This document shows positions 1-64,000 of a DNA stretch of 64,000 nucleotides, in pieces. The position numbers were made by a program, and so were the translations under genes. The stretch is taken from the NCBI RefSeq assembly GCF_009834535.1, contig NC_045696.1:79300001-79364000 (forward strand). Reading direction: 5' to 3'. The DNA comes from Camelus ferus. Lineage: Eukaryota. The notes below the pieces were generated by a model, which was not told the DNA's origin, ran no database searches, and was given only the letters and a program-made list of their open reading frames with translations. Positions within the stretch are counted from its first letter, which is position 1. Each line of letters starts with the position of its first letter.

Positions 1-229
1 ATCTATGTGTGACCCAATAGAGATTTCCTCCAAGGAACAGGAAATAGTCCATCAAGTGGGCTGAAAGGCACAGTAGGAAAAAAAAGAAGTTGCTTTATGA
101 TTGATATAATAAGTCATTATCTCCATCACTGATTCTACTCAGTAAAGTGGAATTTTATGCCGAAAAAGAACACCATCCAAAAATATGTATGTATAGGAAA
201 GGAAGAAACAGCATTTTCAAAATCTGTAA

Positions 230-715
230 GAAATATTAGCATTTACACAGATGACTTAATACAATCAATGTCAAACTGTAAGAATGAATTCAATGTGTTT
301 GACACATAAAAACCAAAAGCTTTCAAGTATGACAATAATGAGCAATCAGAAAATATTATAAACAAAAGGGTCCATTCATAATAGTAACCAAAACTATAAG
401 CTACACTTAAAAATATTTAAATGCATTATAGATAAAGGTATTAACTTACTAATGTACAAAAAACAAAAAAAAAAGCAAAGAAAAAGGTGCAGAATGATGT
501 GTTTAAAATGTTTTAAAATATACATAAAATGCTCTTGCAATATCCTTGAGTAGGCATGTAAATAAACAGAAAATGATGGCAGATATACTGATTACAGTAT
601 TTTCTGGGAATGGAATGGAGATTGGATAAGAGTTAGGGAGATTCTAACTTTATCTTTAGAGTTTGCATGTTTATAATCACAATATAGTCATTTTTTTGTA
701 ATTATAATTTTGCAA
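230..715 (+). mobile_element. Highly decayed old LINE-1 (L1M-type) ORF2/3' fragments
   Basis: A-rich strand with remnants such as 'catttacacagatgac' (FADD-like region) and 'ccattcataatagtaaccaaaactataag', typical of L1 ORF2; boundaries approximate. Confidence 0.45.
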
Positions 716-773
716 AGCTAAACTAGAATAAAGAGATTATACAGTTCTGAATGTCTGAATGCACTGATTTGTT

Positions 774-790
774 AAGAAATATGAATTTAA
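774..790. repeat. Left copy of 17-bp target-site duplication AAGAAATATGAATTTAA
   Basis: Identical 17-mer at 774-790 and 1880-1896; preceded by TT (TT/AAGA, L1 endonuclease-like site). Confidence 0.9.
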
Positions 791-1020
791 GGGGACTTTA
801 ATCTTGCTAAAAACTTGGAAGGAGGGGTCCCCTGAAGACCAGCTGCAGCCAAAATGGAAGGGATTATATCAGGTATTAATGAGCACCCCAACTGCCGTTC
901 AGCTACGAGCAATTGCTAGTTGGGTACATCTGTCCAGAATAAAACCTGTAATTTATAAACCCCAACAGGAGCCAGGAGAGACCTACACTTGCTAGGCAAT
1001 ACAAGAACTCAGGTATCCTG
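791..1020 (+). pseudogene. pol: ERV pol C-terminal fragment (integrase C-terminal/GPY-F-like region)
   Basis: ORF 804-995 LKTWKEGSPEDQLQPKWKGLYQVLMSTPTAVQL...SWVHLSRIKP matches the class I ERV integrase tail pattern (PxWKGPYxVLLxTPTAVK..WIHxSRVK); similarity appears to continue past a TAG (TYTC*AIQELRY). Confidence 0.88.
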
Positions 1021-1386
1021 AGGCGGTGATTACAAATGTTTAACCACGCCTTTGAAGTCTTTTGTCGTTACAGACTGTCAGACTGCTGTTACAAAGGTGC
1101 TTCATCTTTAAGAAAATTCATCAAAAGTCAATAAAAACAGTGGGTTACAGCAGCCCCACATCAGATAATGGCTGTGTGAGGATTCCAGCCCACACCCTCA
1201 GCCCTCAGATGCAAAAACAAAAAGCTGGCCTGCCCCTGAGGCCCCTAGATTAGACATTCAGAGATTTTTTTACTCCCTGATAGGCAGGGTCAACGCCTCT
1301 ACTCAGCCAGTAAGCAGCTCCAGAAGATGGACCTTCGCCCCTCTGCACCCCCATAAGATTATGGGAGTAAAATCTTTGAGGGGGGA

Positions 1387-1861
1387 TAAGACAGGAAGGG
1401 GGCAGGGCACAGCCATTCAAGGAATGCTACAGCAATTAACATCAAAATGGTGAAAGGTTCAACCCCCAGAATGCCTTGAGGCTCAGGATGATGAGAGATT
1501 TTGAGCTTCATTATACGCCCATTGTAATATATTAACATGGTGAATAACACGCCCACAGGCACCAGGGAAGTCCCAAGGCTAGTCACAAAAGGCCACAGAG
1601 TGGGAAATGGCCAACTTCCTGGGAATCCCAGCCCCTTCCCCGGGCTACTTAGACCTGTCCTTCCACTTAATTAGCATATGAAGCCACTAAGCCCATAAAA
1701 ACTATCCACAGGGCACCTCGAGGCTGCCTCTCTCTCTCCATTCAGCCTACACTCTGTCTATGGAGTGTGTACCTATTTTCAATCTGAACACCCAACCCCC
1801 ACACCTCGTGGCCTTTCTCTTGCCTTTCAATGTATCTCCCTGAATAAATCTACCTTTACTC
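1387..1861 (+). mobile_element. ERV 3' LTR, U3+R portion only (no U5)
   Basis: Starts right after the polypurine tract (taagacagg, probably decayed TGAGA...), TATA-like CATAAAAA at ~1694-1701, AATAAA 1843-1848, terminates 13 nt later into the A-tail. Confidence 0.8.
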
Positions 1862-1879
1862 AAAAAAGAGAAAATAAAA

Positions 1880-1896
1880 AAGAAATATGAATTTAA
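1880..1896. repeat. Right copy of 17-bp target-site duplication AAGAAATATGAATTTAA
   Basis: Exact match to 774-790, directly after the A-rich tail. Confidence 0.9.
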
Positions 1897-3909
1897 ATAT
1901 ATAAGAAAATTTGATTTTGTGTAAATTTGAAAAGCACAATATTTATAACTTTGCTCTATTCTGTTTTTAAACAAAGTACCTTCTAAAATTTTATTACTCA
2001 ATATGAGAAGATATGAACAAATTTGATTTTTACTTCATTATAATGAAAAGCATTCTTTCAAATTAAAAATATTGTCTACTGTACACTACTTAGGGTGAAA
2101 ATAAATTAGTCAAAACTTTGACATCTACATAAGGGAAAATTAAAATGAGTCAATAATCTTTTGAATCTCTTCTCTGAAGCACACATTTATTTGACTAATA
2201 AAAATGTACCACAGATATTTTTCCCTCTCTGGTCAATAGTAATGATCGGTATATTTGTCAAAGTGAACTATAGAATTTTTGGAAATAAGATTACACTTTT
2301 CTGGTTTTTGGTAAAATTCAAGACTGAAAAGACTGAAAGTTAATTATAACATGTTAACGTTTGAATGCTCAGCTATTTAAAGATGTGCATATAAATATGT
2401 ATGTGTGTGTATATGTATAGAATTATAATATTTAAATTTGTTTCCCCATCTTTTTCCTCAAAGGATTCTCATTCTTACAATACAGCATCTACAAAATAAA
2501 TGTGTTTCATAAATATCAAAATTTATTTTTAAAATTTAAATCAGGTGTAAACATTCAGACTAACAAGTTTAATGTTGTTACCTTTTTTTTAAACAATATT
2601 GAGTTCTTGTAGGGTAAGGTATTAATAATATTTCAGATTCTAGAGTCCTGTAAAAGGCTCAATAACTATTTGAAAGACATGAATGGAGAAATGAATGAAG
2701 CTCAAATTATCCAATTACTAGCTTTTATTTTTAAAATACAATGTCACGCATAAACCTTGTACAACTCAAGTCCTCAGTTTTTCCCTTAAGTTCTTATTTA
2801 TTTAAGGAGTATTCCTTTAGCCCATCAACTGAAAATGAAGGAGTTCAAAGTGGCCATGTAGGAAGACCTTAAACTCACCTCTTCCCTTGGATGCAACACA
2901 TTTATAGCTACCTATTTTTTCTCTGAAAGAGAATAATTTTTCTCTGAAAAGGACCTGAGGAGAAAATGAACAGTGCCTCTACAATGAAAAACAAAAGATA
3001 TGCATCAAGAAGGGTAGGAGAGTCAGAGACATACCCTTACTCAGACCCCACCCCAGATGGGGTGACCTCATAACTAGGAGGGATCCCCAAAATAGAGAAC
3101 TCTCCCTCTAGGACTGAAAGAATTATGTCCCACATGAAACACCCAAATCTGAGAAGCTGAGACTAGAAAGATGAGCTTCCAAAAGGTCTGGTTTTGAAAA
3201 TCAAGAGATTTTGACAAGGAGAATCATAGCCTGATAGGGAAGAGAAATCTTGGTGTTAAAGGGCTTATGTTCAAATCCACTGGCCCTGAGAAGCTCCTAT
3301 ACCATAGGTGAGGGAGACACACTTACTAATTTTAAAGCAGCTGTCAGACAATTAGGGACCAGCAGGGACTTTATCTGAGGATGAAAGCACTGATAGATGT
3401 CATTTTTACAATCTCATCTTAATTTGCTGGTTATGGAGCCTACAACTGCCATTGTTGGTGTCCCCTCTCTAAGTCTTCTAGCACTGGAGGGAGAGCTATG
3501 CCCATCCCACATCACAACCAGGCAGAATGAGTGCCCTGAGCTCTACCCTCCCAGTAGCTGAGCTTCAACTGGGCCAGGCAAATATCCAAGCCCTGCCTAC
3601 CCTATGTAAAAACCTAGCTGTAACCAGACAAGTGACTTGAACTCCATCCTGATGCAATGACTGTGCCACTAATCTGGCTGGGAGAGTGCCCTGAGCCCCT
3701 GCCTCCCTGCACAGCAGTCATGGCCCTCTCAGCCAGTGGATCCATCTAACCCACATGAGGGATGTCCATAGAGTTCCTAGCTCTGGTGGCCAGGGCAGAT
3801 TGTTCTTCTGGGCTACACAGATCAGCTCCTATATAGACAAATCCTTCAAGACTGAGAGCGGTCACCATTTCAGCTAATACATATAAACAGACACAAAGAG
3901 ACAGGCAAA

Positions 3910-4791
3910 ATGAGACAGAGAAATACATTTTAAACCAAACAACAAGGCAAATTCCCAGAAGAAGACTTTATGTAATGGAGATAAGCAACCAATCTTATAA
4001 AGAGCTCAAAGTAATAGTTATAAAAATGCTCAGCATTCTTGAGAGAAAAATGGATGAACACAGTGAGAACTTCAACAAAGAAACAGAAAATATAAGAACA
4101 TACTAATATAAATTATAACTGAAGTGAAAAATAAAGTAGAGGGGTTCAACAGCAAAATGGATGAAGTAGAAGTACAAATCATGGAGCTGCAAGAGGAAGC
4201 AATGGAAAAACACCCAGACAGAGCAGCAACATGAAAAAAAAGAAAAGAAAAGAAGTGGAGATACATTAAGGGATCTCTGAGACAACATCAAGTGGAATAG
4301 CATTTACATGATAGGGGTCCCAGACAGCGAAGAGAGAGAAAAAGGACCAGAGAAATTATTTGACAAAATAGTGGCCAAAAATGTCCCTAATCAGGGAAAG
4401 GAAACAGACATCCAGGTTCAGGAAGCCCAGAGAGTTCAAGACAAGATAAACCTACAGAGAAACACATCAAGAAACACTATGATTAAAATGGTAAAATTAA
4501 GAATAAAAAAAGAATCTTAAAATAAGCAAGTGAAAATCAATTTATTATGTACAAGGGAAACCCAATAACATTTTTTGCAGATTTCACAGCAGAAACTTTA
4601 TAGGCCAGAAGAAAGCAGCATGACAGATTCAAAGTGCTGAAAGGAAAAAACTGCCAGCCAAGAATTTTCTCCTGGCAAGGTCATCATTCAGAACTGAAGA
4701 AGAGATTAAGAATTTCTCAGATAAGTAAAAGCTAAAGCAATTTATTATCAATAAATCAGCTTTACTGACTCTGTTAAAGGGACTTCTCTAA
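3910..4791 (+). pseudogene. L1 ORF1p remnant
   Basis: Fragment MIGVPDSEEREKGPEKLFDKIVAKNVPNQGKETDIQVQEAQRV is the L1 ORF1p RRM region; ends LKGLL*; multiple stops and frameshifts. Confidence 0.9.
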
Positions 4792-5266
4792 GCTAAAAAC
4801 AAATGACACTAAATAATAATTTATAAAGCATACAAAAGTAAAAATTTCAATGAAAAAGGTAAATAAAAAATAAAGGTAGTGGATCAATCACTTCTAAAGC
4901 AAGTATGAAAGGTAAAAGAGAAAAGTAGTAAAATTAAGTAAGATAATAATTACTACAGGGTACATAAAATAAAAATATATAAAATGTGTTATCAAACATA
5001 AAAAATGTGGCAGTGAAAGTAAAAATACAAAACTTTGGTAAGTGTTCAAAATTAAGTTATTATTAACTCAAAAAGGATGCTATGTACTTGAAATATTTTG
5101 CATGAACCTCATGCTAACCACAAAGAAAAAATTAGAATAAATACACAAAAGAAAATGAGAAAGGAATCTAAACATAACACTAAAGAAGACGATCAAATGA
5201 CAATAGAAGAGAGACAGAGAAGAAACAGAGAGAAACTACAAAAACAGCCAGAGCATAATTTACAAA

Positions 5267-8200
5267 ATGGCAATAAGTACATATCAATCAATAATTACTT
5301 TAAATGTAAATGGACTAAACTCTCCAAACAAAAGACATAAGATGGTTGAATGAATAAGAAAATGAGATCCTTCTGTATGCTGCCTACAAGATTGACTTTA
5401 AACCCAAAGCCACTCACAGGCTGAAAGTGAAGGGATGGAAAAAGATATGCCATGCAAATGGACACAAAAATAAAGCTGATGTAACAATACTTAGAGAAAT
5501 GGACTTTAAAACAAAGACTCTAACAAAAAAAAAGGAATTACATAATGATAAGAGAGTATTACATAATGATAAATGTAAACATTTTTGCACACAACATAGG
5601 AGCACCTAAATATTTAAAGCAAATATTAATAGGATTAAGGGGAGAAACTGACAGTAATACAGTAATAGTAGGGATCTTTGACACCCAATTACATTAATGG
5701 ATATTTTAACCATATAGAAAATCAATAAAAAACCTTGGTCTTAAATAACACATTAGATCAGATGCACTAAATTAATGTGTACAGAAAATTCCATCCAAAA
5801 CAGTCAAATACAAATACTATTCAAGTGCACATGGGACATTTTTCCACAATAGATCACATAATTAGACCACACATGCACACAAAAAAAAACTCAGTAAATT
5901 TAAGAACATTGAAATCATATCAAGCATTTCTTACCATAATGGTATAAAAGCAGAAATCAATTATAAGAAGAAAACCAAAAAAAGCACAAACACATGGAGA
6001 CTAAACAACAATAAACAACCAGTGGGTCAATGAAGAAATCAAAGAGGGAATCAGAAAATATTTCAAGACAAATGAAAGTGAAAACACAATGTATTAAAAT
6101 ATTTGGGGTTCAGCAAAAGCAGTTCTAAGAAGGAATTTCATAGCAATGCCTGCTTAACTGAAGAAACAAGAAAAATCTTAAGTAAGTCTAAATGACATTT
6201 AAAGGAATTAGAAAAAGAAGAACATATAAAGCCCAAGTTAGTAGAAGGAAGGAAATAATAAACATGAGAGTGAAAATAAATAAAATCAAACCAAAAAAGA
6301 AAGAAAACATCAATAAACCTAAGAGCTAATTATTGAAAAGACAAACAGAATTGACAAACTTTAGCCAAAGTCATCAAGAAAAAAAGAGAGCCAAAATAAT
6401 CAAAATTAGAAGTGAAATAGTAGAAATTATAACCAATACCACCACAGAAATACAAAGTAACATAATAGAAAACTATATACAAGGATAATTCAACAAATTA
6501 GACAACCTAGAAGTAATGGATAAATTCCTAGAAACATATAATCCTCAAGACTAAATCATGAAGAAATAGAAAATCTTAACAGACCAATTACTAGTAATGA
6601 AATTGACTCAGTAGAAAAACAAACAAACAACAACAAACCTCCAAACAAACAAAATTCCAGGTTCAAATGGCTTCACATGTGAATCTATCCAATATTTTAA
6701 AAAGAGGTAATACTTATCCTTCTCAAATTATTCCAAAAAATTGAAAAGAAACACTTCCAAATTTCCAAAATTTTACAATGCTGCCATTACCCTGATACCA
6801 AAAGCAGTCTGAGACACTGAAAAAAAAAAAAAAAAGGAAAAAAGAAAAAAAGATAGGTCAATATCCCTGATGAACATAAATACAAACATCTCAATAAAAT
6901 ATTAGCAAACAAAATATAATAATACATTTAAAAAGATCATACACCAAGATCAAGTGGGATTCATTCCAGGGATGCAAGGATGGTTAACATCTACAATCAA
7001 TCAACATGATACCCCATACTGACAAAATGAAGGATAAAAATTATATGATCATCTCAATAGGTACAGAAAAAAACATTTGACAAAATTTACATTCATTTAT
7101 GATAAAATGTATCAACAAATGGGTACAGAGGGAACATGTCTCAACATAATAAAGGCCATATATGACAAATCCACAGCTAACATTATTATACTCAGTGGTG
7201 AAAAGCTGAAAGTTTGTTCTCTAAGATGAGAAATAAGACAAGGATGCTCACGTTCATCACTTTGATTCAACATAATATCAGTAGTCGTAGCCACAGCAGC
7301 CAGAAAAAGAAAGAAAAGATACTCAAATTGGAAAGGGAAAAGTACAACTGTCACTATTTGCAGATGACAATATTATATATTAAAAATAATCCTAAAGACT
7401 ACACTAAAAAAGCATTAAATAAATTCAGTGAAGTCTCAGAATACAAAATTAATATACAGAAATATGTTGCACTTCTATACACCAATAATCCATCAGAAAG
7501 AAAAATGAAGAAAACAGTCTCATTTACAACTGCATCAAGAAGAATAAAATACCTAGGGATAAATTTAACCAAGGAGGTGAAAGTCCTGTACTCTGAAAAC
7601 TATGAGAGATTAATGAAAGAAATTGAAGATGACACAAATAAATGGAAAGACAGTCCATGGTCATGGATTGCAAGAATTAATATTGTTAAAATGTCCATAC
7701 TGTCTCCAAACAATCTAAAGATATGATGTTATCTGTATAAAATTCCAATGGCAATTTTCACAGAAATAGAATAAATAATCCTAAAAATTTTATGAAACCA
7801 TGAAAGACCCCAAATAGCCCGAACAATCTTGAGAAAGAAGATCAAAGCAGGAGGTATCATGCTCCCTGATTTCAAAATAAACTACAAAGTCATATAAATC
7901 AAAACAGGACAGTACTCATTCAAAAACAGACACACAGATAAATGGAACAGAGTAGACAGCCCAGAAATAAACCCAGGAACATACGGTCAATTAATCTACA
8001 ATAAAGGAGGCAAGAATAAACAATAGGGGAAAAGACAGTTTCTTCAATAAGTGATGTTGAGAAAACTGGACAGCTATTTACAAAAGAATGAAACTGAACC
8101 ACTTTCTTGCACATAACAAACAAGCAAACAAACAAAACTCAAAATGGATTAAAAACTTAAATGTAAGACCTGAAACCATAAAACACCTAGAAGAAAACTT

Positions 8201-8917
8201 AGGCAGTATACTCTTTGGCATTGGTCTTAGAAATATTTTTTGGATATGTCTCTTTAGGCAAGGGCAACAAAAGAAAAAATAAACAAATAGGAATACATCA
8301 AACAGCCAAGGAAACCATCAACAAAATGGAAAGGAAACCTTCTGGATGGGAAAAGATATTTGCAAACCATGTGTCAATAAGAGATTGATATTCAAAATAT
8401 ACAAAAAACATATACAACTCAATATATTAAAAAATACAATCTATTAAAAATGCACAGAAGAACTGAACAGACTTTTTTTCAAAGAAAACATGCAGATGGC
8501 CAACAGGTATATGAAAAGGTGCTTAGAAGCACTAATTATCAGAGAAATGCAAATCAAAACCACAGTGAGGTACCACTTCACACCTGTTAGAATGGCTATT
8601 ATCAAAATGATATGAAATAACAAGTGTCGGTGAGGTCGTGGAGAAAAGGGAAGCCTTGTGCACCGTTGGTGGGAATGTAACTTGGTACATCCACTGTGAA
8701 AAACAGTATGGAGTTTCCTCAAAAATTTAAAAATATAACTATCCTATGATCTAGCAATTCCAATTCTGGGTATTTATCTGAAGAAAACAAAAATACTAAT
8801 TCAAAAACATATAAGCATCCCTATATTCATAGCAGCATTACTTACAATACTCAAGATACGGACACAACCTAAGTGTATGTTATAGATGAATTGATAAAGA
8901 AAAAGATGTGATTATTC

Positions 8918-8950
<33 letters not shown>

Positions 8951-9104
8951 TATGTATATAATGGAGTATTATTCAGTCATGAAAAATAATGAAACCTTGC
9001 CATTTGCAATAACATGGATGGACCTAGGTGGTACTATGCTATGTGAAACAAGTCAGACAAAGAAAGAGAAACACTGTGTGATTTTACTTATATGTTAAAT
9101 CTAA
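5267..9104 (+). pseudogene. L1 ORF2p remnant (APE endonuclease + reverse transcriptase + C-terminal region)
   Basis: Starts MAISTYQSIITLNVNGLN; KGWKKICHANG; RT motif LFADD at 7354-7368; [13 protein letters not shown]...[20 protein letters not shown]; many disabling mutations. Confidence 0.93.
8918..8961. repeat. (TA)n(CA)n microsatellite inside L1
   Basis: Direct reading. Confidence 0.9.
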
Positions 9105-9223
9105 AAACAAAACAGGTACAGACTCATAGATACAGAGAACAAACTGGTGGTTGCCATAACAGAGAGGGGTCAAGGGATGGGTGAAACAGGTGAAGGGGAT
9201 TAAGAGTTAAAAAATTCCTCCTA

Positions 9224-9268
9224 CACAACACTGTAAAATGATTATAAATCAATAAAAAAATGTTAAAA
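9224..9268 (+). mobile_element. Extremely 5'-truncated younger L1 3' terminus nested in the old L1 3'UTR
   Basis: 'cacaacactgtaaaatgattataaatcaataaaaaaatgttaaaa' flanked by near-identical 14-mers aaaaattcctccta (9210-9223) and aaaacttcttccta (9269-9282). Confidence 0.75.
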
Positions 9269-9689
9269 AAAACTTCTTCCTATAAAATAAATAAGCTACA
9301 AGAACTTAATGTACAGCATAGGGAATATAGTCAATAATATTGTAATACCTTTGTATGGTGATAGATGGTAATTACACTTATGGTGACATTTTGTAATGTA
9401 TAAAAATATCAAATCACTATGTTGTACACCTGAAACTAACATGATATTGTCTGTCAATTATAATTCAATAAAAAAATTGAAATGAGTGAATTTACCATTG
9501 CTCTGCAGTCAAGAAAAACTGCTCTACAGTTTTCTAGAATTATGATATGCCTCAATGTGCTCAAATACCCTAATCATCATGACTGCATTTAAGTTTATAG
9601 ATTTGTTTTTAAATGATGGCATATGATTGCAAAATTAAGATGAGTCACAAAGATAATGAAGTTCCTCATTTTCTATTCAGTTTAGAAGA

Positions 9690-9990
9690 ACCTACTATGC
9701 ACAAAATTGTGCTAACTATTCTCCATATGCTTACAGATCTCATCATATTATGGGAAGATAGACATGGAGACAATTTTAAAATCAGGATGATTGAAATGAA
9801 TGAGAACAGCAAACTACTATGGGAAGGAAGTGCAAGGGGAGATTCAATATTTCTGTGCAGTCTAAGTGAAGGCTTCTTTGATGAAGTGCAATTGAGGTGA
9901 AACCTGAAGAATCATAGGGATTTTGAGAGGTGAAACACAAGGAAGTCCACTGCAAGTTGAGGAATCAGCTTGAACAAAGGAGTGAGCAAA
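9690..9990 (-). mobile_element. L2 fragment
   Basis: 'gaaggcttctttgatgaagtgcaattgaggtgaaacctgaagaatcataggga...gaggaatcagcttgaacaaagg' resembles reverse L2 3' region. Confidence 0.45.
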
Positions 9991-10134
9991 TGAGTTTTCC
10001 TTTGTAAACTGAATGAACTCCAAGTTCAGTTCTGAATGGCTATGTTACTGGCAGTATGTTTTCTGATTCACAGACTGCACTGTAAAGACTGTATATAAGT
10101 GGCAAAATGAAAACATAGCAAACTGTTTTCTTCA

Positions 10135-10350
10135 CTTTATTGAGCACTTACTATATGTTTGTTCCAGCACATGCAGTATCATGATAAATCTCCTAAAAGG
10201 TTTCTGTGGGAGGAACACTGCCATTTCTATTTCATAGATGAGGAAACTGAGACGGAAAAGTCAACTTGTTTGTCTCAAGTTGTATTTCTTGTAAGTGGTG
10301 GACTAGAGCTGTGACTCAAGTGTCTGTCACTCTTTGATAAGATAAAGGCT
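10135..10350 (-). mobile_element. MIR SINE
   Basis: 'ttattgagcacttactat...catagatgaggaaactgagac' = reverse MIR core. Confidence 0.75.
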
Positions 10351-12513
10351 CTTCTCTTTATCATTACACCATACTTTCTCTCAAAGGAATCAGAAATCCA
10401 TGAGAAACAGCACTGAATGAGAATTTTAGATATACTGTAGTAAAAACTGATTTAATATTTTATCAACAGAAAAGTAAACTATTAGAGGGTAATAATAAAG
10501 TAATGAGAATATTCATATATCACTCCATAGTTTACAAAACTTTTAAAAACTATTAACTTTAGAAAGAGCAAAGATCGTAAGTTAACTCACTTGTACCGTA
10601 CACTTTAGATCAACCACCAATTATCTGTGTTTGTAGCTTTGGGCAAATCAGCTCACCTCTTTGAGCCCAAATTCTGTAAGTGCTCTACCTGTGTTATTAT
10701 CTTATTACATGTCATTATTTCTAATGAGATAATGAACTCCCCAAATAAGTGAATGCTTACTCATTTTTGTCACACCACCTGGCAATTTCCTGGCATTTCT
10801 GAACTATGAAATGGATAATGGAAATGAGCAAATGTTTCTTCATCTGTAAAATAAGGAATTGCTCTAGATCTCTTAAGGTTCCTAACAGCTTGAGGATTCA
10901 GTTAGGGTATGACATTTTCCAGAAGTCCAGGAAAAGAACATCCAAACTTTGTGGCCTCTTTGGAACACAGTAGAAACTACAGACCTCTCCATTAACTGCC
11001 TTGAGCTTTTAAAAGTACATATTTTGTATGCAGAAAATATAAACAGCAATAATACTGGATATTTTTCTAATGCCCTGTAGGAGAAATCCCACCTTTATCC
11101 AATGGGGTGGGTGATGTGAGGGAAGAGTGTAGCAAAAGCCAATTGACTTTGAACTCCTCTTTTAGGTAGCTCAAATCATAACCAATAAGACCCCTCCTGT
11201 TCATTTATTCATTGGCATATGACTAAAGGAAGTTAAGTAGATGAACTCAACCTTTTATACTCTTCTATCTTTCCATTCAGTGTCTCTCTCACCAGACTAA
11301 AGCCCATCTCCAATCCTGCCATTATCTGTGCCAGGAGCTGGATGGATCACCATCAACACATGATTCCTGAGACACACACCCTCCTCTCAAAGAGCTAAGC
11401 ACCTAGAAAGGCAAACAGCCGCACGTATAGCATGTTTTCTCCAGACACACACGAGTGCCAAGGCAGCACATGCTGAAAAGTTCCGGAGAGTTTTCCGAGC
11501 TGAAAGTTGGGTTAGAAGAAGGAGCATGACTGGCAGGGAACACAGGCACTAGTATGTGTGTTTGGGGAGAATGCTGGGAAGTGAAGTACAGGTCGGGAAG
11601 CCAAATGGTTCAGAGACACTTGAACATGTACTGTAACTCAAACCATGGTGGAAGATGAGGAATGGGGCAGGCTAGGGCTGCCCTCGTAAACCATGTTAAT
11701 TAGCTTGGGTTTTCTCCTGGCAGGAATAGTTAACCACTGAAAGATTTTGGCAGAGGAGCTTCATGGTAAATACAATGTTCTGGCAGTTGTGAAGAAGATG
11801 GATCAAAGGGAGTAAATCACTATTAATACTATTAATGCTAAAAAAAAATCACTATTAATCACTATAATCAAAACTAGGCCTCCTAATTTGGACTTTCTGG
11901 GCCATAAAGAGTCTCAAAGTAATAGAGACTTACCTAGGTCAATTAAAATGTAAGTTTCATTGTTGTTTTGCTTTTGACTGGAAAAATAATGTAGTACTTT
12001 TGACTGACTATTACACGTATTTGATAGGTAAAAGGAAGAACATTAATTAAAACATAAATGTAGTTTGATGGAAGGAATTGTTTTTTTAATACAAGATCCT
12101 AGGGAGAGAGAGTTAAAAGGTGACTTTGCGGACATACTTGGCATATGTAATATATAATCTCTAAGCTGATGAATGGTGACCATTCCAAGAGTTGGAGCAT
12201 CTTTGAAAGAGGTACATTTGAGATGAAAATCTTCTCAAGATCCTAAGAAGCAAATATGCACAGGATTATTTACTGGGATTGGGGGAGGGGGCTATTCATT
12301 CTTTAGTAAACTACTTACTGCATGAATTGTCTCAGCAATTTTGGTTTATCACCTCCTATTGAACCATCTAGAGTAACTGACAACTAATGAGTAAACTTGT
12401 TCTTCATCGGATAAGACTTGCTCCACAAAGAACAACTCTGCTCTCACACAGAAGGAATTGGGTATTTTCTTAAAAAATCAGTGAAATCAATGAAGTACTG
12501 TGCTCTGAACAGC

Positions 12514-12544
<31 letters not shown>

Positions 12545-15500
12545 GCCAAACTCAGATATTGGAAAATAAAATCATTTTGTTATACATTTTGGCTACCCAG
12601 TTTCCAGTTTCTAATGGAGATAAATTTCCTAAGTATTTCATGAATTCATGTGAGAGGTGTTCTCAGGTAGGAAAAAAAAATAGAACTCAATGTTAGTAGC
12701 TTGCCTCTGAATAATAAGTGTACTTAGGTAATGTTAAAATAAACTGAGAAATTTTAATAAAATTCATTTTTAAATGTTTAAAGGTAACTTAAAAATTACA
12801 ATTTAAATTACAAGAAAAGTTACTATTCAAAGCAGAAAGTAAAATGATTAGTGATGCAATTGTATCAAATATAAAGATCCTTTTAATTGCTGAACTTGGA
12901 CAAATTGATTTGTTTAGACTAGTTTCTAGATCTTGAAGCTATCATTTAATTTGAAAAAGTACAAAACTTGAAAATATATACAATTAGAATATCAATTAAT
13001 GTGTGTCTTACTCCTCCTGATTGAATGGGTGCCCATTGTTTATTCTGGGTCCACTGTTCTTATTTAGTAAACAGTGTACTCATATGTATAAAACAAGCTG
13101 AATGACTTAACGAATTAGCTGGATAATTTAAATCAAATGATAAATTTTTCATGGAGAGATCTTGAAGAATCAGCATCTGGAACTGCCTGAATAATTCTCT
13201 AGTATTATTATTTTTCATTTCTTTCAGGTGAAAATGCCTGTTCCCTTGTAAATACCTTTGTACCCTCCAAGATTTTGGCCATCAACTGTACATACTAGAA
13301 AGTAATTTTTTTGTGCTAAGTACAAGCCAACTTCAGTCTATGATGTCCATCACTCATTTATTCACCAACATGTGTATTTGGTGCCAATTATGTGCCAAAT
13401 ATAATTTGGTCATCGAATGTAAGAAAGCTTACAGTATTGCTTTAAGTACCAATTTCACATTACCGGTTCAGTATCTATTAGAAGACAGATGTTCAATTTT
13501 GAAGGAAAACAGGCCATCACCTTCTTTTGTTTTTCCAGATTATTAATTTATTCCCACATTGTAATTACACATTAAACATTTACAGCCACTAACAGTTGAA
13601 GTTTTAAAGTACCCTCTCAAGATAAACTGTAATTACTATTTATTTTATCGTTACTGATCTAGAGAATGGTGCATCCGTGGAGGAGATAATTTTAGGGAGA
13701 AATGCAGCAGATAACTTTTAATCAGAATTTCAAAATCATTATTTACCTAGCTAAAACTCTGGTAATGATCCTTTTCAATTAACACAGGAGTTTTTAAATG
13801 ATAAATAACTCTTGTCCACACCCTGCCTTTGTTTATAAACTTGTCCCTAAATTATACAAATGGAAATATGCCTTATTACTCGCACATGTAAAACAGATTT
13901 CCCTTTGTTCCTTTCAACATCCACTGAGGCCAGTTATCCTCACTTTACAAATTGTTAATTTTTAGCTTCAACACTACCCTGACTTATAGAATAATTCAGT
14001 GCAGAATCCTACTCTAGTAACTTTGCAAATTAACCTTTTTTCCACTCTGTTTCTACACCTGTTAAATGGAGAAATACTATTTTTGTGTTATACATCATGT
14101 ATGTAAGATAACAGCAGAAGGTAATACCATTGCTACTGCTACTAGTATAATTACTAATATTGCTACTACTAATCAAAGTAGGAGGAGAAGGAGGGGGAAG
14201 GAAAATAGGTGAATGAGAAAATGTATGAGGAAATGAGAAAGGAAAGACAAAACATAACAAATTGTGTCTGTCTGTGTGTATATATATGCCTCTGTATAAT
14301 AATATGTACAGTGTGATTTAGAAAATAGATTTTCTCTTCCACCAAGTTTAACTACGCCACCAAAACCCTGAGCATGACCTACCTCCAAAGGACATAACAG
14401 AAGTAAGTAACACAAAGATGATGGAAGAGGGTCTCTGATCAAGTAAGTATATGTTAGAATAAAATGTGCTATAAAGAAATGGAAATCAGGTCAAATTTAA
14501 GCAGAGAGTAAAAGTGAATGAAACACCTTTTCTTGGTGCTCTAACTGCATAATATAAAAGTAGGGCTCCGCATGGCATCAGGAATTGAAGGAAACTGGGC
14601 AGAGTTCCATGGACCAGTGGAACCTAAGGTTTGAAAAGAGCATGCACAATCCTCGAGAGCAGGATGCTGTTCCTACCAGACACCTGATGACTCTTTTGGG
14701 TTCTAGAGAAATTTCAAATTAGGAAGACAAGGCATTCCAGTTCTTTTTCACTTTTTGGTCTTAGTGATACATTTTTTCTTTGTTTCTTTGCATATCATTT
14801 TACCATTTTTTCCAGGAACATTATCATTGTTTCTCTTAATCTGCTTAGTCCACAGTGTAGAAATAGCTCTTGTCTATCTGGTCAATTACCTTTTAATATC
14901 AAACCAAAGGAACTTTCCTTCACATTGTTTCAGATCCTGAAAACACATTTTTCTGCATATCTTTTTTTACTAAAGTTTTCTCTGGTGCCCCAGATTTCTC
15001 ATTTTTTCTTTCTAATCTGTGACCCAGAAGAAATTCTCTCCCTAAATGAACAACCTCCCCCACACAAATGTGTGCGTGCACCCCCATCTACATGTACAAC
15101 ATGCAGTATCATGTCTTCATATTCCTTTTTTTACATACTATCCTTTTCTCCTTTCCATCTCACTTCCTTCCATTTTTTTGTCTTCCCTCCACAATTTTTT
15201 TCTTCCCCATATCTCTCCTTTTTCTTGTATCTCTAGGATATAAGAGAGGAGCGCCCACCAGGAAGAAGGTCAGGAAGAGCCTAGTGGAAGGCATGGGAGA
15301 GTTTTATTACCTGTTAGCAAATACTTAATTCTGTGAGCTGTATCGTGTGTGCAAATTAAATGAGAAACTTCATAGTGTCAAAAAATGCTTGGCAGACCTA
15401 GGGAAAATTCACAATGAATGAGATATAAAGTAAGGTAAACAAAAAAATTACAAATGTCCCATCAAACCAAAATTGTATTTGTAATATAAAAAATTAACCA

Positions 15501-18500
15501 AAACCATGAGTTTCCCTTAAGTGTTTTCCAGTTCAAAAGGACACAGATATATATCTCATTTTTTTTTCCTACCCCTTGCATATTATCTGGAACAAAGTAG
15601 ATATGTAAATAAATTTTTGTTGAATGAGGAAATAAATACAATCATACAAAGAAATATAAATTTATAAATTCTTGTGGAGTTTGGAACAAAAATGTAAGGA
15701 GGGCTTCCCTTACATCATGTGCTGGGATAACATTCATTAAATAATCAACCATTAATTCCTCTATCCTTAGCAGTATAGGAAGTGTAGACAAAGGTTTTGA
15801 TAAATAAGTTTAACAGGTTAGAGGAAGAGAAAGAAGGGAGTTCTCCACTGACCATTTCTCTAATCATTTATTTATCAGTAATTGTATCAGGAAAAAAGTT
15901 ACAGTCTGGAGAAACATGAGACCACAGGCCTCTTGCCTGTCAAGGATCTATGTGTGTGTGGCGGGGAGGTAGGGGGTATATCAGAGGCATATTGTCCTGC
16001 TGTTTGGAGAATTCTGTGATGGTTATTGAAATAGATACCCTAGAATATCACAAAATCCATGTTTGGAATTTCTGTTTCAATGAATTTAACCTTTCCTCTC
16101 TTCTTCTTTTTATGTTTCCTGACATGTTCTGACCCTATCTCAAATTTTATCCTAATCTTGGCAGAATCAGAGTCAATGAGCAAGCAGTCACTTTTCAGTG
16201 TCTAAGTTACTCTCTTGTAGTGAGCTAAGCACTTAAAGAGATACATTAACTTCCAGGCCTCTTGGGTGCTATTCAGAGTAATGGTTTATAACAGTTAATA
16301 ATGTATAACATAACTAGAGAATGCCTTAGGCGGGCTCATTGTGTAGTAAACATAATAAAACAGTTTCTTTTTAGTATCAATTGGAAGTACATTATTTCCC
16401 CCACCATTAAGACATAGTAAACGAAGAAACAGATCCCATCATTTGCATATTTTATGTACCTATAGTATATTTTATCTCATTTAGATTTTAATCACTCAAA
16501 TGCTTTGTTGTTCATTTCTTTTCACGTATTCCTATTTGTAAAAGGTACAAATATTTGTTGCATCACCACATTTATAATGGATCCCATGTTTAGCAACCCA
16601 CTGTTAGAGCAAACTGCTTTTCATTTTATCATACAACAAAAAAGTGCTTCATTACCAGGGAAGCCAAATTAGATCCAGCATGTCTGCTTGTCAGAAAACG
16701 TCATTCTCGGAGGCCTACTTTAATACTATTCTTTTGTTATTTCCTTTCTTTCTAAGGAAGTCACTTCTCTGCCTTTCCTCTAAGGTTAGGACCACCCAAG
16801 CCACCCTCAGCTTATTTCTTGTCCTAGAGAAGTAAATAAAAGAGTCAGGATTGAGTCAAAACAATGCCTCATTATTACCGACTAGTGCTAAAATTAGTAG
16901 CAGGCCATAAGATTCTTGCCCCTCCAACCTCCTCTAACCCTCCAACTGCTTTCTGGGATTTTTTTTTTTTTTTTTTTCCCTGTGAACTCTGAGAACTATA
17001 GGACTCTGCTGGCCCATTCCAAGGATCTAATCTAAGACTTTGATATAAACCTGATGGTTCTAGGCTCACTGTTATCTGACTGGCCTTATGTCATAGATGT
17101 GTTCTTGGTAAAAAGCCCATGTTTTCTTAATGGAGAAGCTTAAATCAGAGAAAAAAAAAAATTAATACCAGAGCATCCATTCAATTCACACAATGGGGGC
17201 CAAGGCTTTGTTTGCTCATTTTGCTAATTTTGGAGTTAGCAGGTTAGAAGAAATATTTCTTTAGGAAATGAAGGTCATTAAAGAAGATGAAGTCTATTAA
17301 AATATTAATGGAGGACCCCCTGATCTCAGAAGTATGATGATCTGTTTAACAAAAAATCTCAGAAAGAGCTGTCCAAAATGAACTAAATAACCATATTTAA
17401 AAAGTGGCAGTGTTCCATGAATCTTGCCAATTGTTCTGCCTCATCAGGACCCCTCAGCTTTTGCCCCAGTGCAACTGCACTTTTGATTCACACTTGATCC
17501 TGGACACTGGCTCCCTGACATCTTACCCATCACTCCCTGTCTATCTATCAGCGCCACTAAGTGCAGCATATCTAACCAGCCTTTTCTCCGGGTTTGAACC
17601 CCTGCCAGCCTCCAAGGAGACAGCCTCTTTCTCTTCAATAAAAGAAAAATTAATGGGTCACTCCAGTGGGCTCTGAGCATCCTATCAGAACAAGCAAATT
17701 AGGTTGTTTTTTTTTTTTTTTAACACAAGGACTGCATCTTAGTGTTATCATTACATGCTAATTTGAATGTTAAAAATTTTTTTGTACACTAGCTTACATT
17801 CAGTTTATATGCTGAATATAAAGAGAAAAAAAAAACCTGTCAAAAGGGCAAAATTAAGTCAGCTTTCAGCATTTCTCAGTGTACTGCACAAAAGGGCTGG
17901 AAACAAAGCAGAATTTCCCATTTTATTTTACCCAGAGGCTACCACAAACAGCTCCTCTACAAACTGTGAAAGGCCCAGAGTTAAAGCTGCATGATTTTAG
18001 GTAGCCCCAGGTAAACATCTGTTAATTGCTCTTTTCTGCTGACTTGAATATCATGATTAATGTAATGGCAACTTATTAATGAATTAGAAAATATTAGTTG
18101 CTGTGATTGTCGTTCGTTATTATATTACAGCAAAATTGGCATTTCAAAAATCTGTGGTTAAGTAGAAAATATGAATAAACAACCTTTTGTAATAAATGCT
18201 TTTCTTTGGTTTGGCTTAATATTATCAAAGTTTTCTGGATCTTGCAGACCTATGAACTCATCTATGTCATTCATGGCCTTAAAAAGTGGGAAAAGGTACT
18301 AAATAATACTAAATTTAACTGAATTACTTACTAAATGTTCATATAGTGTACTGAATTATGCAAAAAAGGGTAGTCTGGGTATACGTAGCAATGAACAAAG
18401 CACTAAGAGATTACATAAATAAAATTTCTTGGTTCAACTCCATTCACTGTAGCAAGAACTTCTGAATTATAACAAGAACAAAAATCTGCCACATCTTGGC

Positions 18501-18579
18501 TAGAATCACCATCATGTTAGGTTTCTAAAACTGTATGAAACTATTGCGGGTGTCACAATTTGTATTTAATCATTAGTGT

Positions 18580-18900
18580 ATTCATTCAATAACTATGTCA
18601 GAAGTTTCTAAATGGCTCAAGAAACTGTGGAGAGTATAAAGATAAATTAGATGGGGATTTTTCTCTTTTAAGGATTTTTTAGTGAAACAGAGGAGATGTG
18701 TATAAGCAACTATAATCTGAGGTAGGAAGTGGTAATTGCCTTAAGAGAAGTAAAACTAAAATGACATGGGACACCAGAGCAACACAGATATACCAACTAG
18801 TAAGAGAAAAGATTTTAGATGAATGTAAAATTTTAAAACCACTGGTAGAGAGGCACACATGGCTTAGCAATAGATCACTGTATATTGTGGAACATAATGG
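18580..18900 (-). mobile_element. L2 fragment
   Basis: Begins 'ttcattcaataactat' (reverse L2 tail), decayed thereafter. Confidence 0.35.
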
Positions 18901-18949
18901 ATCACTAAGGAGGTATTTCAATTCATTTGAAAAGGATGGTCTAATTTAG

Positions 18950-19990
18950 TAAATGGATGTTATAACTGACTATACATTAGAAGGAAATACATTGGATCCC
19001 TGTCTCACCCAATTTCTGTTGATTAAAGATGTAATTATAAAGCAATAAAAAACCTTAGAAGACAATTTGCGAGGTTACATACACAACCTAGATATTTGAG
19101 AGTTCGTTAAATACAAGACAAAATCCTTATATTATATGAAGCATAAGATGAACATATTTACCATATAAATATTTAAAATTCATATATGAAAAATGTATCT
19201 CAAGCCACTAATAAGTAATAGAGTGGAAAAGAAATACTTGTAATGTAGATAATTAAAAGGAGCTATTATATTTAATATACTAAATATTTTAAAAACAGAT
19301 AACAAAAGACTCAGTAGAAAAATGGGCAAGTAATAAGAATAGACAATTTACAAAGCAAATTAAAGTGGCCAAAGATAGATGGAAGTATGAAGAACCACCA
19401 TGGGAACTGAGAGAAATGCAAATGAAAGTAGCCCTGAGATACGACTGTTTTCCCCAGTGGACAGCATATGACCAAAAGCGTAGTAAGACCTGACATCCTC
19501 CATGTGCTAGGGCACTCTCAGGCATCGCTTAAGGAAACGTTAAATCTCACAGACTTTTTGTAAAGCAATTTGAAAGCATGTGTTCAAATTAAAACACACA
19601 TCCCAGTCATTCCACTCCCACAGGGTGGTAGTGGCAAAACTAGAAAAGGAAAAGTGAATGCTTATTGATAGGGAAGAGGTTGAGTAAATTGTGGTTTATC
19701 TCTGCTGAAAAACATGAAGTTATTTCTAAAAATGAGTTAAATCTTCATCAGCTGATGTGAAGGGATTTCTGTAATGAGCTGTTAAGTAAGAGTAAGATGC
19801 AGAGATGTATAGATGAACTATTTCCATTTTATAACCCAAATGAGACTCGAAATGTGTGTGTGCGAGTGTGTGTGTATAACTGCATGAATTAAAAGAATAT
19901 GGAAGGAGCACATTAAAACAGAGATGGGGGAGTGAAAAAAGAAGGTGGTGGGAAATGGAAAGAAAATGTGTAAGGTTAAAGAAAAGTAAC
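18950..19990 (+). mobile_element. Old L1 (L1ME/L1MC-like) ORF2 3' end and 3'UTR
   Basis: 'ttggatccctgtctcacc', 'cagtagaaaaatgggcaag...aatagacaatttaca', 'gagaaatgcaaatgaaa'. Confidence 0.75.
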
Positions 19991-20680
19991 ACTTAATAAT
20001 GACAGGCTGAACATCCTGCAAGTACGTAAGTGAAAAACTCAGAACTCATCAATAAAGGTATTGAAATTTGGAGACATCCTGCACCAGTGGGGCTCCCAGC
20101 ATGAGAGCCATAGGAGAGATCTACAGTTCTATCAGAAGTAATTCCTTGGCCACACTGATTAAAGGTTATTACCAGCTTCCTAGGAAGGAAAAATCCAGGA
20201 CGAATATCAGAACTCACATAGCCTTCATTTATTTAGCTGCATATAATTGGATATAGTAACTGCTTGCTTATCTTTTTTATTTTAATGTAAAACTGGCCTA
20301 AACTTGGAGAATCATTACAAATATAAAAGGAGAGAGCGCATTTTTGGTAATGTAAGTTTAGTTTCTTTAGGTAAAATACAAAGATGTGTTATAGAGAGCA
20401 GAGGGAGACACTGCTGCAAGATTCATTTAGAATTTAGACTGGCTAGTTAAACAGCTTGGACTTCGTCTTGCAGGCTGCAGACTGCTAATGACATACTAGC
20501 AGGAAATCTACAAGATCAAATGGATTGAGGTTAGGGGACAGAGCAGCAAAATGTGAATTTTAACTTAAAATAACATTTTATTTTTATTGATATGGGTCAT
20601 AAACTTTCAGCAGAAGAATTTTTTGTTTTCTGAATGCATAAAATTAGAGTGTCTAATATAATCAATTCCCCTATATCCGT

Positions 20681-21090
20681 TGTCTTAGTCTGCTTTGGCT
20701 GCCATGACAAAATTACATAGACAAGATGGCTTAAACAACAGAAATTTTTTTTTCTCACAGTTCTAGAGCCTGGGAAATGTCAGAACAAGGTGCCAGCTGA
20801 TTCTGTTTCCAGTGACAGCTCTCCTCCTGGCTTATAGGAGGCCACCTTTTTGCTGTGGCCTCACATGACCTGTCCTCGGTGTGTGAATGCATGGGAAGAA
20901 ACACAGAGATAGCTCTCTCTCTTCCTCTTCTCATAAGGCTACCAATTCTATTAGGTTAGAATCCTACCCTTATGACCTCATTTGATATTAATTATCTCAT
21001 ATAAGCCCCATCTCCAAACATAGTCTCATTAGGGTTAGAGCTTCAACATGTGAATTTGAAGGAGACACAGTTCAGTCCACAGACATAGCA
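20681..21090 (-). mobile_element. MaLR solo LTR (MLT1A/MLT1A0-like)
   Basis: 'tgtcttagtctgctttggctgccatgacaaa...ggcttaaacaacagaaattt...ctcacagttctagag' through 'cttcaacatgtgaatttgaaggagacacagttcagtcc'. Confidence 0.85.
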
Positions 21091-21099
21091 CTCACTATT

Positions 21100-21900
21100 C
21101 AAGTTTGATAAAGATTTTGGCACTCTTATATCATATGTCTTATTTCTTCTTTTGTTTTAAAAGTGTCTTAGAGCAAGTTTCAGGTATCATATCATTTCAT
21201 ACCTATAAGCCTCAGTATGCAATTTTGAAATATATGAGCTTTTATTTACATAAACATATGGCCATTCCACACCTAATAAAATTAAGAATAATTCCTTGGT
21301 ATAATCTAACAACCATTTTCAAATTTCACTGATGTTTCCAAAATCTCATTTTTCTGTTGCTTTGCTTGAATCAGGATAAAAACAATGTCTGCACATTGCC
21401 CTTGGTTGTTACACATCTTAAATTTCTTTTAATATAACTATCTTTTCTCATCTACCTTTTTTTAGCTTAATTAAAACACTGAGTCAGAATTTTTGTTAGA
21501 ACATCCTATATTCTAAATGTATATGTTTTATTATGATGTCATTGAATGTGCCCACAAATCATCTGTATTTCTTGTTAAAGTATCAGTTAATTCTAAAGAC
21601 TTTATGATTCAGGTACAACTTTTTATTTTCTGTAAGAATATTTTGTAAGTGATTCTGTGTAGTTTGTTTGCCAAATTATCAGAATGAATATCATGTCACT
21701 TGATGTTATTTTGTCTTGCTTTTAGTGATTCTAAGACTGAACAGATGACATCTGATTCCCCATTAACCTTTCATCCTATGGTTTCGTCTATTAATGTTTT
21801 TGCCTGAATCAGTGACTTGTTGGGTATTGCAAAAATGTTGATTTTTTTCCCTTAGGTATATTCTACAATTTATATACAGAATTCTTTTGTAAAGAACTTT
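21100..21900 (-). mobile_element. Old L1 3' region (L1MC4/5-like)
   Basis: 'cacacctaataaaattaagaataattccttg...ttcaaatttcactgatgt...ttgaatcaggat...cacattgc..ttggttgtta' reverse L1MC 3'UTR pattern. Confidence 0.65.
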
Positions 21901-22037
21901 TTTCTTAACAATTCTTAAAAGTGTTTAGGAAACTTTGGTACTGTCTTCGGCTAAGAGTTGAACAATGTGTTTGAGTTTTATTTTCCTGCATTAGTTAGAG
22001 GTATAACAGAACTATTAGTCATTTTCCTATAGACTTA

Positions 22038-23930
22038 TTTATTCATTCATCAAATATTTCTTGTGAGCTTCACTATGCTAAGCACTATACTAAGCTTAGG
22101 GGATACATAACTATACAAATGGACAAAAATCCTTACATGGATAAAATCATTAATAGGGCCACTCTTGTAGGTATATAATAATATAATAAACCCTATAATA
22201 AACCATATAAGTAAGTACATTATATTGTATTTTAGATGGTCATAAGTCCTCTGGAAAAAATATGACAGTGGATTAAAAAAATTGGGCATGCTAGGGAAAA
22301 GAGCATAGCTAGAAAATTTCATAGAGCATAGCTAGAAAAAGCCTTACAATATTATAACATTTTAGTGAAGACCTAAAAAAACTGAGAGACCACATCATGC
22401 AGATATTTGAGGGACAGCATTCTTTACAGAGAGACCATCAAGCGAGGTCCTGAGGCTAGAGCATGCCCGCTTTGAGAAGGAGCAAGGAGGCAAATGCAGC
22501 TGAAGCACAGTGAGACACTAGACAGAAAGTAGGTGACTCAGAGGAGTAACCAGAGCCAGACTTTGTAAGGCTTCGTGGGCCACTGTGTGGACTTTGGTTT
22601 TTATTCTGGATGGAAAAGGAGCCACTAAGGGTTTTGAGGCAAGGAGTAATATGATATAACTTCTGTTTGAACATAGTCACTGTGGCTGTTGAGAATAGGC
22701 CTATAAGGGCAAGGATAGAGACAGAGAATCTATAATGCAGGTGAGAGATGACTGTTTTGGTCCAGAGTAGATAAGTAAGAAGGGATGAGATTCCAGATAT
22801 ACTTTGAAGGCATAGCCAACACAATTCGCTGGCATATTAGGAAGAGAAAAGTCAAGGATGATTTCAAGATTCTTGGAGCCTCTGGAGGTATAGAGATGGT
22901 TTTAACTAAGGTAGAGAAGACCATGAAGCCGGGATGGAAGGAAAAACTGTCCAGACGTGTTATGTTTGATTGATGACTGTTATACGTCATCTATTCCAAT
23001 TCCATCTGCTATTCCAAGTACAGATGGAGAATAGGCAGCAAAATACTCACATCTGTATTGAAGGAGAGCAAAAACTTAAATTTGACCACTATAAATTCAT
23101 AGATAGTATTTAAAGCCAGGAGACTTGGTAAGTATAACTTTGAAGAAGAGTTCAAGTATCGAGCCCTTGTAGCATGTTTACATGCTGACGGAAATGATCC
23201 AATAGAGAGAACAAAGGTGGATGCTGCTAAAATGGGGGCTGGGTGGAAGTTTTGGGAACAATTTCCAGCAGTTAGCAAAAGGAGATGGTGTCTAGCACAC
23301 AAGTCGAGGGTTTGGCCTTTCTTGGAGTATAAGGGTAGAGCTAGGGGTAGGTAGTAGGTAAAGTAAAGGGGGATTGTGAACACTCCTTTCTTATTACTTT
23401 TACTTTTTTACTGAAATAGGAGGCAAGGTAATTAGCTGAGAGTGAAGATTTGAGAGGAACTATTGAAGATTTGAGAGGAGGAGAGGTCAACCAGGAAGGA
23501 AGGAGAATAAACAAGGAAACTGTAATATAATTACTGGGCAGCCTGAGAGCCACTTGAAGTTGGCAGTATATTTAGAGTGGCCAGCAGACAATCAAAGTCT
23601 AGGAATAGATGGGTAGGGAATTAAGTATAGTTGTAAGAGCTAACAAAGATGTTCTATAAGCTGTTTACACCTGATGAAGAAGATATTAATGGGATGAGAA
23701 ACAAGGAAGAGTTGGCTGAATCAACAATTCTATGGATGAATAGGGTTGAAGAATTTTATGATTTTGAGGCATCAAGGGTAAGCTTGAGAAAAAGTAGCTG
23801 GTGACTGGAGAGTGGAATACTTGAAAGCAAGACTGTAGAGGAATTTCTGTTTATGATAAGATACAGGGTATGCTGAGGGAGTGAATGGTTGACATAGGGT
23901 CAAGGGCAAGAAGAAAGGAGAAGAGTTCAG
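22038..23930 (-). mobile_element. Long L2 (L2a-like) remnant
   Basis: Starts 'attcattcatcaaatattt...actatgctaagcact'; includes 'ggactttggtttttattctg...ggagccactaagggttttgag' and 'gaaaagtcaaggatgatttcaagattcttg'; distal boundary uncertain. Confidence 0.75.
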
Positions 23931-24249
23931 AAGGTCAATATTCTTCACAGTAAAAATTTAGTAAGTTTTTTCCATGTTAAAAAAGTCAAGAATACAAATC
24001 TATATTTTTAAGACCCCATGAAACATTTATTTGCCATTTAGAAGTCTGGCTGGAGGGATATCTGCTCCATAATTCTGGAAATAATATTCAGGAATGAAAT
24101 TTTGGAGATTAGGAAAATTCAAATGCAGTGTACACGGTCCATAAGATCTTTACCCGCATGTAAAGAGACTGTGATTCAGCCACTTTTCCCAGAATCCTTC
24201 TCTCCAGCTGTGACAAACCACTCACACGAAGACACAGAGTTTTGACATC

Positions 24250-24500
24250 ACAGGACTTGGAGTCAGAACCAGAGTCAAATCACAGCTTCATGAGCTACTA
24301 GACATGACAGTTTGGTCAAGTTATTTAATCCTCAGCTTTTTATCAGTGAAATAGGGAAAGTAAACTTGAAGGATGGATATAGGACTCACAATAGATAATA
24401 CTAATATTACAGTATTAGATAGTAATACAGATTATTATATTATAACATTAGATAATAGAGTACTTAGCATAGTACCTACAACAGTGCTTAGTAACAATTA
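24250..24500 (+). mobile_element. MIR SINE with internal low-complexity expansion
   Basis: 'ggacttggagtcaga...caagttatttaatcctcag...gtacttagcatagtacct'. Confidence 0.65.
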
Positions 24501-26799
24501 TTGTAGTTTATTCCCAGATTCTCTTAAATTTTCACCCTTCCATGACTTCGTTTCTGTAGTTCTCTTTTAAGGATATGCTCTTCCTTTCTGTACACAACAA
24601 ACTTGTTGATTTGCTTATCTAGACTGTCGATGCCTTGGCAGAGGAGTCTGTCTTATCAGCGCCCAACTCTTAGCACAGCAGGCTCTCGCTCACAGAAGTA
24701 ACTTAGTTAAGGTCTGTGTGAATGAATCGGATAAATGGATGTAACCTGTCTGAATTTAAGGAGATATGATAGTTAGGCTGACATGCTTCTACTTTTACGA
24801 AAACATATAGTAAATAAGATGGACTGAATGGACTACTTTGTTGAGGACTAGAAAATTGATAAGTGTTAGATTAAATCCACAAGTTACGACCATCATGTCT
24901 TTGTTATGCATATTCGATAACTGATAAACATATGCTTTCATGATCCTCCTTGGCAAGCAACAAGTGGAAATGCAGAATATTTAAGCCATTTGAAATTGGA
25001 TCACGTCAGTTTTTTTTTTTTCCAAAAAAACAAATGGCATGTCTTTGCACAAAAAATTATTATTATAACTAGTATAGTCCTATTATAAGTGTTCCCCTTC
25101 TCTGGTCAAAGTAAAATCAAATTTTGAAATTCAAAGCTGTACTTTGATAGCTTGTAACTGGAATTCAGTTTCAAGGAACCCATTTGTCATATGGTTGAAG
25201 ACCTGGCCTTCCAATTGTGTTCTGAAATACACTCTTCTGGAACTATTATTCTTAATGTGATTTCTGCCCCAGCCATCATAGTTAATGTACTTTCGTCTAA
25301 AGCACTGTTCTTTCTTCAGGCAGCTGAGTTGTGCTCAAATGTTCTAATGATCCCCGGGTCAAATACATTACAAAGAACTTCTTTGCCTTTGAATTTTCTT
25401 CCACCTATCATAACTCTGTTGGAGTTTAGAACTCAATGTAAGCTGCAGGAAGACCAGTATTTGCATAAAGGGATTATGCACCATCTAAAGAATTAACTAC
25501 AGGGAAGTTGATTTATCTGCCTTTCTATCAAAAGAAACCTCTACTAACTGCTATTTCTGCAGTGTACAACAATAATTAGTGTGCATAATGATCCCTTTGA
25601 GGCCTAGAGTGCATTCTGAATTCTCAATAGATGTAAAATGATTTTGGTACATATCCACTACTACTTGTACTGTACTGCATTCTAGTTCTTAGAAAATTGG
25701 CCAATCTCATTCAGCCTGTAAGCTAATGTTTTGTTAAGTTTTGTTAAGTACAAAATATAATACCCTGACTGTGCCAAGCAAATGAGTTTTCTATCTTAGT
25801 TCAGCAACCTACAATTTGCAGAGGTGATGCAAACCAGTGACACACAGTTACCAGAAACTTCATTACCTGAATTTAAAACAAATACAGGAAACATAAGGTT
25901 ATGGTCTAAAGCGTGAGAAAAGTGTTGCTGTGGTAATAAAATTTCATTAGATATGGAGCAAAATAAAGTCACAAAGCCTGGACAACATGAGATAGGCTTC
26001 AGAAGAAAGTTCAAAATAATGAGCAGGGTTACAAGGCGTGGAAAGAGAATAGTTATGTTTCTGTGAAGAAGGGTGGGGGATAAGGAAGATTGCTTTGGTA
26101 CAGGGTAAATCTGGGCAGGCCAGTGTCCACATTCTGGAAGAAGCCTCTGAAGGGATGACAGAATCAGCTCAGTCTAGGTCTTCATAGTTCCAGCTGGACA
26201 ACGTTCCAACCAGCGTGGAGGAAAAGCACGGGCAGAAGACTGGAGACAAATTTCACTAAATTTACTTAGTTTAGGCACCGTTTTCTTCAGCTGAACATGA
26301 ATAAATGAAAGGTATACAAAATTAGCTGGGAACATTTCCCCTGTCCAGATAACTTGACGCAGTTTATGAAGGTTTTACTGCAATATAGTTACCCTGTTAC
26401 AAAAGTTGCTATTCTCAGAAAACCAGATAATGGACACTGCATTCTGTTTTTAGTTACTATGTACTGGCTATCACTGCACAGTGACAGCAATGTTCAGTGG
26501 GTTATAATGACCTTTTGTTGTAAGAGAAATGTTTTGAATTTACATGTTACTATCACAATTGATTTTCAGACTAGAAATAATGGTTAAGGAAATGGTGTCC
26601 TATATGTGGAATGAGGATCACTGGTGTTCTTTCAAACTAGAAAGTTTAGGTTTTATTTTGGAGAGAAGATTCTTCTAGTCCATTAAATCATTAGTTATGA
26701 TTTGATTTATTGACATTTAAATTATTTGTCTACATTAATTAAATTTGTCATTAACACACCAAATTCTCAAGTTGTGTAACCCAATAGAAAATGCATAAC

Positions 26800-26930
26800 A
26801 TTACAATTAGAAGGGGCCCTTAGGGACCATTCAGCTAGGACGATCTCCTCACTTTACAGATGAGGACACAGAAGGCCAGAAAGACAGACTGATCCACTCA
26901 GGGCCAAACATGGCCCCTAACACCTGTTAA
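26800..26930 (-). mobile_element. MIR3/MIR fragment
   Basis: 'ctcactttacagatgaggacacagaaggccaga'. Confidence 0.55.
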
Positions 26931-28035
26931 ATAGCCTTTTGACTAAACTATGTGATCATACAGAAAAATGACTTTGTAAATCTAGCAGGCCGTAAATCAG
27001 CTTCTTATTTTGCACTGTGACGTTACATGACTTTATGCCAAGTTTGCTTTCTAAAGTACAGCAAAAAGATGCTTAGGTTATAAAAAAAGTGAGAGGAACA
27101 TGTTTTGAAGACAAGCTGCATACTTAATTCAAATACAGGGTCCTTATATTTTCACCTTCAATTTTTTGTCTTTGATTAACTAGAACAAATTAGGCATAAA
27201 ATAAACTATAGTCTGCCTAAGGCTTTTCTTTCTCTGCCATCGCATTTTTGGTTTCCTAGAGAAAGGAATCAAACAGAAAGAATGTAGATGAATAAAAGAA
27301 AGGGGGAAAAGTAAAGAAAGCATGCCCAAGAGTATGACCGGGAAAAGATGATCTCAGATCCAATTAGGTGTCAAAATAGGGGCTGCAGCCAGAGTGATTT
27401 AATCCTTGTACCAGAACCTCTGAGTGCAACTGAGTGATACCCAGGCATTCTATCCATCCATATATGATGGCATCAGGCACACAGAAGATGCCACATATAT
27501 GCAAGCAAAACAAAAGCATGCATTTGAACTCAGTTTCACAACAGCTCAATCATGCTATATGCATATCATGACTTCACATATTTGCAATCACAGGGCCACA
27601 AACAACCTGGATTCTCTACACTTAGAGGCAGCACAAAGGAGTAGCCATCTTATTCTCTCAACTAGCCTCTTAGCTGCAATCAAAACTTCTCCAAATAAAT
27701 AAGCAGAGTTAAAAGGTAGGCTTGATCTACAAGTGCAGCTTTCAGAGGTTACTTGGACACAATCTCCCACTCTTCCAACTGTATTGCTACCAAAATCTTC
27801 TCCTTTTAGGAATTTCAAAGTTTATTCTGATCCTTTCTTTATGAGAATTGTATAGGTAGGCTGGATCGTACTCATAAACAGTAATATTTAGGAGAGAGAA
27901 TCTATGCCTTAGACTAATTTGTAATAGACTTTAATTTGGAGTCCATGTGAGAATTCAGGCCCAATAAACCATTGAGCAATGCATTTATCATAATGAGATG
28001 CAAACTGTTTTAAATAATAGAATTACTGCATATGC

Positions 28036-28230
28036 GTAGTAAATAATTGGGCCTCACCTACAAAAAGGGCTGGTTGTCCAGGCTCCTTTTTAAACCCTTG
28101 GAATTTCTTGAGTGGGAAGAGTGTCTTTGCATCTGTGGTGCCCCTCTTCCCACACCTGACCATTTTTCTAGGTGACCCATGGTGGCCCCATGGACCACGC
28201 CTGATAGTTTATGCTAACAAGGTAATTAAG
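28036..28230 (+). mobile_element. ERVL-group LTR 5' fragment (MER21C/MER77-like)
   Basis: 'gtagtaaataattgggcctc...aaacccttggaatttc..gagtgtctttg...ggaccacgcctgatagtttatgctaaca'. Confidence 0.6.
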
Positions 28231-28609
28231 GATTTAGACTCTATCTTGTTCCACAAACTATTTTTAGATAGTATGGTTAAACTGCCACATTTCTCTTCAC
28301 CTATGTGGAAGGAGTATATGTTTCAGCTAATTCTCCACCCCTAAACACCCACATATAATAATCTGGAAACAGGTAACCCACATATACCCAAGTAAAATTT
28401 GTTTTAGGTAGAATGGTTTCAACTTATTAAAATTGAAAAATGAGCATTAAATGCTAATAAAATTATTTCAAATTAAATATTGGAGGCAAAAAAAAATTTA
28501 TCAGTTGGATAGAAAATCATTAGAGTATCCTTTCACCAGTAACTTTTAAAGTATTTCCAAAAGACTGACAGATACTGATGCCAATAATGTGAATTCCTAG
28601 TAAGGACTA

Positions 28610-28631
28610 TATGTATGTGTGTGTGTGTGTG

Positions 28632-28666
<35 letters not shown>
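28610..28666. repeat. (TG)n(TA)n microsatellite
   Basis: Direct reading. Confidence 0.95.
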
Positions 28667-28669
<3 letters not shown>

Positions 28670-28672
<3 letters not shown>

Positions 28673-28767
28673 TTGTATACACAAACTGAATATATTATAT
28701 ATATTTAATATACATAATATATATTTATATTTGTGTATTATATATATTCAGTTTGTGTATACAATTT
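28670..28767. repeat. Perfect 26-bp inverted repeat with 46-nt AT-rich spacer
   Basis: aaattgtatacacaaactgaatatat (28670-28695) is the exact reverse complement of atatattcagtttgtgtatacaattt (28742-28767). Confidence 0.92.
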
Positions 28768-28779
28768 AATTTAATGTAT

Positions 28780-28842
28780 TTCTTCATATATATTTATTTT
28801 CATGTAATTTAATTTGGTATAATTTGTCATATATATGAAGAA
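28780..28842. repeat. Perfect 14-bp inverted repeat
   Basis: ttcttcatatatat (28780-28793) vs atatatatgaagaa (28829-28842). Confidence 0.85.
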
Positions 28843-30379
28843 CTAACAAGTTAATTTCAAACTATTATCTAAAGACTTTATTACTGGTACAGTATTTTCA
28901 ACAAGACAGATACGGGTGTTAACAAGGAGCAATCTTAACAACAGCAGAACCTGAATGCACAATGTGTCTTAAGAATTTATACACTAAGTTTCTGAAACTA
29001 TTCACTATCTAGCTATGTATTTAATGGACATGATTTAAATTTATTATACCCAGAGAGTAAGACTGGCCATCTGAAAATCTAGATTTGATTCCCTACTTTA
29101 ATGTTTATTAACTTTTGTTACCTCAATCAAGACAAAATTCTGGTAATATTTTTACAACCTTCAGAGAATCATTGTGAAGAGTCAATGAGAAAACATACAA
29201 AAATACTGGATAAATTTTCAAAGGTAATTCAAATATGGGCAATATCATTATTAGTAAATAATAGCAGCTTATCTAGCCATGATAGACTCATACAGAAAAA
29301 GCCTTTGACACCTGCCCTGAGAAGAATTTGGAGCCACCATCAGAATCACTTCTCAGACCTTATGTCAATATTCCAATGCTGTGTTATAGCTGTTTTAAAT
29401 ATGCTTTTCAGAGTTAAGATATAATGGCCACATTTATAGACAGGTAGGTGTCTACACAGCTGAAAGCTTTAGATGAAAAGTAAAGAGCATAAGTCTATGC
29501 TTAAGTAGTTTTCAGCAGTTAAAGGGAGATCTTATAGGAAAATGGCTTTAAAAATTGTATCTGGATGTTGTGATAATATGTAGATACAGCTAGTCACCAT
29601 GAGGCTAATTTCTCACATCCATCCTTTTCTTTTTCTCTCTCCCCCATTTAGATATGGGAAGGCAAACAGTCAATGTTTATACAGAGATGAAAAATCCAAC
29701 CAGCTTCTTTTCACACACACTGGAGGGTAATTCAGAGGGAGACCCACCCCAACATTACATTTTCTTCCCAGAAGCTGTCACCAGGAGTCAAAGATTGTTT
29801 TGCACATACTAGGTAGACACCAATTTCTCCATTATAACTTCCACTTTCCCTTTGTGACCAGACATAATGCTCTTCCTGTGAAAACAGGGAAGTCAGCTAC
29901 AAGAGTAAGTCTAAGGGATAAACTGTTTTCTCTCTTCAGTGCTTAAAATTTTCTATGACTTGCACCCTTCTAGATGGAATGTTTCTTGACTCTTACAACA
30001 AAAGTAAAATACTGTTATTTCCAGATTGGTAAGCATATCAACAAATAATATGCTTTTAAGCTCTTAAATATATGTTTTCAAGAGAAAGAAGATTTTGCTT
30101 TATAACCTCCACCATCAAATCCCAATGTTTGCATACATCCTCGGAATATTCCCTAAATGAACAAGACTGTGAATTCCTTTGGAACAAAAAGTGCGCTATT
30201 TGGTTTTGGATACCTGGTCTTATTCAGCATGTAACAAGTAAATGTGTGTCAGTGAATGAATGCGTATATGAAGAAATCCTCCTAAAGGATTTGGAAGGGA
30301 GTATTAGATTTGAGATTAGAATGGGATTCTTTCTTGCCGATTAAGCAGAGCAGTGGTAAGTCATTCTAAAAGAGATTCA

Positions 30380-30910
30380 TTCATATATTCAGACACTTAT
30401 CAAATAATTCTGAGCACCTTCTATGTACCAGGCTCCATGTGCTAAAGGTGCTATACTGAACAAAAAGACATGATCTGTGTTTCACGGAGATTACTTATTT
30501 CCTGGTGATAAAGACAGGTCTTAAGTAAATAACTGCATAAATAACTATGTTATGATATGTGACTATAGAGGACCCATAAAATGTTCTATCAGAGCATATG
30601 ACAAATGAGATTTAATATAGAGTAGATAGATATTCAGGAACAGTTTTCCTGAAGGGCATTTAGATTTAGATCTAGACTTGAAAATTAGTCAGCAATCGCC
30701 AGTGTAGAGACAACAACATGCAGAAGTCCTGATCGGAGCTAGAGCGAGAGGTGAGGGTTTTGTGGCTGGAATCCGGTGAGCGGCAGGGAGGTATCAGAGG
30801 AGTCAGAATTGCTAGAAAGGGCATGGCCGGCCACAGAGGGCTGGGTAGGCTCTAGGTTAAAGGTTTTATACTTTATCTTGAGAATAACAAGAAAACTGAA
30901 GGATGTTACA
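30380..30910 (-). mobile_element. L2 fragment
   Basis: 'ttctgagcaccttctatgtaccaggctcc...tgaacaaaaagacatgatc' and 'tttatactttatcttgagaataacaagaaaactgaagg'. Confidence 0.65.
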
Positions 30911-32474
30911 AGGGTCCCCTCAAACTGAGATCAACTTTTGATGGATGAGTGTAAACCTTCCATTCCTTCTGCTGGCTGGGAATCAGGAAAACAAGACATC
31001 AGTCTTCAGGGAGCAAACCTTATCACTATCTTCATAATCCACTGACCGGTCCAATGCCTCCCTTAGAGACGGCATTCAGTGAATACCAAGTGCGTTTCAC
31101 TGAAGTCTGGTGCCCTGTGTGCAAATCAAGTTACACATGCTTGGATAAGAAACCACAATATTCTGAGTCTCAATTTTTCCCTAACTATGAAGTGAATGTG
31201 TCTGATTGATAGCTACCCTGAAATCTCTTTTAAACTAACAGTCCATGATTCAAATAAGCCTTTGTCATAAGTAAATAAATAAACAGAAATCTGGCCCCTT
31301 TTTTTCTGAAGCAGCTGTTTCTTGGCACTAGTAATTGAGCCATCCAATGGCCATGTCACATTGCATCCGAACATTTAACCTGATGCTGGGAGATTCCCAA
31401 AAATGCCTGTCCTATGATCTAGGGCAGGCCACATAATCTCATCTATAAAACAAGAGGTGAGGGCTCGATGATTTTTAAAATTCTATTGTAGTCCCCAAAT
31501 AACACATATTATTTTCCTCCCTATACTTATCACTGATACAACTCATTCAGTTCTAGGTTTGCGTGAACTCAAATCTGTTTAAAATAAACAAATACATAAA
31601 TAAATAACCAAATCTTTCCTGTGTGGGGGAGAAAAGAACTTCAGATGTACTTAAGTAAAAAAAATTAATATTAATTTATTTAATTAAATTAAACAATTAC
31701 TAAATGTTAATCCAATTAAGCATAAACTAGGTAGACTCTCCAAGGATTTACTACTTAAAAAAATTATGTTTGGCAACATATTTGGAGGAGTACACGGAGA
31801 TTAAAAAAACGGGCAAAGAAAGCAATCATCTGCTCCCCATTTCCCTTTTTTCTTCATTTAAACTCTAATAAGAACATTAGTCAGAAGCAAGGTATTTCTG
31901 AACACAGAAAATATGGTAAGAGATGAATTATCAATTCACTAATTCACTTCACAGTAGATGAAGAAAACAAGGGTCATGGTGCATGTCTGCCAGAGTCTGC
32001 CTGTCCCACACTCAGGGCTCATCGTCCAAGGTCCAGAATGAGCCATTAGGGATGCACAGCACCGTCCCAACTGGACCTCCCAGTTTCAGTTTAGTGCTAG
32101 GAAAGACAGGTGGCCTGTTAACAATGCTAGGAACATCTGGAGTTGGTGATGCGAACAAGGAGTGATTGATGTGACACTGCTGAAGAATAGAGAGGTTTTT
32201 AATTGTTGGAAGGTATGTGCAGTAGTGAATAGAGATCTATCAGCCTCATCCTGACAGAGCAAGAAAGAAGCCAAAAGATTAGTAACAGCCTCTTCAGTAC
32301 TGCCACTGATCAGCATTCTCCAAAGTGACCAAAGGCAGGGACATGCACAAAGAAAGGTAGAAGGAAAGACAAGGATATGGTTCACAGAAAAATTGAATGA
32401 ATTACAAAATTTAGGGTGGAGTTTATTTCTCTGGAAACAAGAGAGGCTCGTGCTGTATCATGGTGATGGAAGGG

Positions 32475-32540
32475 ATGATGATGATGATAATGTTGATGAC
32501 GACAGTGGTGATGACGATGACGATGATGATAACGATCATG
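32475..32540. repeat. Degenerate (GAT/GAC)n trinucleotide repeat
   Basis: Direct reading. Confidence 0.85.
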
Positions 32541-32544
32541 GCTT

Positions 32545-32860
32545 TTCACTCCCTACTAGTTAACTACTACTTATCTTTCAGATCTTAGCTCAACTGTCAC
32601 CGTCTTACAAATGTCTTCCCAGACCTTTACGACAGACTCATAAGTCTTCTGAAATATGCGCTCACCTGTCCCTCCTTTCTGCCGCACCTGCTCCAGTGAG
32701 AGTGTGCCTCTGTTGGTGTGATTGTCTCTTTGTGGCAGTTCTCTCCACTCAGTGGTACCCCTCCTGTGAGCAGACAGTACATCTGCTTTTGCTCATCACT
32801 GTCTCCTTAGACCAAATCATAGCATCTGAGGGCTCAAAAAATGTCTGTTTAAAATAAGAG
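32545..32860 (+). mobile_element. L2 3' fragment
   Basis: 'ctacttatctttcagatcttagctcaactgtcacc...ctgcttttgctcatcactgtctcc...gctcaaaaaatgtctgtt'. Confidence 0.6.
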
Positions 32861-32894
32861 GAAGGAAAGGAAGGAATGGGAAAACCTCACTTTT

Positions 32895-33100
32895 GTACAC
32901 CTATTGTGTAGCATCTATTATCCTGATGTGGTATATGTTTCTCATGACAACCCTTCAAGGTGAGTCCTATTATCTGCATTTCACTGAATCTCAGAGAATG
33001 AAGTCAATGGTCTTAGGTTCTATAACTAACATAGATGGAGCACAGACATAAACCTTGAGGAGTGTGCCCCCAAATCTATGCATTTTTCCAACACTCCTTA
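32895..33100 (-). mobile_element. MIR fragment
   Basis: 'ctcatgacaacccttcaagg..tattatctgcatttc..ctcagagaatgaagtcaa'. Confidence 0.5.
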
Positions 33101-34519
33101 CTACCTCTTTATGGTACAGAAATTTCTCTGAATTCCTAACTGGCTTATTTTACATTTAAAGAAAAAAAAAGGTGATGTTCCAGGATCCAGAAATTTGACA
33201 TAGTTGACAACTGTCTCCTTATGACAGGTTTTACTATATATTAAACTTATGACAAATGAAATCTGAGCATCTAACTCTGAACATCAGATTCTACAGGTAG
33301 TCGAAGAAACTGCACAGGCTGGAGTTAACCCTGAAGGGGAACAGAAAGCTCACCCAGAGACTCAGAGTCCGTTCTTGAACAATTTCTACTCCCTCCCCAT
33401 CAAACTGCCCCATGAGAGGCCAGCAGCTTGCTGCTTCCCTTCTTTCATCCCTGTAGCCCTGCCCGCCCCATCAAGGATAAAACATTTTTTCCCATAAGAT
33501 ACAGAAAAAAGAATGTTGGCAATCCTATTCCAAAGCTGAAAAAAGTGAAGAAGAAATTGTAAAGAAAAAAACTCCGGTATTTCTTCACAATTTCTATGTG
33601 AAGGAGGCAAAGATGTGGATACTTGCTATGATATATTTCACAGTACAAAACACTGACATGAAGTAATATGAATAACAAGTAGCAGCTGTTCAAAGAAGGA
33701 AATATAACATGGTAGAGTAAATGGTGTATTTGTCCCTCGAGCTCATGAGTGCTTAGTCACTACGAAATCATCCTCACAGAGAACATAATTCAGACTACAC
33801 TCCAGGACAAGCTACTCAAGATTCTGCACATGTCACCACTCCTTGTTAGATATTTGTGTGATTTTAAATATTAAAGCTGCTATCAAATATTGATGACAAA
33901 AATAAATTAAACGTAGACTGCAGAACTCAACTGTTGCCATATATTGCTGAAGTGTGAGTTTATTATGAGTCTTTAAGGGTCAACAGCAGAAAAATCTCCA
34001 TCTAGAGAAATGTCCCAATAATAATACAAGTTTTGGTCAACACAGCATATTGAGGGCACCAAAGTACACCCTGTCTTGTTCTTCTGTAGAAAAGTTGGTG
34101 CTATTAAGGCATAGATCTAGCCAGGCAATCTCTACATTGAAGTTTTGGGGAAAATATATTTAAATTCAAATATGTGCAAATAATTTTATAGGTATAACAC
34201 AAACAATCCACCCTCAAATATAAGCAAATAATTTATCCAAAATAGCATCAAATGTTATTTTCTGCTTTTCTTACATTAGGGATGACCTTTAGGAACAGGT
34301 TCCTAAAAGTTCAACTAAAATAAGGAAACCAGAAGCCACTTTCATAAGAAAAAAATCACAACTTGCCCTCTTGCAAAGAATCTAGCAAAAATCAAAAGTG
34401 AAAGAGAAACGTGGGCTTGAACCCAGGTAGAAGTTGTTGCATCAATATGTCATTCAAAAAATGAAATCTTGATTTTCTTATATGGTCAATAATGTTTTAT
34501 TGAAAGAAAATATAAGGGT

Positions 34520-34745
34520 TTAGAGCTATATCCATAATATACCTAGTTATGAGTCCTTAAGGAAATCTCAATCTTTCTGACACTCAGTTTCCTGGTCTGT
34601 AAAATGGTAATACAGCAGCTACCTTTTAAAAAGATTATTGTATATAAAATGACATATTGATGCAACAAAAAAACACTGCTTATAAAATGTATGTATCATG
34701 TTGTAGTACATGTAGGGCATGTAGTAGGAGCTTGAAAATATTTCA
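34520..34745 (+). mobile_element. MIR SINE
   Basis: 'ctcagtttcctggtctgtaaaatggtaata'. Confidence 0.6.
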
Positions 34746-37700
34746 TTAATGAAAACAAAGTATTTTAGAAAAGGCATTAATGATGTTTAATGAATTAGGA
34801 CAAATAGAAAAATTCTATGTTTACTATCTAGTTCAGTGACAACGGTCATAGTATTAAGAGAATATCTCAGTTCTTCTAACTCCTCCCTCTTCTTCTCCTT
34901 CCTCTGCCTTGCTGATGACTGCTTGAGTCTTTAGTGTCACTAAAAGTGTCAGCATACTTTAAAGGGGAAATAGTGATCACTGCCACCCCTAAGAAGAGGT
35001 AATATAGTTGTTCTTGGAGAGTAGGAAGTGGAACAGGGTTCTGGAAAGGAAGAGAGATAGGCGAAACAAATCATATTATAGAAAGGGTGGAGAGCATCAC
35101 AGGATAAATTCAGGCATCTCTGTGACTCAGTTGGTGTAAGAACTGAAGTGAGATCAGAGGGCCTAGAAGGAATGAGAATGGTGCTTCTGTGAAGGGAGCA
35201 TGATATTGAAGAACGTGGTGTATGGATATGGATACACGTTCAACTTTCTCAGGGACAGAAGCTCTCTTACTTTTCTCAGCCTTAGTGTCTTGGAACATGA
35301 CTATGTTTCCATGAGTTGGAAAGCTGTTATTAAACATCATAGTAAATAGAATAAACACCAATGAACTCATTTATGCCATTTCAAAGATTATCAACCCCTT
35401 GGAACATCAGTGTGCCCCTTTTATTCGGCACATAATGGACATGGAAGAAATACTAGGGGAAGGCTAACAATATCATTTGCTCTGTGAAGGCACTGGCTAG
35501 AATGTATCTGTATATTAACTCAAGAAACAGTTACTGATTTCCTGCTATATGCTAGGTATTGTGCCAGGCACAGGAATACAGTTGGTGCCACTTAATGAAA
35601 AGCAAGCATCAAGTAAGAACTATTACTGTATTGACTCTTGTCATATTTAAGATGCAATACTTATGTACTAGTAAGTACCTAAATTAGACTCTATTTGCTT
35701 ATAAAGCATTGACTAAGTCAAAATTTCCATGTATTTAGTCATTCTCATAGCTAATTCCACATCTATACGCTATGAGTTTTTCTAAAGCTACTAGAAGGTT
35801 TTTGGAACTAATAATACATGGTGTGTTTTCTAAGGTCAAAACTGTTTTTCTGTAGGCCTTGAAAGTGTCACAGAAGATAATCTGACTTCTTCCTGACTCC
35901 ATATCTCATTTGCTCTCATTTGGTTCTTCTTAGTCAGTGCTGGTCCTTAGCTCTTACCTCTTCCACCTTATGTACAGCAGTTCTAGTTTTTAAGAACAAT
36001 TTATTCATTCAGTTTCTCCTTCAATTCCAAAATCTGTTATTATCCAAGAATTAAACACATGTGTGCTCCTCACCTATGAACTGTGGTATGAAAAAAAAGG
36101 GCATGTTTTCACTTTGGACGCTGCTGCCTGTCACCATGATTTTTGTTTTCTGTATTCTTAATTTCCTAAACTTCATTGTATTTTTTATTTTACTTCTATC
36201 CATGAGATTTTTCTTTCTTTTTCCTTTTTTTTTTTTTTTTTTTTTTGGCATATAACACATTTCTTCTCTTTCCTGTCAGCATTTCTTGGGAAAAGGGAGC
36301 TGGGTGAGGGGTTACAGAGAAGCTGTGGCCAGGATATTGGTTTCATATTGGTTTTATATCTGACTTTTCCTAATGAGCCATATTCATTCTGTACCATATG
36401 CCAAAAGATGGTCCATTCTTTAACTGTTAAATTTCCCTAAGAAGGTCATGAAAGGGGGAATCCACTTTTTTAAAGAACAGAAGTTTTCAATGACCCCTAC
36501 TGTAGGATTAAACTAGAATAGCCCCAAATCACTGAAGTCATTCCAACTACTTAGTCCAGTTGATGCCCAGTAATTTTAATTGTTTGGCTTCTACGGCGGT
36601 CCCTAGGGGTAGTACTGAGTGTTAATTCACCTGCCTTCCTGATGTATATGTTTATCCCAGTGAGTCTGACCCATCTGGAGAAATGAACTCTTTTTGAACC
36701 GCAATACTCTTTTCTCAGACTACACAACCAAAAATAAATGAGGTTTTGTTTTTTTTTTAGTAAACAAACTAAATTAGGGAAAGTGAGGAAAGCAACTAAG
36801 ATGATTTCATCCTTAATATATTTTAAACTGTCTGTTAGGAAACAAATCACTGTTGTATATAATCTGTTCATTTTTCTCGTGATCATCAATCCAGAATGAA
36901 AGAAATCCCATCCAGAATCTAGGAATTTTTATCAGCATTATTAAGATAAACGATGCTCAAGTGTGTTCACTATCTTTCTTTTGTTAACAGATACTTTATT
37001 CACTGACGCTGCTTGATTGGAAGTCCAGAGGTCTAGGTAGAGTCAGCCTTTTTCATAAGGTATAAAAATATTTGGACCAGACATTCATATTTTATCATTT
37101 TCCAAGTAGAATCATTTTTTTTCTCTGCCCTTGCCGTGATGTGACATTTAATTATGGATTCCCCAGAAACCTTTCCCTGAGGTCTTTTACATCAGAAGTA
37201 CCTTTTCCGGAGGACCCCAGTGGTGTTTTTCATCATGATAGCAGCTCCCTATGGCTTAGCTTGCTATTAAATTGTGAATTAATATAAGCAAACCCCTTAC
37301 ATTGACAAGATAAACAACGTTTCTCTTTGTTTTCCAGCAGATCTACCGGGCTAGTTGTTGAGCCTGGACTTTTAGTAGGTAGTCTTTTGTGTAGGTTAAA
37401 ATCTTTACAGATACATGTGTTTTTCATCCAACCAAATTTTGCAACCTCTATTATAGAATACCCTCCATCAAAAGATAGCAATGGTTCTCAACTGCCTACC
37501 AAGCAAAGGCGAAAACCCCTAAAAAATGAGATTCCTCGACAGATATTTCTTAATGTTTGTGAGAGGATGATTAGATAAAGATATGATAAATAAATAGATA
37601 AGCTAGGTAGATGACATATAGGTACAGAGCTACATTTTTCCCTTGCCTCTCAATGGAGGCAGGAACATCTTCTTTCTGGGACACCTAGTTTCAGATTCAA

Positions 37701-37989
37701 AATGTTTTTCCTGGCTAGAGACTGATGGTTAAGATTGGCATTATTTTACTATTTTGTGTGTTTCTTTAGTCATGTCACTAATGTACAAATACATTAAAAA
37801 TACCAAATACTTTCATCTGTATCTCTCATTTTTGCTGCTGATGCCAAATACGTTGAACAAAAATGAGGCAAAGGTGGGTGCACAGTCTGTATCTGTCTTT
37901 CAGCCTGTTTCCACGAATGCTTCGCATTGTAAAAGTGAGGATGCTTCTAAACTAAGCACTAGCAAATTAGACCCAGGAACAGATGAAAG

Positions 37990-39275
37990 GATCATCTGCC
38001 ATGACTGAGTAGGATTTATCCCAAGAATCTGAGGCTGGTTTTACTATACTATGCCAACAGAATAAAGAACAAAAATCACCTGATTACTTCCATATATACA
38101 GAAAATGCTTTTCAAAAAACCTTAAAGCTCTTCATGAGAAAAACACTAAATAAACCAGAAATAGAAAGGAACATCTTCAACCTGATACAGGACATCTACA
38201 AAACACCCAGAGCTAATTTTACCCTTTTATGGTGAAATACTGAATGCTTTTGATTCTTCTATTCAACATTGAACTGGAGATTTCTGCCATGGCAACTAGG
38301 CAAGATATTGAAATGAAAGACACCATATTAGAAAAGAAGAAGTAAAAAAATCTATTTGCAGGTGATATGAGTTCAGTATGAGTTCAGTAATTCTGCATTC
38401 AGTAAGATCAATATAAAAATAAATTCTATTTTATACACTAGCAGTGAATAATCTGATAGTGAATTTAGACAATTTGTTCATAATAGTATAAAAATAATTA
38501 TAAAATATTTAGGAATAAATTTAACAAAAATGTGCAAAACTTATACTCTGAAACCTGCAAAACACTATTGAAAGAAATGAAAGGGGAGCTAAATAAAGGT
38601 AGGACATCCCATGTCCATGGGTCAGAATACTTAATGTTAAGATTGCAGTAATTTCCAAATTGATCTACAGATTCAACACAACTCTTATCAAAACTGCAGT
38701 TGATTGCATGGCAAAAATTGACAAGCTGGTCCGAAAATGTATGTGGAAATTTGAGGAACCCAAAAAGGCCAAAATGATCTTGAAAAAGGACAAAGTTGGA
38801 GAACTCAGAATTCCCAGTTTCAAAACTACCTACCAAGGAATATTGTGTAGTATTGATGTAAGAATAGAAAAATAGATCAATGGAATAGAATTAAGAGTGC
38901 AGAAATAAACCCTCACATTTGCAGGAACTAAATTTTGACAAGGATTCCAAGTCACCTCAATGGGGAAAGAGTAGCTTTTTCAACAAATGGTACTGGGTCA
39001 ACTGGGTATCCACATGTAAAAGAATGAAGTTGGACTCTCCCCTCATACCACATACACAAAGTTAACTCAAATGGATCATAGACCTAAAGAGCAAAGCCTA
39101 TGAAACACTTAGAAAAAATACAGGAGTAAATCTTTGCAACCTTGGGCTAGGCGAAGCCTTTTCAGATGTGACACCACAAGCCCAAGCGTCAAAGGACAAA
39201 ATGTATACATTGGATTCCACCAAAATTAAAATTAAAAATTTCTGTGTTGCAAAGAAGACCATAAAGAAAATGAAT
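37990..39275 (+). mobile_element. Old L1 ORF2 fragment with internal deletions
   Basis: ORF 38660-38875 IYRFNTTLIKT...KAKMILKKDKVGELRIPSFKT is L1 ORF2p; 'ctatttgcaggtgatatg' (FADD-like); 'gaatgaagttggactctcccctcataccacatacacaaagttaactcaaatggatcatagacctaa'. Confidence 0.88.
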
Positions 39276-42200
39276 GGGAAAAAGGAACTTGTATAGATAC
39301 GTGTATTTTCAAGTAAAAACTCATTTTGTTTACTCTAATGACTCCTTTCTCACATTGAAATCTTCTGCAAGATCCTAAGTCTGCCTTCTAAACAGGGGGA
39401 GTGACAAACGAAACATTTTTGTTCAGAAATATAAACAACAGGGAGAAGGCTTAAACACATCTCATAGCTACGTTCTGGTCACTTTCTGTGTTTGCATTTC
39501 TTCTCCATTCCTTTGATACTGGTTCTGCATACTTGTCTGTAAATTGTCCCTCGAATGTTTTGCTTCCCAGCACGTTGCATACAAAATACACGTAATGAAC
39601 CTATATGCTTTTTCTAAGCCCAGTAATCACATTTGCAGGGCTTTGCAGGAAAGGAGGGTGGGGCACTGGACAAATTTCCTCCTTCTTCATCCACAGAAAT
39701 TAATAAGCAATTTCACTTCCATGGACGAGAAGGAGAGGGAAAGAAGTAAGTAAGGTAGGTAAAAGCATTCTCATTTTCAGGCATTGTATTAAGTAGTGAA
39801 TATAAAGCCTAAAACTGAATCAAGCTGAGTTCATTTTCACTCTGTTTCCACAATCTTAGTACCTTATCTCTAACCTAGGGCATCCACTTCCTTCAGTCTG
39901 TGCCTGTCTTCCAAGCATGAAGTCTTCCAGTTTTTCTGTGCTCCCATCTGCTTGGTGTCTGCCTGAGAAAGAAGTTCCTAAGAGCTCCTCCAAAGACCAA
40001 AATCACCCTAAGGGAGAGTAGGGGTATGCAAAGCAAATACATATAAATATATATTATACATATAATGTATCTGAATGACACACAACACAAGAAAGCATTT
40101 TGAAATGCCATTTGTAATTGGAAAAATAATATTTATATATAAAAGGTATTTTTTAAAGAGTCATGTGGACTTCACCATTCCCCTGTGCAATATGAGTCAA
40201 CTCTGGCCCTGAGAGTGACGAGCCTAACCGAATTGTCAATCTTTAATGTTATTTCAAGACCCTAGAGCAGAAAATTATTATACAGCCTCCTGTGAAAAAG
40301 GAATAACAAAAATAGCAAAAGCAAATTTCATCCCCAAAGGGACTCTGCTTCTCTCAAAACATATCTCTATGCAGATTTGAGACAGAAAAGTTGGCCTGGT
40401 GTGCAAAGAATCAGCCAGCTGACAGCAAGCTTTCTATGTGGCAGAAGAATGAAAAGTTAAATATAATTCATGAACTGGTAAGAAATTTTAGTCCCTATAA
40501 ACCCATAAGAGGGTCTTTTTCCTAATTCTTCAAGTTTGATTCGCAGTACTCAGAGTGTAAGCTAGAATTGTTTCATTAGTATTTTATATTCTTTATCTCT
40601 AGCTCTGCAGCAAAATCAAGTAGCCAAAGACGAACCAGGAAAGAAGAAATTTGTGTCACTGGTTCTGATGTGCAAGAACCACAGGGAGAAAGGACATGAA
40701 AATAAGCTCCCATGTATAAAAACAACAAAATACTCACTCCCTGGACCAAGATTGTTAGGACCTTGGATTTCTGTTATTGCTTTTTTTCAATAGGAGTTGG
40801 AATTTGAGTGAATCATCCATACATTTTACATCTTATGTCAACTCTTAACCATAAGTACCTGGAAACTGGAATATTAATATGCTACACAAACCAACAGAGC
40901 TCATGCAGGCCAAATGAAGTTCATTTCTGTCATCAGAGACCTAGCAGACCTCTATTTGCATAGTCTGATCTATAACTGACAAACAGTGTATTAAATTTAA
41001 TTCTTAGAGGGCAAAGAAAATTTTTTTGCAGAAAAGGATGTGTGATGTCATGTTAATCATACAGAAGGAAGGTCCATTATTTTGTTTGCTTTACTCTGCC
41101 ACTGCGAATACCAGCTGGTCTGAGCACTTTGAATCAGAGTTCAAGAAGAAATCATTATAATAATTGGTTGAAGATATTAACTCTGGCAGGAAAAATTCCT
41201 ACAGAAAAAAAAAAGAGGAGAAAGGAGGCTTTTCTTTTTTGAGAGGAAAAAATACGATCTATTCAAATTGCTTATTAAAATAAGTGAACTATCCACATAA
41301 TTTAATTATTATCTGATATAATGCATAATAGTTGGAGAAACCGCACATCTGTTACTTTAGGAATATATATTAGTTATTACCTAAGCTAAAGCATCAGAAA
41401 TCTGATGGTCCAAATAAATTAGACTCTAACACCTTAAAATGATCCATACTACAAAACAAAATATTACTTAATAAAAACAACTAATAATGGGATTCTCTAA
41501 AGTTAAAAATGCAATTATAAACTGCTCTCTGGTTATTTCTGTAGAAATAGTGAGCATCTAAGACTTTCTTTAGATTCAATATTTAATAATTAAAATGTAA
41601 TAGTAAAGTATACTTGATGCGCTCATGGAAAGACATACCAGGTAACCAGCAGTATAGCGCCCTTTGTTATTTAGGTACTATGGTACCATTCACTAGAGTT
41701 AGTACTTCTAATTAAAAAGTGCACAATCTATCCGAAAGCAATGATTTTTGATTTTTTGTTGAATATGATCAAAGGGGCAACTATCTTCTGAAGAATTTAA
41801 TACATAAACACCATCCCTCCTACTTGTAACAAATTTGAAAAGACATAACTTTGTTACCTTTCATAACTGTATGTGTTTTGAGGACTTAAGAAAGTGAAGT
41901 CACAATAAAGGACTCTGCATGCTAATAACCACAGACAAAAACAGACAGCAGGTACGGAAGAATGAACTTGGAAAGGGGAGCCATAAACATACAACAAGAT
42001 TTCAAGGTGAAGTTAGGAAACTCCTTGAATCCCTCTCAGATAAGAAAGTGATGCACGTGCAGGCAACATGCCTGAAATCTGTCTCCCTGTGCACCTGCCT
42101 GTGGAAAGAGCATGTTACCACTCCCACCACCCAGGTGCTCAGCTTTGGAGAAAAGAGTTCATCCTTCCTCCCTGACAGTAGCTGCTGAAAGCCACCATAG

Positions 42201-43324
42201 AACAGGAAACAAAGATTAGAGAAAAGAAGGGAGGGAAGGAGGGAGAAAATGGAAAAAAGTTAAGTTTATCAATTCCAGTGATAATTTGGAAGCCCTAAAT
42301 AATACTTTCTCCTCTAATGTAATGATCTCCATAGACTAAATGGAAACAAAAGTAACCATTCCTGAAGGTTTTAAACGATTTTTTTTTAATCTCTATTCTA
42401 AATGCACTTATAACTCAAGCACCACCTGCTGGTTCAGCACTGGATTTTCCCACTCAACAATTCCAATTTGATTTGCATTCAAATCAGTCAAGAAGACAAT
42501 TCAATTTTTCATAGGAGTAAGGCAAGACCACTACTGACGTTTAAAATCAGACAGCCCAAAGTTTAGCTAAGATTTAAAGCTAGCTTTGTATTTCCAGCTC
42601 ACATTTATTAAACACAAACCAACTTTTGATAAAACATTAAAAATTACTAGTGTTAGTGAAACTAAATTACTAATTACTGTTGGTGAAGCTAAAATTACTA
42701 TTACAGGAAGTGAAAGATAACTGGTTAATGTAAAAGATATAGTAACCTATACACATAATGTTGAAATTTATGTACATTTCTGTGATTTATTATCAATATT
42801 TTCGTTAGTGACTTGGTTACATTGTCTTGCTAATGTTTATTTTTATTGTACTAAAATTTTTATTATAATATATGAACCTTCCAACGTCTTAATAAAAATT
42901 AACTGTGTTATGTTTTTATCACACAGACTAAATAAAAATATAACAATAAAAGAAGCTATCAAATGAAGAAGCTTATACAAAAGACTCCCTGTGATTAGCT
43001 AGCTACCTTTTTCAGTACTTCAGTAACAACAACAAAAATTATATTCTTGGAGAATGGCCTGAGAATTAGGTTACTGAATCAGTTTTGCATTTGTTTTAAA
43101 AACAGTCACTTTTAGTCTCTCTCATAGAAAATTAAAATAAAATAAAATAAAAATAACTATTTTCAATGTAACTACTCAAAAGATAACAGTTGGTTATTTC
43201 ATTAATCAACATGTACCTCCCCCGAAGTGTCTCTGTTAATTTCTCTAATTTATTAACATAGCAGCTATGTGCAGCACTGCCAGGCATGGCCTCAAAGCCT
43301 GACTGGTTGCAGCATCTTAGGGCT

Positions 43325-43447
43325 ACATTAACGGTGTATCCTAGGCAACCAAGTAACGGCTAAAGCACCACAGTGTTTGTTTAAAACGTGATGTGGAAAG
43401 CAATCAGAGGAGCTTCAGTTCCGGGGAAATTCCTTTTCAATGTAAGC
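43325..43447 (+). promoter_or_regulatory. Candidate cis-regulatory module: MYB x2, RFX X-box, FOX, NF-kB sites, then possible splice donor
   Basis: TAACGG 43329-43334 and 43354-43359; GTATCCTAGGCAAC 43336-43349; TGTTTGTTTA 43374-43383; GGGAAATTCC 43424-43433; AT|GTAAGC at 43442. Confidence 0.4.
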
Positions 43448-44179
43448 CTCACACTGTATTAGAGTGGTGCTATTTGCACCATTATAATTAAGATTGTGTC
43501 ACCATATTCATTATTTTCAAGGGTTTGTAACTGAGCTGTAAAAAATTAGTCATAGTAATTAAAAGACGCGAAACATCTAGTTATGCTGAGATGTCCTACT
43601 GGGGCATTTAGGGTCCTAGTGAAGAGGGTTTAAAGCAATTTAAATGACAGACAATATTTTATCTTAACTAGCTTAAAATACTGTCCTCACCACTGACAAA
43701 CTGGAGGTGTGTATTAGAATAAATATAAATAATAATTCAGTCTGTACTTCTCTTGGAAAATATACACATTAGCTATTCTAAAACTATAATAATTATTTTA
43801 TGATTTTTATTGAGTAAATTCTTAAATGATTTTGTCTTTTGATTTATCTGTTGGAAAAAAAGCAGTATTTTCCTTTAAAATTTTTATTTTTGATATTTTG
43901 ACTACTTCAATCAGTCATGATGCAAGAACCTAAACACATGTTATTTTGCACTTTTCATTAAACATTTATACTCCTACGTAAATCATAGGAGCAGAATTTT
44001 GTTCTTGATGCATTTATTCCTTTAACCCAAGTTTATTATATCTTAATTTTTATCAGTTTCCTTTAGAAGAAAAAAAATGTTTCACCAGCTATCGTTCAGA
44101 TTGAAGAAAGAACTTTTTTTTTTTTTAACAAAAAAATATGCTGGGTTTGGGGTAAGGAAGAAAGGGTAGCTAACCTTTA

Positions 44180-44350
44180 CTAATACTCACACATGCTGTA
44201 ACACTCTCACAAAGTTATAGATGACATATTTATTTCATTTAACCCTCTCAACAGTTCTGCGGTGGAGGCAGTATTGCTCCCATTTTACAATGAGGAGACT
44301 CATAATCCTAATGGGGCCCAGGATCCAAAGCCCATACAGTTTTCATACCA
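44180..44350 (-). mobile_element. MIR fragment
   Basis: 'catttaaccctctcaacag...cccattttacaatgaggagact'. Confidence 0.6.
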
Positions 44351-45157
44351 TTTGTGCATCTCTGAAGTAAAAACTTAAAACTGAACATAGTCTATTTTGT
44401 ATTTAAATGATTTTATAAAATATTAGAATCAAAATTACAAAGTAACTCCATTTCTCTTTTCATTCTCCAGATTCCAGTGCTAGGTTCCATTCTCAAATTA
44501 AATTAACAAACACATAAATTCATCAGGACCATAAACTCATCAAGAATAAAATGAAAGCAAGAATTGCAAATAATCTATTTCTTCTTAAAGCTGTCTAGTA
44601 ATAACACAATCTAAACTATGCATAAAATAATACTGAATTTTGCCAGAGCAAAAGAAAAATTATCATCTGAGACTCAGTGTGGTAGATACTGGAAAGAAAA
44701 CAGTCACAGTTGGTTATATGGTAAAATTCCTCCGCGGAGCTGCTCCAAGAGAAAGAACAATCAATCCCTTGGCGCTGGCCAAGGGTCTCTCAAGGCTCAC
44801 ATCATGGCTTCTCCGAAGTCTTTTCCAAATGTCTTTAAATTTCTAAACTTAGAAGATATCAATTGCTGAATTATTTTCAAAAAGAATATTTCAGAGGTTT
44901 TATTATCTACTTCCGATATCCAAATTTGATCTTCTTATAAGCAAGCTATGAACACTTTTAACTTTATATATTTAAAATGTCCTTTTAATAAATCCTATAC
45001 TTTTTCTATTAGAATACTTGAGAAACTAATTGAGTGTAAATCCTTGCTTTTTCCCCCCATCTTTCCACTGGTAGAATGTTGAACAAGAGGGAAAAAGAAA
45101 GCTATGATGTCCCCATTTTAAATGAAAAAGGCAAGGAAAAAAATCAAGGCATTAGAT

Positions 45158-45487
45158 AGACACTGTCTCATACAGCAACCGCTAGCCACATGTGACTCTG
45201 AGCACCCGAATGATGGTTAGTCCAAATTGACGTGTATTGTTTGTGTGAAATATCCGTTCAGTGCTGGATACAAAAAAAAAAAAAAAAAAAGAATGTATGA
45301 TCTCATTAATAATTTTTACATTGATTACTTATTGAAATAATATTTGGATATATTAGGTTAAATAAGATATAGGTACTATTTATTTCACCAATTTGTCTTC
45401 ACTTTTTTAAAGCATCGTTGCTAGAAAATTTAAAATTACATGTGGTAAACTTTGTAACTTACATTCTATTTCTTTGGGACTGCACTT
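45158..45487 (-). mobile_element. hAT-Charlie MITE (MER33-like)
   Basis: 'gctagccacatgtgactctgagcac...tagtccaaattga...tctcattaataatttttacattgattac...gctagaaaatttaaaattacatgtgg' matches reverse MER33 pattern. Confidence 0.8.
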
Positions 45488-46769
45488 TATTAGATAATCG
45501 AAGCATGAGGCATGGCAGTTTGAATCCAAAGTCACTGATACTATGTACAAGATATTTCCCAAAACAATTTTGTTTTTACTGTCTCTTTTTTGGCATAGTA
45601 TTCTCAGAGAATTGATAAAATTCTCTCTTACGCATACATACATGTAAACATATACACGTATTTTACTCTCCTTTTCAATGTTGTATTTTCAGTGTCTACA
45701 ATAGTGTCTGGCCAATAGTAGGCACTCAATAAATAACTGTTGACTGTACTTTGAATCAATGTGTTTTTCCAGCAGTAAACACAATTCAGAGTAGATGGCA
45801 AACAGAAGTGAAATTGCCAACCAGCCCCACTAGGAAAATCTAAGTCCCATAAATGAAATGTTTGAAACAGAAAGACATGCAATTAAAAATGAGACTTCAG
45901 AAGCATTTACAATAACATGGAAACTGGCAATAAATCAAAATTTAAATGCTCAGATTATCAAACCACCCATTTATGAATCCGACAATGTATACATTTATAA
46001 TATGAGCAACCTGGGAATTTAAAAATTGCATTTACCTTCAATATATACAAATGCAGCTATAAAATATATTTTTAAAGCTTCCTATTCAATACCGGTGATA
46101 TTTCTCCTTCAAAAGGAAAAACGTTCACTTGCCATTCTACATCTTCTATAAACAGCAGAAACTCTGAAGGGCAGATTTGCATTCTATCAAAGGCATTATG
46201 ATAAATTAAGAAGAATCATTAAAAAAGCTTAAATATTTTGCATATTGCTTCACTGTGACTCCAAGTTTATGGAAGTGTGTGTATTTTAAACCACCCACAC
46301 AACTTATGTCCTTGTGTAAAAAAATTTAGAGATTATAAGAATTGTTAGATACCAAAGACTGGAGAATTGAGAGAGGAGGAAACAAATGAAGTGTTGTCAT
46401 CCCTGAAGGCTCAGAGACCCACGGAGGCCCACAGAGTCTAAACACAGGAATAAGATGTCTTATCTGGGGTAGGAGCCCTTGACCCATTCCTGCTTCTGAT
46501 GACGCAACAAAAAGTGTTTTCCAGAGACCCTTAATCCTTAAAATATGCTTCCTATGAGCCGCTCTAAAGCTAAAGGAATGGAGGAGAGGTAATTTGCTTG
46601 GTGGATCTTGAGTCCAACTGTAATTTTAAGGATCCTGGCTTCACAGTTACTACCAGCGCATTCCTAGGGCAAAAAGTCCTTCAAAGCCTTGGTTTGTTCC
46701 TTTAAGAAGTATGTAATGATAAGCCTTCCAACACAGATTTCTGTGAACTCATCTGAACAGAACAGCTAA

Positions 46770-47167
46770 GTACAGAGCTTATAACAAATTACCACAGATG
46801 CGGTGGCGTGAAACAGGAGACTTTCACTCTGCTGTGTTCTCCTTCTGAAGGGCCCAGGGAGGAATTCTCCCTTGCTGCTTCCTAGCTTCTGGTGGCTCTC
46901 AACAATGCATGGCGTTCCTTGACTTGTAGCTGCCTCCCTCCAAAGTCTGTCTCTGCCTTCACATGGCATTCTCTCCTGCACGTGCATCTCTGTGTACCCT
47001 CTCCTTGTCCTACAAGGACACCAGTCTTTGGACACAGAGCCCACCCTCATCCAGCATGACTCATCTTAACTAACTACATCTACAAAGACCTTATTTTCAA
47101 ATAAGGTCATAGTTTGAGGCTCTGGTGGACGTGAATTCTGGAGGGGCACACTATTCAAACCTCTACA
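46770..47167 (-). mobile_element. MaLR solo LTR (MLT1C-like)
   Basis: 'taacaaattaccaca...cttcctagcttctggtggct...ggcgttccttgacttgtagctgc...aaggacaccagtc..cccaccctcatccagcatgactcatcttaac...caaataaggtca'. Confidence 0.85.
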
Positions 47168-49149
47168 GATACCCAACTAATTCTGAGGCTCACATGGCTT
47201 TAAGCGAAATAAGAGAAAGGTCCAAAAAGACAGTGGAGTATAACAGAGACAGTCCCCTCTGTTGTATACTGTCTTCTTGTACATCAATGAAATAGACCTG
47301 CAGTGTAAAAACATTATTTTTCCATTTTCCAAAACTTGCTTTTAAGAGAGCGTCTACTGAAGTTTTTGTGTGTGTTTTTCTTAGGACTCAGTCTAGCCAC
47401 ATGTCATCCATTTGTCGCTCACATCCATCACTAACTCTAGTTATTTTTCTCTACTACACATTTCTCACAGCTATTTGTCTTTCTCACTTCAAATTTTACC
47501 CAACCTTAGCACCTCACACCAGCCTGAGTAATAACCACCATCAAAGCAACACCTGCTTCAAGACATCTGTATAATAAGACCAACCAGTAGAGACTACTTT
47601 CTTAATTTTTTTTTCCACATTTTCTCAAAATCACTAAACTATCAGTGGCTCCCCAGTTCTTTGGGGGTAGAATCTAAGCACCTCAGATCAGAGGCAAAGA
47701 CTTTTCTGATCTGATCTGACTCACCTACTCAAATATACTTTATTTTACAACTCTATGGGAAACATCACCTGTCCATTACCTTCCTTCACTTTTTGCTTGG
47801 AAGAGTAAATAAATTCAAGAATTCCTTCTCAGCAACATCAAAAATGCACAGAATAATCAGAATAATTCTGCCTTCATCTCAAAAGGAACATAAACCAATC
47901 TTCCAAGAAAGGATTTGTCATTGTACCGGAATGTCTTCCCTGGGTGATGGATAAAGAGGTCAGATACATATTTGTTGGGAACTGCGGCACGCAGCACACG
48001 CCAGATGTTGATGCTCTTGTCCTTGTGGAGATAAACTGGGCTGGGCAAGAGCTAGGCTGAAAGGTTAGAAACTGGCTTTTGCTAAAGAGAATTTCAGTAA
48101 GAATATTTATTTGGAAATACCCAGCAGATGGCAAAAGGCGAGGCTGGACCATGTCAATATCATTTCTAGGAGATCAATTAAGATGCTAAAAAAGCATAAA
48201 CCTCCAGCACTAGACAGATCAGTGACAGGCGTAAATGGAAGATATTGACAAGATGCTATTATTTTAAATGATGAGCAGTGGAAGATGTAGTTGATGGAAT
48301 TTTTTTAAAAATTAACAAATACAAAATAGATACTGTTCTGCAAAGAAAAATATGCTTCTCTCCTGGGGAAATTCAGCCCTATATATTAAAGATTTCTGGG
48401 AACAGTCATTTAAGCTTTTCACTTTGACCAACTGACAGGTTCCCATGAAATAATTATGGTACCCAGATTCGCTCTGCCCTAATTAATCTGTTTTCTTCTT
48501 AATGTTTCACTGTTGCCTTCTCCTCCTAAATATGGATATGGGTCTTCTGGGAGTTGGGGAAATGTCCAAATCAAGCAAATCCCCAATTCTGTTCTCAACT
48601 GAATGATGCTGAGTACAGAAGTTAAGCTTCAAGTTTAGAAGTTTCTTATTTCTTTCTCTCACTCTTTTTTTTTTTTTAATACTCCCTGGATAAACCTCCA
48701 GAAACTTTTCTCATCTTTTTTTTTAATAAGGAAATGGAAAGTGAGTTGCTTCTGAAGCAAGGAACATAACTTTTATTATCCCTATTCCCTGTTACTGACT
48801 GTTATTAATTTTAAACTTTTGTTACATTTTTCAGGTAATAAAAAAAGCAATAAAGTAGTCCTTTAGTACAAACTGTGCAACACTTGTGGTTTGTTTTAAA
48901 AATCAAACATACTTTATAAAGGAAGGTAAAACTATCTATGGCTCCCAAGATAAACTAAACCAGTTATAAACCAAATGGAGAGAAATATGCTTTATTCATT
49001 CAGTAAATATTTGAGGACTTGCTATGGGCAAGGTTTAGAACAAGGTGAAAGGCCACAAGCCATTTATAATATTGTTGTATCCTCCCAGATAGCCAATGAA
49101 AGATCAGAGAATTAGAGTATAATAATCATAGAGAATATTGTCATCTTAT

Positions 49150-49385
49150 ACTTTTTATATTGTCACTACTTTATAGCTTAAAAGTCAATTTTACATAAAT
49201 TATTTCATATCATACTCATGAGAGTCCTATGATAAAAGATGCTAGAAAGACACTGCCATCACCATTTTAAAGATGGGAAAACTGAGGTTCTGACAGGTTA
49301 ATTATATTGTCATAGTCACATGATTAAAAGTAAAAGTACTAAGAGTAGAGCTGAGGTCTTGTAACCCTTAGTCTGTGCTCTCCTA
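49150..49385 (-). mobile_element. MIR SINE
   Basis: 'ccattttaaagatgggaaaactgaggttctgacaggttaa'. Confidence 0.7.
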
Positions 49386-49457
49386 TTTCATATCCAAGAT
49401 GAAGAACAGAAATTGCACTCGTTTCTGCAAGTTCCAGGCTCTGGGGAATACCTGAAT

Positions 49458-50056
49458 AAGGGGACGTGCCCTAAGGTGAGCCCCCAGTAAGTCAGGTCCT
49501 TTTACAATCCTCTCCTCTTGGTGGGCACACGCGATTTGCTTCTGACCAACAGAGTGTGACAAGAGTGACTTCACTCCCTTGATTGGGTTATGGTATATGG
49601 CAAAAGTGGTGGACTGTCATTCTCATGATTATGTTATGTTTTGTAAGACTCCAACTTGGCAGACTGGAGCTTCAGAAATTCACCTGCTGTGCTTGAAGAG
49701 GTAAGACGCATGGTTTGGAACTGTCTCTGGAAAGGGTCACACGGCAAGGAACAGGAGGTAGCATCTAGGAGCCGAGAGTGGCAGACAGTCAAAAACCTAA
49801 GTACCTCAGTCCTGCAACCTTAAGGAGGTGAACACTGCTCATACCTGAGGAGCTTTGTGCATATTCCCCAGCTGAGCCCCTGATAAGACTACGTCCCTGG
49901 CTAACTCCTAGGTTGTAGCCTCGTGGGGTCCTGAAAGAGAAAACTCAGCTAAACTGTATCCCAATTTCTAAGTCATCAAAACTGACATAATAAATGTATG
50001 TTGTTTTCACTTACTAAATTTTTGGTGATAGGTATATACCATAGAAAACTAACACA
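49458..50056 (+). mobile_element. MaLR solo LTR (MLT1E-like)
   Basis: 'gatttgcttctgaccaacagagtgtgaca..', 'cacggcaaggaac', 'cctcagtcctgcaacc', ends 'ataataaatgtatgttgtttt...atagaaaactaacaca'. Confidence 0.8.
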
Positions 50057-50308
50057 GTATCTACTTCTTTTTCTGTATTCTACAACCTGAGCCCTCTGAC
50101 TGTAAAACTGATGACAATAAACCAAGGAATATTTGGGGGAGGTAGTGCATTCTAATTATGAACATGAAAATGCTTTGAGAACTTAACTTTTTTAGTTAAG
50201 CATTGTTGAAGATCTTTGCATATATTACATCAATTAAACTTCTGAATGTTGGAAAACTCCAAGTCAGTCCTTGGAACTCATCTCTTTATTTTCATTCGTA
50301 CTCTAGAC

Positions 50309-50519
50309 CATTGTTTTTCAATCTGAGAAACACGCAGGTAACTTTCGGTTTTTGAGCAAGAAGAGAAAAGAAGAGACAAGAAAACCAAAATGTACTGCAC
50401 AAAGTAAGATATAGTTACATGGAACAGTACATTTTTTTCTAGTGTGTAGGTTGTGTATCTTTGTGATGCAAAATGTTATTTTAAGTGTAGACTAGTGTCA
50501 AAAATATTGAGAAACACTG
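50309..50519. mobile_element. hAT-Charlie MITE (MER112-like)
   Basis: Termini 'cattgtttttcaa'...'ttgagaaacactg' form degenerate TIRs; left flank ctctagac is a typical hAT target. Confidence 0.55.
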
Positions 50520-51067
50520 CCCCAGGGGATGCCATCCTGTTTCATGGTATTAAACAGCACGTATCCTAGGATGGATTCATTTTATGTCAATTTTATATCT
50601 CTCAACTGTACTTCTTTGAAATCCAGACTCATTTCCTAACTGCCTACCCGACATTTCGATCTGAATGAGTTACAGGCAATTCAAATGTATCATGTCTAAA
50701 ATCAGGCTCCTGAGCTTTTGTACAGACCCCAAACCAACTGCCCACAGTCTTCTCCATCTCAAGACAAAAACCTGGGAGTCATTGTGACTTTTTTTTCTTT
50801 CTCTCATTCCCCATATCCAGTTACCAGCAACCTTGTCAGTTCTACTTTCAAAATACAGATGAACCTGACCAAGTTACACTATTTCTGAACTACCACTTCG
50901 AGTCAAACCACTACCATCTACCTGAATTACTGTAATTAAAATTAACCTCCTGGCTACACTCTCTGCCTCTCCCTTTGCTCATTTCAGTCTCTTCTCTTCA
51001 CAAGAGCAAGAATGATTTCTGAAGTAAATCAATATCCCCTCCTCTGACTTTCTATCTAAGTTAGACT

Positions 51068-51496
51068 CCGTATTTAACTGACAATAATACACATTTATTT
51101 TTTATATATAAAATCAAAAGGTGTCTGGCAGTTGTGATAGAGTGGTCACTACTCACACATGAACAAACTTGGTCAAAGCTGCCCATAGTGTCATCACTTT
51201 GATTGAATTACAGGTACTGTTGGGACTACCCATCTTGAGTTTAATGTCTTCAGCAAGTTTCTACTATGAGTCAACATTGGAATTAGAGTTATTGTGTAGG
51301 CAAAAAGGCACAGTGGGAGATCAGAGTGGCACAGAGAAGACTCTTTGTCTGCATAGGACTGAATGAGCTCTTTAAAGAAATACAAAATAAAGAAATTTTT
51401 GATTAGAAAGTATTGATTGGAATTTTTTTTCTCAGTCATACTTGGAATAATGGTGAAACTAACACTCAAGAGTCACTTAAATTTGATGATATATGG
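51068..51496. mobile_element. TcMar-Tc2 (Kanga/MER104-like) DNA transposon remnant
   Basis: Right end 'cttaaatttgatgatatatgg|ta' resembles the reverse of a CCGTATTTCATCGA.TCTAAG-type TIR; left part begins 'ccgtattt'; interrupts L2. Confidence 0.5.
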
Positions 51497-51944
51497 TAAA
51501 AGTGAGTCCTTACAACGTTCTACAAGGCCTTTACATGCTCTTACCCTTCTGATAGCTTTCTGAACTTATTTCTGCAAAATTCTCCCCTTTGCTCACAGAG
51601 CTGTAGCCACAATGGCCTCCTTGCAGTTCTAGGAATATGTCATGCACCCTGATGTCAAGGCCTCTGCCTGTGCTGTTCCTTTTACCGATACATTCCCACT
51701 CCCTCTGGGCCTGTAAGACTTATTCGCTCATGTCTTTCAAGTCTATGCTCAAATGCCATTTTATTAGAGAGATCTTCCCTGTGTATGCTATTTAAAATAT
51801 TCCTGCCCCTTTTAAATTAATTTTTCTCCATACTCTCCACTTATCTTGTTCTTTCATTTACTATTTTTCTTTCCTGCACTGAAAAGTGCCATAGTGCCTA
51901 GCACACAGTAGGTGCTCTTAAAAACGTGTTGAATAAATGGTTCT

Positions 51945-52110
51945 TCACAAAAGTCTTATGATAAGTATTAACACTACCAAGGATAGTGAAAACACTGTCA
52001 TTCTCCTTGTACCGATGAAGAAAGGGAGGTACAGAGAGCTTAAGTAAGTTTGTGAAGATCACACCAGTAGTATATTTGTCAGACCTTGGATTTGGTGTGA
52101 CTACAATGCC
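51945..52110 (-). mobile_element. MIR fragment
   Basis: 'gatgaagaaagggaggtacagagagcttaagtaagtttgtgaagatcacac'. Confidence 0.55.
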
Positions 52111-53024
52111 TGTACAACAAAACTTCCCTTAGTATTGTCCCTAATGGCTTAGTATATGAGTACAGCCCAAGGCCAAAGATGAAGATAAAAAAAGAAAAGC
52201 TTATACAGGGTAATGACTTTCACAAAGCTACACAGAGCTGGTTACTGAGACAGCAAAGGCTACCAATCCAGTCTGCAGATACTAACTCTGCATTTTTTTC
52301 AATTGATTCTGTTATTTTGCTAATTCCTCAGAGGTGCCATTGCTTAAAATTATTTCTTCATTCTAAAAAAATTATAATTTTATAGTAGACTCCTGAAAAT
52401 ACAACAGACTCTAAATACAGGTTTATCTCTGGCCCATAGGGGCTCTTTTCGGCCCAGCATATACTCATGATATCCATCAAGTCATAGCAGCTTCCTACTT
52501 GGCACCAATGCATGTCTGCTACTTTATCTTGGCCAAATGGGAGTCACTTTTCCAATCCTTCAAAATGAGTAAATGGGTATGCAGTGTGTTACTGTATTTC
52601 AAAGATGATGCAAAAGTATTTTATAATTTTTCTAGCAGTAATAGACATATTTTCTTGCTTTAAAAATTCTCTACTATCTCCAGGCCTTCTCTAATAATCT
52701 GTATAAATAATTAAATAAAATTTATATGATGTGTGTTTGCCTTTGTTTTGTTGTAAAGATGAAACAGGATAATTCATAAATATACTAAGGGCAGTAGTTG
52801 GCAGAGAGTAAGCACCCTGAACACATGCTTATTATAAAAAATTATTACACATTTGTGTTTTACCTTAGAGTTTGGTGACCAGAACTGACACATCTGAAGT
52901 AGAAAGTAAAGAAGTGATTGTGTAAAACTAAAACTATAGAGTTTACTTAGAAAATGTGTGCTGTGCTGCATATGAACACTTCAAAAAACATCTCTAAGAA
53001 TGAAAGGATGGGCTCTTCAGTGAT

Positions 53025-53355
53025 GCTGTGTCTGCCTGAAATGCTCCACCTGACCCTTTGCCTGGTCACTACCTCTTGTTCATTCTTCAAGACTGTGATT
53101 AAATATCATTCCTCAAGGCAGTGTTCCTTGACCCCCAAGGCCGGATCAGGTACCCTGGTCTACCTCTCGCATATTCTCATTGCAACTGTACTTAGATATC
53201 ATAAAAAATTAATTTCACAAATAATTATCTCCTTGGAAATATCAAAACCTCCATGAGAACAGGTTTCAAGTCTTTGTTTCTTCTTCCATCTCCAGGTTCT
53301 AGCATTATGCCTGCTACCTAGTAGGCAGTCAGTAATACTTGTTTAAAGAATAAAT
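53025..53355 (+). mobile_element. L2 3' fragment
   Basis: 'ttcattcttcaagact..aaatatcattcctc', ends 'gcctgctacctagtaggcagtcagtaatacttgttt..gaataaat'. Confidence 0.65.
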
Positions 53356-53914
53356 TTAACTCTGTTACCCTTGCTAGTAGAGAAAAATGGAAAATCTAAA
53401 GGTCTGGAAGATCCAAAACACATTTGCATAGAAATACAAATAAAACATTTAGTTTCATTGTGTTTCTCCTTAGTGATTTAACTTCCTAATAATGTGTGGT
53501 ATAATGAAAGATATTTTTTTCCTAGAGCTGAAACAGGATTAAAAGATCATCTACTTCTATCCTCTCATTTACCATCTTTTGTCTTTCCTAAGCAAAAAAT
53601 CTGTGATGAAATGAAAGCTGGCTTTGTCTGTTACGGAGGTAGGCTTCTGAGAAGTCTTCATAAGCAGTCTACTATTGCCTGTAAGTGCCTACTGACTAGA
53701 CCGTGCTTTCATGTCACCTTGTACTACGACCATTTAAAATGCAAGAGGGAAAATGTGGCCTTTGGGCCAGTCCCCTGGAGAAGGGGACACCGAAACTTAT
53801 CTTCAAATAAGTTATCACAGACATTTTTCAACATGAAAACATATTTAAAATTTGAGTCTTCAATTTAGCATGCATGCATACTATTTGAGATATTTTATTT
53901 TCAAATAAAGATTT

Positions 53915-54030
53915 CTAGTTACTTATATTCAGAAATTCTGATTTAACAGGTCTGGACTGTGACTCAGAAATTGACCCTTTTTAGAAACACCCCCAAATCC
54001 ACAACCACAGTTTGAAAAAACTCTCCTAGA
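53915..54030. mobile_element. MER5A-like hAT fragment
   Basis: 'cagaaattctgatttaacaggtctgg...accacagtttgaaaaaactctcctag'. Confidence 0.5.
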
Positions 54031-55249
54031 CCATAGAAAGCAAAATACATCTACATGAACATGTCAATATTTCCAGGACTTCTAATTAATCTCTGTCCCA
54101 AGTGCAGGGTCAGCATTTTCTGAGGAAAATTCAAACATCAACTGTACGAGGTTCCTTGTGGGGTACTGACAAAATGCGCACCTTCAGCGTTCCCGTATCT
54201 TCCTGACAGAGCTAATAGCACCACCACCCAACAGGATGCCTGCTGCCAGAAGAGATGTAAGATCGAGGCACAGACTCTTGTGGAAGCAGTCACACGATAA
54301 GCAATGAATGAGATTTCTTTATTCCTTCACATGAATTAATTAGCGTGTAACTAAATGGCCAGAAGAACCAAGTAACGGGCACTAGTTAGTGTGGAACTAA
54401 ATGATCTGAGGAATCAGATAATAGGCAGGTCAGTTTTGCGAGAAAAAAATGTAAAAAGAGGAGAGTCAGGAGCGTGGTCAGGCAAGAAGGCACTCGTAAG
54501 GAAGCAGTTTAGGGGAAACAAGAGATCAGAACATGTGCATTCATGAAGGTAAGTCAGTCCAGAAAGGACTAAAAGAAAGCAACACCAGAGATAAAAAGTT
54601 TGCTATTTCCAAGTTACCTAGAGGGTCTTAATAAAACAAACTTGTTTATCCATCCACTCATCCATTCATCTAGATTCATAGAATCAACAACTATTTAATG
54701 AGTGCCATGGAACTGGGCCTGGAATAGGGCCTTGCTTTGGGGAAAAAAACGGTCAATAAGGCTGAAAGACACGATGGTCCCTGTCCTCACGGAATTTCCA
54801 CGCCAGCCTGGTCTACCTTGGGGACAGAGAAAAAGTGGGTCTCATTACATAAATTACTGTGGCTCAGCAATTCAGAAATTATTTTATTGTAGTGGTTCAA
54901 GAAAAGTTTAGCACATTCAATTCACCGATTGTAATATATATTGTACGGTAACAGAAAAGTTTCAGGTACTTTTGTAAGTATTTTTGTGTGATTGTTTTAA
55001 AGTGTTCTTTAAAAATATCCTTACACTTGCTACTTATTTTAAAAACAACTGGCACCAGATAGAGCCACATACTGGACGGGTCACACAGGCAGGCGATGCA
55101 ACTGTTGGCCTATTCAGGATTCGCACTGACTGGAATCTACCACGGGAGGTAGATTTTCAGTCAGAGTCACAGAGTTTACAGTTGAGAGGAACTTTCAGAA
55201 ACTTACTCTATGCCTCTCTATTCTAGGTTGTGTAACCTGTGGTCTAGAG

Positions 55250-55521
55250 CAGTGTTTTACAAACTGAGACCCATTCATGGATTGTGAAGCCAATTTGGTG
55301 AGAAACCAACTGAAGAAAATATCTCTTCAATTTAGAAGAGAAACAAGCATCTCTCCTTAATAAACTAGAATAGAAAATAAGAGTCCATCATCTGTTACAA
55401 AGGGTATTATTCTGTGAAACTTTTTGTTTTTTCCAGTGTTTAACACACAGTGTATACTGCGTTGCCCTGGAAAGTGTGGTACTTACTATGACTCACTCCC
55501 TAAACATTTTAGGAGCCACTG
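55250..55521 (+). mobile_element. hAT-Charlie MITE (MER112-like)
   Basis: Termini CAGTG...CACTG; internal 'gacccatt..tggattgtgaagccaattt', 'aatagaaaataagagtccatc', 'gtgaaactttttgttt'. Confidence 0.7.
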
Positions 55522-57809
55522 ACGGAGAGCTGTTACGTAGCAAGCTGGTACTGAGACCTCCAGTTTCCAGTCTCTCATGCATTCCCAATATTATCTGGAG
55601 TGATAAACCTTTTTGTGTGAAAATGGAAATGAGAAGCTATCAAGTCAATGTACTTCCCTTAAGAGGTCCCAACAGCTTAAAAATAAAAACTATTGAACTT
55701 TACTCTTTTCCATAAATTTTTCCATCATAAAGCCTAGCAGAAGATAAAATAAACATAACCATTTCAGACAAGATGACATCAAACAAACTCTATTAAGGAC
55801 CAGAGTTCACACTCAGCATCCACTGACTCTAAGGATTGCCAGGGCATCATCGGATCGAACTGTCTCGCTGAAGTTTCTTTTATTAGATGTTTCCTTAATC
55901 AACTTCTCATAACAATGCAGTGCAAGGACGGACTCAGAAGTAGTTAAAAGCCATCTGCTAAGGCCGGAGTCACTTAATAAAAAGTAACTTGTAATGGTTG
56001 CTGGAGGCAAAATCAAATACCAGAAATGAAATCAGGTGTGGGGATCAAAGGCCCAGTTTCACTGCTTCATGTGTCAGGATAAGCGGTCTGAGGCAGTCCC
56101 CTCCTTTCAGTGCATCAGTCTGTCTCAGCTGCTATGGTATCTCCATAAAGATACATGGCAATTATTCACCTTGGAACAGTAGGCAATAAACGAGTACAGA
56201 AGAAGGGAAAAATTAAAAGGCCAACTTATCAAATAATAATCTAAGCCACATTATACTTCGCCCTGATTGCAGCGTTCTCTCTTGGACTTAAGGATACATT
56301 TGGCTCCCAGCAACACTAAAGCTCATTATAATCATCATTAAAATAACTCTTTTCTTAAGCCAGCAGGAGTTGGGTGTCTCACTGAAGCTGTGCGTTCAGC
56401 TCCCAGGAAGAAGGAGAATCAGGCAGCGCAGCAAGTGACCCCTCGGGATGAGCCTGAATGGGCTCTGATGAGCTCCAAAGGGCTGTGATCCCAAGGTCTT
56501 CTGGAGGCAGAGAGCCTGCTGCCTCTTGCTTCCTGCATATCAGCAGTGCTTGGGCTGCTGCAGGAGGGAGACTGCAGCTTAATGAGTCACTTTCTTCCAG
56601 ATTATACTGACGATACTTCCAAATGAAATGCAGGCATTATGTATACAAGGTACTTATTAAACATAAATAAAAATTATCCTATTGACAAGCACTCATGTAT
56701 TTAGGTAAAATTAACATATCTACAAAAATTTGTGACCCATCTTTTCAATAAATGTGAAATATTTTAAATTCAGAAATTTAAAATTTCTATAAACATTAGT
56801 TCCTTTAAGTCCCTTTTCTAAAACTTCAGATTCACTGTCTCTACCAGCTCTTGTATTAGCCAGTTTTAACAAGAAACCAATAAAGTTTTAGACTCACTCA
56901 ACTGTGTTTTGTAAAATAACTCAAAGCTTTTTATATCAATGGTAAAACTGTTTGATGTGTATCTCTGGCTATTGTAAACATGTTAATTTATTAGGCATTT
57001 AAAAAATCCTCCAAATAACTTAAAATACAACTCTCTGCTGTCTTATTTAAATGTCTTTTGTTCAGCAAGAGTTGAAACATTAATGAAATAGAAATAAAGA
57101 AAAAAATAAATCTGGAAACCCATTTTCTTGCATCATGACATAAAAGACAGTGTGAATGAAACAAGGATTTTATTTTTGACTTGGATAAAAAAGAAGGATA
57201 GTTTAAACTATCAACCAATGCAGTGTGTGGAACAGTTTATATATTTTTGACTAATAAACTTTCTATCTGCAAGAACAATGGATGCTACTCATTTAAGTAA
57301 TTTAATTTTCTCAGCAAGGTAGTACCAGGAAGCACAAGAAGACTTTTATATACTGGTCAATGGGCAGAAAATGAAGAGAAAACTGATACCAAGTTTAGGA
57401 AAAAGGCAAAACCTTTCTCTTGACAAAGAACAATGGCTCAGTTAGTCCATTTTGCTACCTTTATCCTGTAATAGTGCAAAACCAGACCCACAAATGTTGG
57501 AGCTCTTCAATAAGTAAGGAGGGTCACAGCAAGAAAATTGTTTATCATTCGCAGAACAAGAAAAAAAGAAGTGGCATGTTTATTTTGCTTATTATTCTCT
57601 TGGTATTGGAACGTAGACTGGGTAAATTTCAAGCAGAAATATTCTATACGATAGTTACGGAATTGGGGATGAACAATGTTCATATCAAGGACGCCAAACA
57701 TGAATATTGTAAGTTCTTTTTGGCAAAACAAATTACAATGCCCAGATTTATACTCAGGAAGTAAAGTGAAAATGGGTTTGAAATAATCATTTTAGGGAAA
57801 GGCCTATAT

Positions 57810-58495
57810 TCATATTTAAAGATGTGAGGAAATATCAAGTCTCCTTGACTCCACCTGCATAGAATCCATCCACTTCTCTCTCTCCCCACTGTCATGCCCT
57901 CTCGGGTGCTATTAAGACCTCCCAACTGGACTTGCCAGGAACTGCCTTCCTTCCATCTGCTCTCCGTGTTGTACTGAAGGGAAGAAAAGGGTAAACTTCA
58001 CCAGCTTCATTCTCATCATGCGGTTCTTCCGAGGGGTCCCTGGCAGTCTAACTTCCTTAACACCTACGCCAAAACTCTTCAGACCTGACCCCTGCTCACT
58101 TCTTTCCTTACGTCTTCTACCAGTTGTTCCACCCTCCCACATTTTTCTCCAGCAATACTAGACTACCTGAATTTTCCCAAAACTATCCTGGGCACACACA
58201 ATTCCCTCAAGTTTTGATGCCCTTCTGCACTCTCTTCTCAGGTGAAATCTAATGTTCTCATGATCCAGTTCACAAGACCACATTCTCCAGAAAGGTACCC
58301 TTCATCCCCTAAAATGGATGGGTTCTCATGACTCTTTGTTCTACCAGCAACCTAACGTACTTCTAATCATTGCAGAACGGTTACCATGCTGTATTATAAG
58401 AACACGTCTACTCTTTGGTCTCCTCCAATCAACTTGCAATCTGCTTGAGGCCAAGAACAGCATCTTTCTGATCACTGTCTCTCCCAGCCTAGGGA
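57810..58495 (+). mobile_element. L2 fragment
   Basis: 'gaatccatccacttctctctccccactgtca', 'cttgaggccaagaacagcatctttctgatcactgtctctcccagcctag'. Confidence 0.6.
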
Positions 58496-58499
58496 TTAA

Positions 58500-58730
58500 C
58501 ATAATAGTCACAATTATGGAATGCAAAAATTATGGAATGTCAAGCACAGTTCTAGCCCTTTATGTGCATTAGCCCAATAAAGCTCACAACAGCCCTTGTG
58601 ATAGACTTATCATTGGCCCTTTTCTGCAGATGTGAAAATCAAGAGCTGGAGAGGTCAACTAGGGTTGTAGCTATCGATGAAAATGAATTTTGAGCACTAT
58701 GTCATTTAACCCCAGAACCCATTTTCTTAA
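58500..58730 (-). mobile_element. MIR fragment
   Basis: 'ctcacaacagcccttgtgatag..tttctgcagatgtgaaaatcaag'. Confidence 0.55.
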
Positions 58731-59199
58731 AGGTCACTGTTTTAAAGTACTTAACAATGAGTTTATAAGTGAGTGAGTGAAAGTTTATATCCCTAGGGTT
58801 ATCAACACTTGCGTTTCTACTTTCAAGACATTCTCAGCTGTGATGATGAAAAATACGAGTGTTTTCAAAACATGTTGTTATAACCAATTATTATTACAAT
58901 CAATGTAATTTGAATCCTAACAAGTTCATATCCTTAAAAGACATTATTTTCTAATAATGTAGAGTTACAAATATAGTCCCATTATTCTTTGACTTCAAAT
59001 ATTTATCCCTCTTTTCCTTAGTTTATTTGTTTCTTCATTTTCTCCTTGACCATCTCTAACTTGGTTGGAGGGAATAAAGTATAAAAAGCGTAACTTTAAG
59101 AACAAAGCTATAAAGTATCATCGAAACATTTCATATCTAACCAGTGCATATGTAACTTGTTTATGGAAAGTAAGCTGAAGAATATAATCCTGCACATAA

Positions 59200-59420
59200 T
59201 AGCTAATGCTGACAGTTAACATCTGTTGAGTACAGATAGGTGTAAGGCACTATTCTAAACACTTGCATATTTATCCCACTTAATTCCCACAAGAATTCTG
59301 TACCGTTATTAATCTGGGCTTAAAGATAAAGAGTATAGAAAGGTCAAATAATTGTCCAAAGTCAGTCATATACTAAGTGGTGAAGTTGACATTTAAAGCC
59401 AGGCAATCTTGCCACAGATT
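59200..59420 (-). mobile_element. MIR fragment
   Basis: 'ttgagtac..aggcactattctaaacactt..cacttaattcccacaag..aaggtcaaataattgtccaaagtca'. Confidence 0.6.
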
Positions 59421-60294
59421 ACCGGATTGTTATAATGTTTAAAGTGGAAGTAATTTATAATTTTCCCCCCCCAAAGGAGAGCAATCATCAGCAGTCTAAG
59501 CACCAAATTTGAAATATAAAGCTAACATTTGTGCCACCTTTCCCCTCCCTTAACTGTTTCACACAGTTTTGTACTAACTCATTAGCACTTAGCAGATAAA
59601 GACAAACATGAAGTTGAGTTTTAAACAAAGAAAACTGAGTTATGAAACCATGTGTCTCTGTAATTTTTAAACCCAAGCAATTGGAATATTTTATTGAGTA
59701 AAGAGAACACTGATAAAGTATTCATTTTCTTATGTTTTGCTTATTTGGGACCTATCTTCTGTTCTTTATTCTGATTCCACATTATCATGAGTTCCCAATG
59801 ATACTGTGACCGTTACTTTTTGGAATGCTTCATTTCAGCCTCCATCTAAATAAATGCAAAGAGAGGATATTCTGATGTCTGCTTAGAATTATGAAAATGC
59901 GATCTTGTTTAAGGTAACAGTTCACTTGGAACCACAGGGTAATTGTATTGCTTGATGAACAGTCTCTCGGAAAGTACATTCGTCTCTCTGTCCTTAGGTC
60001 CATCCCTGTCTCTAACCTGGCTGCTGCTGTGTAGCTGTCTCACTGTCTCTTTCTCCATATCTGTCTCTCTCCTTCTCATTTTTTCTTGCTGTTTTACATT
60101 TCTCTCTACCCTTGCCAGCCTGTTTCGAAGTACTGAAATTAATTTGTTATTTAACATATAGTATATTCTTCATTTCAACTTTAAAAATTGAATTTTAATA
60201 CCTCCAGGTAAAAACAAAATCATTCATTTATTTATAAGGCTACTGTTCAGTCCTTACTTGTAGGGTTGGTGGTATTTGATGATTAGTAATGATA

Positions 60295-60500
60295 ATGCTA
60301 GTAATAATAGCTACTGTTTACAGAGCACTCACTATGGGTTAGGCACCATTTGGTCTAAGCACTTATCATGTATCAGTTCATTTCATATTAATGAGGCCCC
60401 TAGGAATTGAATTCTACTATTATCCTCATTTTACAGTAAGAAACCTAAGGTTCACCCAGGCAGCCTTGCCTAGAGCCCAAATATTAGCCTCTGTGCTAAA
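60295..60500 (-). mobile_element. MIR SINE
   Basis: 'aatagctactgtttacagagcactcactatg..aggcac..tattatcctcattttacag'. Confidence 0.7.
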
Positions 60501-60509
60501 TTCTTAGTG

Positions 60510-60770
60510 GTTAAGAATCTTAAGTGCAGCTAGCTTAATCATAGCTACAAAAACGTAGCTAGCTCAGGCTCTGAAATTCATCAAACATGGGTGTGAATCT
60601 CTCTGTCACCACTTACTAGCTCTGTGTTCTTAGGCAAGCATCTCACCTTCACTACGTTTCAGGTTTCTCATCTAGAAATCCAGGTATAATACCTACCTCG
60701 CTGTAAGAATTAAGAGAACTAAAACTAGAACATCACTATCATATACTACATGCCATAAATTATTATTAAG
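60510..60770 (+). mobile_element. MIR SINE
   Basis: 'gggtgtgaatc..caccacttactagctctgtgttcttaggcaag...caggtttctcatctagaaa'. Confidence 0.65.
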
Positions 60771-61832
60771 CACAGCCACAGAAATGCACACAATACTTCT
60801 AGATCGACATTCAGTTCACTTTTTAACGCTGCCTGAATGCAGGAACCAAATAATACACTGTGGCTCTTAACAAATGTCAGATTAGAAAGTAAAATGACCT
60901 GTATTACTCTGTGCCCTCACAGATTTCCACTGCTCACTCTCTGTGATCAGCCTCGGTCTCAGTGCCACTCCAAACCTAGAACGAGTGCTGTTCCTACCGC
61001 AGGGCAATGTAAAGAGCTGTTCTTCAATATGTTGGGTGACATCCAGTCTCCTTGCCAGTCAGGTTCTTGTCCCTCATCTTACCTCCTTGGGTAGCTGGGC
61101 TCCCATTTTAAGGGGATTCCACCTTGGTAACACACGAGAGCAGCCATCATACTTAGTGGGTACCCCTAAGAACAGGTAAAAGATAAGAATGATAGAGATG
61201 ATGCCACCCCACCGAAGGACAGTTCTCTTCAGCCTCCATTTTTAATTTAACCCTTTGGTTAACTTGAACCTAGAAATATGAAAATAATGAGCCTTGCTGC
61301 CTTCATACATTAGCAAAGAAAACAGACATGGAATAAGTGGCAGCTTTAAGAGTCTGTTTCATTGAGGGACTTCTTTTCTTTATGCTCTATATTTTGACTT
61401 AGGAGATTGCCATTTACCTCTCTGACTTGAAACTCAAGTTACACACTAATTTTTCTCCCCCATCACCAGAAACAAACTAATAAGCCCACTGTTGGTTCTA
61501 AACCAGACAAAATCTGAACTGGGATATCTGTGATATATTATCCTGAATCATTTAAATTTTAAAAAGATGGCCTGAATGAGCTCAACAATACTAGATGCCT
61601 CTCATAAAATCAATACTATTATTCCTCCTACGAATGTTTGCATCTCTTGATTTTGTGTTTTTCCTGTTTCCTCAATTTAGAATACAGCCATCTACCAAAC
61701 TTCTTATCTTTGTAGGTAAATATTGAATAATAAATGTGTATAATAAGTGAGAATCTGAGTTCTAGAGTCTCAAGCTCATAGCCCATGAGAGTGTTTAGTT
61801 TCACTGCCTTAATAATTTAAAAGAGGTCTAGC

Positions 61833-61972
61833 GGGGAGGGTATAGCTCAGTGACGGAGTGCGTGCCTTGCATGCACAAGGTCCCGGGTTCAATCCTCAGT
61901 ACCTCCATTAAAGATAAATAAATAAATAAACCTAATTACCTCCCTCTCCCCACCAAAAATAAAAATAAATAA
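61833..61972 (+). mobile_element. tRNA(Ala)-derived SINE, camelid Vic-1 type
   Basis: 'ggggagggtatagctcagtg' (A box), TGC anticodon-like loop, 'gggttcaatcc' (B box), then (AAAT)n-'cctaattacctccc' body and A-rich tail; degenerate TSD aaaagaggtcta (61819-61830) / agaagatttcta (61975-61986). Confidence 0.85.
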
Positions 61973-64000
61973 GTAGAAGATTTCTAATGGGAGGCTTTTA
62001 GGACGTATGTGCACTCCCAGGTCACCGCAGAAACCACGAGCCTCTGTTTTCCTAAGGGCTACCCAATCTACTCTCTCATGGTACTTAACTGGTTCTTGTT
62101 ACGCTTTTGAATTTGCGAAGTCTGAATTAGATGCCCCTAAAGGTATGTATTACCTCCAAAGTGTCCCAGGGATAAAGGGACTTCATTGTGAAAAGATCCT
62201 CAGTTAACAAAAAATTTACAGATACAATTAAAAATTTAATTATTAAGGTTTCATTAATTTAACAAAAGCCCTGCTATCAGAGACACTGCATTTGTGTGCT
62301 GTGAGGCAGTCTGTGTTGCAGACCTAGATTTACAGACTACTATACATACCTCAAGCTTTAGAAAATTACATTACCTTTAAGCAAGATGACTCACCTTTAA
62401 TAGGTAATAATTGGAAATAATTCAGAAATACTGCTTTTAAAACTTAGTTTAAGGTACTTAAATGCTGAAAAATTAGACTGTGCTAGACAGTCAAGTAAGA
62501 AAGAAATGCATGAATCCTCGGGAATCAATGCAGAGATTTTGTTATTTTTAATGTGAGTAGGAATACAGCTAATAATAGAGCATTAATGAAATGGTAAACC
62601 TGGCAGTAGTGAGATTCCAGAATCTACAAGGTTCCAAAGAAGTCAAGAAGGGCGTGCTGGGCAGCGTGTTGGTACTTTTCTATTTTATGTAAGGCTAATA
62701 CTTTCTACTGTATCTTTTGGTATATTAATTTAAATTTTCTTACAGATTAAATATCAGATTAAAAATATATTCATTCATTAAATATTTGAAAATCCATAAT
62801 TTGTTGTGTCTACTGAATGTCAAATTTAATAAAGACATGTCTATCATCAGTTTGGCATGTTACAAAAGCAAAAGTAACTTTAGATGGACAAATAGTTAAA
62901 ATTCAACATATACGTATTGCATTAGGTATTTATGTCTTTAAAGTCTATCAATGCCTTAGCTTTTAAAATATTATAAAAGTACTAAAAACACAAAGAGTTT
63001 GTAAAATGTAGAATCCACCCTCATGGAAACTACTGTCTACAATCTGATTGATTGTTAGAACACTATGCTTCTAACGCTTCCTATGCTTTTCTAGATATAT
63101 ACACGTCTACCGTGTTATTGGTATACGAGCATATATGAATTAGTTATTAGTCCTTTTAGACAAATACTTAGACTCTCCTAACTGGGGCATACACCCATAG
63201 CTGTGAATTATTTGGTATGCTTCGTGACTTTGACTTGAAGATTTTCTCAGTAACTATATGCCGTACAAATATGTTAAAAAAGAAACAATACTACAACTCA
63301 ACAGAAATCACATTAGACAGAAACCTTGGTTTTAAAACAAAATTAAAATTCCAAATAATGCATTGGTTTAAATATAAAGCCTTCTTTTATTATATGAAGT
63401 GCGTATAGTTTAAAATTAGTGCACTAGACATTATTATCATTGAGATATTTCTGGCATTATCTAGTTGATTTCTGTGAAATACAGTCCAGTGCTCCACGTG
63501 TAAGCATCACCACCTCTGGACTCAGGGGAGGTGGGCCCCTGGGCCCTGTGTTTTACACGGCCTCACTGTAGCCCCCTGGCATTCTGCCCTCCTCAAGTGA
63601 CAAAGAACCTGCAGGGCCAAACGGGTGTGTCCACCTGTAGCTTATGGTACCTTTTCTAGACCGTTCTCCAAGATACCTAAAACTCTGGCATCTCCTGCTC
63701 TAATGCTCCTAAACTTAATCCAGGACCTTGGAGACCTCTTTCCCGCTCCGTCCTCCTGAAGGTAGAATACTCTGCTGATGTGTGTATTTCTAGACCAGAG
63801 GGTTGGTCAAGACAGTGCTTCGGGGGCTGGGAAGTAGTGGTAAAGGACTCAGAAATATGGTTCATGAGAACTGGAGCACAAAATCCCTCGTGCTGTAGCA
63901 CTGAGCAGGGGGTGGAAAAGTGAAGCATCAGGCCACAGGTCTGACACGCAAGTCCAAGAGTTTGAATTCTGAATTCAAACCTGCACCTCTAGGTCATGAT

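Follow-up and report, generated by a model that had tools for sequence, protein, structure and literature searches.

The locus described here lies on the + strand, near the start of the 64,000-nucleotide stretch of DNA that was analysed as a whole (the window). An insert at window positions 791-1879 is bracketed by an exact 17 bp repeat that reads as a target site duplication (TSD), with the 5' copy at 774-790 and the 3' copy at 1880-1896. As judged from its coding remnant, the insert is a 5'-truncated fragment of a class I (gammaretrovirus-like) endogenous retrovirus (ERV), in which the tail of pol is followed by a short interrupting segment, a stretch too short to hold an env gene, a polypurine tract, a long terminal repeat (LTR) and an A-rich tail. 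The GC content of the insert is 0.47, compared with 0.29 and 0.26 in the two flanks, and the 64-kb window contains no second copy of it.

Recurrence of the locus in public sequencing runs

Fifteen of 24 listed public sequencing runs, with three organism labels, contain half or more of the words of positions 300-2700, and the contigs of four runs (X1, X15, X16 and X18) were matched to positions 500-2200 at 80% likeness. Runs X18-X20 contain 0.06-0.07 of the words; X18, an RNA run, covers sequence of the ERV family with no cover of the flanks. In X1 and X15 the flanks have single-copy depth (7-14). Relative to this, depth in X1 is 30-320 times single copy in bins internal to the element and approximately 900-15,000 times in LTR bins, values that are not to be read as a copy number.

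The 5' junction is bridged by contigs from three runs (X1 record 1, X15 record 9 and X16 record 17), all of which end at 836, 46 letters into the insert. On the 3' side, positions 1840-2200 are matched with no other letters by X1 record 8 and X15 record 16. These bridging contigs have 40 letters to the left of the point where tail meets flank, which passes the 31-letter rule, and only 22 LTR letters to the left of the point where LTR meets tail, which is under it. Overall, X1 and X15 reproduce the flank junctions with 0-1 other letters, as does X16 in part; these runs come from different studies, and the insertion is common to runs of organisms A and C (two species labels). An assembly artefact is favoured by nothing more than the repetitive nature of the insert, no listed contig covering its full stretch; recurrence of the flank junctions under two species labels and in separate studies argues against this, and such an origin is extremely improbable.

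Among the matched runs, those covering the flanks carry the insertion, and no joint skipping 791-1896, the signature of an empty site, is present among the 15 of 158 joints listed. One contig, X16 record 23 (1866-2062), is identical to the tail and the 3' flank and then runs on leftward for 178 further letters with no second piece listed; because it includes the tail, it is not the empty site. At position 1839 the X15 locus contig is clipped and that of X1 ends at 1840; the difference from the family at this position may be an allele of the individual from which the window derives rather than a fixed change.

Composition of the insert

The insert opens with a 5'-truncated tail of pol (791-1016), predicted to encode the C-terminal domain of integrase. 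The reading frame is open from 792 to 995 and is followed by a stop and a few pol-like codons. Its translation matches the Pfam family PF18697 (MLVIN_C) with an E value of 4.2e-12 and a score of 46 bits (cut-off 29.2), the match spanning approximately 837-950. In total, 394 protein relatives were found at E<=0.001, the best four of which are 61-69% identical, and none of 48 cluster members of the homologous proteins bears a name. As judged from this MLV-type domain, the insert is identified as a class I (gammaretrovirus-like, ERV1) element, in keeping with the ERV1-like identity proposed in a first-pass annotation of this DNA.

Homology to the integrase relatives begins at the first codon past the TSD, with position 792 corresponding to residue 38 of the homologue P0001 (67% over 64 amino acids). 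Comparison of the residues lying further upstream in the homologues with the 5' flank gave no match, the best local scores being 12-33 in 18 of 19 homologues (the 19th has too few upstream residues for this comparison). Since these upstream residues are absent from the flank, the cut in the element lies within the integrase tail, and the abrupt start within integrase coding sequence that had been remarked on at first pass is borne out.

The tail of pol is followed by a segment of approximately 87 nt (1017-1103) that interrupts the expected C-terminal motif of pol and is absent from the first-pass annotation. Homologue tails align on either side of it weakly (local scores 13-26, suggestive only). 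Depth over the segment is approximately 30 times single copy, and two contigs (X1 record 5 and X15 record 11) cross it, showing 19 gap letters; further records end at 1015 or begin at 1082. Since the segment is found in some other copies of the family, it was probably already present in the parent provirus, and it probably marks a subfamily. The segment also contains short internal repeats, with splice-site-like words near its ends. Rfam analysis of 700-2000 returned four matches, all with E values of 3.6-6. One of these places the plant C/D snoRNA snoU36a at 1021-1102, nearly the extent of the segment, with 16.4 bits where the cut-off is 45 and an E value of 0.59 when the short stretch is taken alone; it was taken as chance.

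Between the end of pol and the polypurine tract lie approximately 270 nt (1104-1377), too few for an env gene. Translation in three frames gave no meaningful Pfam match (only Bim_N, E 0.07). Positions 1200-1330 may resemble the cytoplasmic tail of Env, for which Pfam gave no confirmation. Other copies of the family traverse 1104-1377 (X1 record 6, X15 records 12 and 14, X18 record 24), and since these are diverged copies the parent of the insert is placed in an env-less group. That splicing had removed env was considered and judged unlikely, because diverged genomic copies traverse the same stretch. The polypurine tract itself (1378-1386) lies directly 5' of the LTR start.

Within 1124-1254, eight of the nine listed differences from the family majority are sense-strand G-to-A changes, mostly in a GA or GG context; across the whole insert, the 40 of 346 difference rows listed include ten G-to-A and six C-to-T changes. 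This patch, picked after the fact from the same 40 of 346 rows, could reflect APOBEC3 editing.

The ends of the insert and the R/U5 boundary

Within the 64-kb window, the pair 774-790/1880-1896 is the sole non-homopolymer exact pair of at least 17 bases spaced no more than 7 kb apart, the remaining complex or part-complex exact pairs listed at that spacing measuring 15-16 bp. In 5000 random pairs of 60 nt drawn from the window, shared words ran to 14 letters at most, and none of the pairs reached 15. Directly 5' of the first 17-mer is TT, giving a site of the L1 endonuclease type, TT/AAGA (772-777), that has a single mismatch to the consensus TT/AAAA given in PMC5537654. The perfect 17 bp duplication preceded by TT, as noted in the earlier annotation, is therefore exact and lies beyond chance.

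At the other end, the LTR (1387-1863) comprises U3 and R only. It has a TATA-like word at 1694, a substitution in its first dinucleotide and a polyadenylation signal AATAAA at 1843-1848. From the end of this signal to 1861 there are 13 nt, and the tail begins 13-15 nt downstream, which is the canonical distance. The tail (1862-1879) is an eroded poly(A) tract in which 15 of 18 letters are A and three are not; its first two A residues are also the family letters. As the family letters still match to 1863, the template-derived 3' end lies at 1861-1863, which refines the stop 13 nt past AATAAA (1861) recorded at first pass together with the A-rich tail.

The limits of the LTR were next compared with those of other family members, as judged from depth and from the loose ends of contigs. 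Before 1389/1394 there are many contigs with mutually unlike loose ends (114 and 72 in X1, 118 and 83 in X15, 79 in X18; agreement 0.38-0.56), and the LTR start is set at 1387 on this basis. Beyond 1863, in contrast, the loose ends are conserved (30 contigs in X1, 28 in X15 and 14 in X18; agreement 0.81-0.89) and G/U-rich. All of these counts are of the rows listed, and those listed for X16 include none at 1863. Other family LTRs thus continue past 1863 in one conserved sequence, read as U5, which indicates that this copy stops short of U5, at the poly(A) site. It had been proposed from the window that family LTRs would run past 1861 and that the end of the insert maps the R/U5 boundary; the conserved continuation supports both proposals and is at odds with an LTR consensus that ends naturally at 1861. 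The boundary is located from contigs, which do not reveal RNA ends. The absence of U5, together with a TSD of 17 bp rather than 4-6 bp, does not fit an ordinary provirus or a solo LTR. Among the family LTRs, joints and loose ends also point to subfamilies that differ by blocks at 1424-1501, 1641-1750 and 1766-1840.

Neighbourhood of the insert

The window around the insert contains other repeats. A decayed L1 on the + strand (approximately 2840-9475, its ends set by eye) begins 0.9 kb downstream; its ORF1 matches Pfam with an E value of 1.1e-7, and it has a degenerate flanking repeat of its own. The 5' flank was considered as a possible old L1, a reading not retained, as its matches to the neighbouring L1 were all A-rich and tblastx at E 0.05 found none. 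A tRNA-derived SINE, which we take to resemble the camelid Vic-1, lies at approximately 61831-61990 (Rfam tRNA match at 61836-61907) and is single-copy by blastn in the 64 kb. Wider searches gave 15 pattern matches in IMG/VR, none of them confirmed, and no match to the LTR motif in JGI metagenomes; in a protein scan of JGI metagenomes 1 of 331 was confirmed, a match of 15 amino acids (L001; blastn E 0.02) that was judged uninformative.

A proposed route of insertion

The duplication, the endonuclease-type site, the tail, the loss of U5, the 5' truncation and the presence in independent runs are all direct observations. Taken together, the reading that best accommodates them is that an ERV transcript was processed at its LTR and copied into the genome by L1, to which we assign a probability of roughly 0.8. 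In this model, RNA polymerase II would have transcribed through a class I ERV that had no env and a damaged pol, and the transcript would have been cleaved and polyadenylated at the LTR AATAAA, at the R/U5 boundary. The ORF2p protein of L1, which we infer to be the enzyme responsible, would then have nicked the AT-rich TT/AAGA site and primed reverse transcription there, on the poly(A) tail of the RNA. Reverse transcription would have halted after approximately 1.07 kb, within the integrase tail, and a second nick, staggered by 17 bp, would have given rise to the duplication. This order of steps is presumed. The product would be a processed, defunct copy of an ERV RNA and, as it has no 5' LTR, primer site, gag, reverse transcriptase or U5, it would not move further by the retroviral route.

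L1 exists in the lineage, as the decayed near-full-length copy approximately 0.9 kb downstream attests, and target-primed insertion by L1 of a polyadenylated RNA of some kind is very probable. A route not involving L1, either capture of ERV cDNA or DNA during repair of a break or a provirus trimmed by deletion beside a separate 17-mer and A-run, would suit the very AT-rich flanks (GC 0.26-0.29) and the lack of an empty site among the 15 of 158 joints listed. It would nevertheless need four independent coincidences, namely exact 17-mers on both sides, termination at the poly(A) site, an A-tail and an endonuclease motif; moreover, retroviral integration would have retained the U5 that is present in family copies. 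Such a route is very unlikely.

The identity of the source RNA is a separate matter. The same L1 chemistry could have acted on an RNA that came from elsewhere, in the form of an orphan 3' transduction in cis from an L1 lying upstream or of read-through from a host gene or lncRNA ending at the LTR. Because 5' truncation strips away the promoter, every hallmark fits such a read-through RNA equally well, and the family LTRs are very abundant and can act as poly(A) sites. Against this, approximately 600 nt of internal ERV sequence are colinear with the LTR, as in the 3' end of a provirus, and the insert holds no L1 or host sequence, blastn against the L1-containing window giving nothing better than E 0.7. 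An RNA from elsewhere is accordingly judged distinctly unlikely, and it is likely that the source was the ERV's own transcript, presumably started at the ERV promoter. The claim made at first pass, that L1 mobilised the ERV RNA in trans, is thus upheld as regards a processed copy that lacks U5 and carries the hallmarks of L1; its further element, an origin in trans from the ERV's own transcript, stays at the level of a likely reading, the 5' end being lost.

Age of the insertion

The unmutated TSD had been taken as a sign of a fairly young event, a view not supported by the divergence from the family, the decayed tail and the two species labels. An exact 17 bp pair would survive with a probability of 0.38 at 2.8% divergence per copy and of 0.12 at 6%. 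At 30 of 1073 positions (2.8%; 39 of the 40 of 346 rows listed lie in the insert) the letter of the insert is not that of the family majority, a difference being scored where more than 80% of the X1 family depth carries another letter than the window. Of 11 long family pieces from X1 and X15, ten differ from the insert by 8-16% and one by 7%; a twelfth, with 2 differences in 216 nt, is probably the locus itself and was left out. The parent or a subfamily may account for some of the differences. At 7 of 20 sites examined, at least one run has a depth of the non-family letter no more than twice single copy, which speaks against a parent of nearly identical sequence.

For divergences of 2.8-6%, an alternative rate of 2.2e-9 gives 13-27 million years. 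With 5e-9 per year, a value derived from PMC8605555, they correspond to 6-12 million years. The age of the insertion, which is shared by two species labels and has a decayed tail, probably lies between several million and some tens of millions of years.

One copy or many

Whether the locus has sisters bears on its wider significance. In X1, positions 1868-1924, just past the LTR end, have a depth of approximately 140 times single copy, and X18 also covers them with no cover of the flank. Expressed against the last LTR bin, depth past the LTR end is 0.6-0.9% in X1, X15 and X18 and 3.8% in X16. In addition, the contig of this locus in X15 breaks off at 1838, a distance of 31 letters from the first non-A of the tail with that letter counted in; a 31-mer graph would behave in this way if a second path of LTR plus A-run existed. 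The excess depth and the contig stop hint weakly that A-tailed sisters exist. Both are explained equally well by look-alikes rich in A or by an allele whose A-run is longer, the region being 68% A.

The family as a whole looks mainly retroviral, as judged from an LTR depth approximately 10-100 times that of the internal region, many unlike 5' flanks and LTR ends that are alike in depth (94,578 near the 5' end and 116,922 at the 3' end in X1). That the env-less ERV1 family has many L1-made copies, tens to hundreds, all ending at the same poly(A) site, is a tentative and rather unlikely proposition.

Discussion

The closest precedents at scale are the HERV-W processed pseudogenes, which make up 135 of 213 loci (PMC5016936), and the hallmarks listed for L1-made HERV-W copies in PMC5537654 and PMC5016936 match the locus. 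Common to both are a 3' LTR of U3-R structure, a poly(A) tail, a TT/AAAA-type site, a long TSD and class I identity; HERV-W copies have also frequently lost their 5' part, and the locus is likewise 5'-truncated. In contrast, the locus belongs to another host lineage (a mammal, probably a camelid as judged from the SINE likeness) and another LTR family, its parent is env-less, it is the only processed copy here, and its TSD of 17 bp is 2 bp longer than the upper end of the 5-15 range quoted for HERV-W in PMC5537654. According to the same review (PMC5537654), HERV-W is the sole human group mobilised in this way at scale, the determinants being unknown, and PMC6995185 reports no such copies for ERV-W of New World monkeys.

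The best match in scale is provided by an L1-made copy of HERV-K(HML-2) RNA at 2q32.1 and by a HERV-H case cited with it in PMC3590776. These share with the locus a solitary occurrence, a TSD, a short poly(A) tail, a shortened 3' LTR and an otherwise retroviral family. The HML-2 copy differs in that, as described there, it came from a spliced mRNA and is transcribed, whereas the locus has no splicing shown and the RNA run X18 gives no flank cover. The first-pass statement that this route is known for HERV-W and uncommon elsewhere consequently holds in part, the route being less exclusive to HERV-W given the HERV-H and HML-2 cases (PMC3590776).

Among camelids, the ORF-less ERV1 clusters of alpaca (PMC8605555) resemble the locus in being class I, short and probably non-autonomous; they are likened to it by description only and, unlike it, are two-LTR elements. 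The term 'processed pseudogene' is absent from the main text of PMC8605555, as is 'processed' from that of PMC6675863. PMC11727581 and PMC12350158 added nothing further, and the titles and abstract openings searched yielded no camelid or other non-primate L1-made ERV copy. This kind of element is already known from HERV-W, HERV-H and HML-2, and the locus is a well-supported further case.

As a single locus it is ordinary, as L1 can copy any polyadenylated RNA and the copy is inert. It does fix the poly(A) site, and hence the R/U5 boundary, for an LTR family that is very abundant; it also shows that an env-less member of that family was transcribed in the germ line. If the family has many such copies, a second, non-primate family would have been heavily mobilised by L1, and the question of why L1 took up HERV-W RNA would become testable by comparison.
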